From IMG/VR virus record IMGVR_UViG_3300044539_000111, positions 50,201 to 114,200 of that record: a stretch of 64,000 bases of DNA. The stretch is one strand, 5' to 3'. The notes under the pieces were generated by a model. The model did no database searches, had not been told where the DNA came from, and worked only from the letters and a program-made list of their open reading frames with translations. This document shows, one piece after another, positions 1-64,000 of this stretch; position 1 is the stretch's first letter; each line of letters starts with the position of its first letter. Source of the DNA: a virus. A program made the position numbers and the translations under genes.

Positions 1-1
1 A

Positions 2-91
2 TTACTTTCTCCGCCTAGTCCTGATCAAGAAACTATATTTGTTACACCTTCAATTAAAAAACAAATAATTGAAGATTATTGTTTTAGTTAA
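2..91 (+). CDS. 3' end of a convergent gene entering from the left (…LLSPPSPDQETIFVTPSIKKQIIEDYCFS*)
   Basis: Frame +2 is open from the window edge to TAA at 89-91 and overlaps the end of the 2008 aa minus-strand gene by 8 nt. This fits the junction between oppositely oriented modules in crAss-like genomes. Confidence 0.5.
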   Translation, partial: LLSPPSPDQETIFVTPSIKKQIIEDYCFS

Positions 92-3000
92 AGAAATCTG
101 AATTTTCTCTTTGAATAGTAGTAGGAGCATCAACTAAACTTCCAGATAAGCCCATAGATTTAAGCACAATATTTAATGCTTTATCTCTGCCTTTTTCTTG
201 AAATTTGTATGGTCCTGCTGCTTTTTCATAGACATCCGGCTCATCAGTAAAATATGTTGCATACAGCGAGCTTGCTAAATCTTCTATTGTAGCTAAACCT
301 CCACCAGTAAACAAAGGTGATTGTCCAGTTACAATATCTTTTGTTGTTGATAGAGCATTAGTTAAAAAGAATGTATCCTCCTCTTTCTTAAAGACCAAAA
401 GCAAACGCAATGTCTGTAACTTTAAATAGTTTTCTGAGTGAAAGCGTTTGTTTGTACCTTTAATTGTTCTTGCATCAGAAATTAAAGGTAATTCAGGTAA
501 GGATGTTGAATGTTTCAACTTTGAATAAATCCCGTCATCATTTGGATCCCAAGTAAAATCAATAAGTCCGTCATCATCATCATCAAAACCAATTGACATG
601 GCTAACATATTAATGATCATTGAAATCATTTTTGCTAAAACTAACTGCATTGCTCCTTTTTTAGCTTGCCAACTATAGGCATCCAGTTGCCAAAATTTTC
701 CTTTATTGCTTACAAGTTCATTTGCTAAAGCAACAATCCCTAAATAAGTTCCAAGCTCAGCCCTGCGCGTTGAATAATTTAATCGTCTTTGACCTCTTTT
801 TCCTTTTTTAGTTCTTATCTGGTATCTATCTAATGCCATTCCAGGAAAAAACTTCATTAAAAAGAACGCAGCCTTTCCCAACAAACTTCTATAAACCTCT
901 GGTTCATTAAACTCATTTGCTATACCAAGTGATTTTTGTAAAAAAGATTGATGTTCATTCATCAAATCTTGTATTTTTTTTCCAAATTTAATGTTACCGT
1001 CCGCATCATAAGTGATTGCCATATCAGCAGGAACACCTGCTACTGTTTGTATTTTTCCATCAACCAATTCTATAGCTTCATCAAGTGATGTTTTCTTACC
1101 GTTTATCATAAAAGAATTATGCTCAAGAATTGCTAGAAATTGATGAACAGGTACAGATTCACTTAAATATTTTCTATCCGCATAGAAAAAACTTCCGCCA
1201 AACAAAGATTGCGCTACAGTTTTAGAACCTCTTGCACCAATTTCCTTTTTTAAGTTGCCGGGTATAGCATTTAAAATATCTAATAATTGCAATCTTGCAC
1301 TTACATTCTTATTAGAATACTGCATAGCAATTAATTCCCCCATAACAGAAGCAGACTTTCCTCTTGTTAAAGCAACATCCTTCATATTATAAACCGATCC
1401 TTCTGTTGCTTTTTTGTACATCATGGATTTACCTCCAACATAATTTCGCACAGACTTAACCGGATCTAATGCAAATGATGTAAAAGACATCCATCTTTGT
1501 AACCCACCAATAACTCTTGCGGTAAACATTGTTCCACCAGAAGCATCAGTGCCACCACTTACAAATCCTGTAATTGTAACACCTTTAAAATTTTTGTCTA
1601 TTATTTCTCTAATGTTTTTAATTCTTCTGCTTTGAGTAGAATCTTGTTTTTCTAACAACTCTGAGTCTTTAAGCATTTTGTCCACTACTGTTTTTGCAGG
1701 ATTAGTGTACATGTTTGTCATTGCATTTTCAAAAACATTTGCAAATGAATTTACTTTACGCATGCCTTTAAAATGCTCAATAGAATAAGAATGATCCATC
1801 ATTTTATCAATGATGTTAGTGGACACATCTGAAATATCAAGTTTATAACTACCACCTATTGGTCTGGTCAATGTTTTGTAAGAAGCTGTTTGTTGGTCAT
1901 TTGTTCTAATGCCATATTCAAAATCATCTTCTGCACCACGCCACGTTTCAGCAACCCTGTTCCATTTTCTTTGAAAATAATTTTTGTCATACTCCTCAAT
2001 ATCGCCTTTTCTATAACGCGGATAACTCAAATACATTTTTTGAGAAGCATCCAATCCTTTTTGATTATCCAGATGTTTATTCTTTAAATAATCTAACAGG
2101 TTCCATAAATTCCTTTGATTAGAAAACATCTTTTTGTATGTACCATTTACATACTTTGCATTTGGATCTGTTTCATCTAAGTTTTTAGGAAGCCAGTTCC
2201 CTCTGTTATCAACTGTAGCAATAACAAGGTCCCCGTTGTTGTCAACATAATCCCTTTCAATCTTAGCTGTTTCAAATTCTTGTTTTACTTTTCTGCGGTA
2301 GTATGCTCTAGTTGGAATACGCGGAACACCATTTAATTCAATGTATCCATTTGGAGAAAATTCAGCAGGAATTTTTGTACCTAATACACTTTTAGTTTCA
2401 TAATCTGAAATTTCACTAGGCATTGTAAATTGCCAAGCTGCCGTTGGTCGGTTGCGAGTAAACTCTCCAACAAAATGACCATCAACTTTATCAAATTCAT
2501 TTACTGATTCAGTATAATGATTTCTATCAAACCATTCTTTAAACTCAGGGCTAGTAGCAGATAATGCATCTGTAAATTTAGTATCCTTAATTGCTTCAAA
2601 AATATCTTGAGATGTTGGAAATTCACCATCAACAAAATCATAAGCTTTAAATGCATCTTCAAATATATTAGCAAACGCATCATTTGTTTCTACAAATGCT
2701 TTTAAGTTTGAAATATACTGCTGTGTCAATCCGGAAAGCTTAGAACCGTTAAGTTCTTTATCAATCTCTCTTACTCTGTCCAGTGTATCTTTATCTATTC
2801 CTAGATTAGCTAAACGCTTTTGTAAATCTATCCAAAAATTATTGTAGAAATCTTGGTCATTGTCATATTCAAACTCACCATTTTCTAAATAGTATTCTTC
2901 AATTCTTCTAAAGTTACGCATCTCTTGAGGACTATAACCTTTGATATTCAACCACTGTTCTTTCAAATTAGAAATAGTTTGTTGAATGTCTTTTATTTTT

Positions 3001-6000
3001 GCTTGAGCAGTTGGTGTTAAATCATTACCATTGTACTGATTAAAATTATCTTTAGATGGCTTTAGGATTCCGTAAATCTGCTCATACATTGGAGTGACAT
3101 CAATGAATGAATTATTAATTCTAGTAATTGGTTCTACTAAAAAACTTCTTTCCTCAATTAATGCTGCTCTGTTAATGTAATAGTTTTCACTTACAGCAAT
3201 CGTAGTGTTGTGCTTAATCCATTCTTCCATTACTGCATTATATGCATCGCTTCCTGGATGTTTACCTTTAGAAACTAACTCATCATGCAAAAGTTCAAGA
3301 GCTAACTCAAAAGCATTTTCTTTTTCTTCCCACTCATAAAATTCAGAAATCTCATTCCTATAGCCGGTAAGTATTTCAGCAATTTCTCTTGATATACCTG
3401 TTTTTTCTTCACCTGTTTTAAAATCATAAATATTGTGAAGCAATTGGTATTCATTCCAGAGTTCATTTAATGCATCAACTTTCCCAAAGTTTGTAGGATT
3501 GACATCAGCATTTTCAGAAATAACTCGCATCCTATCAAATATATCATCCAGTGCAGCTTTAGCTAATTTACCTGAATCAGTTTTAAAATATCTAGCAGCA
3601 ACTTGATAGAACTCATCCGTGTAATCACGGTTCATATACTTAGTGTCAAAATCTTCTAATGCTTCTTTAGCTTTTTCAAATTCTGCCTTTAAAGGATCTC
3701 TAGATTTTGCATCTTTATTTAAATTAAATTTTTGTCTAGCAAACTTAACAGCATCAAGAAGAAGCTGTCTATCATATTCATAGTTGTGGAAGTTACTCAA
3801 AAACTGCCACTCTAAAAATTCTTCTGATTCACCTTTGTTATTTGTTTTAAATGAACGGTTTATTTGACCAACTTCTTTTCCAAGTTTACCTTCACCTAAA
3901 AAATGTGTATCATAACCCGCAGCTTTTAAAAGTGGCTGTAAGTTGTTTAATAATTCACCTCTTCTTGCATTAGCATTACCATCAATGGTATTAAAAGTCT
4001 TCATTAAAAAAGAATAGAATCCGCCAACAATTTGGTCCTGGTTATTCATAAATGACTCAAACAAACCATTCCATTTATGTGAATCACCTAATCTCCCCTC
4101 TGCTTTTGCTCTAAGCGCATCTTTAGAAATTACATGTGAATTAAATGTTGCTAATTTAAGTTCTTGCAACTTTATCATTTCATCTCTAGTAAGACTTGCT
4201 TCAGGTTTATTTTTTAACCTGTTGTACTCAACCATGTCTGTTGGAGTCAAACCGTAATATTCTGCATGTAATTTATTGTACGCAGCCATAGAACCGACTT
4301 TCTTTAATGAATCCATTTGATCAAGATAATCTTTTTTAATTGGAGTCATTAATTCATTTAAGTGATCATACAAAACATCAATCACTGAATCTATTTGTAA
4401 ACTATCAGAAATTCTTTTACCTGCATCTAATTTTTCTTGTAGTTCATCTAATGCATCATAAATAGGGTTGACTTGTTGACCAGTTAAAGGATCAGTTACT
4501 AATGAATAGGTTGTATATTCAGATTTCCAATCTGTTATTTTAGCTAACCACTCTTCATTGTATTGCATGATTGCAAACAATTGGTCAAATTCATTGTTTT
4601 CTTTTACGCCAGACGCAGCCAGTGCTTTTAATTTATTATTAAGCAAATCCACAACTTCATCTACAGTTGAAATAACTTGAACAAAAGAATTAATCTTGTT
4701 GTTAAAGCTGATAATGTCTGCATCAATAGCAGTATTACCTGTAATGTTTAAAGCATCTAATGGGATAACGATATTTCTTGAACCAAATGTAGCTAGTCCT
4801 TCAAGAATCATTTGAGCTTGATTTAAAAGACCTTCTCTATTTTCATCAGCCAATCCTACTTCAATAGTTTTAAAGATGTCATTCTCTGCTTTAAAGTTTG
4901 ACAGTTGCAGTTTAACTACATCATGAAACTTGTTCATCAACTCCTGAGTTTTCTTTGCAGAACCATCTTTGATTTGTTGTTTAAGTAATTCATAATCTGT
5001 CTTAAACATTACCATCAAATCCTTGTCTAAAAACTCTGTGTCCAAAATAAATTCCTCCCCGTAGTTGATCATTTTTACCAGATCAGCCAATGTAGTTTTA
5101 GAATTAAGTTTTGACACATCTATTTTCTTTCCAAATACTTTTCTAAGAAACTGTTTGATTTGAAAGAATAGGTTTTGAATAAAACTTTTAGGTGCTACAT
5201 CTTCATTCTCATTGATTGCTTCTAAAGATGTAACAATTGCTTCCTCCATATAAGCAGCCGTACCCGGAGTTAAATCCGGATCTAAATTAAGATCAGCTAT
5301 AATACGTTGACCAAGTTCTGTAGCAGCAAGGTCATCAAATAATTTTTGAAATAGCTCAGGATTTTGTTTACTCATAGATTTTACAATCGGGTGAGCAAAC
5401 TCATGAAACACATCTGACGCAGTTAAATTACCTGCAACAATGTAAACCTTACCTGCTTGATAAAAAGCTTTTCTGTAAGACTGATTAGGAAACTTTTCTT
5501 CTAGTTCTTTTTGTGTAATTACTTCATAAGGAACATTCAATTGTTTAGATAATTTTTCAGCAACATCTAACGCTTTTGCTTTGTTTTCTACTTCAACAAC
5601 TTGTTCAAACTGATTTATAAATTCATCAATGCTTGGCATTTGCAAATCCATAGATTCATTTACCGTGTCTTGAAAATCTTGTTCTTCTTCCTCAAGTCTT
5701 TTAAATAACTTTTCTAGAACAACATTAGCAGGCCTAACAACTTTATTTGTTTCAAAATAGTCACGCCATGCTTCTTTTTCACCAATAGCATTTGCTAACT
5801 CATTAAATTTTTGTTGATCAACGGGATCTTCAATTTTATTATAGGCTGGGTTATCTATTAGCAAGCTTAATTCTTTGTCAGAAATAAGTGCAACCTCAGA
5901 TGGATTTTTAAAACCCCAGTCTTCAGTTTGTCCAATAAGCTCTTGCTCTTTTGTTATTGGAGTGCTTTCTTTAAATTCAAGAGTATCATCATACATTTTG

Positions 6001-6110
6001 TATGTTTGCTCTTGCATGAGTTTATCATACATGATTTCAGCCAATAAAAAATTTGGCTCCTGCTCAAGAATTTTCTTAAATTCTGGTGAATTTGGATTTA
6101 CACAGCTCAT
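84..6110 (-). CDS. Giant virion cargo/ejection protein (2008 aa) with N-terminal zincin-like metallopeptidase domain
   Basis: HEFAH at 5391-5405, preceded by 'KAFYQAGKVYIV' and followed by 'YMEEAIV'. Hydrophobic helices near the C-terminus (QLVLAKMISMIINMLAMSIG). Last of the three giant genes of the crAss virion-RNAP locus, with a 4-nt overlap with the upstream gene. Confidence 0.8.
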   Translation of the reverse strand: MSCVNPNSPEFKKILEQEPNFLLAEIMYDKLMQEQTYKMYDDTLEFKESTPITKEQELIGQTEDWGFKNPSEVALISDKELSLLIDNPAYNKIEDPVDQQKFNELANAIGEKEAWRDYFETNKVVRPANVVLEKLFKRLEEEEQDFQDTVNESMDLQMPSIDEFINQFEQVVEVENKAKALDVAEKLSKQLNVPYEVITQKELEEKFPNQSYRKAFYQAGKVYIVAGNLTASDVFHEFAHPIVKSMSKQNPELFQKLFDDLAATELGQRIIADLNLDPDLTPGTAAYMEEAIVTSLEAINENEDVAPKSFIQNLFFQIKQFLRKVFGKKIDVSKLNSKTTLADLVKMINYGEEFILDTEFLDKDLMVMFKTDYELLKQQIKDGSAKKTQELMNKFHDVVKLQLSNFKAENDIFKTIEVGLADENREGLLNQAQMILEGLATFGSRNIVIPLDALNITGNTAIDADIISFNNKINSFVQVISTVDEVVDLLNNKLKALAASGVKENNEFDQLFAIMQYNEEWLAKITDWKSEYTTYSLVTDPLTGQQVNPIYDALDELQEKLDAGKRISDSLQIDSVIDVLYDHLNELMTPIKKDYLDQMDSLKKVGSMAAYNKLHAEYYGLTPTDMVEYNRLKNKPEASLTRDEMIKLQELKLATFNSHVISKDALRAKAEGRLGDSHKWNGLFESFMNNQDQIVGGFYSFLMKTFNTIDGNANARRGELLNNLQPLLKAAGYDTHFLGEGKLGKEVGQINRSFKTNNKGESEEFLEWQFLSNFHNYEYDRQLLLDAVKFARQKFNLNKDAKSRDPLKAEFEKAKEALEDFDTKYMNRDYTDEFYQVAARYFKTDSGKLAKAALDDIFDRMRVISENADVNPTNFGKVDALNELWNEYQLLHNIYDFKTGEEKTGISREIAEILTGYRNEISEFYEWEEKENAFELALELLHDELVSKGKHPGSDAYNAVMEEWIKHNTTIAVSENYYINRAALIEERSFLVEPITRINNSFIDVTPMYEQIYGILKPSKDNFNQYNGNDLTPTAQAKIKDIQQTISNLKEQWLNIKGYSPQEMRNFRRIEEYYLENGEFEYDNDQDFYNNFWIDLQKRLANLGIDKDTLDRVREIDKELNGSKLSGLTQQYISNLKAFVETNDAFANIFEDAFKAYDFVDGEFPTSQDIFEAIKDTKFTDALSATSPEFKEWFDRNHYTESVNEFDKVDGHFVGEFTRNRPTAAWQFTMPSEISDYETKSVLGTKIPAEFSPNGYIELNGVPRIPTRAYYRRKVKQEFETAKIERDYVDNNGDLVIATVDNRGNWLPKNLDETDPNAKYVNGTYKKMFSNQRNLWNLLDYLKNKHLDNQKGLDASQKMYLSYPRYRKGDIEEYDKNYFQRKWNRVAETWRGAEDDFEYGIRTNDQQTASYKTLTRPIGGSYKLDISDVSTNIIDKMMDHSYSIEHFKGMRKVNSFANVFENAMTNMYTNPAKTVVDKMLKDSELLEKQDSTQSRRIKNIREIIDKNFKGVTITGFVSGGTDASGGTMFTARVIGGLQRWMSFTSFALDPVKSVRNYVGGKSMMYKKATEGSVYNMKDVALTRGKSASVMGELIAMQYSNKNVSARLQLLDILNAIPGNLKKEIGARGSKTVAQSLFGGSFFYADRKYLSESVPVHQFLAILEHNSFMINGKKTSLDEAIELVDGKIQTVAGVPADMAITYDADGNIKFGKKIQDLMNEHQSFLQKSLGIANEFNEPEVYRSLLGKAAFFLMKFFPGMALDRYQIRTKKGKRGQRRLNYSTRRAELGTYLGIVALANELVSNKGKFWQLDAYSWQAKKGAMQLVLAKMISMIINMLAMSIGFDDDDDGLIDFTWDPNDDGIYSKLKHSTSLPELPLISDARTIKGTNKRFHSENYLKLQTLRLLLVFKKEEDTFFLTNALSTTKDIVTGQSPLFTGGGLATIEDLASSLYATYFTDEPDVYEKAAGPYKFQEKGRDKALNIVLKSMGLSGSLVDAPTTIQRENSDFFN

Positions 6111-9100
6111 TTATAACATGCTTTAAGTTTCTCAATAATTATTTTTTGCACAAGATCATTTCCTTTTGCAAGTGCTTCTTCAATGTATTGTTTTGCATCT
6201 GCTACAGTATGTTCTTTTTGAAGACTTACTGTTAGCTTTTTAGCAAAGTTAACTAATATAGTTTGTTTTTGTTCGGCAGTAAACGGCAGTGTATTAAAAG
6301 TCAAAGAACCCGCTTGTTTTAACTGAGTAATATTATCTTCTAATCTTTTAAGTTCTTCCTGTAAAAATTTATATGTTTCAGGAGCTCTTGTGGGTAATTC
6401 AGCTAAACCAACACCCATTTGTGGAATTATAAGTTTAGAATATTTTCCAGTGTTCCATTCTGCAATTGCTTTGTTTATGTCTTCAGTAATTATTTTTTTA
6501 TTTTCTTGTAACTCTTTATCTGATTTGTATGCTTCTTCGCCTCTTGCAGGTAATTTTTTAGTAGATATACCAATTGCATTTGGTTCATCGCGCATTTCTT
6601 TTGCTTGACCACCTAATCCTTTTCTTATATCATTATCTCCAAATAAATACAAAGTTGCAGGATTTGCTTTAAGTTCACTTCTTAAAATAATTTTATCTGT
6701 TTTTTCAACAACGCCTGTAGATAATTGAGTAGTTGGAGCAGACCAATCATGTTGATTAATTAAATAATCTAATGCTGTAGCATGTGTAGCATAACCTTTT
6801 TCTTGATAATAAAGAATTGAAGATCCTTTAATTTTTCCTGAAGCAATGTCATTAATTATTGCTTGTCTATATTCTTCAGTTGCATTTGCATTACCTAAAT
6901 TTTCTCCAGTTGTCATCCAATGAATAAATTTCATAGTAGAAATTTTACCTGCTTCATCTCTTGACGTTTGTTCATCTTGCCAATCAAATGGATTACCCAA
7001 TGTTAAACCATCTTTGTAGTTTTGCAAAAATGATTTTTTAGAATTACCTCTAAAAGCAATAATCATTGTTTTTAGTTTACCGGTTTTTCTATTCATTTTA
7101 TTATCAAACAAACTGCGCGCTTCAGGTACAATATCATTCCAAAAATTCTTACCTGTGTATGTGGTATTTACATCTAAATCAGATGGTAGAACAACATTTT
7201 CTGATTTAGTTTTATCACCAAGCTGCTCATAAATATTTTGAGCTGCTGATTTTGTTTTAACCGGAACAGGTGTTTGATTAAGTTTAGCACTAGATGTAAG
7301 TACAGCTTGTCTATATTCCATTAAAGTTTCTTCTACTAATGAATCAAACAAAGTTTTACCAACAACAATTCTACCTGATGAAAATTTAAGTTCATTGATG
7401 AATTTAACTCTGAAGCCCACATAATTATTTTTTTTGTAGCTGGTATCTAAATCAGCAATAATTGAGCGTAATTGTTCTTTAACTATCTCTTTTCCATTGT
7501 TGATTAATTCAGACTGAGTAAGCTTTGTAAACCACTCAGGAGTCTTTCTATTTATATCATCATAAAGTATATCCAATAGTTCATTAAACACATTAGAGTT
7601 TGCTGTTCTTGTATCTGTTAGTTTTGGATCATACATTGGATCAGTTACACTTTCAAATGCTTTAGCTGAAATCATTTCATTGTATGTACCTAGCTCTGAA
7701 TAACGTATTACTTTTTTAAATCCAAGACCTTCCAAATGTTTTACAGCCATGTCATCTATACCGGAAGCTGTACCTACAAAGAATGAAGACACACCTGCTT
7801 CTACAGCCTTATCTATTAATGGCTTATGATAAGCATCAAAAGTTTTTTCAACCGCTGTTACAAACTCTTCTTTCTTTTTACCTAAGTATGCATTTTGAGT
7901 AATAGTACTACCAAACACCCAAACTTTATCTGTAGGAACAAATTCAGTTTTTGCTGACTTAGGTTTGGCTAAGGTTCCAGGATGAAAAGATTCTAAAGCT
8001 GCGGCATACGCTGCAGATGATGACTCATACTTAGAATTAAGTGGAGTTGTAGCTTTACCAATTGCTTTAGTGGCAGAGTTTGCCATCGCCTCATCTTTAA
8101 TTGCAAATTTTTCTTTGAAGACATTTGACTGAGCAACTGATAAAAATCCTTTTTTAGCATTTTTAGTTTTGTATCTTAAACTTGGTAAGTCACCTGAATT
8201 ATCAATACCTAAAATAAGCAAAGCCTTATCTAATTCTTTTTGACTTTTTCCTTCCGGTGCAATAAATTTCTGATCTCTAATTACCCATTCCATATTCTGA
8301 ATTGATTCAGCAAATGCTAATGGAGTCATTGATTCATCATTGTAGAAGTACTCAAGTTTTAATTCCTTTTGTTCTGCTGTTATAGCTTTAGCTAAAGGAA
8401 TTTTTGTAATGTTACTTGCTCTTACTTTTGATTCTTTGAGCTTAATATCTTTTGAGAATTTTAGTTTGTCAACAAGATAGTTAGCACCACGAACTTTCAT
8501 ACGCATTCCAGTGCCAACAATCATTCCTTGGTACAAGTTTTTAAACTGATCAATAATTTGTGCATCAATTTCTTTTCTGTTTTCTCTTTGGTCAAAACTT
8601 TTTTGCAATTCATCCAGCACTTGATAAATATACGGAAGACCAATTTGATTTGTTATTGCTTGTTCAAAGTAACTCTGATCAATAATTGGGAGCATGGAAT
8701 ACTTTGAAGCACGGTTAACACCAGACTGCATTATTGCAAGGTGATTTAATTTGTTGATGAAATTTTTAACTTCAGGATGTGGACTGTTTTTAAGTTCTTG
8801 AATATTTTCTCTATAGATAGAAGCCATTTGTGGATCTTTCACCTGCGGAAAATAAATGTTGTTCTTTTTAGCAGATTCATTAAAGTCATATTTTACATCT
8901 CTGAATAAAGCATAGTTTTCTAATTCAGGATAAAGAGCTTTTAAGTTTTGAACAACAGATGCAGCACCAGTAGAAATATCAAACATAGCACTTACATTCC
9001 CTGTGTTATATAAAGCAGCTCTTCCCAATATAATTAGTTTTCCTTGCTCAAAACCTTGATTCATAAATGTTCTCTTTGGTTGATCAAACACTTTGAATTT

Positions 9101-12100
9101 TTCTTTAAACTCATCAACAGTTAAAGTTTCAGCAACCTTAGAAAGATTACTGTATTCAAGTCTAAACTTAACCCATTCTTTTGGTAAAGCGTTGTTAAAG
9201 AATTTTCTGAATGGCATAAACTCCAACATGTTTGCTTCTTTAAAGTAAACATCTGGGCTGTATCTTACTTCACCAGTTTCTTCATTAATGTCCATACCAA
9301 ACTCAACAGATGCATCTTCAACTAAAGTATAGGATTTTCCAACTATGTCAATTTTTTCTGTATCACCTTTGATAAACTTTGTTGGACTTGTAGTATAACT
9401 GTTATCATTATAGACTGCATTTTGATACAAGAACCAAAGAAAGTCATTTTTAAAATCAGCAAGTAATTTTCTTTGATCAACACCCTTTGGTCTTTTTAAA
9501 TCAAGCGATCTTAAAATCAAAGCTTTGTTGTTTCTAAGTTTAAAATACTTAGAAAATAAATCAACAATGAACTCATCATTGTTAAATTTACCAACAGGTG
9601 TATCTTTTAATTTGTCAAACCATGCATCTGGAATCATCTTTTCTGCAATAGGAATTAATTTAAACTCCTCTATTGATTCAATTCTAGCTTGTGCTTCACT
9701 GATGTTTGAAATTTTCTGAGTATCAAATTTTGATACCATTGTAAAATCAGTTAATGCCTGAGCCATTTGTTTTATCTGAAGAAAATGAGATAAGATTTCC
9801 ATATCTCTATAGTTGGGTTCTTGCCCTAATCTATTTGCAATATCTTCATTTGTAAAAGGTTTTGCTGTGTTTGCAATTCTATTAAATGATCCTAAAGAAC
9901 TAGCTTTAGTTACATTTGTTGGATCACTAAAAACATTAGCATATTTTTTACTCAATACTTCCGCTGCTTTTCCAAGCGTGTCAGTTTTACCTTTCTCGTA
10001 ATCTTCAGACAACGCAGCAAATACTCCTTTGTATTCTTCTAGTACTTGATTAAATTCTAAAACTAATGGATTATTCACCATGTTAATAGCTGACGTTACA
10101 TTCATACCTGCCATCACCATAAATAATAATACAGGCGCAGTTTCTTTAGTACCTTGAGCATCAAAAATCCAAGCATCTTTAGCAACATCCACAAAACCAT
10201 TAATAAGCTGAGAAAGAATATCTGAAATTTCTAAGCCGTCCACATTTTTCATTGCGCCTAAAGTGATTGCATTTTTTTCAACATTCAAATTAAATCCAGG
10301 AGTACCTGCATCAGTTACAAAATTTAATTTTTTGTTGCTAAACGTATCAACTGTTTTTAATGCTGCTGCATACTGAGGCGTGTTTGCTTTTCCAAAGTCT
10401 TGAAGAAGCTCTAATGCTTTTACAAACTTAGCTTGATCTTCATTGCTTGTTTCTTGCAAAGTTGCACCAAATGTTGTAAAAAGTGCATAGAATGTAGACG
10501 TAACCGCAGCAATCCCTAATGAATCTTTTCCTACAGAATTTTCCTGATGCTTTAATAAGTTAAACCTGTACTCAAAAATGGAAGTGTTTGAGATTTTTCC
10601 ATTTTTCTGAATCTTGTTGTAGTTTTTCTTAGTCAATTTACCTGCATCTCTGGAAGGTCCTTCGGTATCTTTAGTTGTATTCGGAGTAATCAAATGCTTT
10701 AAGTTATCATTCATCAAAACTCTTTCATTCAACAAATCAAAAAACCTATTCTCTAATCCTTTAACACCTTTGCCATCACGTTCTCTTTGGAAGTTAGCAA
10801 TGTTTACCTTAATGGCATCTACAGCTTCCTGACTCTTCTCTATTTTAGACATGAACTCAAGATAGTTTTCTTTTACAACAGCCATTCTATCAGCCTTGTT
10901 TTTAATTACTGTATCAAAGAAAGCATTTGTTTCACTTTGAGCAAAACTTAATAATGTTAATTTTTGATTTACTTTTTCATCAATTTGTTTTTGTAATTCA
11001 CCATGTAGTTTTTCTTGAAACTCATAATCATAGTCTTTGTTTTCATACACAGATTTCTTTTCTGCATACAAAGCATCAATATCTACTTGAAGATCACTTA
11101 TCTCACCATAAAATGCACCAACGTACTCATTTAAACCTTCTTTTTCAACAAGGTAATCCGTGTATTCTTTCCAGTTTTTTTGTAATGCTGTGTTTGCTTT
11201 TTCTAATTTAGGTTCTTCTTTTTCAATACTCTCTCTTATTTCTTCATAAGTTCGATTTGATGATGAATACTTTACTGCTTCTACAGATCCATTGTAGTTT
11301 CTGATATTCATAAACATCATAAATAACTTATCAATATCAAAGTCAGCTCCAGACTGAGAAACAATTTCAGTAGGTAGTATAATTGTAGGACCGGCAAACT
11401 CAGGTAAAAATTCTGCAACTGTAGCAGCAACTAATGAGTTTGGTCCCTGCGTAGGAATACGCACACCAGGAAGTTTAATTAACTCTCCATATTTATTTTG
11501 CCAGTATGTAGTTTTAATTGCATCATTAAGTCTTTGTAATGATGCGTTATAGTCTAATACTTTTTTACCATTTTCATCTTCAGTGTAAACAGCAATTTTT
11601 TCTCCTTTGACATTTTCTGTGTAAAGTAATTTTTTGAAATCACCTTGAAGTGAAATCTTAACATCCATTCCTTTTACAATAGCTTTCCCATCATTATCCA
11701 AAACCTCATTTCCAAACTCATCTTGTAAGAAATAAAACTTCAAACCATTAGAACCATTCTTCAATAAAGCAGCTTGATTAGAACTTTTAAGCATTTCTTC
11801 AGAAACAGATATTCCGCCAGTCACTTGGAACTTTTCAAACATTGTACCTGCAACTTGAACTAAGGCTTCTCCATTAACTGTAATCCTTCTTAAAGTTTTA
11901 TCTACAAGAGTCACTAACAATTCTTCTAGCTTATCGCTAATCAATGACAAAGACAAGTCATCTATTAATGTTCCATCAGGTTTAATCAAATAGCTAATCT
12001 CCTCTGGCAATACCTCTTTAGACTTTAACTTCTCTCTCAAGTAGTTCGCTAGTTTTGAAGAGTCACCGGTATAAGTTTTTTGACCATTAACTGTATCTTC

Positions 12101-15100
12101 TTTAAGAGCAATGTCTTCCAACAATCTATCTCTTAAAACATTTTGCATTTCATCTAAGGTGCTAGTATAGTCTTGATACCATTGCCATTTTTTAGATTGT
12201 TTTAACTTATCATTTTTAGACAATGCTTCCCATGCATCTTTTTTGTTTTTCTTACCTGTGTATTTAAAGTCAGTAGGAACACCGCCATCTAAAATACCAA
12301 TCAAAGCAATTTTTCTTACTTGAGTTGGTAAAGTAATATGTTCTTTATATCCTTCATCTAAAAAAATTTGACTCTTTAAATACTTGACATGAATTACATT
12401 TGGCGTAAACTGAATATCTACATTAAATTCTCTTTTGCTTGCATCATAAAAATTATCAAAATCAGCAACAATCTCTTTACCTTTTTCTGTTTCAACAACT
12501 TTTACTTTTGAAAGAGAAGATAGTTTAGATCCAGATTCCATTGTCACATAATCAATTCCTTGCTCCATCATTTTTTCATGCATGATTTGCAAAGGAGTTC
12601 CTTCTATTAATGCAGGAATTAATGGCATCAATGAGTACTTATGAAATGCAGAATGACCTAAAGTAATTCCTAAATCTTTTAGTATTTTTTCAGATTTTGG
12701 ATTTGAAACATTACCATAGTACTGAAACTTTCTAACAGGAAATGTAGCAATCATATCCTCTTGTGTCAACTTAGTTCCCGCAAGCATTTTTTGATACATT
12801 TTTTCTTGAGCATCTGACCACTCACCAATTGAATCATTTAGTATTCGGTATGCATCAAATGATAACCATCCCTGGCCATCAGCTTCTTTCATGTTATTAT
12901 AATCAGCCGTGTCTACACCTAAAAGTTTTTGATAATGATCTATGTAAATAGAATTAGATTTAGCTTCTTTTATAATAGCTGTTTGTAAAAAACCAGTGTA
13001 CTCATAACTTAAAGTAATAGATGGTTTTTCTTTGTTATGTTTTTTAGCAAACCCGTAAGCATTGTACTGTGTGGAATTTATGTACTTCATCCAAACTCCA
13101 TCATGTCTAAAGATTTTACCAGTAGAAATTAGTCCAGCAATACGTTTGTGAAAAGCTTCCCCCTCTACATCGTGTACTGTTACATCTCCTAAAAACAAAG
13201 CATTGTAGTTCAAGTTTTGAATAAAGTTGTTCATCAAAAACACCTTAATCATTTTTTCTTTTACTGCTTCTTTGTTTTCAGCTTCAGATAACTCAGGATC
13301 TGATTCTATTTCTTTAGCGTATGATTCAAATAAACTGTCACCAATAACTAACTTACCACCTAACTCATCATTTAACTTTGTAGTTTCCTTTTTAAAGTAA
13401 TCAATCAATGCATTTTCAACTCTAGTTTTTAACTCTGGAGATAAAGCATCAATTGAAAAACTTCCTTTTCCTTTAGCATTTTCTGATTCAGAAATTACAG
13501 AGTTGATGTCAAATGCCAACAAGTCTTTTTTCAAGTTTTTATCAAAGCTTTCATCAAAAATTTTATCAAATACAAACCAGTCGCCACCACGGTTTAATTG
13601 AGCTACATCTATAGCAAGATCTTCAGGTTTAATCTCACCTGACAAAATCATTGATTGCAATTTTTTTATTTGCTGTATTCTTATAAGTTCTGCAGCTAAA
13701 TGATTTTTAAATTCTGTAAAAAGAATTTCTCCTTTGTATCCTTCAGCAAAAATCTTTTCAGATTCATTTATATTGATAAGAAGATTGGTATTCTTTCTTC
13801 TCCCGTCACTTTTAACAGCCGGTACATAAACAGTCATTGATGTTGACTTAGCTTCTGTACGCATGATTTCCTGTTTACCTTCAAGAGTTAAATGAAAATC
13901 AGAAATAAACTTTGATTTTTCATCAGTTTCCATTGAAGCAACACCGTTGTCATACTCTAAAGTAACGCGCTTGTCTGTAACATCTCCAGTTTCAGCATTG
14001 ATGTCTTCAACCCAGTATTCTTCTTTAGAAATAAGTTTTGATCCAGATAAATTTTCAGTGCTAATTTTAATTGAGTAATCTCTATTACCTCTTTTTGTTT
14101 TAGAATGGACAGCTGGATCTAATTGGAACATGTCAATCAGCCACCTAGAAGCAGCAGCTTGAGGATTTGTGTATGGATTTAAATACTCCAATCCTTTTGT
14201 GTTGATTATATCATTGATGTGATCAGCATTATTTAAAGCTGCAGTTAGGCTTAACAAACTTGAATTAAATGATTTCTCACTTTGTAAATCACCATTAGCA
14301 TTATAACTTGAAAAGTTTGTGTAGTCATTTGAGTAAACATAATGCAACTCACGAAGTTGTGTTAAGTAACCTGTAAGACTTGGTTGTGTTTGCAGTTTAC
14401 CAGTTTCATCAAAATACATAAACGGTTTAAACACATCTGAAAGACTTGTTATAAACTTTGCATTTGGATCTAAAGATGGAACTTTGTCTTCATTAAAAAC
14501 AACTTTACTCATTCTATTTTTTAACGCCTCAACAATATAAGTTGAGATTGCAGGACTTGTTCCTAAAGTTGAATCGCCTTCAAATAAAACTTGTCTAACA
14601 TCAGAGTCATCTACTAAATCAATACCAAGGGCCGCAAACAACAAGTAAGGATCAGCAATAGCTTTTACATAAGGAGTCCTGGAATATCGACTACTCTTAG
14701 ATCTGATTGGATCATATTGAGATTTTAATAATGTTTTACCACCTCCCTCAATTAAAGCATAATAAAGATCTTCGTCATTTGCTAAATCATCTAACAGTGA
14801 TTCAATGTCAAACACAGGATTACCTTCTTTGTTTGTTGATGAATACTCTCCTGTTAGTGCCATAGTTTTAAAATTAGCACCCCACTGTCTTTCTATTTGA
14901 ATACTTTGAGATTGAGATTTTCCAGACTTAGAAGTTAACTTGACAGTTCTTTCATCATCAATGTTTGTAATGTCTTCTCTTTCTAAAATAAATTCTCTCA
15001 ATAAAACATCTGCTTTATTAAATGACTGCCAGAAATCAGACCATTGACGGTGTTCCATTGAAGTCATAGTGTCTGCAAATTCTAACTCTGATATATCACC

Positions 15101-18100
15101 TAACCTTCTAAAGACTTGATCTATTTCTTTGTCATTCTTTGCCGCATCTTTTAATGCAGTTGCCATATCCATAGCATCCGGCATATTGCGCAAAAGCTTA
15201 GCCACTTTTGCAATAGCATTTTTAACAGGAAGAACTTCCTTAAATCCTAATGCATTCAATTGCACCACACCTTTACCTTGTTCAGAATAAGCAAAGATAG
15301 AATCTAAAAGAGCTTTAGTTCCTTTTTCAATTGTGTCATCAAATAACTGATCGTTACCAGTTCTATCCCACATTGGAACATAAATATCTTCTTCTAAAGC
15401 CTTAGCTTCATATTCATCCTGATATACTTCTTTACCTAAAACTAAATTACTGTAAGACTTTAAGAACAATGGAAGCAATGTTCTTTCAACTTGCTGTCCA
15501 TCATTTTGTTTTTCTTTAATAGCAACATTAAGGTCTGTTAGTTTTCCAAAATTATCAGGCTTAATTGCTTTTTCAAGTAGTTCTTTTTGGAATTTCAATT
15601 TAGTGCTTTCACTTAAATCTCTTGCAGATTTATCTTTTATATCTGCAATAGCAGCAATCTTAACATTTGTTTCAGCAAGTTTTTGTTTAAACCGAGCTAA
15701 AATATATTTACTCATAAGGTTTAGCATCTCTGGATTAGAAACTAAAGTAAATACACCTGCTCCACTTCTAATTGATGTTTCAGAAATGTTTTCTAACTGA
15801 GTAGCCAACTCAATATATTCCTGAGATGATTCAGGATACTGTGTCATTTTTGCTAATAATGTTGTAGCATTTTTTCTATCAGTTGCATTTTGAGAAACAT
15901 TCAAACCTTGTGTAACAAAATCAGACATTACTGATTTCATACTAGACATTACATCATGCATTTCCTCTAATGAAAATGTATCACCTGTTGTAGTTTTTAT
16001 TTCAGATGACATCCATTTAGTTTCTGCATTTTGTATGTTAAACATGTCCGCAGTAAAATCACCTTTAAACAATCTTGTAAACATTGCATCAGTAATACCT
16101 TGTGTTTTGTTAAAAGCTTTTGCTTCAGCAAAACTCATGTTTCCAAATACATTCTTTAAAAGAGAAAGCAATTTTTGAAAAAATGCCATTACTTTGTTGT
16201 TGCTAAATGTAGTTTTTTTACCACCAGCCATAGCAAACTCTCTAAACTTTTCAGCTAAGAACTCTTCTAGTTCTAAATTTGTTGCATCATCGTAAGGCAC
16301 AACTTTAGATACACCCTCTACAGTTACTGTAAAGTATCCTGGAGTTTTTCTAAGTGTGTCATATATTTCTTTTCTTTCCGCAGGTGATAATATTCCATCA
16401 AAATAAGCATGGAACGCTTCATGGTACAAATCTGTAGGTGAAGATCCAAGATATAAATTAATAGAGTTGCCAATAAAGTTTGCCAAATAGTTTGGACCAA
16501 ACTCACTGACTTTGTTTAAGATATTAACATTGACTACATTCTTTAATGGGCTCTTTTCCCACCACTCAGACACACTTTTGTCTTGTTCTTTTGTAGATTG
16601 AAGTAAGTTATTTCTTTGTGGAACTGACCGCCATTTGACATTATCAAAATCACTAGAATTAAAATCAGATTCTTCATTGTCTATCATAGCATCATACCCA
16701 TCTTTAAAAGCAAGGTAAGAGCCTAATCCAATTAATTTATTTTCAGCTGTAGGTACTATGGTTGTATAACCATGTTTTATTACATGTGAACCAATTGAAA
16801 CTTGTTCACCTAAAATAATAACACCATTTTCTAATTTAGTTGGAACTATATAAATTAAATCATTCATAGAAGCACCTGTTCTATTTGCAAAAGATCTTCT
16901 TAATCCAGCAGCCTCAAATAAGTTACCATCAGCATCTGTATAGTATTCACCCAAATAAGCTTCCTCTAATGATTTTTTTGGAGTAGGTTCTTCAGCATTT
17001 AATTTACGGTTTACAGGTTTTCCATATTTTGCATTAGTCCATTCTTTTAATTTTTCTAAAGTCAAAGAAGATGCTTCAATTGGTTTTTGGTTTAAAAAAC
17101 GCAACATCATTACTTTATCTTTGCCTGTCCCTTCATAGAAATATTCAAATGGATTATTAAGCCATGTTTTACCTTTTAATAAATTAGAACTATCAATAAA
17201 AAAATGAATAAGATCTTTTCTTAACCCATTAGCATTTTTATCTGAAACAACTCTGTCTTTAATTTTAAGTTCAGGAGTAGTTAAAATATGGTGCAACAAT
17301 TCTAACTCATCTTCTGTTAAAGTTGATAAAGGTTTTCCAAAAACTCTTTCTTCTTTGTTAGTATTTTGTACAGCTAATACAGGATAAAATTGATTTGTTT
17401 GAGGTGATTGTTTTAATGTAGTAAGCCCATCAGCCGCAGATGTACTAATATTTGATACTTCTGAAAGTGGTGTTTGAATATTTCTATTTAAAGCAATTAT
17501 ACCAATTGAACTTCTTGATAAGTCAATATTCATAAACACAGTAGTACCTGCTTTAGCTTTAGTTAAAGATGCTTCAAAAGATTTAACAAATTTATCAACT
17601 TGTGCTTTTGCTTGTGCTTTTGCTTGTAACTCAACTGTTCCTGATTGTATCAAACTTTGCGCAATCATTCTTTCTTGATACTGTAAAGCTTCTCTATTTG
17701 TTTTTACAGTAAATGCAACAAACTTACCATCCTTATTTAAGTTACCATCAGAATCAAAAGTTGCTACATTGTTGTTAGAATCAATTAAAATTAATACTGG
17801 CAAGTTTGGATCTGTAGTTCCTGTAGTGTTATCAAAGTTTTGTTCACTTTGAATTGCACCAAGTGTAGTAATTTTAAATTTTAAAGCTGCCGCATTTTGC
17901 TTGTTAAGAATATTCCGAGCAACCTTAAACTCCAATTCTTTTCTTGGATCTAAAATGTTTTCAGCATAACTATTTAAAATTGGATTATAAATGGCCTCCT
18001 GATTACTAGTCTTAGCCAACTCCATAGATACTGCTTCAAATCTATCCAGCGGATCTTCTTCTGTAACAACAACATCACTGTTGTTTCCAATAAATCCTCC

Positions 18101-18448
18101 AAATCTATCAATAACATTTTGGAATTTGTTTGTGCTTTCATCTTCAGCCGCATTCATCACTTGTAAAGCAAGATCTCTAAAAAGAGGTAGTGACTTTGCA
18201 TTTGTTAATTTTGGATTGTCAGAGGTGTGTTTTAATACAATCTGAGGAATAATGCTCATGTGTTGAAGCACCAATTCTTTATTTCTATCTGCGGTTAATC
18301 CATTTCCACTAAAAACAGTTAAAGCATCATTGAACAATTCATTCAATAATGCTTCACCTGATTTGTCATTTGTTAACCTCTCGCCTAATTTTCTATTTAT
18401 GAATGAACCAAATAATTTAATTGACTCCGGAGTAATACAAATATTCAT
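6107..18448 (-). CDS. Virion-packaged single-chain DNA-dependent RNA polymerase (crAss-type, 4113 aa) with zincin domain and C-terminal accessory domains
   Basis: Catalytic DxDxD motif SGADFDIDK (DFDID at 11330-11344), preceded by RIPTQGPNS. Further conserved-looking blocks include KRIAGLISTG, ADGQGWL and SQLINGFVDVAKD. HEAFH zincin motif at 16409-16423. Matches the phi14:2 gp66-type RNAP architecture. Confidence 0.92.
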   Translation of the reverse strand: MNICITPESIKLFGSFINRKLGERLTNDKSGEALLNELFNDALTVFSGNGLTADRNKELVLQHMSIIPQIVLKHTSDNPKLTNAKSLPLFRDLALQVMNAAEDESTNKFQNVIDRFGGFIGNNSDVVVTEEDPLDRFEAVSMELAKTSNQEAIYNPILNSYAENILDPRKELEFKVARNILNKQNAAALKFKITTLGAIQSEQNFDNTTGTTDPNLPVLILIDSNNNVATFDSDGNLNKDGKFVAFTVKTNREALQYQERMIAQSLIQSGTVELQAKAQAKAQVDKFVKSFEASLTKAKAGTTVFMNIDLSRSSIGIIALNRNIQTPLSEVSNISTSAADGLTTLKQSPQTNQFYPVLAVQNTNKEERVFGKPLSTLTEDELELLHHILTTPELKIKDRVVSDKNANGLRKDLIHFFIDSSNLLKGKTWLNNPFEYFYEGTGKDKVMMLRFLNQKPIEASSLTLEKLKEWTNAKYGKPVNRKLNAEEPTPKKSLEEAYLGEYYTDADGNLFEAAGLRRSFANRTGASMNDLIYIVPTKLENGVIILGEQVSIGSHVIKHGYTTIVPTAENKLIGLGSYLAFKDGYDAMIDNEESDFNSSDFDNVKWRSVPQRNNLLQSTKEQDKSVSEWWEKSPLKNVVNVNILNKVSEFGPNYLANFIGNSINLYLGSSPTDLYHEAFHAYFDGILSPAERKEIYDTLRKTPGYFTVTVEGVSKVVPYDDATNLELEEFLAEKFREFAMAGGKKTTFSNNKVMAFFQKLLSLLKNVFGNMSFAEAKAFNKTQGITDAMFTRLFKGDFTADMFNIQNAETKWMSSEIKTTTGDTFSLEEMHDVMSSMKSVMSDFVTQGLNVSQNATDRKNATTLLAKMTQYPESSQEYIELATQLENISETSIRSGAGVFTLVSNPEMLNLMSKYILARFKQKLAETNVKIAAIADIKDKSARDLSESTKLKFQKELLEKAIKPDNFGKLTDLNVAIKEKQNDGQQVERTLLPLFLKSYSNLVLGKEVYQDEYEAKALEEDIYVPMWDRTGNDQLFDDTIEKGTKALLDSIFAYSEQGKGVVQLNALGFKEVLPVKNAIAKVAKLLRNMPDAMDMATALKDAAKNDKEIDQVFRRLGDISELEFADTMTSMEHRQWSDFWQSFNKADVLLREFILEREDITNIDDERTVKLTSKSGKSQSQSIQIERQWGANFKTMALTGEYSSTNKEGNPVFDIESLLDDLANDEDLYYALIEGGGKTLLKSQYDPIRSKSSRYSRTPYVKAIADPYLLFAALGIDLVDDSDVRQVLFEGDSTLGTSPAISTYIVEALKNRMSKVVFNEDKVPSLDPNAKFITSLSDVFKPFMYFDETGKLQTQPSLTGYLTQLRELHYVYSNDYTNFSSYNANGDLQSEKSFNSSLLSLTAALNNADHINDIINTKGLEYLNPYTNPQAAASRWLIDMFQLDPAVHSKTKRGNRDYSIKISTENLSGSKLISKEEYWVEDINAETGDVTDKRVTLEYDNGVASMETDEKSKFISDFHLTLEGKQEIMRTEAKSTSMTVYVPAVKSDGRRKNTNLLININESEKIFAEGYKGEILFTEFKNHLAAELIRIQQIKKLQSMILSGEIKPEDLAIDVAQLNRGGDWFVFDKIFDESFDKNLKKDLLAFDINSVISESENAKGKGSFSIDALSPELKTRVENALIDYFKKETTKLNDELGGKLVIGDSLFESYAKEIESDPELSEAENKEAVKEKMIKVFLMNNFIQNLNYNALFLGDVTVHDVEGEAFHKRIAGLISTGKIFRHDGVWMKYINSTQYNAYGFAKKHNKEKPSITLSYEYTGFLQTAIIKEAKSNSIYIDHYQKLLGVDTADYNNMKEADGQGWLSFDAYRILNDSIGEWSDAQEKMYQKMLAGTKLTQEDMIATFPVRKFQYYGNVSNPKSEKILKDLGITLGHSAFHKYSLMPLIPALIEGTPLQIMHEKMMEQGIDYVTMESGSKLSSLSKVKVVETEKGKEIVADFDNFYDASKREFNVDIQFTPNVIHVKYLKSQIFLDEGYKEHITLPTQVRKIALIGILDGGVPTDFKYTGKKNKKDAWEALSKNDKLKQSKKWQWYQDYTSTLDEMQNVLRDRLLEDIALKEDTVNGQKTYTGDSSKLANYLREKLKSKEVLPEEISYLIKPDGTLIDDLSLSLISDKLEELLVTLVDKTLRRITVNGEALVQVAGTMFEKFQVTGGISVSEEMLKSSNQAALLKNGSNGLKFYFLQDEFGNEVLDNDGKAIVKGMDVKISLQGDFKKLLYTENVKGEKIAVYTEDENGKKVLDYNASLQRLNDAIKTTYWQNKYGELIKLPGVRIPTQGPNSLVAATVAEFLPEFAGPTIILPTEIVSQSGADFDIDKLFMMFMNIRNYNGSVEAVKYSSSNRTYEEIRESIEKEEPKLEKANTALQKNWKEYTDYLVEKEGLNEYVGAFYGEISDLQVDIDALYAEKKSVYENKDYDYEFQEKLHGELQKQIDEKVNQKLTLLSFAQSETNAFFDTVIKNKADRMAVVKENYLEFMSKIEKSQEAVDAIKVNIANFQRERDGKGVKGLENRFFDLLNERVLMNDNLKHLITPNTTKDTEGPSRDAGKLTKKNYNKIQKNGKISNTSIFEYRFNLLKHQENSVGKDSLGIAAVTSTFYALFTTFGATLQETSNEDQAKFVKALELLQDFGKANTPQYAAALKTVDTFSNKKLNFVTDAGTPGFNLNVEKNAITLGAMKNVDGLEISDILSQLINGFVDVAKDAWIFDAQGTKETAPVLLFMVMAGMNVTSAINMVNNPLVLEFNQVLEEYKGVFAALSEDYEKGKTDTLGKAAEVLSKKYANVFSDPTNVTKASSLGSFNRIANTAKPFTNEDIANRLGQEPNYRDMEILSHFLQIKQMAQALTDFTMVSKFDTQKISNISEAQARIESIEEFKLIPIAEKMIPDAWFDKLKDTPVGKFNNDEFIVDLFSKYFKLRNNKALILRSLDLKRPKGVDQRKLLADFKNDFLWFLYQNAVYNDNSYTTSPTKFIKGDTEKIDIVGKSYTLVEDASVEFGMDINEETGEVRYSPDVYFKEANMLEFMPFRKFFNNALPKEWVKFRLEYSNLSKVAETLTVDEFKEKFKVFDQPKRTFMNQGFEQGKLIILGRAALYNTGNVSAMFDISTGAASVVQNLKALYPELENYALFRDVKYDFNESAKKNNIYFPQVKDPQMASIYRENIQELKNSPHPEVKNFINKLNHLAIMQSGVNRASKYSMLPIIDQSYFEQAITNQIGLPYIYQVLDELQKSFDQRENRKEIDAQIIDQFKNLYQGMIVGTGMRMKVRGANYLVDKLKFSKDIKLKESKVRASNITKIPLAKAITAEQKELKLEYFYNDESMTPLAFAESIQNMEWVIRDQKFIAPEGKSQKELDKALLILGIDNSGDLPSLRYKTKNAKKGFLSVAQSNVFKEKFAIKDEAMANSATKAIGKATTPLNSKYESSSAAYAAALESFHPGTLAKPKSAKTEFVPTDKVWVFGSTITQNAYLGKKKEEFVTAVEKTFDAYHKPLIDKAVEAGVSSFFVGTASGIDDMAVKHLEGLGFKKVIRYSELGTYNEMISAKAFESVTDPMYDPKLTDTRTANSNVFNELLDILYDDINRKTPEWFTKLTQSELINNGKEIVKEQLRSIIADLDTSYKKNNYVGFRVKFINELKFSSGRIVVGKTLFDSLVEETLMEYRQAVLTSSAKLNQTPVPVKTKSAAQNIYEQLGDKTKSENVVLPSDLDVNTTYTGKNFWNDIVPEARSLFDNKMNRKTGKLKTMIIAFRGNSKKSFLQNYKDGLTLGNPFDWQDEQTSRDEAGKISTMKFIHWMTTGENLGNANATEEYRQAIINDIASGKIKGSSILYYQEKGYATHATALDYLINQHDWSAPTTQLSTGVVEKTDKIILRSELKANPATLYLFGDNDIRKGLGGQAKEMRDEPNAIGISTKKLPARGEEAYKSDKELQENKKIITEDINKAIAEWNTGKYSKLIIPQMGVGLAELPTRAPETYKFLQEELKRLEDNITQLKQAGSLTFNTLPFTAEQKQTILVNFAKKLTVSLQKEHTVADAKQYIEEALAKGNDLVQKIIIEKLKACYK

Positions 18449-18453
18449 GCTAG

Positions 18454-21400
18454 TTATGTTTTACATTTTGTTGTTTCTTCTTTCAAACTGGAGATGAGTT
18501 TATCTTCTGATAATGAATTAGCCTCTCCCATATAGGTAGTAAAGTTATTTAAAATATCAGTATAAGCACTCTTAATATAGTCAAATTCTTTGACTTTCAC
18601 AATAGAATCAATGTTTAAATTTGCAACATCAGTATTCACTGGAACTTCTTTTTCAATGCCATTTAAAAATGCATCTATTTCAAAATTCAAATACTCAGAC
18701 AAGTTATTTACATCTTGCAACACTACCATTCTTTTTTGATACCCCGCAATTCTATAAACTTTACCATTAATTTGAACAGACTTTCCTCTGTAGTGACCTT
18801 CAGATATTTTAGCTCTAATTATTGCCTCATTCCTATTTTCAGTTTTTTCACCAAAAGCAAATTTGCCATTAGTTACTAATCTAAATACAGCAGCTGCAAA
18901 AGCAATATCTGTTTTCTTATCCTTATTTAAATTATCCCAAGCATATTCAATTGCATTTGGTAAAGCGCCTCGCGTTGGAATAGAAGCCAAAGAATCCAAT
19001 TCATCTAAGTATAAATCAACTTCTGTTTTTTCAGGTTTTTCTGTATCCTTATTTTCAAATATAGATTCTGTGTCAGTTTCTTCTTCAACCTCTTCAACGT
19101 CTTCTTCTTCTGAACCAACTTCTTTTAACTCGGATCCTGCATCTGATAAATCATTTTCATCACCTGTAAACTCATCATTTAGTAATTCAAATTCTTGAGA
19201 ATTGTAATACTCATCTAATAATTTTGCTTCAGATTCTAATGCTTCTTGACCTTCTTCAGTTTGTAAAAACTTTAAGTGAGCAAGATATTCAGCTGATTCA
19301 TCTGCAGACATTCCTTTTTCTTCTAGCTCTTGCAAAAACAATCTTTCATCTGCTTCTTCATTACTGATTCCTCTATTTTGATCTTCAGCTTTAGATTGAT
19401 CGCTTTGTACTTGATCTACTAAATTTCTAACAGCATTGGATAGACTTGAATACTTCATTAAAAAAGCTTCAAGGGCATTAGCCGCCATAGCACCATCTAT
19501 TCCAGTTGTAGTTACATCAAAATTTTGTGATTCTAAAATAGATACAGATGCACTATCAAAACTTGCTTTTGAATCCGCAGCACTTTCACTTGCTATTCCT
19601 TTCCAGTCTTTTACTTCAGACGCATTTTCTCCAAATACTTGTTCTAAAGCACTAGGCTTAATTTTTCCCCCCTGTAAGAAATACATAGCAATAGCTACTT
19701 CTAAATCAAAAGCAGAAGGGCTTCCTGTGTTTACTTCATAAGAACCCAAAATCTTTTTACTTGAACCATACGCTCCAGGAGGGGTTATTCTTTTTGTAGA
19801 TTTTACTTTTTGAATAACATACATGGAAGACATAGTAGCATTTTTACCAGAACGCGTAGCTCTAATTCTAAATTTGCTGTCAGCATTGTATAAAGCTAAG
19901 TTGATTTTATTAACCACTTCAGGATACAACTTTTTTTCTTTTTCTAACTTTCTAAATAAAGAATAAAGTTTTAAATGTGTAGTCTTAGATCCTCTTTCAA
20001 ACCCAAAATCTTTTGTGTTAAAAAACTTAATGTCTGTAATTCTACTTTTTAGAATGTCATTAACTGCATCTAAAAATTCTTGTCTAGGTAAAGTAAATAT
20101 CTCAGGATGATATGTAGTAATAAACTTGACCATTCCATTTTGTGGAATACGCATTTTTATTTCCTTGCCGTAGCTAGTTTTAAATGGTATAACAGGCAAC
20201 ATCAAGAAATCTAGATTACCTTTAATCTGTTTATTGACACGGGCTTCCTCTTTCTGTTGTTCTATATCTGCAAGCTTCTGTTCTTTCTGAGCTTGTACCA
20301 ATTTTTTATTGTTGATAAATGCTACAATGTCATTAACTGTAAAATCAATTAAGGCGTTGCTTTTATCTTTCAGCTTGGCTACAAGTTGGCTAATTTCTTT
20401 AGGAGAAAGGATTGAATAATCATAGTCCTTTAAAACACTTTTTAAAATGTCTTCATCACTAACCTTTGGTCTAGCTGCTCTTTTTTGTTTTTTAGCTTGA
20501 CGAGCAGCTATTCTATTTTGTTGCTGTTGTTGTTTTAATTTCAACTTAGCATCTTCAACTTTTTGATTATTTAACTTTAGTTCTTTAGCTCCTAACTCAG
20601 TATCTTGTTGATCTAATCTTAATTTAGAAAATGCAGAAATAACAGAAATGTATTTAGGATTAGACTTCATTTCAGCCTTAATTACAATAACATCTGCATC
20701 ATTTAATTTATTCAATGCCTTACCAAACAAATCAGCTAATTCATTTCTTAAACTTTGAGGAATATCCATCCAAGGAGTTTCACTAGAAATTATTTCATTT
20801 CCATTGTAGTCAAAAGCTGGAACATACTGTGCATCATTATTTAAAATTTCAGCCTCTTCACCAATTTCAGATAAACCAGCTTGTAAATTATTTAGTTGTT
20901 GATACAAGTCATTGATGTCAATAGCTAAAAGATTCTGTTTGTTTATTGCTTTTCTTTTTTGAATCAATGATAATTTACCTGTGTTTATTTCTTCAGTGAC
21001 TTTATCATACTCAACTTCTAGTTTTGCAATTTCATTTTTTACTGAATCAAGATCATCTAAAATTTCAGTCCTAGATTGATAAGATGTTTCAGCTTGAATT
21101 TCATTTTCTGGTTCTTGTTCTTCTGCTGGGATTTCTTCTTCAACTACAGTTTCTTCTTCAATGTCCCTTGAGATTTGTTCAGTAACCCAGTTTTCCGGTT
21201 CAGTAAACAAGTTTGGTTCCATTATTTTTAGCTCTCTATCTATGTCAGCAAATGTTACACTTCCATATTTATTAAATTTAGGATCTTGTCCCTTGTGAAA
21301 AGCTTTAACAAACCATTCTATTTCTTTGCCCTCATCATTTATAGCTTTTCCTATAGCTATTAATGGAACCCACTCACCGGCAGATGCCGCAGTTGAACCT

Positions 21401-24400
21401 TTTCCAATAGATTTGTACATCAAGAATTTAACTTTCTTAGTGCCTTGCTGAACAGTTTCTTCTCCTTCTTCAACAATGTCGTCATCTTCTTCATTGAGTT
21501 GGTCTTGAAGAGCGTTTCTTTGTTTAAGAACATCTGCAATTTCTGCATCAATTTTTGTAGTATCTTGATCGCTTTGTCCAATTGATTTTTGAATTGCATC
21601 TTTAATCTCAGCTAAGACTCTTTCTGTTTCTGCAACTGTAGTATTGCCAGGATATTTAATATCCGCTACAAGTTTTTCAAAAACAGCTTCATTAAAATTT
21701 TCTGGAACTTTAACATTTACTTTAGTAGAACCGCCAGATCTACCAAACATATCTCTACCTTCAATGATTACACCAAGTACTCCATTATTAACATAGTAAT
21801 TAGTTTTACCATATCTTTTTAATTTGTTAAGTTCTTGGGTTTCATCACCCATTTTTATAGAAGCGTCATCACTAATGATTCTTTCATTACCATTTTTTGT
21901 AGTTGATTCAACATTTAATTTTAAATCAGCTTTAGATCCACTCGGTTGTGATAAACTTTGTGTTTTCTTGTCATTAATAAGTTTTTCAGCTGCATCATAA
22001 GATACTTCATTTTCTACTTCATTCTCACTAAATAAAAAATACGGATTAGAATACTCAATAGTTTTTAAATCCAGTGTTCTAGTAACTGACTTACCACTAA
22101 CATCAGTAAATGTAAATGAGTTATTGTTAAAGCTTGTAATAGTCCCAAGCTTCTCTACAACAGGATCTGATGTATTATTTCTATTTATATAGTAAGCAAA
22201 TTGTCCAACAACAGGTTTAACATTATTCAACATGCGCAGGTACTGATACAACGGCATGTTTTTTCCAGGAAACTTTTTCTTAGAGAATGATAAAACATCT
22301 CTGGCATTTTCAAATTCTTTTAATGCTGCGGTTGAATCATCTTGAGCTGCCGCACTTGGTCTAGCTTTAACAGAAACATTAAGAGATGTGTCAACAGCAG
22401 ACAATACAAATTTACCATTTATAATATTTGGTAAAATTGCATTCATCTTTGTTCTTGCTGCCCTAGTTGCATTATCTATTTCTTCTTGTGTAGCGTTTTC
22501 AGAAATCTTTACAGATGTTGTAACCCATGCATCTCTTCCAGGTTGTCCATTAGACGTACCTTCAGATAACCTATTTCCATTAGCATCTACTTTAGAATAA
22601 AGCACAACAAATCTATCATTCTCAGTTGCACTATTTGTTGCACCCTTAGTAATTAATATACCTTGTGCTGTTGATTGTTGACCAATTAAACCTCTAATGT
22701 CCCCAACGCCTTTATCCTTAGATTCTGATGCCTCCGTATATCCTCTTTCAATACCACCAACATGTACTTCAAATGTTTGATCTTTCGCTACTGGTGCAGA
22801 AACTGGCGCAGGAGCACTAGCTGCAATCTTTTTTTGATTACTTAACTGTTGAATTTTTGTATCTAAATCTGCAATTTCTTTTTGCAATTCAGTTACTCGC
22901 GGATTAGCTTTTTTGTTTTGTAATGCTTTCTTTACAAACACAGGAATTTCAGCTGTAATATCAATGATTAATCTGCCATCAATTTGAGCACGGATATTTC
23001 CATAAACCCAATTGGTAATTCTTGCATCATCTAATTCTTGACCAAGATCAACAAGTCTTTCAGTCCATTCAGCAATAACTAAATTATTTCCAAAAACAAT
23101 TTCAGGATGTAAAAAATCACCAAAAATATCTGGACGCTCACTAGCATTATCTAATACAAGCAAATCTCCTCCTTTATTTACAGTCTGTTCTTCAATAACG
23201 GTTCTTACACTTTTGACAGTCTTCTTTCTTGTTCGTGGTTTAAGTGTAGCTTCAGTTGATTGAGCTTGTTTCCCTGCTTCAATTATTTTACCAAGATCAA
23301 CTTTAACATTGCTGTTTACTGAATACTCAGCCAAATCTGTAATGGTAGTTTTTCTTGGATTAAATCTTCCAATGTCTGACTTACTAATATTAAGAAACTC
23401 AGCAACTTTAGCCAACATTCTTTTAATGAACTGGCCTATCTTTTTGAATAAACCTGGTTCTTTCTTTTCACTTAATTTATTACTTACACTTAAATCATAA
23501 GCTCTACCAACAAGTTCATGTTCAAATTGTCTTGAACCAATTTTGTCTTCAGTACCATAATTTTTTTCAACATAATCAATAATCTCTTGACTGCCTTTTG
23601 CTTCAGCTACAAGTTGTTTATAAAACTCAGGATTAGTTTTTTCAAGATTAATTAAAAATGGATGCAAGAAAATCTCATGGTATAAAGTATTTTCTTTTAC
23701 AGCATCTGCAACAATGTAGGCTGTATTTGTTTTCTCATCATAGAATCCAGCAACAGTTTCTTCTTCTGCTTGAAAGAAAATATTTTTAACCATCTCAATT
23801 CCATCACCAATATTGTCTGCATTATTTACTAACCAGTCAACCATTTCTCCTACTTTACCATTAGTTTGATAAACAGAAAGTTCTTTTAGATTAGCAATTA
23901 ACTCAGATAATGAAGTTGAATTATTATAAATGGACATAAGAAGTTCTTTTAAAGAAACTTCATTTACTCCTTTCTGAAGATTAAAGCCCATGTATAATGG
24001 ATCATAAAGCAAGTCATTTAGAATTGTAGAAAACTTTTGATAGAACGGATCTTGAAGACTGTTTAAGATTTTGTCTGCTTCTTCTTGTGAAGCCAAAACT
24101 TTTACATTTACATTCCATCTCTGACCTAGCTCAGTAGCCAACTTATTTAATTCCTCTACTTGTTCTTTTGACGCAGCCGCTCTTTGTTGTTTTACTTCTT
24201 TTGATTCTTCATTACTTTCAGATATGTTGTCTATAATGGAATCATCTAAAGCTTTAGCAGCAATGTTAATTACTCGGTTGGCTAGTTTTTTATCAATGTC
24301 TTCTTGTACAATGACTCCAATTCCCGTACTTAAAGTTGACCAAAGAGATTTACTTGTAGGTTGTACTGTATCTTCTACAGTTGCTAAAAATTTTTGGAAT

Positions 24401-27400
24401 TGCAAATCATTCATGGCTTCTGTCATGAAAATGTTTACATCTTCAAATACTGACAACTCATCTACATTAGCTCTTGGATTTGCGCTGGCAAATGCTTTTT
24501 TAGCTTGCTCCATTGCATTACGAGCAGCTAAATATAAATCATCTTTTGTTTTTAATTTTTCTGTAATTGCATGTTGAGTAAGCCCAGTAACAATAAGATT
24601 TTCAAATGACATTACTGAATTAGTATAATCACTTCCAGCAAATCGTATATCTAACTCTAAGATACCATCATCAGTGAGTTTAACCGGCAATGTGTTATCA
24701 CTAACAAATTTAATTGTAACATCTTGCTCACCCAACTTAGTAAGAATTTCTCTATCTAGTTTAGTCAAATACTTATTTTCAGCCGCCATTAATTTAGCTA
24801 AAAGTCTTTGTCCTTCAGGAGATGACAACTTAATTGGCTCATTTAATTTGACTTTGTACTGTCTTAAAATACCAGCAATAGTTCTTTTATCAGACTTTAG
24901 TTTGCGCCCTTGTTTATTTAATTGAGTTCTGTCATTGGTAATGGTTTTACCTTTGAGTTTTTTAATGTAAGAGTTAATAATTTTTTGAGCAGCCTCATAC
25001 TGTTCTGGAGTTGCTAGTTCGTTTGTGGTGATGTTAAAAATTTCTTGAGGCATTAATCCTTTATTCAACAAATCATCTAGTTCCTGTAAATCAAAAAACA
25101 AATTATTGTTGTACAAATCATTAAGCATGTCATCAGAAACTGCTTTTTTATCAAACTCATATAATGCAGAAAGAATATGATCTTCTTTATTTTCTTCAAG
25201 TCTTTTTAGCATTTCTTCTTGACCTTCAATAAAAACAGAAGAACCCGCAGGATTTAAAATAGTATCAATTAACTCTTGATTAAACCTACCTTCTTCAGCA
25301 AGTGCTAAGTAATCAAAAACTTTATTAAACTGCTGTCTGTTAAACTGAAGTTGAGATGTAGTATTAATTAATTTGTTTTTTCCAGACACCTCAAGAATAC
25401 CGTGATAAGCATCAAATAATTCATCAAATGTATCTGATTCAGAAATAGAACCTTTTTCATTTTTTTGTTCAGCTTTATAAGCACTTAATTTTGCTTGATA
25501 ATTTTCATAAGCTTTTAACTTAGCTCTTGCCTGTGCTTGATTTTGAACAGCAGCATCGCCATAAGCCGATAACTTTGAATTAGTTTCTACTTCAGTTTTT
25601 AATAATTGAATTTGTTGGTTTAAGTCACCCTCATCTAAAAGAGCATTAACTTCCAATGTAGAAAGAGGATTATCACTATTAATCTCAGCTCTAATTTCTT
25701 TTTGTCTATTTGCTCTATCCGCAATTTTAGCATGACTAAATAATAATTCTTTCTTTAAGTTTTCAACTGACCTGTATTTAAAATACTTATTCAAATACTC
25801 TGGATCATTAACATCCAAAGATTTTAAATCAATTGGATTATTAATAGTGTTTTGAATTTCATTGTAAACACCTCTTAGCTTTTTAATATTTTCTGCTTGA
25901 TGCTGAAGCTTCTTTTGATACTGACCTTTGGTTTCTTCAGTAATATCTGTTCTGCTAAATATTTCATTTAATTGCTGGGCGTTTAAATTTTTACCCATGT
26001 ACTCTAAATGATCAGCAAATTGATTCTCCATTCCTGATTCAAGCAAAGTATGCACACCATTAACAAAAGATTCATGCTGTTTATTTTTCATGGTTTTTTG
26101 ATCACCAGATTCACCAGCAGTTAATATTTGTTCTTGTAGTTCACTTTGTGAATAAATGCCTTTTGACCAAGCATCAACAAAGTTTTTACTGTTGTTAAAG
26201 AACTCAGTAAGAACTTTTGCTTTTTCTTTTCTTTTAGATTCAACATCTACTTTTTGTTGTTTGTATTTATCTCTATCAGAAAAATAGTCATAGGTTTTAT
26301 TTACACCACCATTAAATAAATAATTTTGAGTTTGCTGTGATGCAAATCCAACAGGTGATGCAAATACACCCATTAATGCACCAGAAAGAAATGTACTTAA
26401 ACCTTCACCACTCTTTTGTTTATCAATGGCTTTTGTAACATCATTTTCTAAAAAGCTCATCATCCCACCACGAACTTGTAAACCTTTTACATTTCTTTCA
26501 CGGTAAGCTTTAACTGATTCAGAAATTACATCCTGTCCAAGCTCTTGGAATCCTTCCATTGAACCGGATACCACACTTTTTAATGCGCCTTGCCAAGTTA
26601 TTTCTCCAATTTTTTTTCTACCATAATTCCAAACATTTTTCTTGAGAACATCAACAGCTACTTTGCCTCCTTCTTTTTGAACAACTTTAAATAAATCACC
26701 AGCATTAGCAAAAAATTTATTTGTACCACGCATAGATTTAAGCATGTTATCAAATGTAATTGCATTTGTAGCATAAATTAAAGCAAAGTTTGAAGTATAA
26801 ACATTGTCCCGTACTTTTTGAGATTCACCTTCAATTTTGTTGGCCATTTCTTTTGATAATGGCTTGCCTGCCATATCTGGATTACTTTTATAATAATCAT
26901 CATACATTTTTTCTCTAAACTCTTTAGCCGCCATATCGGCTTCTAATTTAGATTCACTGTGGGACATTGTGATTTTTCTAGCATCTCTTACAATAGATCC
27001 TACACCTAATGCTGTCTGTTTTAATCCATTTATATCTTTTAATTTATCAGCTGTAAAAATAAAATCCATTGTGTTTTCCAATGGATTTAAAGCTTTACCA
27101 AAACCTTTTACACTAGCTCCGGCTTTACCCATAAAACCAGTTGCCGTTTTTACATCTTGAAGTTTATTTACAAACTTCAACATATTACCAGCTTGCTTTA
27201 ATCTTGATACACCCTGTACTAACAAAGATCCTCCAGCAGCAACAGTTGCCGGTGCAGCAGCACCTCCACTTAATGCAGTAACACCAGCTAATGCTAATTC
27301 TTCAGCAGCAATACCGCCAATGATACCAATAGTATATCCAGAAGATAACATTGTATTAGACCAAAAACCAGCATTGCCACCTCTTGATGAAGAAAACTTA

Positions 27401-27846
27401 CTCATTGTATCTTCAAAATCAAGATAACTTCCTGAGTCAGCAAATGCGCCTAAGCCAATTGTATCTTGAAATCCAATACCTGCTAATTTCCACATGCCGT
27501 CCCAAGCTCTACCTACATCAGCGGACCAGTGAGTATTATCATCATATAGTACATCCATTCCGGATTTTTTACCTGGAATACCGCCTGCTTTAAATGGATC
27601 AAATCCTAGTTTACCATAAGTTTCAGAACCATAAGTTGCATACTTTGCAAGATTAGCCTGCTTAGCAGAAAAATCTTTAGCCTTACCCATATTATAAACA
27701 CTTACTAATTTAGGTAGTGCTTTTTCTAAATGTTTATCAGCTAACTGTTTAAACTTTACATCATCTGCATCCAGTTTTGGTTTTGGTTTTTGTGCATCAT
27801 CATTAAAATCCTTTTCTGATATTGTAATTGTCTTTAACTCGGCCAT
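18454..27846 (-). CDS. Giant virion cargo/ejection protein (3130 aa) with putative membrane-inserting segments and zincin-like domains
   Basis: Gly/Ala-rich hydrophobic segments at about 27217-27333 and 26341-26394. 'AGFYDEKTNTAYIV…TLYHEIFLH…FEHELV' zincin-like domain (motif at 23662-23679). Long coiled coils. Lies immediately upstream of the virion RNAP. Confidence 0.8.
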   Translation of the reverse strand: MAELKTITISEKDFNDDAQKPKPKLDADDVKFKQLADKHLEKALPKLVSVYNMGKAKDFSAKQANLAKYATYGSETYGKLGFDPFKAGGIPGKKSGMDVLYDDNTHWSADVGRAWDGMWKLAGIGFQDTIGLGAFADSGSYLDFEDTMSKFSSSRGGNAGFWSNTMLSSGYTIGIIGGIAAEELALAGVTALSGGAAAPATVAAGGSLLVQGVSRLKQAGNMLKFVNKLQDVKTATGFMGKAGASVKGFGKALNPLENTMDFIFTADKLKDINGLKQTALGVGSIVRDARKITMSHSESKLEADMAAKEFREKMYDDYYKSNPDMAGKPLSKEMANKIEGESQKVRDNVYTSNFALIYATNAITFDNMLKSMRGTNKFFANAGDLFKVVQKEGGKVAVDVLKKNVWNYGRKKIGEITWQGALKSVVSGSMEGFQELGQDVISESVKAYRERNVKGLQVRGGMMSFLENDVTKAIDKQKSGEGLSTFLSGALMGVFASPVGFASQQTQNYLFNGGVNKTYDYFSDRDKYKQQKVDVESKRKEKAKVLTEFFNNSKNFVDAWSKGIYSQSELQEQILTAGESGDQKTMKNKQHESFVNGVHTLLESGMENQFADHLEYMGKNLNAQQLNEIFSRTDITEETKGQYQKKLQHQAENIKKLRGVYNEIQNTINNPIDLKSLDVNDPEYLNKYFKYRSVENLKKELLFSHAKIADRANRQKEIRAEINSDNPLSTLEVNALLDEGDLNQQIQLLKTEVETNSKLSAYGDAAVQNQAQARAKLKAYENYQAKLSAYKAEQKNEKGSISESDTFDELFDAYHGILEVSGKNKLINTTSQLQFNRQQFNKVFDYLALAEEGRFNQELIDTILNPAGSSVFIEGQEEMLKRLEENKEDHILSALYEFDKKAVSDDMLNDLYNNNLFFDLQELDDLLNKGLMPQEIFNITTNELATPEQYEAAQKIINSYIKKLKGKTITNDRTQLNKQGRKLKSDKRTIAGILRQYKVKLNEPIKLSSPEGQRLLAKLMAAENKYLTKLDREILTKLGEQDVTIKFVSDNTLPVKLTDDGILELDIRFAGSDYTNSVMSFENLIVTGLTQHAITEKLKTKDDLYLAARNAMEQAKKAFASANPRANVDELSVFEDVNIFMTEAMNDLQFQKFLATVEDTVQPTSKSLWSTLSTGIGVIVQEDIDKKLANRVINIAAKALDDSIIDNISESNEESKEVKQQRAAASKEQVEELNKLATELGQRWNVNVKVLASQEEADKILNSLQDPFYQKFSTILNDLLYDPLYMGFNLQKGVNEVSLKELLMSIYNNSTSLSELIANLKELSVYQTNGKVGEMVDWLVNNADNIGDGIEMVKNIFFQAEEETVAGFYDEKTNTAYIVADAVKENTLYHEIFLHPFLINLEKTNPEFYKQLVAEAKGSQEIIDYVEKNYGTEDKIGSRQFEHELVGRAYDLSVSNKLSEKKEPGLFKKIGQFIKRMLAKVAEFLNISKSDIGRFNPRKTTITDLAEYSVNSNVKVDLGKIIEAGKQAQSTEATLKPRTRKKTVKSVRTVIEEQTVNKGGDLLVLDNASERPDIFGDFLHPEIVFGNNLVIAEWTERLVDLGQELDDARITNWVYGNIRAQIDGRLIIDITAEIPVFVKKALQNKKANPRVTELQKEIADLDTKIQQLSNQKKIAASAPAPVSAPVAKDQTFEVHVGGIERGYTEASESKDKGVGDIRGLIGQQSTAQGILITKGATNSATENDRFVVLYSKVDANGNRLSEGTSNGQPGRDAWVTTSVKISENATQEEIDNATRAARTKMNAILPNIINGKFVLSAVDTSLNVSVKARPSAAAQDDSTAALKEFENARDVLSFSKKKFPGKNMPLYQYLRMLNNVKPVVGQFAYYINRNNTSDPVVEKLGTITSFNNNSFTFTDVSGKSVTRTLDLKTIEYSNPYFLFSENEVENEVSYDAAEKLINDKKTQSLSQPSGSKADLKLNVESTTKNGNERIISDDASIKMGDETQELNKLKRYGKTNYYVNNGVLGVIIEGRDMFGRSGGSTKVNVKVPENFNEAVFEKLVADIKYPGNTTVAETERVLAEIKDAIQKSIGQSDQDTTKIDAEIADVLKQRNALQDQLNEEDDDIVEEGEETVQQGTKKVKFLMYKSIGKGSTAASAGEWVPLIAIGKAINDEGKEIEWFVKAFHKGQDPKFNKYGSVTFADIDRELKIMEPNLFTEPENWVTEQISRDIEEETVVEEEIPAEEQEPENEIQAETSYQSRTEILDDLDSVKNEIAKLEVEYDKVTEEINTGKLSLIQKRKAINKQNLLAIDINDLYQQLNNLQAGLSEIGEEAEILNNDAQYVPAFDYNGNEIISSETPWMDIPQSLRNELADLFGKALNKLNDADVIVIKAEMKSNPKYISVISAFSKLRLDQQDTELGAKELKLNNQKVEDAKLKLKQQQQQNRIAARQAKKQKRAARPKVSDEDILKSVLKDYDYSILSPKEISQLVAKLKDKSNALIDFTVNDIVAFINNKKLVQAQKEQKLADIEQQKEEARVNKQIKGNLDFLMLPVIPFKTSYGKEIKMRIPQNGMVKFITTYHPEIFTLPRQEFLDAVNDILKSRITDIKFFNTKDFGFERGSKTTHLKLYSLFRKLEKEKKLYPEVVNKINLALYNADSKFRIRATRSGKNATMSSMYVIQKVKSTKRITPPGAYGSSKKILGSYEVNTGSPSAFDLEVAIAMYFLQGGKIKPSALEQVFGENASEVKDWKGIASESAADSKASFDSASVSILESQNFDVTTTGIDGAMAANALEAFLMKYSSLSNAVRNLVDQVQSDQSKAEDQNRGISNEEADERLFLQELEEKGMSADESAEYLAHLKFLQTEEGQEALESEAKLLDEYYNSQEFELLNDEFTGDENDLSDAGSELKEVGSEEEDVEEVEEETDTESIFENKDTEKPEKTEVDLYLDELDSLASIPTRGALPNAIEYAWDNLNKDKKTDIAFAAAVFRLVTNGKFAFGEKTENRNEAIIRAKISEGHYRGKSVQINGKVYRIAGYQKRMVVLQDVNNLSEYLNFEIDAFLNGIEKEVPVNTDVANLNIDSIVKVKEFDYIKSAYTDILNNFTTYMGEANSLSEDKLISSLKEETTKCKT

Positions 27847-27855
27847 GACTAATTG

Positions 27856-30120
27856 TTATTTGCTGTTTCTATAATCCTTTGCTAAAAAATCCAAAAATGT
27901 TTTCTGTGCATCATTTACAGAAATTGCAGAACCATAAGGTATTTCATAAATTTTTGATTTCAAAAACCCTTCACTGTTATAATCCCATATTTCCCCAACA
28001 TAAGAATCTCTTTCTTTGTCATATTTCAATGCTGCAGATTTATATGCCGGTTTATTATTTTTGTCATTAAAAATAGGCATATCAAGTTGACCTTTAGCTT
28101 TAAAAGTAAAGTCTAATGGATCTCTTCCGGTTTTTGTAAACAAGTCTTCTTTAACACCTTTTTTTCCTAACATTTCTTGTGGAGCATACACCATCATACT
28201 TTCTTTAGTCTTAGTGTTATAAAACTGATAAGCCGATTGACCAGAAACATTGGTGTTCCTATAGAAAGTCATAGTAACATTATCATTGTTTGTTTTTAAA
28301 AAATTCTTTAAAACTTGTTCATTTAGTTTTCTTTGTTCTTTGAGTTCGCCTGCTTGCACTGCGTTAAGTCCATCTTTAATATCTTTGTTACTAAACAGCG
28401 TTACATTTTCCTTATCAACATTTCCATTTTCATCAAACAATAAACCAAATACTTTTTGAACATTTTCTTGCTTTGGTCCTGTTGTTTCTTTCAATTTCAT
28501 GTTTTTGTCAACTGCTAAATTAACACCAACATAATTCAATGCTTGGTTTCTGTCTTTACCAAAACCTGCATCTAACAAAGTTGCATCATAAATTTGTTTG
28601 ACACTAACGTCATCAAATGTTTTTTTGTAAGACTTTTTTAATTTTAGATACGCTTCAGTCCATACTTCTTTTTGCGCTCCTTCAAATGCACCACTTGTAA
28701 AAAATTGAGGATCGGTTACACCAGCAATTTTATTATAAAATTTAACCAGCCCATCAGTATTTTCAGAATACTTTTGTTCATATCCCCATTCATCTTTAAG
28801 AGCTACAGTTTTTGTTAGATTTTTACCTAACTCGCCCCTCCATGCTTTCAAAGACCGGATATTCCCATTTTCATCAACAAGAGATTTAAAAGCAACTTCC
28901 ATGTCTTTTTTAGATAAATCTCCACCAATTTTAGCACCATCTCTAATTGCTTCCCATTTTTTATTAGTAGCCACATCCAAAGTTTTTAATCTAATGTCTT
29001 TATCAACACCACGAAAAGCTTGAAAATTCATAATAGTCCTATCAATTATTCCATTTTCTTGTGTTTCATTGTAATAGTCATCTCTATCTTTACCCTTCCT
29101 TTGTGGATAATAATTTAAATTTTGACCAATGACTCCCTTTTTGTATTTATTGTAGATGGTAGCATTACCATAGTAACCCATTCTCCCAGTCATACCATTA
29201 ATTTTTTCAGAATAATTTTTAAGTATTTGCAATTGCTCAGTTCTATCTTTTCCTCGGATTTGCTTTAGGATGGTATTTGCAGTTTGCTGATCACCTGCTG
29301 CTAAATCTGGATCCTGTGTTGTTTTATGTTTTCCGATATGACTCAAAATATCCATGTTCATATTTAATGCAGCAGAATCTGATTCGCCATTAGGATGTTT
29401 TGTATCAATTCCTTGTAAAGAAGTAGATACCCATGACTTAGTAATTGGTTGAATTAAATCAAGACCTTGATTTTTATAATGCTGGTCAACTCTTTTAAGT
29501 TTTTTATAACCACTGCTTACATTAGCCAATTCATAATCAGCAACAAGTTCTTGATCCGCTGTTGGATCATAAACTACTTTAGCTGTAGTTGATGCCTTAT
29601 CTTTAGAAACTCTTGGTGTTTGATCCCATTTATCATATTGCTCTCTTGTCATCATATGACCTTCAGAGTTCATTGCTAATCCTTTACCTTTTTCATAATC
29701 ATAAGAATCAGCAATGCCATTAAAATAAACAATTGCATCTTTTTGATACTTTGTAAATTTTTCTGCATCAAACTCATCAGTATTATATTTCTTTAATTCA
29801 TTGGCCATAGCCCATGAACTATTCTTGAACTTCTTAAAATTTTCATAAGCTTTAGGATCATCTTCTTTTAGTTGTCCCATTACCATATCATACCTGCCAT
29901 TTACAGCACGCATCATAGGTTTTGAGGTTTGAAAGTTAACAAACTTTTTAAGCTCAGGGTGTTCATCTATAATAGGAGCAATTTGAGAATCCCAATTACT
30001 AAGCTCAGCTTTTGATTTTGTTTCACCTTTAGGTTCAACTTTAGCTTCAACTTTTGTTTCAATTTTTGCTTTACCTGCAGGTTCTGTATCGGATGCGCGT
30101 TTATATAAAAAATCTACCAT
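27856..30120 (-). CDS. Putative virion cargo protein (754 aa)
   Basis: Long uninterrupted ORF, tightly spaced between cargo genes. No motif recognised, so the call is by position only. Confidence 0.55.
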   Translation of the reverse strand: MVDFLYKRASDTEPAGKAKIETKVEAKVEPKGETKSKAELSNWDSQIAPIIDEHPELKKFVNFQTSKPMMRAVNGRYDMVMGQLKEDDPKAYENFKKFKNSSWAMANELKKYNTDEFDAEKFTKYQKDAIVYFNGIADSYDYEKGKGLAMNSEGHMMTREQYDKWDQTPRVSKDKASTTAKVVYDPTADQELVADYELANVSSGYKKLKRVDQHYKNQGLDLIQPITKSWVSTSLQGIDTKHPNGESDSAALNMNMDILSHIGKHKTTQDPDLAAGDQQTANTILKQIRGKDRTEQLQILKNYSEKINGMTGRMGYYGNATIYNKYKKGVIGQNLNYYPQRKGKDRDDYYNETQENGIIDRTIMNFQAFRGVDKDIRLKTLDVATNKKWEAIRDGAKIGGDLSKKDMEVAFKSLVDENGNIRSLKAWRGELGKNLTKTVALKDEWGYEQKYSENTDGLVKFYNKIAGVTDPQFFTSGAFEGAQKEVWTEAYLKLKKSYKKTFDDVSVKQIYDATLLDAGFGKDRNQALNYVGVNLAVDKNMKLKETTGPKQENVQKVFGLLFDENGNVDKENVTLFSNKDIKDGLNAVQAGELKEQRKLNEQVLKNFLKTNNDNVTMTFYRNTNVSGQSAYQFYNTKTKESMMVYAPQEMLGKKGVKEDLFTKTGRDPLDFTFKAKGQLDMPIFNDKNNKPAYKSAALKYDKERDSYVGEIWDYNSEGFLKSKIYEIPYGSAISVNDAQKTFLDFLAKDYRNSK

Positions 30121-30122
30121 GA

Positions 30123-31919
30123 TTAATCTAATTTTAAATTATTTTTAATTTGACTTAAAACAGGATCAGTTGCATTTATTGCACTTATTGCTTGTTGGAA
30201 TCTTTCAGCAGTTAACTCTTTACCCCATTTAGTTTTGTATGCTCCTTTTAATTGATCCTGAGTATTCTCAAAAAACTTAGTTGAGTAATCAAATCCTAAT
30301 TCATCACTGTAAGTTTGCATATCAGTATAAGTAACAACATCTCTATTTACTGGAGTTTTATTGAATTTAACAGCTGCTTTATTTGCATCTCTTTGAAGTA
30401 AAGCTAAATCACTTTTAGTTTGTGCTAAAAAATCTTTGTAATCTTTTAATTGTTGACCTTCATAAGCAGCTACATCTTTAGGTTCAGGAAGTAATCCTCC
30501 ATTTGCAGCTTGATATTTTTTTCTTGCTTCCAACTCTGGATCATACGCAGCTACCTTGTCCGCTTTAGTAATGTAATCATTAGATGCAGTTAATTCACTT
30601 CCTGCTCCTCCTGTATAAGCAGAATTACCAAGTGCTTTTTTGTGGTCTTCTAATTCTTTTTTATTTGCAGTTTCCGCTGCGTCCAAAGCAACATTGTAAC
30701 TATGCTGAGTAGCCATCTCCGATAACTTATAGCTATGATCTACTTTCATCTTAGCAAAATCATCCGCTTTCATAGTTGACTTAGCATCTTTAAAAATAAG
30801 TGTATTCACAGCACCTTGTATCTCATCATTAAAAAGAGCATACGCATTTTGATTATCAATATGATCTGTTAAAGTTCCAATGCCTGCTTGATTAGTAGGT
30901 GAAATAGAAGAAATTTGATCAGTATATGCTTTAGCATTTTTTGCACTGTCTTGCAATTGTTTTAACTCAACTAATTCATTATACTTATCACTACCTTGAA
31001 CAAATTTTCCATTTTTAAAATCCTCTTCATATTCTTTTGTTACTTGATCTAAGTGTCCAATATCTGTATTTAAGGCTTCAGCTTGTTCTTCAATTTTTGC
31101 TTGATTATTTTTATCAATCTGTTTGACATAACCTAACTGCGCTTCATTGACATCTTTAAATTCACCCATGCTTACTTTACTATAAGCCCAGTCATTTCTA
31201 TCTACATACGCTTTTGTTTTGAACATTTCAGCAAACTGTGGATTTTGTCCAATAGTTTTATTAAAAAGTGCAGTTAAAGGTGAACGCAATACTTCTCCAT
31301 TTTTGGTAGTAACCATATAAGCACCATCTGAACTTAATTTGTCATACTCAATATTTAGACCTGCATCTTTAGCTAGTTTAATGGCTTCTTTCATTACACT
31401 TTTATACGGAACAAAAGTTACATCCCCCATACCTAAAGCATCACCAGCTGATGCATTTTTAAATTCTGCGCGTTTGTATTGCATGTACTTATCACCCTCT
31501 TCCCAATATGAACCACCGCATTTTTCTTCATCAATGCAGTTTTTGAATCCCTCCATTCTATTAGTTTCACTATTATAGTTTTTGGTCCAAACCATATCTT
31601 TAACAATATTGTTATTTTCATAAATAGATTGGAAAACGCCTGCAGCTGCTTGAACATTTTGATCTAATGAAAAATCCAAACCTCCCATTCTTCTAATATC
31701 ATCATTGATAATTTGAAAGAACTCATCTCTGGCTTGAATATTATCAGAACGCGTCAATGAAGAGTTTAACAATGAACCATATAACTCACTTACTTTTTTA
31801 TGATTAGCGTCATACTTAGCTTGTTTTTGTTGCAGTATCTGCGCATCAAATGCTAAATTTGGTTCTGTCGGCTGTATCTGACTAATATAATCTGTCTGTC
31901 CCTGTATATAAGTTGCCAT
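30123..31919 (-). CDS. Putative virion cargo/ejection protein (598 aa)
   Basis: N-terminus 'MATYIQGQTDYISQIQPTEPNLAF…LQQKQAKYD' resembles crAss cargo proteins that follow the muzzle. Helical composition and synteny agree. Confidence 0.65.
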   Translation of the reverse strand: MATYIQGQTDYISQIQPTEPNLAFDAQILQQKQAKYDANHKKVSELYGSLLNSSLTRSDNIQARDEFFQIINDDIRRMGGLDFSLDQNVQAAAGVFQSIYENNNIVKDMVWTKNYNSETNRMEGFKNCIDEEKCGGSYWEEGDKYMQYKRAEFKNASAGDALGMGDVTFVPYKSVMKEAIKLAKDAGLNIEYDKLSSDGAYMVTTKNGEVLRSPLTALFNKTIGQNPQFAEMFKTKAYVDRNDWAYSKVSMGEFKDVNEAQLGYVKQIDKNNQAKIEEQAEALNTDIGHLDQVTKEYEEDFKNGKFVQGSDKYNELVELKQLQDSAKNAKAYTDQISSISPTNQAGIGTLTDHIDNQNAYALFNDEIQGAVNTLIFKDAKSTMKADDFAKMKVDHSYKLSEMATQHSYNVALDAAETANKKELEDHKKALGNSAYTGGAGSELTASNDYITKADKVAAYDPELEARKKYQAANGGLLPEPKDVAAYEGQQLKDYKDFLAQTKSDLALLQRDANKAAVKFNKTPVNRDVVTYTDMQTYSDELGFDYSTKFFENTQDQLKGAYKTKWGKELTAERFQQAISAINATDPVLSQIKNNLKLD

Positions 31920-31964
31920 TGTTTTTTTTGTAAATATATTAATTAAACCCTAAACAAAAATTAG

Positions 31965-34403
31965 TTAAGACTGAACATTGGTATTGTTCAACTCACTTGC
32001 TTTAGTAATTTCATCATCTTTTTCCACAACCCATTTGCCAGATTTTTGAGCTTGAAATAATTTCATTGCCAAGTCTGGAGTCAAAGTAGGTACTGTTTTT
32101 GCAAAATCATTAAACTGTGTTCCAAGATCTTCTGAGTTGTCTTTAGTCGGTGTTAATGCTCTATCATTCATTTTGGTTATAATACCTGTAAACGGATCTT
32201 TTTTGAAGTTCTCCGTTGTGGTATTCAAATTATAAATGTTTGATGCATTAGTGTAAGCCTGATTAGAAAGCTGCGTAATTTTATCTTTAGCAGCACTGAT
32301 AGAATTTGCAAGACTTTGTTTTAAAATGTTCTCTTTGTCATACATATTTGTAGCCAACTGAGCATCCTGAGCATTACGCGCATTTGCCAATTGAGCATTG
32401 TATTGCTCACCTGCATTAAACACACCTACATTCTTATCAGCATAATCGCTAATTGCATTTGCTACATCACCGTAAGCTTGACCACTTAAAGCCATAGCGG
32501 TTGCGCCAGCAGATTGTGCATTTCCAAATGCAGAAACACCTTGCATCATTTGATTCAATTGCTCATTCTTAGCAGCTATTGTTCGCTCTGGTGAATAGTA
32601 TGCACGATCTGGCATAACAACTTCAGCAGACTTAGCCCAAGGATGTAATTCAGGAATCTCAAATCTAGCTTGTACAGCACGATTAAGTGAAGCCAAGTCT
32701 TCTCTCCTAAAGCCATAAGGATTTACAAGTTGATTAGTTTGACCTAATTTTTTATACTCTGGTGCTTTTGTATTACACGGTGCACAATTACCACTAGCAT
32801 CTCTAACTGGAACTGTTCCATCTGGACATGTAGCACAAGGCCCTACTCCAGGAGTTGTACCTTCTTCTTCATATTCAGGATTAGCTGTAAAACCAAATGC
32901 ATCAAAATGTTCAAAACCAGACAACTGTTCATTTCCAATTGCAGGTCTATATCCAGATTCACCAAGTTTACTTTCAACCCCTGCAGTTACGGCAGCATAA
33001 TTTTTTTTATAAAAATCAGGAGCCATTAAATCTTCTTCTTTTTCTGGAGGTTTTATTCCTAAAAATCCAATGTATTCTTTTCTAAGTTCTTTGACTTTAG
33101 TTGGATCTTTATATGTATCATCAACTGCTTTAAAAGCTTCATCGTCTGTCATACCTGCACCGCGAGATTTTTCAAACAGGAATCTTTTTTCATAATCCTC
33201 TGGAGTAAACCCAGCAACAAATGAACCACTACCTTGCCACTTACCATCCTTTGCACCACTATAATCAGTACTACCTCTTTGTAATGTAATTTTGTATTTG
33301 TCTGTAGAAAAATCTTTACCTGATTGATTAATAACCCTACTTAAAATAATACGGTCTTTAAAGTCAGGATTAAAGTTTCCTTGAATTTTAATTTGATTTG
33401 TGCCTGGAACTTTAACAATAGTTCCATTTTTAATTCCATTTTCAATAACCAAGTTTGCAGCTTCAGCAGACTTAGCGTTTTCCGGACTTTTTGTTATCCA
33501 CTCTGAAATCGGGCCTGAGCTTGTTTGCGAATCTGCAGATGCGGTTGGATTTAAATTTACTTTGGTTACTTTTTTAAATGTGCCGTCTTCTTGTTGCACA
33601 TACTGACCAACTTTAAATCCTTTTCCTGTAGTATTAATATCAGCAGAAGCGGGTAGTTCTTCTTTCTTATAGACTCTTCCTCCACCACCATACTGACGAA
33701 GCTGTCCTCCCATAGAGAGAGAAGGGAAAGGATACAATTCATTAGTAGCTGCAAAATCATTAACTGCGCCACCAAAAGCTTTAGCAACAGCTTGATTAGC
33801 TGCACCTGCGTCTTGTTGGTTCATAGCAAACATTTCATTAGGATCAATCTGCAACTTATCAAAGAACGGAGATAACCCATTAGGTACACCATCTTTGAAT
33901 CCTTTGCGTGATTCTTGTAAAAGTTTCAACGCAGCAATTTTAAACGCAGCATTGTCCATTGACATTTCCGCAGACTTCTTGCTTACTTTATCCGCTGTAT
34001 CATCAATAAGAATTTGTTTTGACGTATTGATTGCATCTAGCCATGATTTAGAAATGCCTGCAAATGTTTGAGGCTTCTTTGGATTAACACCGAAGTACTC
34101 TAGGATTGCAGGATCTTTTACTATCATCTTCTTGTTATCACTAAAGATAAACGAAGTTCCATCAGATTCCTTATCACCATCAGTAGGTAAATTCAAAGGA
34201 GTTCCACCTTGGCTGTGCTTCTTGCCACCAATAGAATACATCTCATAGATATTATTAATACCTCTGCTCATGTTTGTAACTACTGTTTCACCTTTTTCAG
34301 CTTCAACATTAGCTATCTTCCTATTCACAGGACCAAGAACTTTTGACAAAGTTACTTTAGGTACTTCTTGATTAGGAAATCCAGTTATTGTGTACTTACC
34401 CAT
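31965..34403 (-). CDS. Virion cargo protein (812 aa), crAss cargo-1-like
   Basis: 'NVEAEKGETV…GGKKHSQGGT…FIFSD' motif typical of crAss cargo proteins. xxGG motifs (KAFGG, LSMGG, RQYGG). Asn/Gln/Ala-rich helical C-terminus. Confidence 0.7.
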   Translation of the reverse strand: MGKYTITGFPNQEVPKVTLSKVLGPVNRKIANVEAEKGETVVTNMSRGINNIYEMYSIGGKKHSQGGTPLNLPTDGDKESDGTSFIFSDNKKMIVKDPAILEYFGVNPKKPQTFAGISKSWLDAINTSKQILIDDTADKVSKKSAEMSMDNAAFKIAALKLLQESRKGFKDGVPNGLSPFFDKLQIDPNEMFAMNQQDAGAANQAVAKAFGGAVNDFAATNELYPFPSLSMGGQLRQYGGGGRVYKKEELPASADINTTGKGFKVGQYVQQEDGTFKKVTKVNLNPTASADSQTSSGPISEWITKSPENAKSAEAANLVIENGIKNGTIVKVPGTNQIKIQGNFNPDFKDRIILSRVINQSGKDFSTDKYKITLQRGSTDYSGAKDGKWQGSGSFVAGFTPEDYEKRFLFEKSRGAGMTDDEAFKAVDDTYKDPTKVKELRKEYIGFLGIKPPEKEEDLMAPDFYKKNYAAVTAGVESKLGESGYRPAIGNEQLSGFEHFDAFGFTANPEYEEEGTTPGVGPCATCPDGTVPVRDASGNCAPCNTKAPEYKKLGQTNQLVNPYGFRREDLASLNRAVQARFEIPELHPWAKSAEVVMPDRAYYSPERTIAAKNEQLNQMMQGVSAFGNAQSAGATAMALSGQAYGDVANAISDYADKNVGVFNAGEQYNAQLANARNAQDAQLATNMYDKENILKQSLANSISAAKDKITQLSNQAYTNASNIYNLNTTTENFKKDPFTGIITKMNDRALTPTKDNSEDLGTQFNDFAKTVPTLTPDLAMKLFQAQKSGKWVVEKDDEITKASELNNTNVQS

Positions 34404-34405
34404 AA

Positions 34406-37400
34406 TTATACTCTTGAAAGTTTAAATCCAGCCGCAGCTAATTGTTCCATTTCATCATCTGCTAAATCTACTTCTCCACCTATTTCATATACTCTGCCGC
34501 CATAAGCAAAAATTTGTCTTTGGTTATTATACATTGTATCTGTTGGATTCAATACCTGATTGCCAATATCGTTTGGAATAAAGTTCCCAGCTTGATCATA
34601 AAGACCTTGCTTCATTGTATCATAAGTGTTGCTTGGACGATTTAATGCAGACAACTTAGCTTTGTCCCTTTCAGGATTCATTGCATTCATTTTATTTGCA
34701 AAGTTAGTTACTTTACCTGCAGCGTTCATGTACATATCACCTGCAGCCGCACCAACTTGATTCCAATTGATGTCTAACTTTTTACCAGCAGATTCTTCAA
34801 TTGTACCATTGTTTCCAAAAGGACTTGGTTGATTTGCTGGAAGATTTTCAAACTGTAAATAGTCTGGAATTTTATTTCCATCTGTATCTTCAGAACCTAA
34901 ATTAATTCCATTATCTGCTCTTGGTATTCTACCTCCAAATGCGCGGTTGATTAATGCTACTGCATTTTCTAATGCCGCTGGATCAACACCCCCTCCATAT
35001 TCATAACGCTTGCCAGCTTGTCTAGCTTCTTTATTTTCTGCTCTATTAGCTTGGCGATCTTCTTGCCTAGTATTTCTTATATCTTGTTTTGATTCATAAA
35101 TGTTTCCATTATAATTAGGTACATTACCTAATGAAAAGTTTTTAGATATATCTTTTCTTTCAGATCTACTTAAATCAGGATAAGTTTCCTTATAAAAAGC
35201 TCTATCACTTCTAAAATCTTTTCTATCTGTATCATAAGGTATATATGGATTATTCTCATCAATGCCTTTATATTCCCCTTCTTTTTTAAGCATACTTTCT
35301 TCAATTGACTTTTGATTTTCTAAAGCCGATTGATTAGCTACGTTGCCTTCATCTACAGCTGGAGTTCCTGCATTTCTAGCAACTTCCCGAGCAGCCTCTT
35401 CTTTATCAAATTGCGCAAGAGCCGCATCCTTTTTTTCATTGTATCTATTTTCTTTTCTATCCCATTTAGAATCTTTGTAATCTTGTTCTACTAGTTTTCC
35501 GTCTTGTATTCCTTTAACACCAGTTTCTGTTTGTTTAGTTACATCAATTGCATTTTGATCATTTTGATTTACTTCAGATGCCGGATTAACTACATCAGTA
35601 GAACCCGGAGCAACTAAACTTTGATCTGCTACATTTGCAGCAGAAGGTTGATTAAATGAAACAGCACCAGGAATTTGCGCATTTGAAGTACGCCAATCTT
35701 TTGGTGCCATTGCTGTTTGATTACCGTACATGTCTGTTTGCAAAGTTGTACCTCCAGGAGCTGGATTTAAACCAGTTGCATCTTGATAACCTGCATATTG
35801 AGTTACCCCATTTATTGGAGTAATTGAATTAGCAGGACCTTCTTGAGGACCAGCCGGTGCAGCAGGATTCATTGCAGCAGCATCACCCCAATCAATTTGG
35901 TAACGTACTCCTTTTCTTCTATTACCTTTCCAGATACTACCTTCTTTGAATTTTTCAGCTTCACCTATTCTCCAATTTTGTCCAGCAACATTTCCGGCCA
36001 TTCCAGGCACTAAACCATTTGCTCCTACAGCACCAAGGAATTGATTAGCATTCATGCCACCTGGCAAATTAGCACCAGTGATTCTTGGATCATACATATT
36101 GTTTGTACCAATGCCTGACATCATTCTTGCAAAAGGACTTGCACCAGCAAATAAATTACCATATAAACCTTGGTTCATTGGATTTTGATAAGCTACAGGA
36201 TTAATTTGAGAATAAGATGATTGAGATGCACCAGGAACTTGCGCAGCTGGTACTCTTTGCATTGTGCCATCTTTTCTAGTTACATAACTACCTTGTGCGT
36301 CTTGTCCAAGTACGTCACCTTCAGCAAACTGAAATTGATTTGTTTTTTCTTGAGCAGGTTGCGCAATATAAGTACCAGTTGCTTCGTCATATTTATAACT
36401 AGCATTTTTATCTGGCTGTTGTGACCATTTATTTGCAGTAAACATCTCTGTTGTTACCGTTTGATCTTTATTTGCTGGATCATTATTCCAATCATACACT
36501 GCTGCTTTATAGTCAGCCTCTGACTTAAATGCTTTTGGATTGATGGTTACTTTACCATCTTTTCCCATTTCAATACCATTTAGAGCTTTAGGAAGATCGC
36601 CACCGTATGCCCTTTGATTTCCACCAAGGCTCGGAAACTCATCATCTAATGTAGATTTGTATGCACTGTTTTTAACAGCACCAACAAACATTGATGTTCT
36701 ATCTTGTGCGTATGTTTTAGAATCAGTCCCCGGAGCAACTGCCGGTCCACCATAAGCGCGTGACATTAATTTTTTAAGATTGCCACCAAACTTAGCCATT
36801 CCCATTGCAGAGTCTGGTGCAGGTACATTTGGATCCAGTGCTTGAGGATCTTGTGAGCCTTCTGTCATTGCTACATCAGAACCTTGTGGATCTGTTGCTT
36901 GTTGCATACCACTTAGTTGTTCCATCACAGATGTTGCAATTTCAGGACTAATCTGACCTTGTTGTGCGGCAGCTTGAATTTGCTCCATAACTTGTCTTGC
37001 ATCTGCACCTTGTGACATCATCTCTTGAACTTGCTGCATTACTGCTTGCATTTCTTGATTGTCCCCTCCTTCAGCGTATGAACGCAAACGTCTTGGCATG
37101 CGACCACCATATTTCATTTGAATTTCTTCAGCAGGAGATGGTTGTCCACCTTGATCTGGAGCCGGTGCACCTTGTTCAGCCATTTCCTCTTGAGGATTAC
37201 TAGCTTGACCTTCCATTTGTTCTTCACCTGGATTTTGTGGTTGTTGACCACCTTGCATAGCTTGTTCAATAGCTGCTTGAGCATCTTGTTCTGGCATTCC
37301 CATTTGAACAAAAACTTGCATAATCATTTCAGGCGGAACTTGTTTAGCTAATAATTCAGCTGCAGCATCAGCAGGTTGTGCACCTTGTTGCATCATCTGT

Positions 37401-37537
37401 TGTACAAGTTGCATAATTTGTTGCATCTGTGGATCTTGACCACCTTGTTGTGGTTGACCTTGAGGTGCGCCTTGTTGCATTTGTTCTGGAGCCTGACCTG
37501 GTTGGCCTTGTGGCATTTGTGCTTGTGGATTTTCCAT
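34406..37537 (-). CDS. Gln/Met/Pro-rich low-complexity virion cargo protein (about 1043 aa) with multiple xxGG motifs
   Basis: ATG at 37537 is preferred over the track's TTG at 37543. Q-rich N-terminus and nine xxGG motifs. Lies directly downstream of the muzzle gene, behind a promoter-like motif. Confidence 0.7.
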   Translation of the reverse strand: MENPQAQMPQGQPGQAPEQMQQGAPQGQPQQGGQDPQMQQIMQLVQQMMQQGAQPADAAAELLAKQVPPEMIMQVFVQMGMPEQDAQAAIEQAMQGGQQPQNPGEEQMEGQASNPQEEMAEQGAPAPDQGGQPSPAEEIQMKYGGRMPRRLRSYAEGGDNQEMQAVMQQVQEMMSQGADARQVMEQIQAAAQQGQISPEIATSVMEQLSGMQQATDPQGSDVAMTEGSQDPQALDPNVPAPDSAMGMAKFGGNLKKLMSRAYGGPAVAPGTDSKTYAQDRTSMFVGAVKNSAYKSTLDDEFPSLGGNQRAYGGDLPKALNGIEMGKDGKVTINPKAFKSEADYKAAVYDWNNDPANKDQTVTTEMFTANKWSQQPDKNASYKYDEATGTYIAQPAQEKTNQFQFAEGDVLGQDAQGSYVTRKDGTMQRVPAAQVPGASQSSYSQINPVAYQNPMNQGLYGNLFAGASPFARMMSGIGTNNMYDPRITGANLPGGMNANQFLGAVGANGLVPGMAGNVAGQNWRIGEAEKFKEGSIWKGNRRKGVRYQIDWGDAAAMNPAAPAGPQEGPANSITPINGVTQYAGYQDATGLNPAPGGTTLQTDMYGNQTAMAPKDWRTSNAQIPGAVSFNQPSAANVADQSLVAPGSTDVVNPASEVNQNDQNAIDVTKQTETGVKGIQDGKLVEQDYKDSKWDRKENRYNEKKDAALAQFDKEEAAREVARNAGTPAVDEGNVANQSALENQKSIEESMLKKEGEYKGIDENNPYIPYDTDRKDFRSDRAFYKETYPDLSRSERKDISKNFSLGNVPNYNGNIYESKQDIRNTRQEDRQANRAENKEARQAGKRYEYGGGVDPAALENAVALINRAFGGRIPRADNGINLGSEDTDGNKIPDYLQFENLPANQPSPFGNNGTIEESAGKKLDINWNQVGAAAGDMYMNAAGKVTNFANKMNAMNPERDKAKLSALNRPSNTYDTMKQGLYDQAGNFIPNDIGNQVLNPTDTMYNNQRQIFAYGGRVYEIGGEVDLADDEMEQLAAAGFKLSRV

Positions 37538-37558
37538 TTTCAATCTTGCTTATGTTCT

Positions 37559-37568
37559 AATATACAAA
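37559..37568 (-). promoter_or_regulatory. Putative phage late promoter motif TTTGTATATT
   Basis: Intergenic, about 20 nt upstream of the 37537 start. An identical 10-mer occurs at 51318-51327 and variants occur upstream of three other genes. Confidence 0.55.
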
Positions 37569-37599
37569 AAAATTTTTATTTATCTTAACTATAAAATGT

Positions 37600-40500
37600 T
37601 TATCTGTGAGATAATTGCTGATTACTTGCAGCCAAGCTCACTAAGATTTCTACATTATTGTTTACAGTTCTTCTCAAAATTACTCTATTGTTGAAGTGTC
37701 TGAATTTTTTTCTTTGAAACTCTTGCTTGTCATAGTTTAAGTTTGCGGGATTTAATGTGCGAATATACCCATTATCTTCTGTCATCCAAATTCTTTCTTC
37801 AGCACCACTATACTCACCTCTATCATTTGTAACATCCCAGAATTGATTAAATCTGTACTGTTGTTCCTCTTTAGAGAACAAGATGTTTATGTAATTGGTT
37901 TGAATATTTGGGAATGTCAATAACAATGGTAAATTATTCTTTGGATTAAGATGAAGTTTAAGTACTCCAGAAACTTGTTCTGAATTATACACGGTTGCTT
38001 CATCAAATCCGTGATCTAATACATGAAATCTATCATAACAGTTACGCTCATCATATACATAACTTTCAATGTAGTATTCAACATTACGCATAGTTGCTAC
38101 AGCAAACTTATTGTCTAACTGGAACTCAACCTCAAACGGATAGTCAACACCGTAGTAGTTACAATATTTACTACAAATGTTATTGTGTTTCCAAATACCA
38201 TTATCATTAGTTGTAAGGAATGTATTCTTTGCTCCTAAAGATAAGTCTGGATGCCAATCATGGAATGAAACAAACTCTTCAATTTTTGGATCATAACTTA
38301 AAGTCCATGAACAATCATCAAAGTAAAGGGGATCTCCAGTTTTAGCAATAAAAACACCGTTGATTAAGAATTTAGAACCTCCCATGTACTCTACTGTAAC
38401 AGGTAAGTTTTTCTTTAACCTGTAATCTTTCTTACAGAAATAAACCAAACTGTACTCGTTGTCATAAATAGTCTGACATCCAATTCCAGCAACTGGATTA
38501 TCTGTAACAGAATATGTTGGAAAGTCTTCTAGGAGTTTATATGGTAGATAGATGTTCAACCAGAATCTATTTCCTTTAAGTGAAATCTCTTTTAATCCTC
38601 CCGCATAGCAAAAGATTTTACCTTGATTAAGGTTCATCCAAAACACACCAGCTGGAGTATTGAGTACAGACAATCTGCTTTGACACGATGCATACTCATA
38701 AGAATTTTCAGAATTAGAAAGTTGCTGTAACTGTCTTGCAAATAATCGCCCATCTCCAATAGTAATGTTTGCACCACTTTGAGTTTGCATTTCATCTACA
38801 CCCGGTAACATACCAGGTGCTTGATTCTCAAACAATATTAAAGCAGCTGTTCTATTAATTGACTTTACTGAAGTTACATTACTTTCATAGTCAGCATAAT
38901 TGTTTGGTAAAAATACACGCCACTGATCTTTTTTAGCAAGTGAAATATTATTTGCGGCAGCCGTTTGTGGCAATGAATATAACAATCTTCTAGGATACTT
39001 TGTATAACAAGTTTCAGATAATAATGGATTATAATCTCTTCCTTGCATTACTCCCCATGGAATTTTTTGACTTGCCATAAATGACCATGACAAACTTCTA
39101 TCAATTTGATAATAGTTATCTGCTTTAATCAAGTTCATGTTAAACAGGGTTCTTAAATCAGAAAGCACAGGATAATGTTTTTTAGCATCGGTATCCTGCC
39201 AATCACGCATATCAATATTAAATTCAGACTCTACAAAGAAATCACGAACTCCTGAATTAAATAAATACATAAATGCTCTTTTTAATAAGAACACTCCATT
39301 TTGTCCAGGTAATCTATCAAAACAATGTTTGTCACTTGGTGTAACTAAAGTTGAAAAAAATGTTGAAAGTGATCCAGCAAGAATTGCACTTTGCAAGGCT
39401 CCAGGAACACTTTGAACAAACTCCATTAAATCAAATGGATCTGTATCCATCCAAAATGCAGTCCACTCAAACATCTTTTGTTTGTTGTAATTAAGAATTG
39501 CGCCATCAGGTTGACCGTCTAACCACTGTTGAAAATAAAACAATGTGTTTTTTTCAGAGTATTTTCCAATGTAAGTATCACCTCCAAATAAAGTTGGTGA
39601 ATTAGTTAACGCTATAGGAGTTACACATGAAGAAACCATAAGTTGTCTTATGGATTGCAACTGTCCATACTGATTACGAAGTCTTGTTTTTAAAGCTACA
39701 TAATGAGAAGATGCTCTTCTTGAAAAATTATCAAGATGGCGGTCAGCTGGCATTGCTGACAATCGCGGTGGTCTTGATACGTCAACTATTGCACCTGTAA
39801 TGTTTTCAATGTCTACAGGTGTATCAAACATTACTGTTTCATTTCTGTAAATATGATTTACAATGTAATTAGTTTGGTAATCTTGAACTCCTGGATTTAA
39901 ATATCTAGCATCATTTACTCTACGTCTTCTATTATTTGCATAAGGTGCAGCAAAGTTTTCATATTTGCATAATGCTTGGTACTGTAAAGCAAACTGTTGC
40001 CACGCTCCTAATGATTCAATTAATTTGTAAGTGGTGTCTGCACCTCCTGCTAAGTAACTTAAAAACATAGGATTTCCTAAAGCTAACAATGCAGCTTTTA
40101 ATATACCCGGTCCAGCATCTTGGTCTTTATAAGTTATTTCTAAATAACCGGAAGTAACCCCTGTGCTTGGTATCTGAGCAGATGTTCTTGATGCTGTAAG
40201 TAAAGCTCCTTGAGAAGAACCAGTAATTGATGCTATTCCTGAGTTTTGTCCAGTTAACGCATCACCCATTCCTTGAACCCCAATGGTATTAATTGCAGCA
40301 GCTTGTGCCGCTGTTAATGCAACACCTACAGGTATAATATTTCCTGTTGACGTTGAAGAACCTGCAAAAATTGGATCACTGTCAATTTGGTATCCTCTAT
40401 ACTTAATATCTCTTGAACCAAGCATTTTAGAAATAGCATAACCAAATCCAACTACTATGCCTGTAATAAAAGATACATCTGTAATAAATTTATGACGCGG

Positions 40501-42507
40501 GTGATTTTTAGGTTCAACATAAGAACCCTGACTTTCTCCCCATGCAGCACCGTAAATTTTTACTTCATCATCTACCAAAAACGGTCTTGCAAACATTGTG
40601 TCTGGAGAATGAAAAGTAAAATGTTTTTTGCTGTAATCCGCATTAGGAGTGTAGTTTATTAGCCCACCTTGAAGTGGTTCATAACTAGTTGGCAATGTAT
40701 TTGATGAAATAAACGGATCTGGTCTTAAATCATTAAATGGATAATTTGCATATAGTGCTTTTCTATTTGTTACCAAATTAGGAGCATCATATTCAAACAT
40801 ATTATTAATAAGCCCTTTATACAAAACTGTTTTTGCACCAGTTCTGTTTCCTCTTAATATTTCATATCCAACAATATTTGTTATTAAATTTCCATTGTTG
40901 TCTTTTGGTGGTTGAATGTTATCAAATCTAACACCCATAATTCTAATTTTATCACCCCCGTCTTTGTAGTGATTGGTAAGTGTATTAGTAGAACCACCTG
41001 ATGTAATTACATTTTCTGGAAACTTATGGTGACGTATTGGTTGGCCACATAAATTCCAATCAGGTCTACCTGGTACAAAAGAGTTCCAAATTTCTGGATG
41101 TTTGTCATCATACAGTTCAATTGATTCCCAATAACCCATTTGTCCTTCAGCAACTAAAAGTCCACCATCAGGTAATGTTGTATTTGGAGTTGATATTAAA
41201 CTTGCAGTATTATAAACTTCAAAAACTCTTGGTGTGTAATCAGGAGATTCAATATCATTAATTGTAGTTGGACAAGGAGCAATTTCAGATATAGCTCCTG
41301 CGTTTCCACCTGCATCATTGGTTAAAAAGAATTGACCAGCACCGCGACCTGGGATATGATAACTATTTGATTTATCTCCTGTATTGTAAACCCAGCGTAT
41401 AAAAAAGCCATACACTTCATCGCGCATGTAACCAATATTGGTTCCACCATTTTTGTAGTATTCATTTTTATATTCTACACATTGCCAAAATGTACCAATT
41501 TGATTTGCCAAAGGTTGATAGTTAAAATCAAACTTTGTTGTTGGCCCAACTCTTAATGCATATTGACCAACACTAAATATTGCTTCAGACTTATCTGGAA
41601 TTGGTGTTATTATTGTTAGATCAGCTAATGGTACTACGGGTAATGTAATGTCAATGTAATCTATAGAAACAACATTTTGTCTGGTGCTATAGATACCAAT
41701 CTTTCTAGCTACTGTTTTTTCATTTATGGTTGAAATTAAAACCAACTCATAACTGTCAAAGGCTGTGTCTAGATTAGATACATAGATATCTATGGAACTA
41801 TTAACATTTGTATGATCAAACAGAGATAAAGCATTTGATGGAATAAAGTAATCTGTTACTCTTTGGTCATCTACCAAATAAGCTACTTGCGCTTGATATG
41901 AGCCATTTAAAATACTTGCAACACCTTTTCCCTTAACTATGTTTACACAAGGTGTTTCTATGAAAGATTCTAGTCTTATTTTATCACAATCTAAATCGGT
42001 GGTATCAACACATGTTGTACAACCATTTACTGTTGTACAAACTTGTATCCAAGGAACCGCTCCAATATCCAATACTCTTGATACATTGCGCCCATCATCC
42101 CAGTAAGCATTAAATGAACAATCAAATGTTGCCCTAGTAATTCCCTTTATTAAATTGTCTGTGCTAAAATTTAAACACTTGTCATTCACTAATGTGCTAT
42201 AAGAGCAATTACCTTCTTTAAAAATTCCTATTTCAGAATCAGTGTTGTTTGTAGAAAACATTAACCATCTATCTTCTTCAATATGCAAAGCTCCAATAAT
42301 TGTGTATGGAGCAAACGTACAGAAGTTATTAGCTGGCTCAGTACTCAATTTACCTAAGTCACCTTTTCTTGTATTGTTGATTGCGTTTCTTGCATAAGTC
42401 CATGAGTTTTCCGGTAAATGAAAATCACTTGTATCAGTTACAAGTGATTTATCAAATGTTCCTTGACTCTTAAATGTAGAACTACCTGCACTTCTTTGCT
42501 TTGCCAT
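37600..42507 (-). CDS. Muzzle / tail stabilisation protein (crAss-type, P22 gp10-like; 1635 aa)
   Basis: N-terminal 'FDKSLVTD…ENSWTYARNAIN', then 'GYMRDEVYGFFIRW', 'IRHHKFP', 'FGGDTYI' and C-terminal 'WTLSYDPKIEEFVSFHDWHP'. Follows the ring-protein genes, as in crAss-like phages. Confidence 0.85.
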   Translation of the reverse strand: MAKQRSAGSSTFKSQGTFDKSLVTDTSDFHLPENSWTYARNAINNTRKGDLGKLSTEPANNFCTFAPYTIIGALHIEEDRWLMFSTNNTDSEIGIFKEGNCSYSTLVNDKCLNFSTDNLIKGITRATFDCSFNAYWDDGRNVSRVLDIGAVPWIQVCTTVNGCTTCVDTTDLDCDKIRLESFIETPCVNIVKGKGVASILNGSYQAQVAYLVDDQRVTDYFIPSNALSLFDHTNVNSSIDIYVSNLDTAFDSYELVLISTINEKTVARKIGIYSTRQNVVSIDYIDITLPVVPLADLTIITPIPDKSEAIFSVGQYALRVGPTTKFDFNYQPLANQIGTFWQCVEYKNEYYKNGGTNIGYMRDEVYGFFIRWVYNTGDKSNSYHIPGRGAGQFFLTNDAGGNAGAISEIAPCPTTINDIESPDYTPRVFEVYNTASLISTPNTTLPDGGLLVAEGQMGYWESIELYDDKHPEIWNSFVPGRPDWNLCGQPIRHHKFPENVITSGGSTNTLTNHYKDGGDKIRIMGVRFDNIQPPKDNNGNLITNIVGYEILRGNRTGAKTVLYKGLINNMFEYDAPNLVTNRKALYANYPFNDLRPDPFISSNTLPTSYEPLQGGLINYTPNADYSKKHFTFHSPDTMFARPFLVDDEVKIYGAAWGESQGSYVEPKNHPRHKFITDVSFITGIVVGFGYAISKMLGSRDIKYRGYQIDSDPIFAGSSTSTGNIIPVGVALTAAQAAAINTIGVQGMGDALTGQNSGIASITGSSQGALLTASRTSAQIPSTGVTSGYLEITYKDQDAGPGILKAALLALGNPMFLSYLAGGADTTYKLIESLGAWQQFALQYQALCKYENFAAPYANNRRRRVNDARYLNPGVQDYQTNYIVNHIYRNETVMFDTPVDIENITGAIVDVSRPPRLSAMPADRHLDNFSRRASSHYVALKTRLRNQYGQLQSIRQLMVSSCVTPIALTNSPTLFGGDTYIGKYSEKNTLFYFQQWLDGQPDGAILNYNKQKMFEWTAFWMDTDPFDLMEFVQSVPGALQSAILAGSLSTFFSTLVTPSDKHCFDRLPGQNGVFLLKRAFMYLFNSGVRDFFVESEFNIDMRDWQDTDAKKHYPVLSDLRTLFNMNLIKADNYYQIDRSLSWSFMASQKIPWGVMQGRDYNPLLSETCYTKYPRRLLYSLPQTAAANNISLAKKDQWRVFLPNNYADYESNVTSVKSINRTAALILFENQAPGMLPGVDEMQTQSGANITIGDGRLFARQLQQLSNSENSYEYASCQSRLSVLNTPAGVFWMNLNQGKIFCYAGGLKEISLKGNRFWLNIYLPYKLLEDFPTYSVTDNPVAGIGCQTIYDNEYSLVYFCKKDYRLKKNLPVTVEYMGGSKFLINGVFIAKTGDPLYFDDCSWTLSYDPKIEEFVSFHDWHPDLSLGAKNTFLTTNDNGIWKHNNICSKYCNYYGVDYPFEVEFQLDNKFAVATMRNVEYYIESYVYDERNCYDRFHVLDHGFDEATVYNSEQVSGVLKLHLNPKNNLPLLLTFPNIQTNYINILFSKEEQQYRFNQFWDVTNDRGEYSGAEERIWMTEDNGYIRTLNPANLNYDKQEFQRKKFRHFNNRVILRRTVNNNVEILVSLAASNQQLSHR

Positions 42508-42509
42508 AA

Positions 42510-43481
42510 CTAGTAGGATCTAAACATTGTATAAAAATTGTGATACTGAGCTTTTCTGTTTATTTCCCAGATACGTCTTAGTTCACTAAAGTTAGGTGTA
42601 TTTACCAAACTGTATGCATTGTTTCTTGCAGCTTTTAATCTTGACTCTATGATTTGAATTTGGCTTCCATTTACAGTTTCACCATTCATAATCATATTCT
42701 CAAGTACGCGTTGTTTAATTGCATACTCATAAAACTCATTTAGCATATCATGATCAGGGACTAGTAAGTTCCCATCATCATCTTCCATCATTCCTTGGTA
42801 ATTTACATACAGCTTTCCTGTTTTAAAAGAAGTGTAAATAAATCCATCTTTAATATAAGCCGTGTCGCGTGCTTGCCATGTTTTGTTTGGACAATCTGGA
42901 TCTACAACATCAGGACTGTTTATCATTCTTATAGAACGCATAGTTGTCCATCTTCTTGTGTGGAATTTAAAGTGTTGTGTTAAAGCTACAAACTCTCCTT
43001 TGCAGTTTAATTTGACATCACCAATAGGTTTACACGAACAACTTTCATATTTGGATCCGCAGTCATTGCAACTATGTGGATGTGGAACAGCACAAGGTTC
43101 ACATCCTGGTTCTGTAGGAGCAAGTGCAGGAGAACACAAGTTTACATCAGTCCAATTCCCTGGATTATAAACCGGTCCTAAATTTACATTTTCAACATGC
43201 GTTCCTGAAATTAATGGCTCAATAATAAAATGATCCATTAACATAAATGCAAAATTTAACACTTGAAAATTATTAGGAAGTTTTGCTCTTCCTTTTTCAA
43301 TGTCAAGTACCACTTCTTTTGTTTTAAAAATCTTTAAGCCTAGTTCATAGTTACATCTTTTTGCAACTTTGATAAACTCTTGAGGATTAATAAAATCTTC
43401 CAGATAGTATTTTTTAAAATCAGATTGGATCTCAGCCAATAACTGATCATAAGTTCTATAGTTTAAAAATGTATTTGGCAT
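42510..43481 (-). CDS. Tail ring / tail tubular protein (323 aa) with Cys-rich insertion
   Basis: 'LDIEKGRAKLPNNF' and 'YIKDGFIYTSFKTGKLYVNYQG…DDDGNLLVPD…YEYAIK' are typical of crAss ring proteins. The gene is adjacent to the muzzle. Confidence 0.75.
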   Translation of the reverse strand: MPNTFLNYRTYDQLLAEIQSDFKKYYLEDFINPQEFIKVAKRCNYELGLKIFKTKEVVLDIEKGRAKLPNNFQVLNFAFMLMDHFIIEPLISGTHVENVNLGPVYNPGNWTDVNLCSPALAPTEPGCEPCAVPHPHSCNDCGSKYESCSCKPIGDVKLNCKGEFVALTQHFKFHTRRWTTMRSIRMINSPDVVDPDCPNKTWQARDTAYIKDGFIYTSFKTGKLYVNYQGMMEDDDGNLLVPDHDMLNEFYEYAIKQRVLENMIMNGETVNGSQIQIIESRLKAARNNAYSLVNTPNFSELRRIWEINRKAQYHNFYTMFRSY

Positions 43482-43482
43482 C

Positions 43483-44154
43483 TTATCTCAGTATATTTTG
43501 TGAATTATCTCCAGTATCTGGTGGAAGTTTAGCAAGTGTCATTAACTCTTGCTGTGTCATTTGCTCAATTTCAGCAAACATGTAATCTGGAATTGTTACA
43601 TTTCTATCTTGAGCTTGTGTGCAATCAGAATCATTTTCATTACAAAAAGCATCAACTGGTTCTTCAAACATTCCTTCTACAGATACAGCATCCCAAACAA
43701 TATCTGGAAAATATAAGTAACCATTCTTGTACCAATAGTAGTGAGTTTTGTTGTATTTAAAATTTGTTGATTGTGTCATTGCAACATATACAGCAGTTAA
43801 ACATTGTTGAAATACATCACTGCCATCAATTGGCGCAATTGTTCTAAAGATAGGACCGTTACTTCCAGACATTAGTTTTGGAAGTTTCTTTTTAGTTCGC
43901 ATGATTTTGCAACCAGTTTTTATTCTAGCGCAGTCAGCTTCAATTCTGTCTACTTCAATTAACTCAACATACGGCAGTGTTTCAAACAAACTATCATATT
44001 GCATCAATTTGTTTTCTACATCTTGTCTTCTTATCAAAGCTTTTGAATACTTTATAAGCAAACTGTAAATAAAACGGTCAGTTAAAAATGCATCTTCATT
44101 TACTAACTTGAAGACATTTCTGATTCTTGATATGGATTCTCTTATTGTTGTCAT
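43483..44154 (-). CDS. Tail ring protein (223 aa)
   Basis: 'DAFLTDRFIYSLL…CKIMRTKKKLPK…YYWYKNGYLY…VEGMFEEP' resembles crAss ring proteins, and synteny agrees. Confidence 0.7.
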   Translation of the reverse strand: MTTIRESISRIRNVFKLVNEDAFLTDRFIYSLLIKYSKALIRRQDVENKLMQYDSLFETLPYVELIEVDRIEADCARIKTGCKIMRTKKKLPKLMSGSNGPIFRTIAPIDGSDVFQQCLTAVYVAMTQSTNFKYNKTHYYWYKNGYLYFPDIVWDAVSVEGMFEEPVDAFCNENDSDCTQAQDRNVTIPDYMFAEIEQMTQQELMTLAKLPPDTGDNSQNILR

Positions 44155-44156
44155 GG

Positions 44157-44648
44157 TTATATGTTAATATCAACAGTAGAATTATAGTTTACAGAAACGC
44201 ATCTGGCCCAATGCATTCTAAAATATGCACTAGCTTTTCTTCTAAACTGCTGAAGAGGATTAAATGAAAACATGTTAGCATTCTTCACCATAGTTCTTTT
44301 GGTGTGGTTAATATACACAATTCGCATCATGTTGTTATCTGTATCCCAATTTTTATGGTAAACGGTTTTTCCTGCTAGTTTTGAATTAGCATAGTCAATA
44401 GACTTGCCTTTTGCTTTTCCAGCATTATTAATAAACACAGCACCAATATTTTCAGGAAGTATTACTCCATAAATATTAGTCATTGTTTCTTCCGCCATGT
44501 TTGAATTAAATGCTCTCATGATCTTTATGATTGCAGACTTATCTAAATTGTACTTTGGGTGCAACTTATTAAAGTCTTTAACTTCTTTATAGTTAATAAC
44601 TTTCCCTTTTTTCTCAGTTACTCTTGGTTTATTTAAGTCAACCTCCAT
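44157..44648 (-). CDS. IHF/HU-like DNA-binding protein of crAss-like phages (163 aa)
   Basis: Start corrected to ATG 44648 because the longer track ORF runs through a terminator and overlaps the previous gene. Basic protein with 'IIKIMRAFN…GVILPENIGAVFI…IDYANSK…VYHKNWDTD…FSFNP', at the usual IHF-like gene position. Confidence 0.65.
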   Translation of the reverse strand: MEVDLNKPRVTEKKGKVINYKEVKDFNKLHPKYNLDKSAIIKIMRAFNSNMAEETMTNIYGVILPENIGAVFINNAGKAKGKSIDYANSKLAGKTVYHKNWDTDNNMMRIVYINHTKRTMVKNANMFSFNPLQQFRRKASAYFRMHWARCVSVNYNSTVDINI

Positions 44649-44650
44649 AT

Positions 44651-44663
44651 AATATACTAATTT
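44651..44663 (-). promoter_or_regulatory. Variant late promoter motif AAATTAGTATATT
   Basis: Lies downstream of a terminator and 2 nt before the ATG at 44648. One mismatch to AAATTTGTATATT at 51318-51330. Confidence 0.4.
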
Positions 44664-44689
44664 ATCCTCAAAAATACAAATTAAATAAT

Positions 44690-44717
44690 AAAACAAACCC
44701 CAGATTGCTCCGGGGTT
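44690..44717 (-). terminator. Rho-independent terminator
   Basis: AACCCCGGA-GCAA-UCUGGGGUU (9 bp stem, GNRA loop) followed by UGUUUU. Confidence 0.8.
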
Positions 44718-44760
44718 CATCCTAGTCAGCCACATAAACCAACCTTCTGTGACATTTTTT
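44690..44760 (-). ncRNA. Candidate 3'-UTR-derived small RNA (hairpin with GGUUGG loop plus terminator)
   Basis: GUCACA/UGUGGC stem enclosing GAAGGUUGGUUUA, followed by a terminator. The loop region is complementary to leaders at 58598-58607 and 61919-61926. Expression is not shown. Confidence 0.35.
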
Positions 44761-45849
44761 CTAACACACTGGTGTAGGTGTCGGTATTGTTGCAACGCAT
44801 GGTCCTATAAATCCGGTTAATCCATCTAAAATAATCCAAAATCCTCCAATTTCACTTGAATCATTTGCATTAATACTAATTGGATATTCTTCACTTGCTT
44901 TAAAAAACGGTTGTGCGTTTTGATTACTTGATGAAACACTGTCATGCACATTTGTTGCAAATTTAAAATCTGTAACTTGATCTCCTTGTGTCACATTAGA
45001 AACTACATAATTTAATGCAGATGTACTAAATGCTCCTGGGTTACATCCTGAAACAAAACTTTCTTCTAAATCTGCAAGACATCCCCATGACAACGTGCCT
45101 GTTGGTGAAATACCAACATTTGCAAAAGAAGTTAATACTGTATTGCAACTGCCTGTATCCATAGCTCTCCAGTTTAATCTCCATCCAAGACTATAACTGC
45201 CATCTAGAACATATCCGCTAGGTAAAACTGCAGCTGGAATTACACTAACTCCTTTATTAAAAGTTAAACCTCCAGATGTGCTTATATTAACTCCACCTAT
45301 TCCAGTATATGGTTTTTTACCATGTGCTGGTAATGATGATGATACAACACCCTCATAAGTGTTTGTGCCTGATTTATATAAAAATGTAACAACATCACCA
45401 ACTTTTGTATCATCTTCCAAAGGAATTACCACACTGCCTCTAAAATGTACAACATTTCCAATACGTCTTACTTGCGGTCTTTTAACAAGCATAGTAGGAT
45501 CAGTAGAATAATGATTAAAACCAAGTAAATCTACCCACCCTGTATCTTGCACATTTGCAGTTAATACACCTGCAGTATAACTAAGATCCACAGTTGTTGT
45601 GTCATCAACAGTTGTAGGTACTCCCGGAATACCTTGTGCACCAGCTGCGCCCGTGCTTCCAGCAGATCCTGTTGCACCACTCAAACCTTGCGGTCCTTGA
45701 CTTCCTTGTGGTCCAGGTGCGCCTTGTAGACCTTGCAGACCTTGTGGTCCTACGGGACCTTGTGGTCCTGCCGGTCCAACAAATCCTCTTGGGCCTTTTA
45801 ATTTTATTTCATTGCTTTTACATTCACAATTTCCTTTACAAGTACACAT
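44761..45849 (-). CDS. Collagen-repeat fibre protein (362 aa)
   Basis: Cys-rich N-terminus [10 protein letters not shown] and 20 Gly-X-Y triplets. The C-terminal 'DTGWVDL…[13 protein letters not shown]…AAVLPSGY' is a fibre tip-type domain. Confidence 0.8.
45616..45795 (-). repeat. Collagen Gly-X-Y repeat, 20 triplets
   Basis: [12 protein letters not shown] … GIP GVP read directly from the translation. Confidence 0.95.
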
Positions 45850-45861
45850 ATCATATATTAT

Positions 45862-47634
45862 TTATGGACACACTGGGATACTTATTCCTAAAGCTGTAAG
45901 AGCAGCAACTATCTGATCTCTATAGTAAGTTGGGGAACCTGCAGCCAATGTGTCTAAGTTACAATTAAAGTTTAAGGTATAATAGTCAGATACATTATTA
46001 GGAACTGTGTAAGCACCATTATTAATGAACGTTGCCTGAGTTAATCCTCTAAATCCTGGAAATGCATTAGGTCCTGTGTTTACTCTAAATGCAGTTCCTT
46101 TTATTGTGTATCCTACTGTTGACATTACATTTCTTAAATAAGCAATGTCTGTATCATATCCAGATGTTCTAGATCCACTATTAAATGCTACGGAACCTCC
46201 GTATCCATAATCATTAGATTCATCAGCAAAAGTTAAATTAATAACTTGATTTACTGTTGTATCTGCAGTTCTTTGAAAATTTCTTTCTTCAGCTAAACAT
46301 CTTATAAACCTTTCATTATAATTCCAAGTTCCAGAAGACATATTGAGTACTTTGACTCTTTCATTATAAAGCACTGGATCATTATTGTAAATAGGCAATA
46401 AGCATGCTTGAAGTATAGTTGATTGCATTGTTTGCAAAGGGGACAATGTTGTGTTCATTGAACCTGAGTTATCAAACCAAATGTTTATTTCTGTTTCACT
46501 TGTTAACACTTGTCCTTGGCCACATGGAATTGAATCTGTAACAATACATTGCGGTGCACCATTACAAAAATCAACAGGACTGCCATCCGGACAACTCCAA
46601 GTAATTGTTTCACCATACGCGGGTATCAATAAAGGAGGTGTTTGAATTAATTGTTGTGTTGAGAATGCAATAAAGGGTGCAAGATCAACTACAGTAACTG
46701 TTGTACTTGCTATAAAAGCATTTAGAGTTTGATCAGTAGGCCAAATATCTCCCGGAGTTCCTACAGGAATATCATAAATTTCTGCACCAAATGCAGCAGG
46801 TGTTCCAAAATCATATCCTGCTAATTGTAAAATATGATTACCTGCCGGTAAAGTAATTGGAAACATGTGCCATATAGCAAATGTTCTTGTTACACCTGTG
46901 CTTGTAGGTGTGCCACTTGGACCAAATGAACCCCATAAGTTTACAAGATTAAAATTAGCTACACCTCCCATAAAAGTAGAAGACGTTATACTTGCTCTAA
47001 TTTGATTATCCCCAGCAATTGCAAATATATATGTTTTTTCTGTTGGTATATTTATACAAAACTCAACCGGCAGCCATTGATCGGTACTATATCCTGTAGC
47101 CCATATACCTACATTATTTAATCTACCTTCTGTATAACCAGCAGGAAAATTAGTAAATACATTATTTCCTGCTGCAGATATGGCATCAACAACTAAAACA
47201 GTTCCAACACCTGCTGATTCATAAACTTGATAGCCTACTGTACAACCTGGTGTACCAAATGGACAAAGAGTTGCATCTGACCAACCATTTAAAGGAAATA
47301 TTTTAGTAGAAATGTCTTCATATAATCTAGATGACGAACTACCATAACTAGGACTTGTTCCTCCTGCTACAATTGGAACTGTTGCTCCACCACTTGGAAC
47401 AGCTGGTTCAATTGTAGTCAACTCACATGCATTAGTTGCAGGATTAAATATATAACCTGCAGGACATTGACATGGACATGTTATAGGACACCAGTTAGTT
47501 CCATCAAAATAACTTATGATACAATTGGTTGTATTGAGTAACTGATAAGTTACCCCATCAATATCCACTATGCTAATATTGCAATCACAGGGATCTATCC
47601 AATTTGTACCATCAAATATTTTAAAATTGCTCAT
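45862..47634 (-). CDS. Putative adhesin/fibre protein (590 aa): Cys-rich modules, beta-rich domain and C-terminal vWA-like domain
   Basis: Two 'FDGTNW' repeats, an EGF-like '[18 protein letters not shown]', and a MIDAS-like DNSGS at 46459-46473 after a beta strand (INIWF), with a later 'NLTFADES'. Confidence 0.6.
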
Positions 47635-47637
47635 AAA

Positions 47638-48129
47638 TTATGGTGTGCATGATTGAATCCAAATATCGCCAGGTCTTATTGCGTCATTTCCAGGAATAAA
47701 GTTTACACCAAATCCATCAACACCACCATACTGTGCAGTAAAGTCAGCAGCTACTGGTTGACTTGTTTGAACAAATACAGCAACTCCGCGACCAGAAAAT
47801 CCTTGATCACCTTGTAGCCCTGCTGCTCCAGTTGCTCCCGGTGCACCATCATTACCATTTGTTCCACTGATACCATTTGCTCCAGGCAATCCTGCAGATC
47901 CAACTAATCCCGAAGGACCAATAGGACCTTGTGGGCCTGTTAAACCAATAGGACCAGTTAAACCAGTCAAACCTTGAGCACCAGATGGCCCTTGTGGACC
48001 AGTCAAACCAATCAGTCCTTGCTCGCCCTTATCTCCTTTGTCGCCTTGATGTCCTCTTGGGCCACGAAGACCTTTAGGGATTACATTGCAATTTCCAGAA
48101 CAATTATTATTTCCACAGTTTTCACACAT
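47638..48129 (-). CDS. Collagen-like protein (163 aa)
   Basis: MCENCGNNNCSGNC, then 32 Gly-X-Y triplets and a C-terminal 'GDIWI' motif. Confidence 0.85.
   Translation of the reverse strand: MCENCGNNNCSGNCNVIPKGLRGPRGHQGDKGDKGEQGLIGLTGPQGPSGAQGLTGLTGPIGLTGPQGPIGPSGLVGSAGLPGANGISGTNGNDGAPGATGAAGLQGDQGFSGRGVAVFVQTSQPVAADFTAQYGGVDGFGVNFIPGNDAIRPGDIWIQSCTP
47785..48072 (-). repeat. Collagen Gly-X-Y repeat, 32 triplets
   Basis: GLR GPR GHQ … GFS GRG read directly from the translation. Confidence 0.95.
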
Positions 48130-48139
48130 GTCTAAAATT

Positions 48140-48937
48140 TTATGCTAATATAACAACTCTTACTTTTGTAAGTAGATCAAGGGTATATTGTATATTTATT
48201 ACAATTTCGCCACTTGCTTCACTTATTTTTAAGTCATAACCTTGACCAAGTACAGGATTATGTGGCATTAAGTACCAAGTACCTCCATTATCATAATAAA
48301 CTTGTGTATGTAAATCACACATTTTATCAACAAATAAATCATCTGATGAACAAGCCGTAGGAAGTAATCCACAAGTTTCTAATTCTACTCTTGAAATAGT
48401 AATTACCTCACTAGAAAGTGTTGCTAATTGTTCATGCACAAATTTATATGCATTAGTTCCATTTGTTCCCGGATCACCTTGCGGACCTATAGGTCCTTCT
48501 GGACCAACTTCTCCTTGTATCCCTTGAGGTCCTTCTGGACCTACTGGGCCAGGGATTGAAGCAACTTCGCATATAAATACTGAAAGCAATTGGATTGCAA
48601 TTTGTAATGACGTTCCCGCTGGAACAACTACAACACCCTCACATATAAGATCAATAGTTATTGTCAAACCTTGTTGTGCACAAAAAAAGTCAACCATCCG
48701 ATTTAAGGCTATAGAAACAGATGATCCAGAATCAACTACCATATCATTACCGCATACAATTGGAGCATCTGTATAAATTATACACTTGCTGTCTGTAATT
48801 TCAGTACATGGCTGAGGAGTAGGACAGACCGGTTCCTCACAACCACAAGCACATTCACAATGAGTTTGTGCAGTTTGATTATGTACATGTGTACTTGGTA
48901 CTACATGATTATTTTGTTGACAAGATGAACATCCCAT
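48140..48937 (-). CDS. Cys-rich fibre protein with short collagen segment (265 aa)
   Basis: Cys/His-rich N-terminus, two copies of a 'C…VVxxGxS…Al..l..F.C' module, and 11 Gly-X-Y triplets at 48452-48550. Confidence 0.75.
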   Translation of the reverse strand: MGCSSCQQNNHVVPSTHVHNQTAQTHCECACGCEEPVCPTPQPCTEITDSKCIIYTDAPIVCGNDMVVDSGSSVSIALNRMVDFFCAQQGLTITIDLICEGVVVVPAGTSLQIAIQLLSVFICEVASIPGPVGPEGPQGIQGEVGPEGPIGPQGDPGTNGTNAYKFVHEQLATLSSEVITISRVELETCGLLPTACSSDDLFVDKMCDLHTQVYYDNGGTWYLMPHNPVLGQGYDLKISEASGEIVINIQYTLDLLTKVRVVILA

Positions 48938-48961
48938 TTTTAGTAATTTTTAATTTTATAA

Positions 48962-49795
48962 TTATACAGGCACTGGACCACCACCGCCTCCGCCACTAGT
49001 AGCTTCAACCCATTTTAAATATGTTTCTGATGAAGCCATTATCATTTCGCAACCGTTACACTGAATAACAAGTCCCAAATTTACAATAACTCCTAGAATA
49101 TTTAAATAATCTTCAGCCGTTAATTCTGGATGGTTTAATTGCAGATAGTTAAACAAAATGCCTAATCCGCTATATCCATTAAATGATGAAGACTCTAAGA
49201 TTCCAATTTGAAAAAGATCATCCAAATAAAAATTAGCACTTGATGAACTTGATGCATCAAACCATTGTTGAATTGCTTCATTGAAATCAGTATTGCAACA
49301 TGGATATTGATCTTGTGTTGCTTCTAAAACTTTTAACCATGTTTCAATAGTAGTTGCATGTTCTAAACAACAAATTCTTATTTTTGAACCAAGTAAAAAC
49401 TGTTGCACCATTAAAAAATTATCCGCGCCACCTAAATAGTAAATACCATTTTTGCAATCAGGGCAACAAAGATTCTTATTATTTGAAATAGATATTCCTC
49501 CAGATAATGTTTCAATCAATGCTGTAGTTACGTCTAAAGTAAATTTAAGTTGTCTATCAGGAACTGCATCAACAGGGTATTTAATTCCAACTTCAGCATT
49601 AACTGCAACTTCACCTATTGGAACTTTAACAGATTTCCCTCCTTTTGAAATATTTGCTAAAATCTGCAATACTGTAAGATTATCTGAATCAGTTCCTACC
49701 AACGAAAATACTCCTTTAAACATATAGATCAAAGGATTGATACATGTAGTTACTTCACATGTACATTTACTTGTTTTACATTTTTTACAGCCCAT
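48962..49795 (-). CDS. Cys-rich structural protein (277 aa), paralog of 49807..50796
   Basis: Shares CCPxCK…YxLGG…ICC…CCxxDF blocks with the neighbouring gene. Confidence 0.65.
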   Translation of the reverse strand: MGCKKCKTSKCTCEVTTCINPLIYMFKGVFSLVGTDSDNLTVLQILANISKGGKSVKVPIGEVAVNAEVGIKYPVDAVPDRQLKFTLDVTTALIETLSGGISISNNKNLCCPDCKNGIYYLGGADNFLMVQQFLLGSKIRICCLEHATTIETWLKVLEATQDQYPCCNTDFNEAIQQWFDASSSSSANFYLDDLFQIGILESSSFNGYSGLGILFNYLQLNHPELTAEDYLNILGVIVNLGLVIQCNGCEMIMASSETYLKWVEATSGGGGGGPVPV

Positions 49796-49806
49796 TGCTT
49801 ATTTTA

Positions 49807-50796
49807 TTAATCATATATAACTTCAAGTGACATCATTCCTCCAGAACAATTTGCAAGATATGTAAGAGCAGGCATTTGACATCTAATTCTTCCATCCCCA
49901 TTGTTAAAGTAAGTTCCATACTGTAAAAAACAAGAATTTATTTGTACAGGTGGATTAGAATTAAACATTGCTACTAAAGCATCAATATCTGTTTGATTTG
50001 TTCCATAACAAGCTGCAAACTGGATTCCCATGCATTTATATATAATTGAGTTATATGTTGCACCATTTTCTAATATTTGACTGTAAACGCTATATGTTTT
50101 TTGTGGAGGAAGAGGTGTTGATCCACATCCACCATTTTGTAACCATTTTGTAAATGTTTGAGGATTTCCAATAAACACATTACAGTCGCAGCAATAAGAA
50201 ACAAATCCTTTTTGTATAATAGCTATAAAGACATCTGAAATTGTTTCTCCTTGAAATAAATCTTCTGGTGTATTAATAAGCAAATTGTAAATTTTACAAA
50301 GAAGTGTGTTATCATAACCATTAACTTCCACAACTCCTGTATCAAGTAATGTAAGCATATCTACAATAGTTGAAAACTGATTTAAACAACTTTCAAAATC
50401 ATTACTGCAACAAGCTGGTGGCACATCCCAATTTTCTAAATAATCTGGATAAATTTGAGCAGATGCTGCAACATTTATACAACATATTGGCGATGGTATT
50501 GATTTACCTAGTGTATTAAATATTTCCACTCCCCCTAAAAAATAAAATGGAGCATCCTTACAGTTTGGACAACAAATATTTGAAGCATCTGACAATACTA
50601 GCCCACCACCTATCAAAGAACCAAACCAATCTTGTACTGACAATGTTTCATCAAGCAGGGCTTGATTAATAGCCATGTTCCATGTATATGTAAAAGAATC
50701 CACACAACCGTTAACTATAGGAACAATTGGTTCTGGACAACATACAGGAGTCTTAATTATTATCGCATTATTCTGCGGAGTGCATTTCTTTTTCAT
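49807..50796 (-). CDS. Cys-rich structural protein (329 aa), paralog of 48962..49795
   Basis: Same conserved Cys blocks as the neighbour, plus an extra C-terminal domain. Confidence 0.65.
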   Translation of the reverse strand: MKKKCTPQNNAIIIKTPVCCPEPIVPIVNGCVDSFTYTWNMAINQALLDETLSVQDWFGSLIGGGLVLSDASNICCPNCKDAPFYFLGGVEIFNTLGKSIPSPICCINVAASAQIYPDYLENWDVPPACCSNDFESCLNQFSTIVDMLTLLDTGVVEVNGYDNTLLCKIYNLLINTPEDLFQGETISDVFIAIIQKGFVSYCCDCNVFIGNPQTFTKWLQNGGCGSTPLPPQKTYSVYSQILENGATYNSIIYKCMGIQFAACYGTNQTDIDALVAMFNSNPPVQINSCFLQYGTYFNNGDGRIRCQMPALTYLANCSGGMMSLEVIYD

Positions 50797-50797
50797 C

Positions 50798-51310
50798 TTA
50801 TCCGCCTATTAAAAGATTAACCTGTGCTTGCAATGCAGCAATTTGTTGTTGCATTTGAGCTAAAGCATTATTCTGTGTTTGAATCAATACTTGTTGATCA
50901 CAAAGTTTAGAACCAATAGCGGTTATGTATTCAGTCATTGACATAACTACGCCATACTGTTGTTGAAAACATGCAGCAACTGCCATTTCGCATTCAGGAC
51001 AACCAGTAGTTCCACCTGTTGTTACAGATGTTCCTGTATTTACTTTTGCAATAGTGTCAATAAGTAATTGAATAAGTTCAACAAAGTTTGCTGGTGGACA
51101 TTCTGTACTTATTAACTCTGATAAATCATAAGATTGAACATCAAGCATTTCAAAGATTTTGCAAATCCTTTTAGCTAATTCATTTATGACATCGCTAATT
51201 GTATCACCATGACACAAATTAATGCAACACAAATCTGGTCCTTGCCATACAACACAGTTACTTGTTGTTACAGCACATCCAGAACTTCTAGTATTTGTTG
51301 GCTTTCCCAT
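50798..51310 (-). CDS. Cys-rich fibre-base-like protein with C-terminal coiled coil (170 aa)
   Basis: 'SNCVVWQGPDLCCINLCHGDTISDVINELAKRIC' module and a Gln-rich heptad tail. Confidence 0.6.
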   Translation of the reverse strand: MGKPTNTRSSGCAVTTSNCVVWQGPDLCCINLCHGDTISDVINELAKRICKIFEMLDVQSYDLSELISTECPPANFVELIQLLIDTIAKVNTGTSVTTGGTTGCPECEMAVAACFQQQYGVVMSMTEYITAIGSKLCDQQVLIQTQNNALAQMQQQIAALQAQVNLLIGG

Positions 51311-51317
51311 AGCTAAT

Positions 51318-51327
51318 AATATACAAA
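51318..51327 (-). promoter_or_regulatory. Putative phage late promoter motif TTTGTATATT
   Basis: Intergenic, 7 nt upstream of ATG 51310, and identical to 37559-37568. Confidence 0.55.
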
Positions 51328-51349
51328 TTTTTAATTTAATTTCCTAATT

Positions 51350-52810
51350 TTAATTACAATCCACTCCTTCAGTAAACTGCACCTGCAGTAAATCTTGATT
51401 GTTTGCAAGAATGTAAATATCAGCGGATGTTTGCGCTGTTATACCACATACAAAAACTTCATAAGGTGTGCTAGCTGAATAGAACATAACAGTTCTAACA
51501 ACTCGGTTGCAATCTTTAAAATACAACCATCCTTCCACATTAATTGGAATAATGATTGAATACTTTTTACATGTACCTGGAAGTGGAGCAATTGGACAAC
51601 ACGCGTTTGGATCCTCTGCAATATCCATCTTTAAGATTTCATGTTCTATTGTTGATTGCATTAGATCTGTAGGACAACAGAATTGTATTCCATATCTTAA
51701 TGCTAATACTTTTTCATAGTTTGCATCTCCAAATGCACAAAAGATTTGTTCTGCATCAAAAGGTTCTGCGTTGTTTACTATAAAATCAGGGTAAATCATC
51801 TTGTGATTTGTAACTGGAGGAATTGTTACCGGTTTTGGTAAACATTCCTGGCATGTGCTCACGCACTCAGTTTCAATAAAAAAGTCCTGCCATAGTATTT
51901 CTTCCCATTCTTCAAAACATTCCGCCTCTGTTACGCGGTAACATCCGGTGATAACATTTGCATTGATGTCTTTAATAGTTGTTAAAACAACTTCTAAAAA
52001 GTCATCTGGATGATTGTTGTTACTTGTTAAACCTTGGAATACAAATACTCCAGGTAAACCATTTACAACTAATGCTTCTCCTGTTGAACAACAAGTTAAT
52101 TGGTATCTTTCTTCTGGATAATTTAAAGTAGGATCTATTGTTGGAACAACTGGTTCTATTGCCTTACAAATGTAAGATTGAAATCTATTACTTTGCCATG
52201 ATGTTATTACACCTTCTTCTGCTGGCACTAAATTTGTTGAATTAAGTGTGTCAATAATAGTTAATGCATCTCCTAAAACAGTTGATGAATACCATACTTG
52301 ATCATCTATTGAAAACCAAACAAATACAACAGGCTGTGTCCAAGTATTAAGAATCTCATAATAGTTATGTCCATCATACGTTCCAGTTGGTCCTACAAAA
52401 GAATAAATAGGTTGACCTAATGTAATATTACCAACTCCTAGCCATTGAAAAAATAATGAGTTACATGTTGTATTGCAATCACAACACATTGGTGTAGTAA
52501 CTAACCCTGTATAAATAGCATCAAACCAATTTTGTGTATTAGCTGGATCTGGTCCAGCTGGCGGGTTTGCTGATTTTAAAATAAAACAACCATTGGTTAC
52601 ATTGCCTGATGAATCTGTAAAACTAGTTATGATTTGAGGATCAATTACAAGATCCATTGGCTGAATATCAAAAAAAACTCCAGTGTATTTAATGTACACA
52701 GGTGTTCCTGCATAAGGATGTCCTGTAGGATACACATACACTTGATTGCTACAACAATCTATAATAGTATAATACTTATTATTTTTTGGAGTTTCTGAAT
52801 TTGTTGCCAT
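51350..52810 (-). CDS. Cys-rich structural protein (486 aa), possible tail hub component
   Basis: Two copies of a 'Y…CCS…GC…CxxC' module. Position in the tail/fibre block. The hub role is inferred from synteny only. Confidence 0.5.
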   Translation of the reverse strand: MATNSETPKNNKYYTIIDCCSNQVYVYPTGHPYAGTPVYIKYTGVFFDIQPMDLVIDPQIITSFTDSSGNVTNGCFILKSANPPAGPDPANTQNWFDAIYTGLVTTPMCCDCNTTCNSLFFQWLGVGNITLGQPIYSFVGPTGTYDGHNYYEILNTWTQPVVFVWFSIDDQVWYSSTVLGDALTIIDTLNSTNLVPAEEGVITSWQSNRFQSYICKAIEPVVPTIDPTLNYPEERYQLTCCSTGEALVVNGLPGVFVFQGLTSNNNHPDDFLEVVLTTIKDINANVITGCYRVTEAECFEEWEEILWQDFFIETECVSTCQECLPKPVTIPPVTNHKMIYPDFIVNNAEPFDAEQIFCAFGDANYEKVLALRYGIQFCCPTDLMQSTIEHEILKMDIAEDPNACCPIAPLPGTCKKYSIIIPINVEGWLYFKDCNRVVRTVMFYSASTPYEVFVCGITAQTSADIYILANNQDLLQVQFTEGVDCN

Positions 52811-52811
52811 T

Positions 52812-52952
52812 TTATTTCTTTATTTGACCTTCAGCAATTTGCTGATTGACCGTATTAACGCAAGCGGTACAACAAGATGTACCATTTGTTGCATTTACAA
52901 TGTATGTTCCTGTACAAGTACATACTCCACAATTTTGACAGTTCTGAGCCAT
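52812..52952 (-). CDS. Small Cys-rich protein (46 aa; not in ORF track)
   Basis: MAQNCQNCGVCTCTGTYIVNATNGTSCCTACVNTVNQQIAEGQIKK*, 7 Cys. Fills the gap between its neighbours with 1-nt spacers on both sides. Confidence 0.75.
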   Translation of the reverse strand: MAQNCQNCGVCTCTGTYIVNATNGTSCCTACVNTVNQQIAEGQIKK

Positions 52953-52953
52953 T

Positions 52954-53514
52954 TTAGCAAAGTTTACATGAATAATTATCTAATAATTTTTTGGCATAGT
53001 TATACAAAACCATTGCCTGATCATGGTCTAAACAGTATTCAGCTTTTGCTTGAGCCGCATCTATGTAACCAGTAATCTCCATCAAAGATATAAATTTATT
53101 CTTAGTTTCTGGAATTGGTTCACATGCACTCAATTTAAGTTTGCACCATTCCTCTTTCAGTTGTTTTCTTAAAGCTGTAACACGCAAATGATTGTATTCA
53201 ACATACATTTTATCATGCGGAGATAGGGCATACTTAATGACATAAATCCCATCAGGTAATGAATGGAACTCAGTTCCACAACATTCAGTTTGTATTTTTA
53301 AATCACAAGCAGTGAGATTAAGAATAAATCCTTTATAAATTGGTGGAAAAGTTGTGTCATTGAAAGTGATGCAATCTCTATATCCAGGTACTAATACTTG
53401 GACAGTAGGGCAAACATAAGGCATGAGTAAATCATACACACTTGTGTCTTCTATGCGAAGAACACAATCTGTCATAATGTTTGGAATATTTAAACTTAAT
53501 GAATTTGTTGCCAT
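52954..53514 (-). CDS. Structural protein (186 aa), possible tail hub protein
   Basis: 'LRIEDTSVY…LPDGIYVIKY…A..LYNYAKKLL'. Follows the auxiliary capsid gene, as hub genes do in crAss-like phages. Confidence 0.55.
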   Translation of the reverse strand: MATNSLSLNIPNIMTDCVLRIEDTSVYDLLMPYVCPTVQVLVPGYRDCITFNDTTFPPIYKGFILNLTACDLKIQTECCGTEFHSLPDGIYVIKYALSPHDKMYVEYNHLRVTALRKQLKEEWCKLKLSACEPIPETKNKFISLMEITGYIDAAQAKAEYCLDHDQAMVLYNYAKKLLDNYSCKLC

Positions 53515-53526
53515 AAGATTTCATTT

Positions 53527-53567
53527 AAAAAAAATGGAGAACAGAGAAAGACTCTATTCTCCATTTT
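53527..53567 (-). terminator. Rho-independent terminator after the auxiliary capsid gene
   Basis: AAAAUGGAGAAUAGAG-UCUUU-CUCUGUUCUCCAUUUU followed by further U residues. Confidence 0.85.
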
Positions 53568-53587
53568 AGGAAGATATAACTCCGGTC

Positions 53588-55180
53588 TTAAAGAACTGCT
53601 GGTGTATAAGCAGTATGACCAAAAGTATTCAATGTTACAACTCCACCAACTGCAGCTGCACCCAACCATGTTGCCATGAATGTTTCAAATGCTGTTGCTG
53701 TAGCAGCAGTAACATAGATGTTCAATGCATATTGATCATCATCATAAACACCACTAGGGTTATTATAACGAGGAACACTGTGCTGGATTACATAACGCGT
53801 GTACAACGCATTACGGTTAACCGCAGTAAAGTACTGATTTCCTTGAGTGATCTCACGGATACGAACATCATCAGAGAAATGATTTTGTAAGTATGACTCA
53901 TCAAGAATCACATCACGCAATACAGTTTCACCATATCCTTGTCCTGTAAATCCAGCATATTCTTTAGTAGCACAAAGTGCAGAGAAATCACATGGATCAC
54001 CAGTCAAATCTGTCAATGATAAGTTCATCTGAATGATTTCTTTTTCATAGAAATCATTATTTTGGAATGAACAGTTACCAAATTTAGTTTCAATGTAAGC
54101 TCCAATCAAACGAATACCAGCTAATGCGCCAGCAATGTATCCTGGAGATACATAAGTTGACCATACATTAGTTCCAGGGAAACCTGCAGCAATTGCTTCA
54201 GCAGCTGTAGCAAACAATGGAACACCTGTTTGAGTATAAACGATTGGACGAACAAAGTACTGCAACCATACATCAGTTACGATTTGGTTAGCCCAATTGA
54301 TCATTACCAATGTAGAATCTACATTTCCTGGTACAATTGTACCTGTTGGACAACAACCTGTATAAGCTGCAAAAGTTTTGTACAAGTCATGATTCAAGAA
54401 ACGCAATACGGGTGAACCCCATAAGTCAACACGAAGATTATAAGTTTCTCCACATACAAAGTTAAATTTGCATGGATTACTTCCTACTGCATTGTATTTA
54501 ATTGTTGCAACTGGAATTGAAGCAGCCGTACCCGGTGTAAATGGAATTGAAGCTGGTAATGTTAAAACATCACCTACTGTATATCCTTGACCAGGTTGTG
54601 TAATTGTAATTGACGCGATTGCACCACCTGCAGTTGTTACTACTGTAGCAAATGCACCTACACCTGCGCCACTATCTACAAGAGCAACATTAGTATAAGT
54701 TTGAGATGCAGCATAACCAGTACCTGGTACAAGAGCACCTAAAGTTGCAATTGAATCAGAATTCCAGTTTGTGTTTCCTAAATGCCAAATTGATTGCTCT
54801 GGAGCAGCACCTGTCATTTTAGAAAATTTGTGAACAAATCGCGGATTGATCATCTTTGATTTATTAGATTCTTTGTACCCTCCGTGGAAAGGTCCAATCT
54901 TATCATCAGTAAACAAAGATGCAGCAGCAAAAACCAATGGTTTTCCTGCAACTACTTCCGCAGATGCGTTGTTTACAGATACATAAGTGTTTGGATTAAA
55001 GAATCCATAAGTACCAACTCCTAATGAATTTGGTGCAACAGCGTTTGCTAAAGCTGATGTTGGTACACCTGCGTCTAACAAAAATCCGTTATTCACCGCA
55101 TTGGATGTACCAGGTACATTTGCTTGGGTTGCTTTTGTTCCGACAAATGATTTGCGGTAAGCATGATTAAAATAACTCAT
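53588..55180 (-). CDS. Auxiliary capsid / abundant structural protein (530 aa)
   Basis: Has its own promoter-like motif and a strong terminator. 'GQGYGETVLRD…Y…HSVPR' C-terminus. An inserted 'PGTGY…ITQPGQGYTVGDVLT' beta domain. Occupies the position of the crAss auxiliary capsid gene. Confidence 0.65.
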   Translation of the reverse strand: MSYFNHAYRKSFVGTKATQANVPGTSNAVNNGFLLDAGVPTSALANAVAPNSLGVGTYGFFNPNTYVSVNNASAEVVAGKPLVFAAASLFTDDKIGPFHGGYKESNKSKMINPRFVHKFSKMTGAAPEQSIWHLGNTNWNSDSIATLGALVPGTGYAASQTYTNVALVDSGAGVGAFATVVTTAGGAIASITITQPGQGYTVGDVLTLPASIPFTPGTAASIPVATIKYNAVGSNPCKFNFVCGETYNLRVDLWGSPVLRFLNHDLYKTFAAYTGCCPTGTIVPGNVDSTLVMINWANQIVTDVWLQYFVRPIVYTQTGVPLFATAAEAIAAGFPGTNVWSTYVSPGYIAGALAGIRLIGAYIETKFGNCSFQNNDFYEKEIIQMNLSLTDLTGDPCDFSALCATKEYAGFTGQGYGETVLRDVILDESYLQNHFSDDVRIREITQGNQYFTAVNRNALYTRYVIQHSVPRYNNPSGVYDDDQYALNIYVTAATATAFETFMATWLGAAAVGGVVTLNTFGHTAYTPAVL

Positions 55181-55212
55181 TTTTCTTTTTTTAGTTAATA
55201 AACAATATATTC

Positions 55213-55228
55213 AATATAGCAAAAATAA
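55213..55228 (-). promoter_or_regulatory. Promoter-like motif TATTTTTGCTATATT
   Basis: Intergenic, upstream of 55180. Contains both the TTTG-N-TATATT motif and a match to the Bacteroidota -7 element TAnnTTTG. Confidence 0.5.
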
Positions 55229-55254
55229 TCCAATTGTGCAACACTTAGTGCAAA

Positions 55255-55392
55255 TTATTTTTTAGTTTTTGCTTTTACTGAAGATTTTCCTTTTGTTGGC
55301 GTTTTACCAGCTTCTTTATCTTTTGCACTTTTGATCCATGGTGGAACCCATTTATCTTTAGCAGGTGCTGCTTTTTTCTTTGCTGTTGCCAT
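55255..55392 (-). CDS. Small Lys-rich protein (45 aa; not in ORF track)
   Basis: MATAKKKAAPAKDKWVPPWIKSAKDKEAGKTPTKGKSSVKAKTKK*. Starts 2 nt after the upstream stop. Confidence 0.75.
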   Translation of the reverse strand: MATAKKKAAPAKDKWVPPWIKSAKDKEAGKTPTKGKSSVKAKTKK

Positions 55393-55394
55393 GA

Positions 55395-55856
55395 TTATTT
55401 TAAAAATAAAAGTTTGTACTTTGTTGAACCTAGTAATCTTTTTACATTGTCTAGTTCATTGCTAATTTCTGAGAAACACATAATGTCTTGTAAAGCACAA
55501 ATCATGTCATAGATTTCTCTGATGTAAACAATACCTTCTTCTACAGAATTAAGACTTCTTGGACAACAGTCTGGAAGAACTAAAATTCTTTCAGCTGCTC
55601 CTTGGTATGCTTCTGTAATTGTATCTACTAGATCGGGTAATCCGTCATACAACCCACCCAATGCAGTATGCATAGCAAATGCACTAGGGCCTGATACTTT
55701 TAAATGAAGTTTATGAAATGAAATGGAAGCATTCATTAATTCACAAATACAAGCAGTTGTTTCTTCAACACAATGATTACCTGATGGCTTTGTGTAAGCA
55801 GGACTCGCTGCTGGTTGTGTTGGTCTTTTTAATAGACCTCTTTGTGGTGAGTTCAT
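55395..55856 (-). CDS. Ferritin/Dps-like four-helix protein (DUF5856-like)
   Basis: 'FHKLHLKVSGPSAFAMHTALGGLYDGLPDLVDTITEAYQG…EISNELDNVKRLLGSTKYKLLFL' matches the phage Dps-like pattern. Confidence 0.75.
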   Translation of the reverse strand: MNSPQRGLLKRPTQPAASPAYTKPSGNHCVEETTACICELMNASISFHKLHLKVSGPSAFAMHTALGGLYDGLPDLVDTITEAYQGAAERILVLPDCCPRSLNSVEEGIVYIREIYDMICALQDIMCFSEISNELDNVKRLLGSTKYKLLFLK

Positions 55857-55862
55857 TATATA

Positions 55863-56564
55863 TTAGTTATTAGTTTCTACTGAGTTATCTGCAATTTGAT
55901 TTGCAGTAACATCTTCAAGATCTCCTGCTAGAATTTTTACACATTCATCAATGAATAACTCAACAATATCATCTTTAAATTCACATTCAACATTTACAGT
56001 TGAAACAAGTCCCGTATATGGATCTGATGTTCCTGGAATTTGTATTCTCCTTGGTTGTCTGTAATAAGTTAAAACTGTGTTTTCTAATTCAAAATCATTG
56101 TTTGTGTAAACTTTAATTTTATTTCCTAGTACTGTAGCAAAAGTTTCAGCCCATTCAAAACTTGGTTTTTTATTATGATCCCTCAAAAGTTCATCTACGT
56201 TTGCTTCTTCTGCAAGATAAATTACCATTTGTCTTTTATCACAACAATCTTTTTTTGATTTGCTAGAAATTCTTTTCCACTCAAAATAGTCTGAAGGTAA
56301 AGTTGGAGATTGAAAGTACAAATCTTTTTTGACCATTGCTAACGGTTTGTCTGAAAGCAAAACTTGTAAATCATCAATACGTCTTTTACTAGCTTCATCA
56401 CCAGTCTTAGTCATATTAGTTCCCATCAAGTTTCTTCTGCACCAAGTTACTTGTGCTTTATTAAAAGCTTCAACAATTTGCCAAGGCATAATGTTGTCAT
56501 AGTCATTACTAGCCAATTTATTAATTCGCTGTTTGACTTTTATTTGTATGGTGTCATTTGTCAT
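55863..56564 (-). CDS. Ring / head-tail adaptor protein (233 aa)
   Basis: 'INKLASN…I.EAFNKAQ…RRIDDLQVLL…LPSDY…LTYYRQP…CEF…ECVKIL' is typical of crAss ring proteins downstream of the MCP. Confidence 0.7.
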   Translation of the reverse strand: MTNDTIQIKVKQRINKLASNDYDNIMPWQIVEAFNKAQVTWCRRNLMGTNMTKTGDEASKRRIDDLQVLLSDKPLAMVKKDLYFQSPTLPSDYFEWKRISSKSKKDCCDKRQMVIYLAEEANVDELLRDHNKKPSFEWAETFATVLGNKIKVYTNNDFELENTVLTYYRQPRRIQIPGTSDPYTGLVSTVNVECEFKDDIVELFIDECVKILAGDLEDVTANQIADNSVETNN

Positions 56565-56728
56565 TTCCCTTTAACTTTTTTAAGGTTTGGATTTTTACGT
56601 TTTGCAGCAGGAGAAGCTTTTCTTGCAGCAGATGCCAAAATAGCACCGGCTGCTTCCATAGAAACACCTTGCTTTTTTGCTATACCTTTTTGAGCTGCTT
56701 TAAAACCCATTCCTTTCTTTATTGCCAT
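56561..56728 (-). CDS. Small Lys/Ala-rich protein (55 aa; not in ORF track)
   Basis: MAIKKGMGFKAAQKGIAKKQGVSMEAAGAILASAARKASPAAKRKNPNLKKVKGK*. ATGA overlap with the ring gene. Confidence 0.8.
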   Translation of the reverse strand: MAIKKGMGFKAAQKGIAKKQGVSMEAAGAILASAARKASPAAKRKNPNLKKVKGK

Positions 56729-56739
56729 GATCTATTGTA

Positions 56740-57012
56740 TTAACAATTCCACTTCCTTAATGCAAGAGTTTTTCTTGTAGGTTCTCCATTTGGTTTTTTA
56801 GCAGGTCCAGGCATTCCGGACATTCTAGCACAAAAACTTTTTCTTCTTTTAGCATCTTTACTTCCAGCTTTAAGCTTAGAAGGTTTAGTAGTAACTGCGG
56901 TTTGTAATTTACTTCCTGGATTAGCTCTTCTATAAGAAGCAACTCCTTTAGCATTTAATCCACCTGTCTTATTTTTTCCTTCTGATCTTGTCCATGCTGC
57001 AGTCTTTGCCAT
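56740..57012 (-). CDS. Basic phage protein (90 aa), DUF6321-like
   Basis: 'GGLNAKG…SY…NPGSKL…RRKSFCARMSGM…LRKWNC' is a widespread aquatic-phage family, recognised from memory. TGATG overlap with the upstream gene. Confidence 0.75.
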   Translation of the reverse strand: MAKTAAWTRSEGKNKTGGLNAKGVASYRRANPGSKLQTAVTTKPSKLKAGSKDAKRRKSFCARMSGMPGPAKKPNGEPTRKTLALRKWNC

Positions 57013-57182
57013 CAGTCTTCACTTTTTAATAATTCCATAACTTTCAAAAACCCGGCTTCATAAGCTTCTTTTACTTCTTCATATCTTTCATATTTAGAAA
57101 TATCATCACCTTTTTCCATTTTATGTTTTGAGGTAGCATATTCATCTGCTAGTCCCCAATAATTAACTGCTGTCTTTGCCAT
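57012..57182 (-). CDS. Small hypothetical protein (56 aa; not in ORF track)
   Basis: MAKTAVNYWGLADEYATSKHKMEKGDDISKYERYEEVKEAYEAGFLKVMELLKSED*. Tightly coupled to neighbours on both sides. Confidence 0.7.
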   Translation of the reverse strand: MAKTAVNYWGLADEYATSKHKMEKGDDISKYERYEEVKEAYEAGFLKVMELLKSED

Positions 57183-57184
57183 TA

Positions 57185-57304
57185 CTATTTCTTTTTAGCA
57201 ATTGGTTTTTTCATATTGCGACCAATCATCATTCCTGCCTGAAAAGATTTTTTAACCTTTTCACCACACTCTGATTTTTCTTTTTTAATTTTTTTTGCAG
57301 CCAT
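57185..57304 (-). CDS. Small Lys-rich protein (39 aa; not in ORF track)
   Basis: MAAKKIKKEKSECGEKVKKSFQAGMMIGRNMKKPIAKKK*, with 2-nt spacers to both neighbours. Confidence 0.7.
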   Translation of the reverse strand: MAAKKIKKEKSECGEKVKKSFQAGMMIGRNMKKPIAKKK

Positions 57305-57306
57305 AA

Positions 57307-57456
57307 CTATTTCTTTTTTACAGTCTTTGCAGACTTAATAAAACTTGCTTTAGTTGGAGCACCTTTAGTTCCGGGTTTTCTCATTGACTCCCCGGAACCT
57401 GATGCTATTCTTTTTCTTTTAGCATGAATGTTTGAATATAAACCTTGTTTTGCCAT
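57307..57456 (-). CDS. Small Lys/Arg-rich protein (49 aa; not in ORF track)
   Basis: MAKQGLYSNIHAKRKRIASGSGESMRKPGTKGAPTKASFIKSAKTVKKK*. TAATG overlap. Resembles a small basic protein family common in aquatic phages. Confidence 0.8.
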   Translation of the reverse strand: MAKQGLYSNIHAKRKRIASGSGESMRKPGTKGAPTKASFIKSAKTVKKK

Positions 57457-57581
57457 TAACAAGATTTTTTACCCATTTTACCACCCATTGCTTTCTTAGG
57501 TGTAACTTTACCACCCATTGCTTTTTTCGGTGCACTCCCTCCACATTTCATTTTAGGAGTTGCTTTTTTCATTGTTGCCAT
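57456..57581 (-). CDS. Small Lys-rich peptide with repeated xxGG motifs (41 aa; not in ORF track)
   Basis: MATMKKATPKMKCGGSAPKKAMGGKVTPKKAMGGKMGKKSC*. An 18-nt direct repeat encodes the repeated KAMGGK. Confidence 0.75.
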   Translation of the reverse strand: MATMKKATPKMKCGGSAPKKAMGGKVTPKKAMGGKMGKKSC

Positions 57582-57599
57582 TGTATTTCAGTTTAAAAG

Positions 57600-58592
57600 T
57601 TACTTACTCCAAACATCTTCAATCTTAGCCATCAAAAGATCCAACATGTCTTCATTAGTTGGATTTTTCAAATACTCTAAGATGTCAGATACATTTCTAC
57701 CAAGCATCACATTTTGTGAAGCTTCATGCAACATACCATCAGGTTTTACAATAATGTACTTGTAGAAACTTGCATCTTTGATAATCGCTTTAATTTTCAA
57801 ATCTTCAATGCTCATCTCTGAACTTTCAATGAATGTTGTAGCACAACGCTTCAAATTATTGTCAAACCCTTTACCATTAATATAAGTATCTAAATTGTTA
57901 TAGATAACGCCTGGTAATGTTTTGTTTGAATACTGAGGACTGTTTCCATCAATATTTTTAGCAATGTAAAACAATTTTCTTGGGTTATCCTCAGACAATT
58001 GTTCTAGTATAGCACCTGCTTTGTTTTTCAACTTAGTAATGCTCACACTTGTTGCTACAGTATCTATCAATCTATCAAGATACCATTTAGCTTTAGATCT
58101 TTTTGCTTCCTCAAAGTTTGAGGCAACTAATGAAAATCCTCCACTTTCAATAGCTTTAACAAGAATGAGATGGTCCAAATTTTCTTTTGGATCTAAAACA
58201 ATATCATCATTGCCTAGTTTCAAAAATACTTTTCCCCAAATGTCTGAATTACTTGGTGTAAATAATTCAACCTTACTCCAAAAATCTTTATCCTCTGGAT
58301 CAATTTGGTTAAATGCTCTTTCTCTTTCAAGTAAAGCAATTGTTTCTCTGATGTCTTTAATTACAGCAGATTTTTTTGCGGAGTCTTTAATTTGTTTCAC
58401 CTCTGGTGCAAACTCATTAAGACCTGTCAAATAACGCATTTTGCCATTTTGCTCAACGGCAGCAAGAGATTCTACTTGGAACGTATTAGGAAATACAACA
58501 TAATTATATTTCTCAAGTCCCATGTTCTCTTGATTTGGATCTGTGAAAGGTTTGATTGTTACCTTTCCCATGTGTTCTAATTTTGTACTCAT
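57600..58592 (-). CDS. Conserved crAss-like protein downstream of the MCP (330 aa; crAssphage 'gene 75'-like)
   Basis: 'YLTGLNE…KDFWS…LDPKENLDHL…LEYLKNPTNED' motifs and conserved position after the MCP. Confidence 0.65.
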   Translation of the reverse strand: MSTKLEHMGKVTIKPFTDPNQENMGLEKYNYVVFPNTFQVESLAAVEQNGKMRYLTGLNEFAPEVKQIKDSAKKSAVIKDIRETIALLERERAFNQIDPEDKDFWSKVELFTPSNSDIWGKVFLKLGNDDIVLDPKENLDHLILVKAIESGGFSLVASNFEEAKRSKAKWYLDRLIDTVATSVSITKLKNKAGAILEQLSEDNPRKLFYIAKNIDGNSPQYSNKTLPGVIYNNLDTYINGKGFDNNLKRCATTFIESSEMSIEDLKIKAIIKDASFYKYIIVKPDGMLHEASQNVMLGRNVSDILEYLKNPTNEDMLDLLMAKIEDVWSK

Positions 58593-58621
58593 TTTTTGGT
58601 TGGTTTAATATTAATGACTGA

Positions 58622-58629
58622 CAAATATA
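58622..58629 (-). promoter_or_regulatory. Promoter-like element TATATTTG
   Basis: Matches the Bacteroidota -7 consensus TAnnTTTG and contains the TATATT core. Lies just after a terminator and about 30 nt before ATG 58592. Confidence 0.5.
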
Positions 58630-58631
58630 AT

Positions 58632-58661
58632 AAAAAGAGGCAGACGCATAGCGGCCACCTC
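58632..58661 (-). terminator. Rho-independent terminator
   Basis: GAGGUGGCCGC-UAU-GCGUCUGCCUC (one mismatch, G-U pairs) followed by UUUUU. Confidence 0.75.
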
Positions 58662-58672
58662 AATTTACCTTT

Positions 58673-58930
58673 CTAGGATAATGATGCAATTAAAGCATTT
58701 ATTTTTGCTGTAATAGCTGCAAGTTTTGTGTTAACATCTGCTTGAAGACCAAGAACAGTTGTTTGACTAATGTTTGTGTATGCTGGTAATGCACCAACAG
58801 CAGCAACATCTGCTTTCATTAAACGAACTGCTTCATTGATATGAGCAATACGAGCTAATGCTGATTCCGCATAAGCTGATCTTTGTAATACTGGATCTGG
58901 GCTAGATACCCCAACTTTGATTGTTGACAT
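58673..58930 (-). CDS. Small putative capsid-associated protein (85 aa)
   Basis: Directly follows the MCP, bracketed by hairpins. Helical/coiled-coil C-terminus. Confidence 0.55.
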   Translation of the reverse strand: MSTIKVGVSSPDPVLQRSAYAESALARIAHINEAVRLMKADVAAVGALPAYTNISQTTVLGLQADVNTKLAAITAKINALIASLS

Positions 58931-58943
58931 GATTTTAAAGTTT

Positions 58944-58971
58944 AAAAGGGAGCCAAACTAATGACTCCCTT
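58944..58971 (-). terminator. Hairpin / leaky terminator after the MCP gene
   Basis: AAGGGAGUCA-UUAGUU-UGGCUCCCUU followed by only a short U run. Confidence 0.65.
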
Positions 58972-58986
58972 GTTAATAAAATATGA

Positions 58987-60603
58987 TTATAATGAACCTC
59001 CCGTGATTGGGTTTCTCATAACAATTTTCAACACTTTAGTAGGATCTTCTACTTTGATTGCAGGCATTGCCTGAGTCATGTAAACTTGGTATCCGTTGAA
59101 GTTACCTGAAGAAGCAAACCCTTGAGTTCTTCCCATGTAATCCATAGAACCATTTACATATCTCCAAACAAGATCTTTGTTCCAAGCACATTTCAACAAT
59201 TTGATATTGTCTTGACCGTTCTCAGTAATATCAAAGATGATAAATGAGTAAGAAGACAAACGGAAACCATCAATGATTGGGTTTTCAATCTCGTTATTTT
59301 GCAAGTTGTCAAACGCAGGGTTTAAAACAAACTTCACATTTGCCAAGAAAGGAATTGTGTAGCTTGTGAAAGAGAAACCGTAAGACAAGTCCATTCCTGA
59401 ACCTTTTACTGCTTCCAATTCTTTTGCGTTCATTACCAATCCTGATGCAAAAGCCTCACGCTTGATTGCTTCATTGATAATACGCATACCACCCATTCCA
59501 GTTTGAACAATCAATTCACGCTTTGGATCTGGTCCTTGGAAATCAACTTTACCATTGTAGAAGTTGAAAATCTCAGAACGGAAGATGTCAAGACGGAAAT
59601 CAGATTTGTTGTAAACATGCTTGTAAGACAAGTCTAATTGTTTCCACAAACCAACTGACAAACGAAGATCATCTGGACCATCTTGCTTGATACGTCCACC
59701 TTTACCCCACATAAGGTATGTTTCAATATCATAAGCAATTTTAGAAAGGTGAGCTGCTTCCAACTTAGTGATGAAAGAACGAACCAAGTTTCCATTGTCC
59801 ATTGCTTTTTTCACATAACCTTGTCCTTTAGCAGCAACCATTCCTTCCAATGTATTGATAGATGGATCCATTGACGTATCAAAGTTTTTCCAAATTTCAG
59901 TTACAGGAATTGAACCGTCAGCTTGCATACCACCTTTCTCCATCAACTTCACTTTAGATGAAATTGTATAGTGAATATGTGCATCTGCATTACCAACATA
60001 GTTGTAGAACTCACGAGTTGTGTGAGTCATAGAAAGATCTGAGTAACGCTCACCGTACTCACCACGCGCAGAACCTACACGGAAGAAGTAAGTGTTGTTT
60101 GTCAAGAAACGGTTATCAAACGTTGCAGCTGAATCATTGTTCGGCATTTGCACTGTGTAGATATAACCATCACCCATGTCTAAGATGTCCTCATCTGTAA
60201 CATAAAGTTCTTTTCCATTGAATTTGTCATAAGTGATGATGTCACCATGTCCAAATACACGCTTGTTCAATTTAATCTTGAACGGAGTGCCATCTACACC
60301 TTTGATAGTGTTTGACGGATCAAGATCTTCCATTATGAAAGGAAGTTCTTCAGATACAGGTGTTGACCACTTGTATTCACCTCTTGGGTGGTTTACCTCA
60401 ATAACATTCTTTCCGCTAAAAGAAGACATTTGATACAAAGGCATCTCCAACTTTTTAACTTGCGCCCAAAGTTCAATTGGTCCCAAATCATCTGGTTGTG
60501 CGTCTTTCATCAAATTCATCAAGTGGTAAGAATCCACATGAGAGCTTGCTGTGTAATAGTTGTCCCGAAGGAACATCCCATTATTTAAAACTGGTGTACT
60601 CAT
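58987..60603 (-). CDS. Major capsid protein (crAss-like, HK97 fold; 538 aa)
   Basis: Gene order portal-scaffold-MCP. Motifs 'GSARGEYGERYS', 'ETYLMWGKGG', 'GLWKQL', 'VQTGMGG', 'FVLNPAFDN' and 'IKVEDPTK'. Elevated C-ending codon use is consistent with high expression. Confidence 0.9.
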   Translation of the reverse strand: MSTPVLNNGMFLRDNYYTASSHVDSYHLMNLMKDAQPDDLGPIELWAQVKKLEMPLYQMSSFSGKNVIEVNHPRGEYKWSTPVSEELPFIMEDLDPSNTIKGVDGTPFKIKLNKRVFGHGDIITYDKFNGKELYVTDEDILDMGDGYIYTVQMPNNDSAATFDNRFLTNNTYFFRVGSARGEYGERYSDLSMTHTTREFYNYVGNADAHIHYTISSKVKLMEKGGMQADGSIPVTEIWKNFDTSMDPSINTLEGMVAAKGQGYVKKAMDNGNLVRSFITKLEAAHLSKIAYDIETYLMWGKGGRIKQDGPDDLRLSVGLWKQLDLSYKHVYNKSDFRLDIFRSEIFNFYNGKVDFQGPDPKRELIVQTGMGGMRIINEAIKREAFASGLVMNAKELEAVKGSGMDLSYGFSFTSYTIPFLANVKFVLNPAFDNLQNNEIENPIIDGFRLSSYSFIIFDITENGQDNIKLLKCAWNKDLVWRYVNGSMDYMGRTQGFASSGNFNGYQVYMTQAMPAIKVEDPTKVLKIVMRNPITGGSL

Positions 60604-60633
60604 TTTTATATTTGTTTATTGTTTACTATTTAA

Positions 60634-61914
60634 TTATCTAGAAAATAGTGACTTACCTTGCCTTTTAATTGGCTCTCTTTTGGAAGACACTCTGCTAGCA
60701 TTTGTGTTTTGTTCCCCGATTCCGGTTGATGATGTATTTCTTGAAGCCTCTTCTGTTCTTAAAGCTCTCACCGTATTTGAATTTGCTACATTAGCACCAA
60801 GTTGTTTTACTGAGTTACGGTAGTTAACCGGATCAGCAAGCAACCATAATGCTTCAGCTACTAATGACGGATTTGCCTTCTCCCCAAACTGATGTTGCTC
60901 TAGCAAGTATCCTAATGCATTTGTAGCATTACCTTTTGCATCTTGATACTTAGTAGCATCTGTAAGACCATAGTACAACATGGTTTGAACTTTGTTGTTC
61001 AACGGAATACCGTTTAGGTTGTTACTGTTTAAAGTATTGTAAACAACATCATGATATTTCTTTTCCATGTCATTTTTACGGGCTTGAGCTGATTGTTGAT
61101 CTTTCAATCTTTTTTCAATTACCTCAGCTTGTCTTGCATCCAATTTTGGTTTATACCTTTCAGCATATTTTTGCAAATCTCCGCGATCTTTAAGAACATT
61201 GATTTCATCTTCAACTTCTTCTACAGAACCAAAGCCCGAAAGATTTAAGTATTGTCTAGCAATACTTTCTTGGTCTTGCTCATTTGCAACATCCAAATCA
61301 AATGTTTCTTGTGCTTTAGCTAATTGACTAAATACTGATTTGATGTCTTGTCCACCATTCAATGCATAATGAATAACTGCTTGAACTTCTTCAGGCAATT
61401 GTTGAAATAATTGTACTGGAGCATTCTGAGCAACTTCGCTTGTTTGTGAATCAATGTTTGCTTGAATGAGTTCTTCAAAATCATCAACAGTATAATCAGC
61501 AAGTGCTTTTCCATCATCAAATGGTTGAAGTACACCTTTGTCAATTAATCTAGTTGCTGCTTCAATCATTGCATCTTTTGTCAAACGCGGTCTTCCGCCT
61601 TTATCCTTTTCTTCAACTTCATCAGCTGCATCACTAGGACCTCCGGTAAACTCATCATCAACAAGTGCAGACACAGCAGCTTTAGCAATTTCTGGATCTT
61701 TCAATGATTCAGTATCATCATCACCAATTTTATCTAGGAACGATATGTCAACTTTATCTGATTTTAAAACTGAATTTTTGGAATCTACAGGAGCAATAAC
61801 TGAGCTTGCTGATGGGATTCCAAGTAAATCATCCAGGTTATCAAAATCAACCTCGGCTACCGTTGTAGCAGAGTTTTGTGCAGCTGCTTGAGCTGCTTTT
61901 TCTTCTTCTGTCAT
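60634..61914 (-). CDS. Putative capsid scaffolding protein (426 aa; crAss 'gene 77'-like)
   Basis: Acidic disordered N-terminus, then 'LPEEVQAVIHYALNGG' and a helical core. Lies between the portal and MCP genes. Confidence 0.7.
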   Translation of the reverse strand: MTEEEKAAQAAAQNSATTVAEVDFDNLDDLLGIPSASSVIAPVDSKNSVLKSDKVDISFLDKIGDDDTESLKDPEIAKAAVSALVDDEFTGGPSDAADEVEEKDKGGRPRLTKDAMIEAATRLIDKGVLQPFDDGKALADYTVDDFEELIQANIDSQTSEVAQNAPVQLFQQLPEEVQAVIHYALNGGQDIKSVFSQLAKAQETFDLDVANEQDQESIARQYLNLSGFGSVEEVEDEINVLKDRGDLQKYAERYKPKLDARQAEVIEKRLKDQQSAQARKNDMEKKYHDVVYNTLNSNNLNGIPLNNKVQTMLYYGLTDATKYQDAKGNATNALGYLLEQHQFGEKANPSLVAEALWLLADPVNYRNSVKQLGANVANSNTVRALRTEEASRNTSSTGIGEQNTNASRVSSKREPIKRQGKSLFSR

Positions 61915-61943
61915 CTTTGTTGGTTTTAGTTCTGACTATAAAT

Positions 61944-61959
61944 AATATAAGCAAATTTA
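61944..61959 (-). promoter_or_regulatory. Promoter-like motif TAAATTTGCTTATATT
   Basis: About 30 nt upstream of the scaffold ATG. Contains both TAnnTTTG and TTTG-N2-TATATT. Confidence 0.5.
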
Positions 61960-61974
61960 TTCAATTGTAAACAA

Positions 61975-62036
61975 TATATGTTTAACTATTTTTGATTAGC
62001 TGAAAAGTTTTTTCCATACTATAGTTAAAACATATA
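61975..62036. repeat. Imperfect inverted repeat between the portal and scaffold genes
   Basis: tatatgtttaactat (61975-61989) pairs with atagttaaaacatata (62021-62036), with one bulged base and a 31 nt spacer. Confidence 0.7.
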
Positions 62037-62042
62037 ATTATC

Positions 62043-63992
62043 TTACTTGCTAGGTTTTTTCTGATCAAACTTGTTTTTATTTTCCTGAGCAATAGCTAAT
62101 TCAACTTGTTTGTTTCTTGATTCATTTACCATTTTTTCTCTGTCCAAGTCTAACTTTTGCTGATGAACATCTTTTTTATTAGATTCTTTTTCTCTGTTAA
62201 AGTTCATAGTATCAGCATATTGTTCAGATTCTCTAACATCTTTCAATACATCTTGGAAATCAGATTGATTATTTTTATTGACATCTTGCATAGCACCATA
62301 ACCAGCTGCTTTGATTTCTGCTTCAAGTAATCTAGCTCTACGATCTTTTTCTTTCTCTCTAGACACATGATCCATTTCCATTTGTTTTTCTTGTTGTCTA
62401 GCTTGAATTTCAGCTTCTTGTTGTTGTTGTGCAGCTTGCATTTCTTCTTTTCTTCTTTCTTCAGATTTTGTTTCAATCCCTTTAAGAATAGTATTCAATG
62501 AGCCAATTGAGTCAGATTGTATTAACTCTCCTAAATCATAAACAGAAGCACCAGTTGTATTGTTACTCATGAACACTTGTTTGAGTTGTTCAAGTGTATT
62601 TCTATTAGTAGCGTTGGTTAAACAGAATACATTTAAATCAACTAATAGTAAATCTGTACCATTGATCTCAAAGTTTGTTCTCTCATCTGGAGAAATCATT
62701 CCTTGCAATCTAACTGATGGTTTTGTTGAATGATAAAACTGTGCTAGATCTGTTCTCATTTGATGCACACGCGGCATTAAATGATCACTGTGCTGAATAA
62801 AGTAAGTTTCAGTTTGAGCATAAGAACCAGACATTGCTTGTTCAATACCTGTTGCGGTATTTATTTGTCCAAGCTGTTGTCCCATTCGTTGTGGATTTAA
62901 ACCAACAACTTCCATGGCCTGTGCTTTAAAGTAATTAGCCAATTGGATTCTAGACATCAATCTGTTTGATTGCTCAAGATTTAAAACTTGATAATGCTGA
63001 AAGTTTGTAGCACTTTCCGTATTAGCAATACTTGGATCTAATGGAAGCATTGAAAAATCCTTCATGGCTACATACGCTTTTGCAAGATTGTTTTTACCCC
63101 AGTCTTCACCCATTGAATGTTTTGGAATTGCATTCTGATCAAGTACAATTACTGAGCCTAATTCATCCACAAGAATATCTGCAATTTGATTGTTGCAAAT
63201 GTTATATCCAATTTGTGAGGGCTTTAGCAAATCAACAAATGATGTTGACTTGGTATTCCTATCTGAAAACACTCTTCCTTCAATTGGAAGTTTAGCTCCA
63301 TACATTGTTTTATCACCACGGAATTGGAATTTTAATGGTCCTGGTTTATCCCTGTCAATTCCTAAATAGATTGGATCAAAATCAGTATCAGTTTCTGTAT
63401 TGAAAATAGTTCTGTTATTTCCAATTTTTACTCCACCCCATACTTGGTTAATCCAAAACCAATCAATGTGATCACCAAAGATTAAATTATCTCCAGTTTC
63501 TTTTTTCTCAAATACTTTGTTGTAAATAGGTTTTGTAGTTACTACATAGTTCTCATCTATAATTTCTGTAATAACTGCACCATCTTCATCAATTTTAGTC
63601 AATTGACCAACGCGTCTTTGAGTTTTCCAATAAGATGTAGACACGCGCAACAATTCAACAGTATGTAAATTCCCAGCATGTTCACTTTGTCCAACAATGT
63701 AGGATACAACATCATGAGGATCATGTGCGTTTTCTACAAATGCTAAATGTCTACGCATATCTACACCAGACCTTCTGTTAGATTCATAAGTATCATCCGT
63801 ATTGTACAATGAACCGTCATTTGGAATACCATCAATCATGTGTCTAGCTGAACGTGCTGGATGTAATAGCTCAAGTGATTCTAATTGTTCAGCAGTCATC
63901 AAGTAACCATACTTATCTACAACATCTGCAATAGTAAGCATGTCAATCCATCCCGCCCAGTTACCTTGAGAAATGTAATGTACATTTCTCAA
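62043..63992 (-). CDS. Portal protein (crAss-like), 5'-truncated
   Basis: 'LRVSTSYWKTQRRVG', 'WFWINQVWGGVKIG', 'KLPIEG', 'SFVDLLKPSQIGYNI', 'GLNPQRMGQ' and a coiled-coil tail. The TTG 'start' lies inside a fold-back, so the true N-terminus is missing. Confidence 0.9.
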   Translation of the reverse strand: MRNVHYISQGNWAGWIDMLTIADVVDKYGYLMTAEQLESLELLHPARSARHMIDGIPNDGSLYNTDDTYESNRRSGVDMRRHLAFVENAHDPHDVVSYIVGQSEHAGNLHTVELLRVSTSYWKTQRRVGQLTKIDEDGAVITEIIDENYVVTTKPIYNKVFEKKETGDNLIFGDHIDWFWINQVWGGVKIGNNRTIFNTETDTDFDPIYLGIDRDKPGPLKFQFRGDKTMYGAKLPIEGRVFSDRNTKSTSFVDLLKPSQIGYNICNNQIADILVDELGSVIVLDQNAIPKHSMGEDWGKNNLAKAYVAMKDFSMLPLDPSIANTESATNFQHYQVLNLEQSNRLMSRIQLANYFKAQAMEVVGLNPQRMGQQLGQINTATGIEQAMSGSYAQTETYFIQHSDHLMPRVHQMRTDLAQFYHSTKPSVRLQGMISPDERTNFEINGTDLLLVDLNVFCLTNATNRNTLEQLKQVFMSNNTTGASVYDLGELIQSDSIGSLNTILKGIETKSEERRKEEMQAAQQQQEAEIQARQQEKQMEMDHVSREKEKDRRARLLEAEIKAAGYGAMQDVNKNNQSDFQDVLKDVRESEQYADTMNFNREKESNKKDVHQQKLDLDREKMVNESRNKQVELAIAQENKNKFDQKKPSK

Positions 63993-64000
63993 GGTAACTG
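63958..64000. repeat. Perfect 20-bp inverted repeat (fold-back) running to the window edge
   Basis: cagttaccttgagaaatgta-atg-tacatttctcaaggtaactg. Confidence 0.95.

What the first reader, a model, noticed from the sequence alone, without database searches (positions are those of the whole stretch)
6340..8110. Virion RNA polymerase carries a C-terminal train of putative nucleotide/ADP-ribose-handling domains
Seen: beyond the polymerase core, the 4113 aa protein ends in three compact globular-looking units separated by linkers. (a) About 7715-8110: 'KDEAMANSATKAIG…KVWVFGS…FFVGTASGIDDMAVKHL'. (b) About 6755-7065: 'IIAFRG…LGNPFDW…KFIHWM…ILYY…THATALDYLIN'. (c) About 6340-6690: 'LYLFGDND…GGQAKEMR.EPNAIGISTKK…IIPQMGVGLAEL'. 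From family knowledge, (a) resembles SLOG/YspA-type nucleotide-binding folds, (b) DUF4326 and (c) a macro-domain-like phage family. Inference: because the RNAP is injected with the DNA, these would be pre-made effectors present before any phage gene is expressed. They are candidates for countering NAD+/ADP-ribose or nucleotide-signal defences.
Basis: partly seen in the sequence, partly recalled or inferred. Interest (0 to 1): 0.7.

Follow-up and report, generated by a model that had tools for sequence, protein, structure and literature searches.

The report
Swappable ADP-ribose cassette on virion polymerase
The giant RNA polymerase protein that this crAss-like phage probably injects with its DNA ends in a slot that related phages fill with different small enzyme domains, here a cysteine-less DUF4326 relative and a macro-like DUF7831 domain, which are most likely ready-made tools against ADP-ribose-based host defences; this is a variant of a known phage strategy.

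Summary
All quoted strings lie at the stated coordinates in one intact 4113-aa ORF (6107-18448, minus strand) carrying the crAss-type DFDID polymerase motif, and AlphaFold models the tail as compact domains (pLDDT about 91).

- **Unit (b)** is a homologue of DUF4326 (hhalign 97%, controls 2% or less). It lacks all the family's cysteines and is missed by the Pfam model.
- **Unit (a)** is a Rossmann-like domain with a DprA/YspA-like motif. SLOG membership could not be shown. It belongs to a constant part of the protein, not to the cassette.

In 170 giant relatives the C-terminus is a combinatorial cassette of b, c, NADAR, AlkB and cpYpsA-SLOG. NADAR sits exactly where DUF7831 sits here. A phage about 93% identical in DNA loses all similarity only across aa 3725-4085.

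In bacterial genomes, free-standing DUF7831 genes lie next to YspA-type SLOG and canonical DUF4326 genes.

Injection and enzymatic activity are inferred, not shown. This is a new variant of the known "polyvalent protein" strategy, and this scan has already noted similar cassettes on other crAss-like phages.

The parts
6107..18448 (-). 4113-aa giant protein: zincin-type HExxH region, two-barrel virion RNA polymerase core and C-terminal accessory region. Its stop overlaps the start of the next giant gene (ATGA).
16409..16423 (-). HEAFH (aa 676-680), a zincin-like metalloprotease motif conserved in relatives (consensus YHExFHA)
   Evidence: A zincin domain is described for phi14:2 gp65 in preprint 10.1101/2020.03.07.982082.
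11330..11344 (-). DFDID catalytic motif of the crAss-type RNA polymerase (aa 2369-2373)
7649..8128 (-). Unit A (aa 3441-3600): Rossmann-like alpha/beta domain with conserved KDEAMAN-STKAIG, VWVFGS and VGTASGID motifs. It is constant in this lineage.
7265..7648 (-). L1 (aa 3601-3728): helical domain modelled as one rigid unit with A. Its last helix ends at the upstream cassette breakpoint.
6193..7276 (-). Swapped cassette (aa 3725-4085): no DNA similarity to the relative L007, which is otherwise 92-93% identical
7079..7264 (-). N-terminal helical extension that travels with unit B in closer relatives (aa 3729-3790)
6734..7078 (-). Unit B (aa 3791-3905): cysteine-less DUF4326-family domain. Conserved residues are GNPF, W3844, YY3880-81, E3883 and (S/T)H3888-89.
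6344..6706 (-). Unit C (aa 3915-4035): DUF7831 domain with a macro-like predicted fold, carrying the FGDN-x6-GGQA and IPxxGxGLA loops
6110..6343 (-). T (aa 4036-4113): helical C-terminal tail, always at the extreme C-terminus of relatives, ending in ...LKxCYK with an invariant Cys

Best explanation
The last ~670 residues of this crAss-like phage's fused protease-polymerase cargo protein consist of a constant frame and, inside it, a recombinationally exchangeable slot. The frame is a Rossmann-like domain A with helical L1 upstream, and the last helices of tail T downstream. In this phage the slot holds a cysteine-less DUF4326-family domain followed by a DUF7831 domain of macro-like fold. Related phages fill the same slot with NADAR, AlkB, cpYpsA-SLOG or unknown modules. 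These families belong to the NAD+/ADP-ribose and nucleic-acid-repair domain network described for DNA viruses. Because the carrier is packaged and translocated with the DNA in studied crAss-like phages, the domains would be in the cell before any phage gene is expressed. The most likely job is to bind and remove ADP-ribose adducts, or to destroy ADP-ribose-derived signals, produced by host defences. DUF7831 would be the ADP-ribose-handling module and the DUF4326-like domain an accessory that binds or processes the ribose-phosphate end. The modules are possibly released by the protein's own zincin protease. Shown here: domain identities and folds, cassette swapping, and the recurrent SLOG-DUF7831-DUF4326 association. 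Inferred: packaging of this region, catalysis, substrates, the counter-defence role and any proteolytic release.
Confidence: 0.6

Rival explanations
1. The cassette serves the phage's own nucleic acids rather than fighting immunity. On this reading it is a first-minute repair and processing kit for the incoming DNA and the early transcripts made by the attached polymerase. Examples are removal of alkyl or ADP-ribosyl lesions, clean-up of ADP-ribose-1''-phosphate-type by-products of RNA repair, and handling of NAD-capped RNA.
For: AlkB is one of the commonest modules in the slot, present in 23 of 170 giants. PIF1-type helicase and RNase H domains occur in relatives. Bacterial DUF7831 islands carry SSB and RNase H genes. 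In phiCbK and the Rhizobium phage, free-standing DUF7831 lies among DNA-metabolism genes. PMC9503650 links Macro and NADAR to RNA-repair by-products.
Against: The high turnover of the slot between phages that are 93% identical is more typical of arms-race genes than of housekeeping repair. The two readings overlap, because damage inflicted by a host defence system is still damage to be repaired.
Confidence: 0.2
2. The domains are ligand sensors or non-catalytic binding modules that regulate the polymerase or the ejection complex. They might, for example, sense NAD+/ADP-ribose-type nucleotides to time early transcription, rather than acting as enzymes on host molecules.
For: B has lost the whole Cys cluster of DUF4326. 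A is constant and rigidly joined to L1 next to the polymerase body. PMC9503650 proposes sensor roles for viral SLOG domains fused to nucleic-acid enzymes.
Against: B and C also exist as free-standing small proteins and at many positions in unrelated giants, which argues for autonomous function. Both keep strictly invariant polar residues of the kind seen in active sites. NADAR and AlkB, which replace them, are enzymes.
Confidence: 0.12
3. The C-terminal region is not delivered. It would be cleaved off before or during packaging, or act only in the producing cell late in infection, for example as an assembly or packaging aid with T as an anchor.
For: The protein carries a conserved zincin motif. 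Proteolytic maturation of crAss cargo proteins has been proposed. T is a conserved terminal helix bundle with an invariant Cys, which could be purely structural.
Against: Enzyme-type modules with a free-standing life elsewhere are unlikely to be packaging aids. Polyvalent proteins of other phages are delivered (PMC5512222).
Confidence: 0.06

Closest known systems
Polyvalent proteins of phages and conjugative elements (Iyer, Burroughs, Anand, de Souza, Aravind 2017, PMC5512222)
   Same: A giant multidomain protein of a mobile element, with a variable array of enzyme domains that is delivered with the DNA to act at once. A zincin-type protease motif is present.
   Different: The carrier is the crAss-type two-barrel virion RNA polymerase. 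The array is built from NAD+/ADP-ribose-processing and repair families (DUF4326-like, DUF7831, NADAR, AlkB, SLOG), none of which that paper mentions (0 occurrences of SLOG, NADAR, AlkB or crAss). The variable part sits in a defined slot between conserved flanks.
[quoted passage not shown] 2021, PMC7824862; 2022, PMC9503650)
   Same: The same families and the same kind of fusion. The prediction is also the same: they are deployed early against ADP-ribose-derived signals or adducts, and some are encoded among virion genes.
   Different: There they are mostly free-standing or small fusion proteins of jumbo phages and NCLDVs. Here they are appended to the packaged polymerase. The DUF4326 relative is cysteine-less, and the macro position is held by DUF7831, a family without published function (no paper found).
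phi14:2 gp66 and crAss001 gp47/49/50 virion RNA polymerase cargo proteins (10.1101/2020.03.07.982082; PMC10172136)
   Same: The DFDID catalytic motif, the position after the tail and cargo genes, the neighbouring giant genes, and the zincin domain of gp65 type.
   Different: gp66 has 2180 aa. No part of the 674-aa tail other than DUF7831 found a match in any deposited phage genome, and all of those DUF7831 matches lay in non-crAss phages.
Macrodomains (DarG, TARG1, viral nsP3 macro, MacroD)
   Same: They are the best structural matches of the DUF7831 model. Glycine-rich loops sit at equivalent positions. DUF7831 is interchangeable with NADAR, the other ADP-ribose remover.
   Different: There is no sequence-profile similarity. 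Only four strands are predicted instead of six or seven. The catalytic residues of the known macro classes cannot be mapped.
Anti-Avs ORF83, a phage SLOG/LOG-like protein (10.1101/2025.06.06.658234)
   Same: It is the experimental precedent that a small nucleotide-handling Rossmann domain of this network is an anti-defence protein, and its NCLDV homologues are fused to DUF4326.
   Different: Unit A here could not be shown to be a SLOG domain, and no Avs link was tested.

Membership tests
DUF7831 (Pfam PF25176), unit C | Match to the family HMM above the gathering score | tested here: met
   121.7 bits against a cut-off of 27, E 2e-35, profile positions 4-117 of 118
Macrodomain superfamily, unit C | Three-layer alpha/beta/alpha macro fold | tested here: inconclusive
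   [not shown]
Macrodomain superfamily, unit C | Sequence or profile similarity to Macro (PF01661) | tested here: not met
   No Pfam hit at E up to 10. hhalign against 29 Macro sequences gives under 1%.
Macrodomain superfamily, unit C | ADP-ribose binding or hydrolysis | not testable with these tools
   The only indication is a motif resemblance: FGDN-x6-GGQA and IPxxGxGLA against N-x6-GG and G-x-[FY]-G (the macro motifs are from general knowledge).
DUF4326 (Pfam PF14216), unit B | Match to the family HMM above the gathering score | tested here: not met
   No hit at E up to 10 for the piece, none for 10 small homologues, and none in the whole genome
DUF4326 (Pfam PF14216), unit B | Homology detectable by profile-profile comparison, with the GNPF motif and helices in register | tested here: met
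   hhalign 96-97%, P 5e-11 to 6e-9, 69-103 columns aligned. The controls (units A and C, 30 column shuffles, reversed profile) give 2% or less.
DUF4326 (Pfam PF14216), unit B | The C-x-C...C-H cysteine cluster of canonical members | tested here: not met
   Canonical sequences carry CxCxPxxCH. B has YY...(S/T)H, with no Cys at these columns in 161 sequences.
SLOG superfamily (YspA/YAcAr, DprA, LOG), unit A | Match to any SLOG-clan HMM or profile | tested here: inconclusive
   No Pfam or NCBIfam hit. hhalign against YAcAr gives 4-52%, against DprA 2.6% and against cpYpsA 0.3%, with alignment only around VGTASGID. The YAcAr-versus-DprA positive control itself reached only 44%. ESM feature neighbours at 0.81-0.82 are all of the SLOG clan, which is only a weak lead.
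SLOG superfamily, unit A | SLOG-type Rossmannoid fold | tested here: inconclusive
   [not shown]
Polyvalent proteins | Giant phage protein with several enzyme-type domains whose combination varies between relatives | tested here: met
Polyvalent proteins | Packaged in the virion and delivered into the host | not testable with these tools
   Inferred from homologues in phi14:2 and crAss001 and from the gene's position in the structural and cargo block
crAss-type virion RNA polymerase | DFDxD catalytic motif and similarity to phi14:2 gp66 | tested here: met
   DFDID at aa 2369. tblastn to g066 gives 27% identity in two pieces, and there are further hits to annotated crAss RNAPs.

The most novel reading that the evidence does not exclude
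DUF7831, the DUF4326 family (canonical or cysteine-less) and a YspA-type SLOG domain form one conserved, so far undescribed three-part pathway. It would dismantle an ADP-ribose-derived immune signal or adduct. The same trio is encoded as an operon in SSB-bearing islands of bacterial mobile elements and is loaded onto the injected polymerase of crAss-like phages. The polymerase gene would have evolved a dedicated exchange slot, with conserved recombination flanks at the end of L1 and in the last helices of T, for swapping such counter-defence modules.
Probability: 0.25. Interest if true: 0.75.

Novelty: new variant of a known kind. Interest (0 to 1): 0.55.

Why it matters
crAss-like phages are among the most abundant viruses known, and how they survive the first minutes in a defended cell is open. 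A polymerase that carries an exchangeable set of ADP-ribose and nucleic-acid-repair domains offers a concrete, testable answer. It also points to which host defences matter for these phages. It gives two families of unknown function a testable hypothesis: DUF7831 as a minimal macro-like ADP-ribose module, and a cysteine-less DUF4326 clade. Finally, it shows a clean within-gene cassette exchange between near-identical genomes, which could be used to find further counter-defence modules, such as the ~260-300-aa unknown module in L007 and many other relatives.

Tried and rejected
**Sequence libraries**
- Pfam, PHROGs and NCBIfam scans of units A, L1, B and T gave no usable hit.
- phmmer of the tail, and a DUF7831 profile, against PDB sequences found nothing meaningful.
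- tblastn of the tail against 50,697 phage records matched only unit C.

**Structure searches**
- Foldseek against the PDB gave no hit at E 0.001 or better for either model.
- The second-look VIA searches added nothing.
- The ESM Atlas gave only weak leads for A and none for B.

**Profile comparisons (hhalign)**
- A against YAcAr, DprA and cpYpsA was low. This test lacked power, because known SLOG families did not link to each other either.
- C against Macro and C against NADAR were both under 1%.
- An apparent 50% match of B to cpYpsA probably arose because my cpYpsA seed overlapped the end of B in P0054.

**Tools and searches that fell short**
Giant proteins were therefore aligned whole.
- Single-protein search for related loci found only 6 and 1 close loci.
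- The word-index search with a canonical DUF4326 protein returned only 7 homologues.
- The 553-aa protein that follows DUF7831 in bacterial islands stayed unidentified.
- Complex prediction, sequencing-run look-up and read laying were not used, because no binding or expression claim is made.

Full report
**What is there.**
The window carries one co-directional minus-strand block. It runs from a portal gene (62043-63992) and a major head gene (58987-60603) through virion structural genes. It ends in three giant ORFs of 3130, 4113 and 2008 aa. The finding lies in the 4113-aa ORF (6107-18448), which is open under the standard bacterial code. Its stop overlaps the start of the next giant gene as ATGA.

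The protein has the DFDID motif at aa 2369. This is the catalytic motif of the phi14:2 gp66 virion RNA polymerase. Its core gives tblastn hits to phi14:2 g066 and to annotated crAss-like RNAPs. It also has a conserved HExxH at aa 676, like the zincin domain described for the neighbouring gp65 of phi14:2. The record is an IMG/VR virus contig of 114.2 kb, estimated 96% complete.

**Check of the observation.**
All twelve quoted strings are present at the stated coordinates. AlphaFold2 with alignments of relatives gives confident models:
- aa 3441-3740: pLDDT 91.9, pTM 0.86;
- aa 3729-4113: pLDDT 90.7.

The three units are real folded domains, but the "linkers" are structured too:
- a helical domain L1 (aa 3601-3728) forms one rigid body with unit A;
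- unit B has a helical N-terminal extension;
- a three-helix tail T (aa 4036-4113) closes the protein.

**Unit C.**
It is Pfam DUF7831 (E 2e-35, 121.7 bits). No paper in the library mentions this family.

Distribution:
- Free-standing proteins of about 130 aa are common in metagenomes and in alphaproteobacterial phages such as phiCbK, where the gene follows rIIA/rIIB.
- Predicted structures of DUF7831 proteins from giant eukaryotic viruses and from gut crAss-like phages match the model at E down to 1e-10.

Fold:
- In a search of the model against 48,161 PDB representatives, the C domain's best matches are macrodomains.
- The invariant residues of 31 family members form FGDN-x6-GGQA and G-x-G-L loops. 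Macrodomains have their N-x6-GG and G-x-[FY]-G phosphate-binding loops at these positions (macro motifs from general knowledge).

Against this:
- Foldseek found nothing at E 0.001 or better in the PDB.
- Profile comparison with canonical Macro failed.

I rate "macro-like ADP-ribose module" at about 0.7.

**Unit B.**
No library recognises it. An exhaustive HMMER search found it in about 160 proteins, both giant proteins and small free-standing ones.

I collected canonical DUF4326 proteins from phiCbK, from Rhizobium phage RHph_TM30, and seven homologues from the protein-collection search. Profile-profile comparison with them gave 96-97% probability (P 5e-11 to 6e-9). GNPF, the following helices and the C-terminal strand-helix are in register. 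Units A and C, 30 column-shuffled profiles and a reversed profile all gave 2% or less. Foldseek also lists a phage DUF4326 protein (probability 0.85) and several dual-specificity phosphatases, though weakly.

Where canonical members have CxC...CH, unit B has YY...(S/T)H, with no cysteine in 161 sequences. It is therefore a sister clade of DUF4326 with different or lost chemistry.

**Unit A.**
The model is a Rossmann-like alpha/beta domain. Its conserved VWVFGS and VGTASGID motifs look like the GSR and SGGAxGxD motifs of YAcAr and DprA sequences fetched here.

The tests did not confirm SLOG membership:
- hhalign gave 2-52%, aligned only at the motif, and my positive control between two SLOG families reached only 44%;
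- the ESM neighbours, all of the SLOG clan, scored only 0.81-0.82.

Genuine SLOG (cpYpsA) domains do occur in relatives, but at other positions.

**Comparative anatomy.**
The first search returned 113 giant relatives of 2300-7135 aa. Mapping the modules on 170 giants gave the following.
- 153 of the 170 share the polymerase core or its motif.
- In the closest clade, A-L1 and T are constant.
- What lies between them varies: B-C (this phage), B-NADAR, B-AlkB, B alone, C-AlkB, AlkB, NADAR, B-cpYpsA-AlkB, or unknown modules of about 260 aa.
- Pfam places NADAR of P0005 at aa 3923-4040, between B and T. That is exactly the place of DUF7831 here.
- More distant giants carry the same modules in other orders, together with PIF1-type helicase, zeta-toxin/kinase and RNase H domains.

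The cleanest evidence is at the DNA level, against the IMG/VR contig behind L007:

| Region of this protein | DNA identity to L007 |
|---|---|
| aa 2444-3724 | 93.2% |
| aa 3725-4085 (1084 nt here, 892 nt there) | no detectable similarity |
| aa 4086 into the next gene | 92.3% |

The upstream breakpoint coincides with the end of the last L1 helix. The module in L007 has no Pfam match.

**Independent association.**
A DUF7831 profile found 123 loci in bacterial and archaeal genomes, and the best 80 were kept. They come from Hymenobacter, many Acidobacteria, Alphaproteobacteria and Dehalococcoidia. In the acidobacterial loci the gene lies in a conserved island:
- a YAcAr/YspA-type SLOG gene upstream in 12 loci;
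- SSB;
- DUF7831;
- a canonical DUF4326 gene 91 nt downstream in 9 loci;
- an unknown 553-aa protein in 37 loci;
- a second SSB, and RNase H.

[quoted passage not shown] A phage SLOG protein, ORF83, is listed as an experimentally found evader of type III Avs, and its giant-virus homologues end in DUF4326.

**How it most likely works.**
Homologous polymerase proteins are in virions and act before host-independent transcription starts. Anything fused to them reaches the cytoplasm with the DNA. The slot's contents are ADP-ribose-handling or nucleic-acid-repair families, they turn over between near-identical phages, and DUF7831 is the only ADP-ribose-type domain in this genome.

The best reading is a pre-made, exchangeable counter-defence or repair kit. 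DUF7831 would bind or remove ADP-ribose, B would be an accessory module, and release by the zincin protease is possible. Packaging of this region, catalysis and targets are all inferred.

**Rivals.**
Three alternatives remain open and are scored in the rival explanations:
- a self-repair or RNA-processing role;
- a sensor or regulatory role;
- non-delivery of the region.

**Novelty.**
The strategy (polyvalent proteins, PMC5512222) and the domain network are known. I found no paper in the library describing this cassette on crAss-type polymerases. Yutin et al. only call the transcription-block proteins "large, multidomain".

Earlier notes of this scan describe the same theme on other crAss-like genomes, including a cysteine-less DUF4326 relative, so within the scan this is a repeat.

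New here are:
- the macro-like reading of DUF7831 and its positional exchange with NADAR;
- the sharp DNA breakpoints;
- the bacterial SLOG-DUF7831-DUF4326 island.

Noticed in passing
window 6110-6130 (aa 4107-4113) and 18437-18448 (aa 1-4): All 34 relatives that carry the T tail end in ...LKxCYK-like sequences with a Cys in the last six residues. The N-terminus also keeps a Cys (consensus MxICITP).
   Followed up: partly
window 16409-16423 (aa 676-680): A conserved HEAFH zincin-type motif lies upstream of the polymerase core. This protein therefore looks like a fusion of the phi14:2 gp65-type protease with the gp66-type polymerase.
   Followed up: partly
L026, L028, L033, L063, L069, L070, L089 and about 30 more acidobacterial loci: A conserved island of YAcAr(SLOG) - SSB - DUF7831 - DUF4326 - unknown 553-aa protein - SSB - RNase H, often next to a Fic or a sigma-70-like gene, with several copies per genome. 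It may be a mobile-element establishment or anti-defence island. The 553-aa protein has no Pfam, PHROG or PDB match.
   Followed up: partly
L007:3853-4743: The module that replaces B-C in a 93%-identical phage is a 297-aa stretch with no Pfam match. Many relatives have a gap of similar size (about 256-275 aa) between L1 and T.
   Followed up: partly
BFVD hits of model m7b046435b498: DUF7831 proteins occur in giant eukaryotic viruses (Hyperionvirus, Tupanvirus, Yasminevirus) and in giant proteins of human-gut crAss-like phages (cr130_1, cr131_1, cr272_1).
   Followed up: no
[not shown]
   Followed up: no
L009 (phiCbK, 98469-98918 of JX163858.1): The free-standing DUF7831 gene of phiCbK lies directly after rIIA and rIIB and before a putative N-glycosylase/DNA lyase gene. 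phiCbK and Rhizobium phage RHph_TM30 also encode canonical DUF4326 proteins elsewhere in their genomes.
   Followed up: partly

Follow-up and report, generated by a model that had tools for sequence, protein, structure and literature searches.

Base-pairing small RNAs can be derived from the 3' untranslated regions (3' UTRs) of bacterial messages, as for CpxQ, SroC and DapZ, and among phages the classical antisense RNAs are lambda OOP, P22 sar and the P4 CI RNA, of which OOP and sar overlap their target, being made from the other strand. In Bacteroides thetaiotaomicron, GibS and MasB are base-pairing small RNAs of a phylum that is poor in Shine-Dalgarno (SD) sequences and lacks Hfq. To our knowledge, almost nothing is known of post-transcriptional control in crAss-like phages, or of the regulation of translation in hosts that do not use Shine-Dalgarno pairing.

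In the Bacteroidetes, mRNA structure close to the start codon and upstream adenines tune translation, without SD pairing (PMC6847099). In phi14:2, a crAss-like phage with a Bacteroidota host, the host RNA polymerase transcribes late genes from conserved tripartite middle/late promoters, one of which precedes the gene between the portal and capsid genes, and abundant long early intergenic non-coding RNAs are made whose role is not known (bioRxiv 10.1101/2020.03.07.982082). No element of the kind considered here is mentioned in the text of that preprint. A hairpin RNA with an anti-leader loop has not previously been described in crAss-like phages, as far as literature searches show; the preliminary description of this locus knew of no such report, and the searches likewise found none. 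For the hairpin that is the subject of this analysis, the balance of evidence tips slightly towards an antisense RNA that is carried in a 3' UTR and pairs in trans with SD-less initiation regions.

The gap downstream of the fibre-like gene

The stretch of DNA that was analysed, referred to as the window, makes up the right-hand 64 kb of a virus record of 114.2 kb from a freshwater phage, and its gene content is crAss-like, with portal, major capsid protein and fibre-like genes as well as three giant proteins. The minus strand carries all of the genes in the window, as judged by the list of open reading frames (ORFs). A gap of 112 nt separates a 362-aa fibre-like gene from the next gene, of 163 aa, which starts at 44648, and the hairpin lies 8 nt past the stop codon of the fibre-like gene, in its 3' UTR (Table 1).

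Table 1. Features of the hairpin element and of the leaders complementary to it, in window coordinates
Feature	Position	Strand	Basis or remark
Stop codon (TAG) of the 362-aa fibre-like gene	44761..44763	-	ORF list; gene with PHROG tail-fibre matches
Order within the gap: A-run, GUCACA, GAAGGUUGGUUUA, UGUGGC, UGACUAG, terminator/U-tract, promoter-like TATTTTTG		-	
Hairpin 5' arm GUCACA	44748..44753	-	Sequence and RNAfold; covariation in relatives
Hairpin loop GAAGGUUGGUUUA	44735..44747	-	Open in the minimum-energy fold; antisense to the AACCAAC leader box
Hairpin 3' arm UGUGGC	44729..44734	-	Sequence and fold; covariation in relatives
Single-stranded linker CUGACUAG	44722..44729	-	Antisense to (CUA)GUCAG of target leaders; alignment A1
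Intrinsic terminator CCCCGGA-GCAA-UCUGGGG (44715-44698) and U-tract	44687..44715	-	Fold and terminator scan
Leader box UAAACCAACC, -15..-6 of the 330-aa gene (ATG 58592)	58598..58607	-	10-nt complement of the loop
GUCAG adjoining promoter-like TATATTTG of the 330-aa gene	58618..58622	-	Complement of CUGAC in the element linker
Leader box AAACCAAC, -12..-5 of the 426-aa gene (ATG 61914)	61919..61926	-	8-nt complement of the loop
UAGUCAG in the leader of the 426-aa gene	61932..61938	-	7-nt complement of CUGACUA in the element linker

The element folds with an energy of -28.8 kcal/mol (z -2.3), leaving the 13-nt loop unpaired (RNAfold). The second hairpin of the gap has the G+C-rich stem and the U-tract of an intrinsic (Rho-independent) terminator, with pairing that is held through sequence change, and a terminator scan returned one site at the gap against 0.2 expected. 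When positions 44000-45500 were scanned with Rfam, no family reached its gathering threshold, the best overlapping matches being the rimP leader, at 21 bits for a threshold of 47, and GlsR20, at 16.8 bits for one of 100, each with an E value above 1. A BLAST search of the region against deposited phage genomes gave only one match, of 114 nt at 75% identity, in uncultured records. A small ORF or leader peptide in the gap (ATGTCACAG..., beginning ATG TCA CAG and 9 codons long here) was considered and rejected, as neither its start nor its frame is conserved: the ATG is missing in G002, G003 and G005, and the frame is shifted by indels in L094 and L097.

The gene at the position of the 362-aa fibre gene is a different one in close relatives (L104 and the G001-G005 records). 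Because the fibre gene upstream is swapped among close relatives, the hairpin marks a constant 3' boundary for a fibre cassette that is hypervariable. Furthermore, the variable coding sequence ends only 8 nt upstream and there is no conserved promoter, so that the element must be transcribed as a 3' UTR. Across positions 44761-45849 of the window, unrelated fibre-like genes substitute for one another in otherwise close relatives (L104, L097, L101, L102, L106 and L107).

On the other side of the element, between the terminator and the 163/193-aa gene (44649-44686, minus strand), two boxes are conserved throughout the clade (also in L094-L108 and L226-L261). The first, AATTTGTATTTTTGA, matches the Bacteroidota -7 motif TAnnTTTG, and the second, TTAGTATATTAT, touches the ATG of the 163/193-aa gene in most records and lies at most about 10 nt away in the others. 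The second box is nearly invariant even where the 163/193-aa protein is less than 50% identical, and may be a very short leader or some other signal.

Six metatranscriptome runs contain 5-11% of the sampled words from this sequence. The contigs (Logan) of four of these runs, which are assembled and carry neither RNA ends nor strand, are mostly 88-95% identical to the window and thus derive from relatives; one such contig spans 44494-44760.

Complementarity to leaders in this genome

Within the window, GGTTGGTTTA occurs exactly two times, at 44735-44744 on the minus strand and at 58598-58607 on the plus strand. The preliminary description had recorded the stem GUCACA/UGUGGC with its enclosed loop and the GNRA-loop terminator that follows, and had matched the loop over 10 nt to the leader of the 330-aa gene and over 8 nt to that of the 426-aa gene; all of these coordinates proved correct. 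It had seen the box in no other leader that it read, which is accurate inside the window, but two further sense copies are found outside it. Nor is the box specific to the two head genes with which it was first associated, as it is a leader motif found clade-wide and, in this genome, is also present at an 88-aa and a 134-aa gene, both of which lie outside the head module.

The sense copy of the composite motif at the 88-aa gene start (genome positions 6029-6049, minus strand, outside the window) lies inside the coding sequence, where it is retained at synonymous sites. Of 12 relatives, 11 conserve it, together with a choice of codons not usual in an AT-rich genome. The sense copy at the 134-aa gene precedes ATGATG (genome position 40418, plus strand, outside the window), and the fact that this motif is retained despite a reading frame that differs among relatives makes it a signal at the nucleotide level, and probably a leader. 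The first 9 'codons' of the 134-aa ORF (ATGTCAGAAAACACCAACCAAAAAAGC; G000 40416-40445, plus strand; L162 517-546) are conserved as nucleotides and are read in other frames in G002 and G006. Judging from this pattern, the ORF probably starts at the downstream ATGATG, the preceding stretch resembling the GUCAG..AACCAAC kind of leader. In this genome (G000), each of the four sense copies of the composite motif lies at a gene start and follows local transcription, the sole antisense copy being the hairpin. The target leaders are devoid of a Shine-Dalgarno sequence, and SD-less initiation is suggested by these leaders together with the TAnnTTTG-like promoters.

In one genome alone, the match between loop and leaders is weak evidence. 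Shuffled loops compared with 119 leaders gave a complement of at least 10 nt in 1.3% of trials, and at least 10 nt plus a second leader of at least 8 nt in 0.6%; for random genomic 13-mers the corresponding values were 5% and 3.3%. The match has a P of about 0.006-0.03 and could be chance, a caution already voiced in the preliminary description and one with which these unconvincing statistics agree. Partners are easily found for a low-complexity A/C box and a G/U-rich loop. When the 119 leaders of G000 were ranked by duplex and cofold energy, the four motif-bearing genes stood at 3, 5, 6 and 18, with cofold ranks of 3 and 5 of 119 for the 330-aa and 426-aa leaders and two unrelated genes ahead of them. 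The motif-bearing genes are thus high but not unique by energy, and the ranking is not the main evidence; given the weak single-genome statistics, the case rests on relatives. Among the two strongest predicted duplexes, at -15.6 kcal/mol, is that with the leader of a 54-aa ORF (UCGGUCAUAUAAACCCUU; G000 16131-16175, plus strand, outside the window), which may be either chance or an additional target.

Conservation of the hairpin among relatives

Relatives were gathered by protein-guided and pattern-guided scans of IMG/VR, and a covariance model (R1), built from 27 distinct element sequences, finds exactly one copy per record in 43 of 50 related records. All 41 of the copies inspected (on both sides, save for the neighbouring ORF in G011 and the downstream gene in G035) follow the stop codon of the last fibre-like gene, and are themselves followed by a terminator, a promoter and the 163/193-aa gene, next to which lies the gene for the 223-aa virion protein.

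Over the 27 distinct sequences, stem pairs are kept in 91% of cells, as compared with 25-56% when the partners are slid. The third pair switches between C-G and U-A, three pairs are altered on both sides, and wobble-compatible changes are found elsewhere; the covariation score of the stem was matched by none of 500 shuffles, and RNAalifold recovers the same helix. By comparison with the stem, the loop core UUGGUU is invariant in all 27 sequences (alignments A1 and A3). In near relatives the element as a whole is almost invariant, with the CUGAC of the linker invariant and the UAG nearly so (alignment A1). The terminator varies in sequence while its pairing is held, as in AACCCCGGAG/CTGGGGTT, TTGGTCCTGGG/CCGGGGCCAA, AAGCCCGA/TCGGGCTT and CAACCCTTGAG/TTGAGGGTTG, and the flanking proteins diverge, the 163-aa protein down to 34-47% identity. 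In these alignments the terminator is under constraint for structure only, and the loop is under selection for its sequence.

This pattern bears on the alternative that the complementarity is due to chance, or that the hairpin is a decaying inverted copy of a leader and has no function. The weakness of the single-genome statistics would be in keeping with such an explanation, which nevertheless has to accommodate 43 records with one copy each, the same location at every one of the 41 sites inspected, and a loop core that stays invariant and a stem that covaries while the terminator and the flanking proteins diverge. In addition, the diverged terminators argue against conservation that stems from recent recombination of one block. 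Absence of function is accordingly scarcely credible.

In many far-clade copies (L228-L244) the stem is followed directly by (U)AACAAC, which could pair with the UUGUU of the loop, and alternative folds of this kind are found in G020 and G021. A pseudoknot between loop and 3' flank in the far clade (UUGUU with AACAA) was set aside, as conservation of the flank is insufficient for a decision. An inversion of the segment between the inverted copies was rejected, given that no joint was present in the metatranscriptome contigs, no recombinase was noticed, and the repeats are too short.

Among the cultured relatives checked, no phage with the element was found. The gene order of Flavobacterium phage FpV4 differs, and Leptolyngbya phage Lbo-JY46 (PP438436.1, L277) has a homologue of the 330-aa protein with 29% identity whose leader is CA-rich and without the box. 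Of the deposited cultured phages, Lbo-JY46 alone has a detectable homologue of this protein, and because it infects a cyanobacterium, the host range of the wider 330-aa protein family is not limited to Bacteroidota. A search of 13 distant genomes with the pattern GTTGGTTGGTT was uninformative.

The leader box and GUCAG across the clade

The strict box AACCAAC is found within 30 nt upstream of the start of the 330-aa gene in 57 of 80 related loci, often twice, and down to 45% protein identity, and at the 426-aa gene in 14 of 17 related loci. In G013, the box is present in 14 sense as opposed to 3 antisense copies, with 3 and 3 for controls, and this enrichment on the coding strand in distant genomes indicates that its behaviour is that of a late-gene leader or translation signal.

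In near relatives, GUCAG is positioned a few bases upstream of the box in the leaders of both head genes. The leaders of the 330-aa gene read TTTGTCAG, or CTAGTCAG in G001 and G004, and those of the 426-aa gene read TAGTCAG; the CUAGUCAG of the G001 and G004 leaders is complementary to the linker of the element. With the loop complementary to the box, and the linker CUGAC(UAG) mirroring (CUA)GUCAG, the complementarity is bipartite in near relatives. In the far clade, the leaders have no GUCAG and most copies of the element are missing the CUGAC flank.

Upstream of the 426-aa gene (61932-61975, minus strand), a conserved promoter-like motif of three blocks was read in loci L011-L023 and L115-L118, consisting of TTTA(C/G/A)A, TTTGCTTATATTA and, after 5-6 variable bases, AGTCAG. 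It recalls the 'extended tripartite' middle/late promoters of phi14:2, which also precede the phi14:2 gene between portal and capsid. Upstream of the 330-aa gene, in the interval 58636-58983, metatranscriptome contigs of relatives (runs X1 and X4) join 58635/58636 to 58983/58985 through 50-68 other letters, so that some relatives are without the 85-aa ORF (58673-58930) between the capsid and 330-aa genes.

At the 330-aa and 426-aa genes the motif adjoins boxes that resemble promoters, which raises the possibility that it is a site in DNA, where a phage protein that binds double strands, for instance a late regulator, would read GTCAG..AAACCAACC in either orientation and the copy in the gap would be an extra site; an extended tripartite motif is, moreover, a feature of the phi14:2 middle/late promoters (bioRxiv 10.1101/2020.03.07.982082). 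The spacing from GTCAG to the box, however, ranges from 2 to 11 nt, and the position of the motif relative to promoter and start codon varies, to the extent that it falls inside the coding sequence in the 88-aa gene. The orientation of the copies is also difficult to reconcile with a site that is read either way, as the four sense copies follow local transcription and the hairpin copy alone is inverted. Lastly, the stem around the inverted copy covaries, which points to structure at the level of RNA. A role in DNA is for these reasons improbable.

Loop and box in different clades

If the loop pairs with the box as the antisense reading supposes, the two should change together. The loop is of three types, near (GA)AGGUUGGUUU(A), mid GUUGGUUGGUUUCUU and far G(G)UUUGUUGGUUUC, and in all 32 genomes where both partners are readable it forms 7-11 contiguous Watson-Crick pairs with the leader of that genome's own 330-aa gene. 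Pairing with this leader is greater within than across clades (9.0 vs 7.7 for near loops, and 10.1 vs 9.4 for far loops).

The start of the 88-aa gene provides the clearest instance. Here the box is AAACCAACC in the near clade, where the loop is AGGUUGGUUU; AACCAACCAA in the mid clade (G029 and G034), where the loop is UUGGUUGGUU; and AAACCAACAA in the far clade (G015 and G018), where the loop is UUGUUGGUUU. In each of the three clades the box is the complement of that clade's own loop, with a C:G to A:U switch. The mid-clade box had been predicted from the loop in advance, and the mid-clade gene, which was missed by protein search, was located through the pattern AACCAACCAA. G034 has four sense AACCAACCAA sites, all of them at gene starts, and two of these complement the whole 12-nt loop.

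Presence and absence are also linked. Seven records are without the hairpin (G010, G017, G041, G044, G045, G048 and G038), and in six of these the strict AACCAAC is missing from the leader of the 330-aa gene, the exception being G038, where the box is kept; among the 43 records with the hairpin, the strict box is present in this leader in 41, the other two reading AACCAAU. The fit is not perfect, as 8 of the 13 near-clade leaders of the 330-aa gene read AACCAACA against a GG loop, and the mid-clade leaders of this gene pair over 8 nt only. Covariation of loop and box is at the level of clades, reflects few independent events, and is imperfect. A check of related genomes for co-occurrence and compensatory changes had been proposed in the preliminary description, and its outcome is positive, given the hairpin in 43 of 50 records, the matched types of loop and box, and their joint absence. 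The same description had put forward a 3'-UTR-derived sRNA or a contact in trans between mRNAs, through which transcription of the fibre operon would be coupled to translation of head-assembly factors. Of that proposal, the origin in a 3' UTR stands, as there is no room for a promoter, and the pairing has gained comparative support; the limitation to two head genes does not stand.

The same observations can be set against an explanation in which the hairpin is recognised by protein or is purely structural, serving at the 3' end as a site for an RNA-binding protein of phage or host, as a processing site, or as a stabiliser of the fibre mRNA, with the complementarity incidental. Conservation of the loop sequence is what protein sites display, chance complementarity of this extent is not rare in an A-rich set of leaders, the energy-based ranking of targets is not unique, and the box, as a leader motif of general occurrence, is present without the hairpin in G038. 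Left unexplained are the three loop variants that match three variants of the 88-aa box, the CUGAC flank that mirrors GUCAG in the same leaders, and the joint loss of hairpin and strict box. A motif of this kind is consequently unlikely, though it deserves to be taken seriously.

It is also conceivable that the loop mimics a host RNA that reads AACCAAC, such as a segment of rRNA, and acts as a decoy or competitor, in which case box and loop would both track the host. The box does resemble a translation signal in its sense-strand enrichment where late genes start, and loop and box shift together between clades whose hosts may differ. Nothing, however, supports such a host partner, and the AACCAAC box is not known to have a complement in the 3' tail of Bacteroidia 16S rRNA. 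Mimicry of host RNA is accordingly very improbable.

A possible mechanism

For an antisense RNA carried in the 3' UTR, the following sequence of events can be envisaged. The element would act either within the fibre mRNA or after processing to a fragment of about 70 nt that ends at the terminator, with the 6-7 bp stem displaying the G/U-rich loop and a short single-stranded linker preceding the terminator. The loop, joined by the linker in near relatives, would pair in trans with the A/C-rich, SD-less initiation regions of the 330-, 426-, 88- and 134-aa genes, and this pairing would convert an unstructured leader to a duplex. Because structure in the start region tunes initiation of the Bacteroidia type, the duplex should lower translation initiation or alter the stability and decay of the mRNA, repression being the presumed effect. 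The output of the target genes would then be set by the amount of fibre-operon transcript that has accumulated. One difficulty is that head-gene mRNAs are abundant, and the 3' UTR of a single fibre mRNA may not be plentiful enough to titrate them.

On the comparative evidence, the chances are about even that an aquatic crAss-like clade runs a riboregulatory circuit, in which an anti-leader loop co-evolves with an SD-independent AACCAAC box at several gene starts. Such a circuit would provide Crassvirales with their first described trans-acting regulatory RNA, and would give a direct view of antisense switching of SD-less initiation regions. If the pairing is real, expression of the tail fibre would be tied to a handful of head-module and other genes, in a compact model of antisense control; if it is not, the hairpin is still a new conserved RNA motif, and the box still a candidate translation signal. 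The clade offers a single-copy hairpin family, an A/C-rich box and natural pairs of loop and box variants.

Comparison with known systems

The element has the sequence attributes of a trans-acting small RNA derived from a 3' UTR. It occupies the 3' end of a coding transcript and is closed by the intrinsic terminator of that transcript, its seed is conserved and accessible, with the loop unpaired in folds and UUGGUU invariant, and complementarity between seed and targets is accompanied by compensatory change, albeit at the level of clades and imperfectly. By these attributes the element resembles, and may belong with, the base-pairing small RNAs derived from 3' UTRs. As with CpxQ, SroC and DapZ, it is situated at the end of an mRNA whose terminator it shares, presents a single-stranded seed for several initiation regions, and has no promoter of its own. 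Unlike those RNAs, it is phage-encoded and aimed at the phage's own genes, its seed is in a hairpin loop, and its predicted partner is an A/C-rich, SD-less box and not an SD region.

With lambda OOP, P22 sar and the P4 CI RNA, the element shares the predicted property of being a short phage RNA that acts by base pairing on phage messages. A cis-encoded antisense RNA of the OOP/sar type was nonetheless rejected, since its targets inside the window share the strand of the element, at distances of 14 and 17 kb from it; in contrast to OOP and sar, its pairing would be in trans and imperfect. GibS and MasB provide a parallel for trans-acting RNAs that pair at or near start codons, as is predicted for the element, but these are host RNAs with their own promoters and have no sequence relation to it. 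Finally, the phage considered here is similar to phi14:2 in being crAss-like and in having conserved promoter-like motifs before late genes, whereas the non-coding RNAs of phi14:2 are long and early, come from the other genome arm, and have no described antisense relation to leaders.
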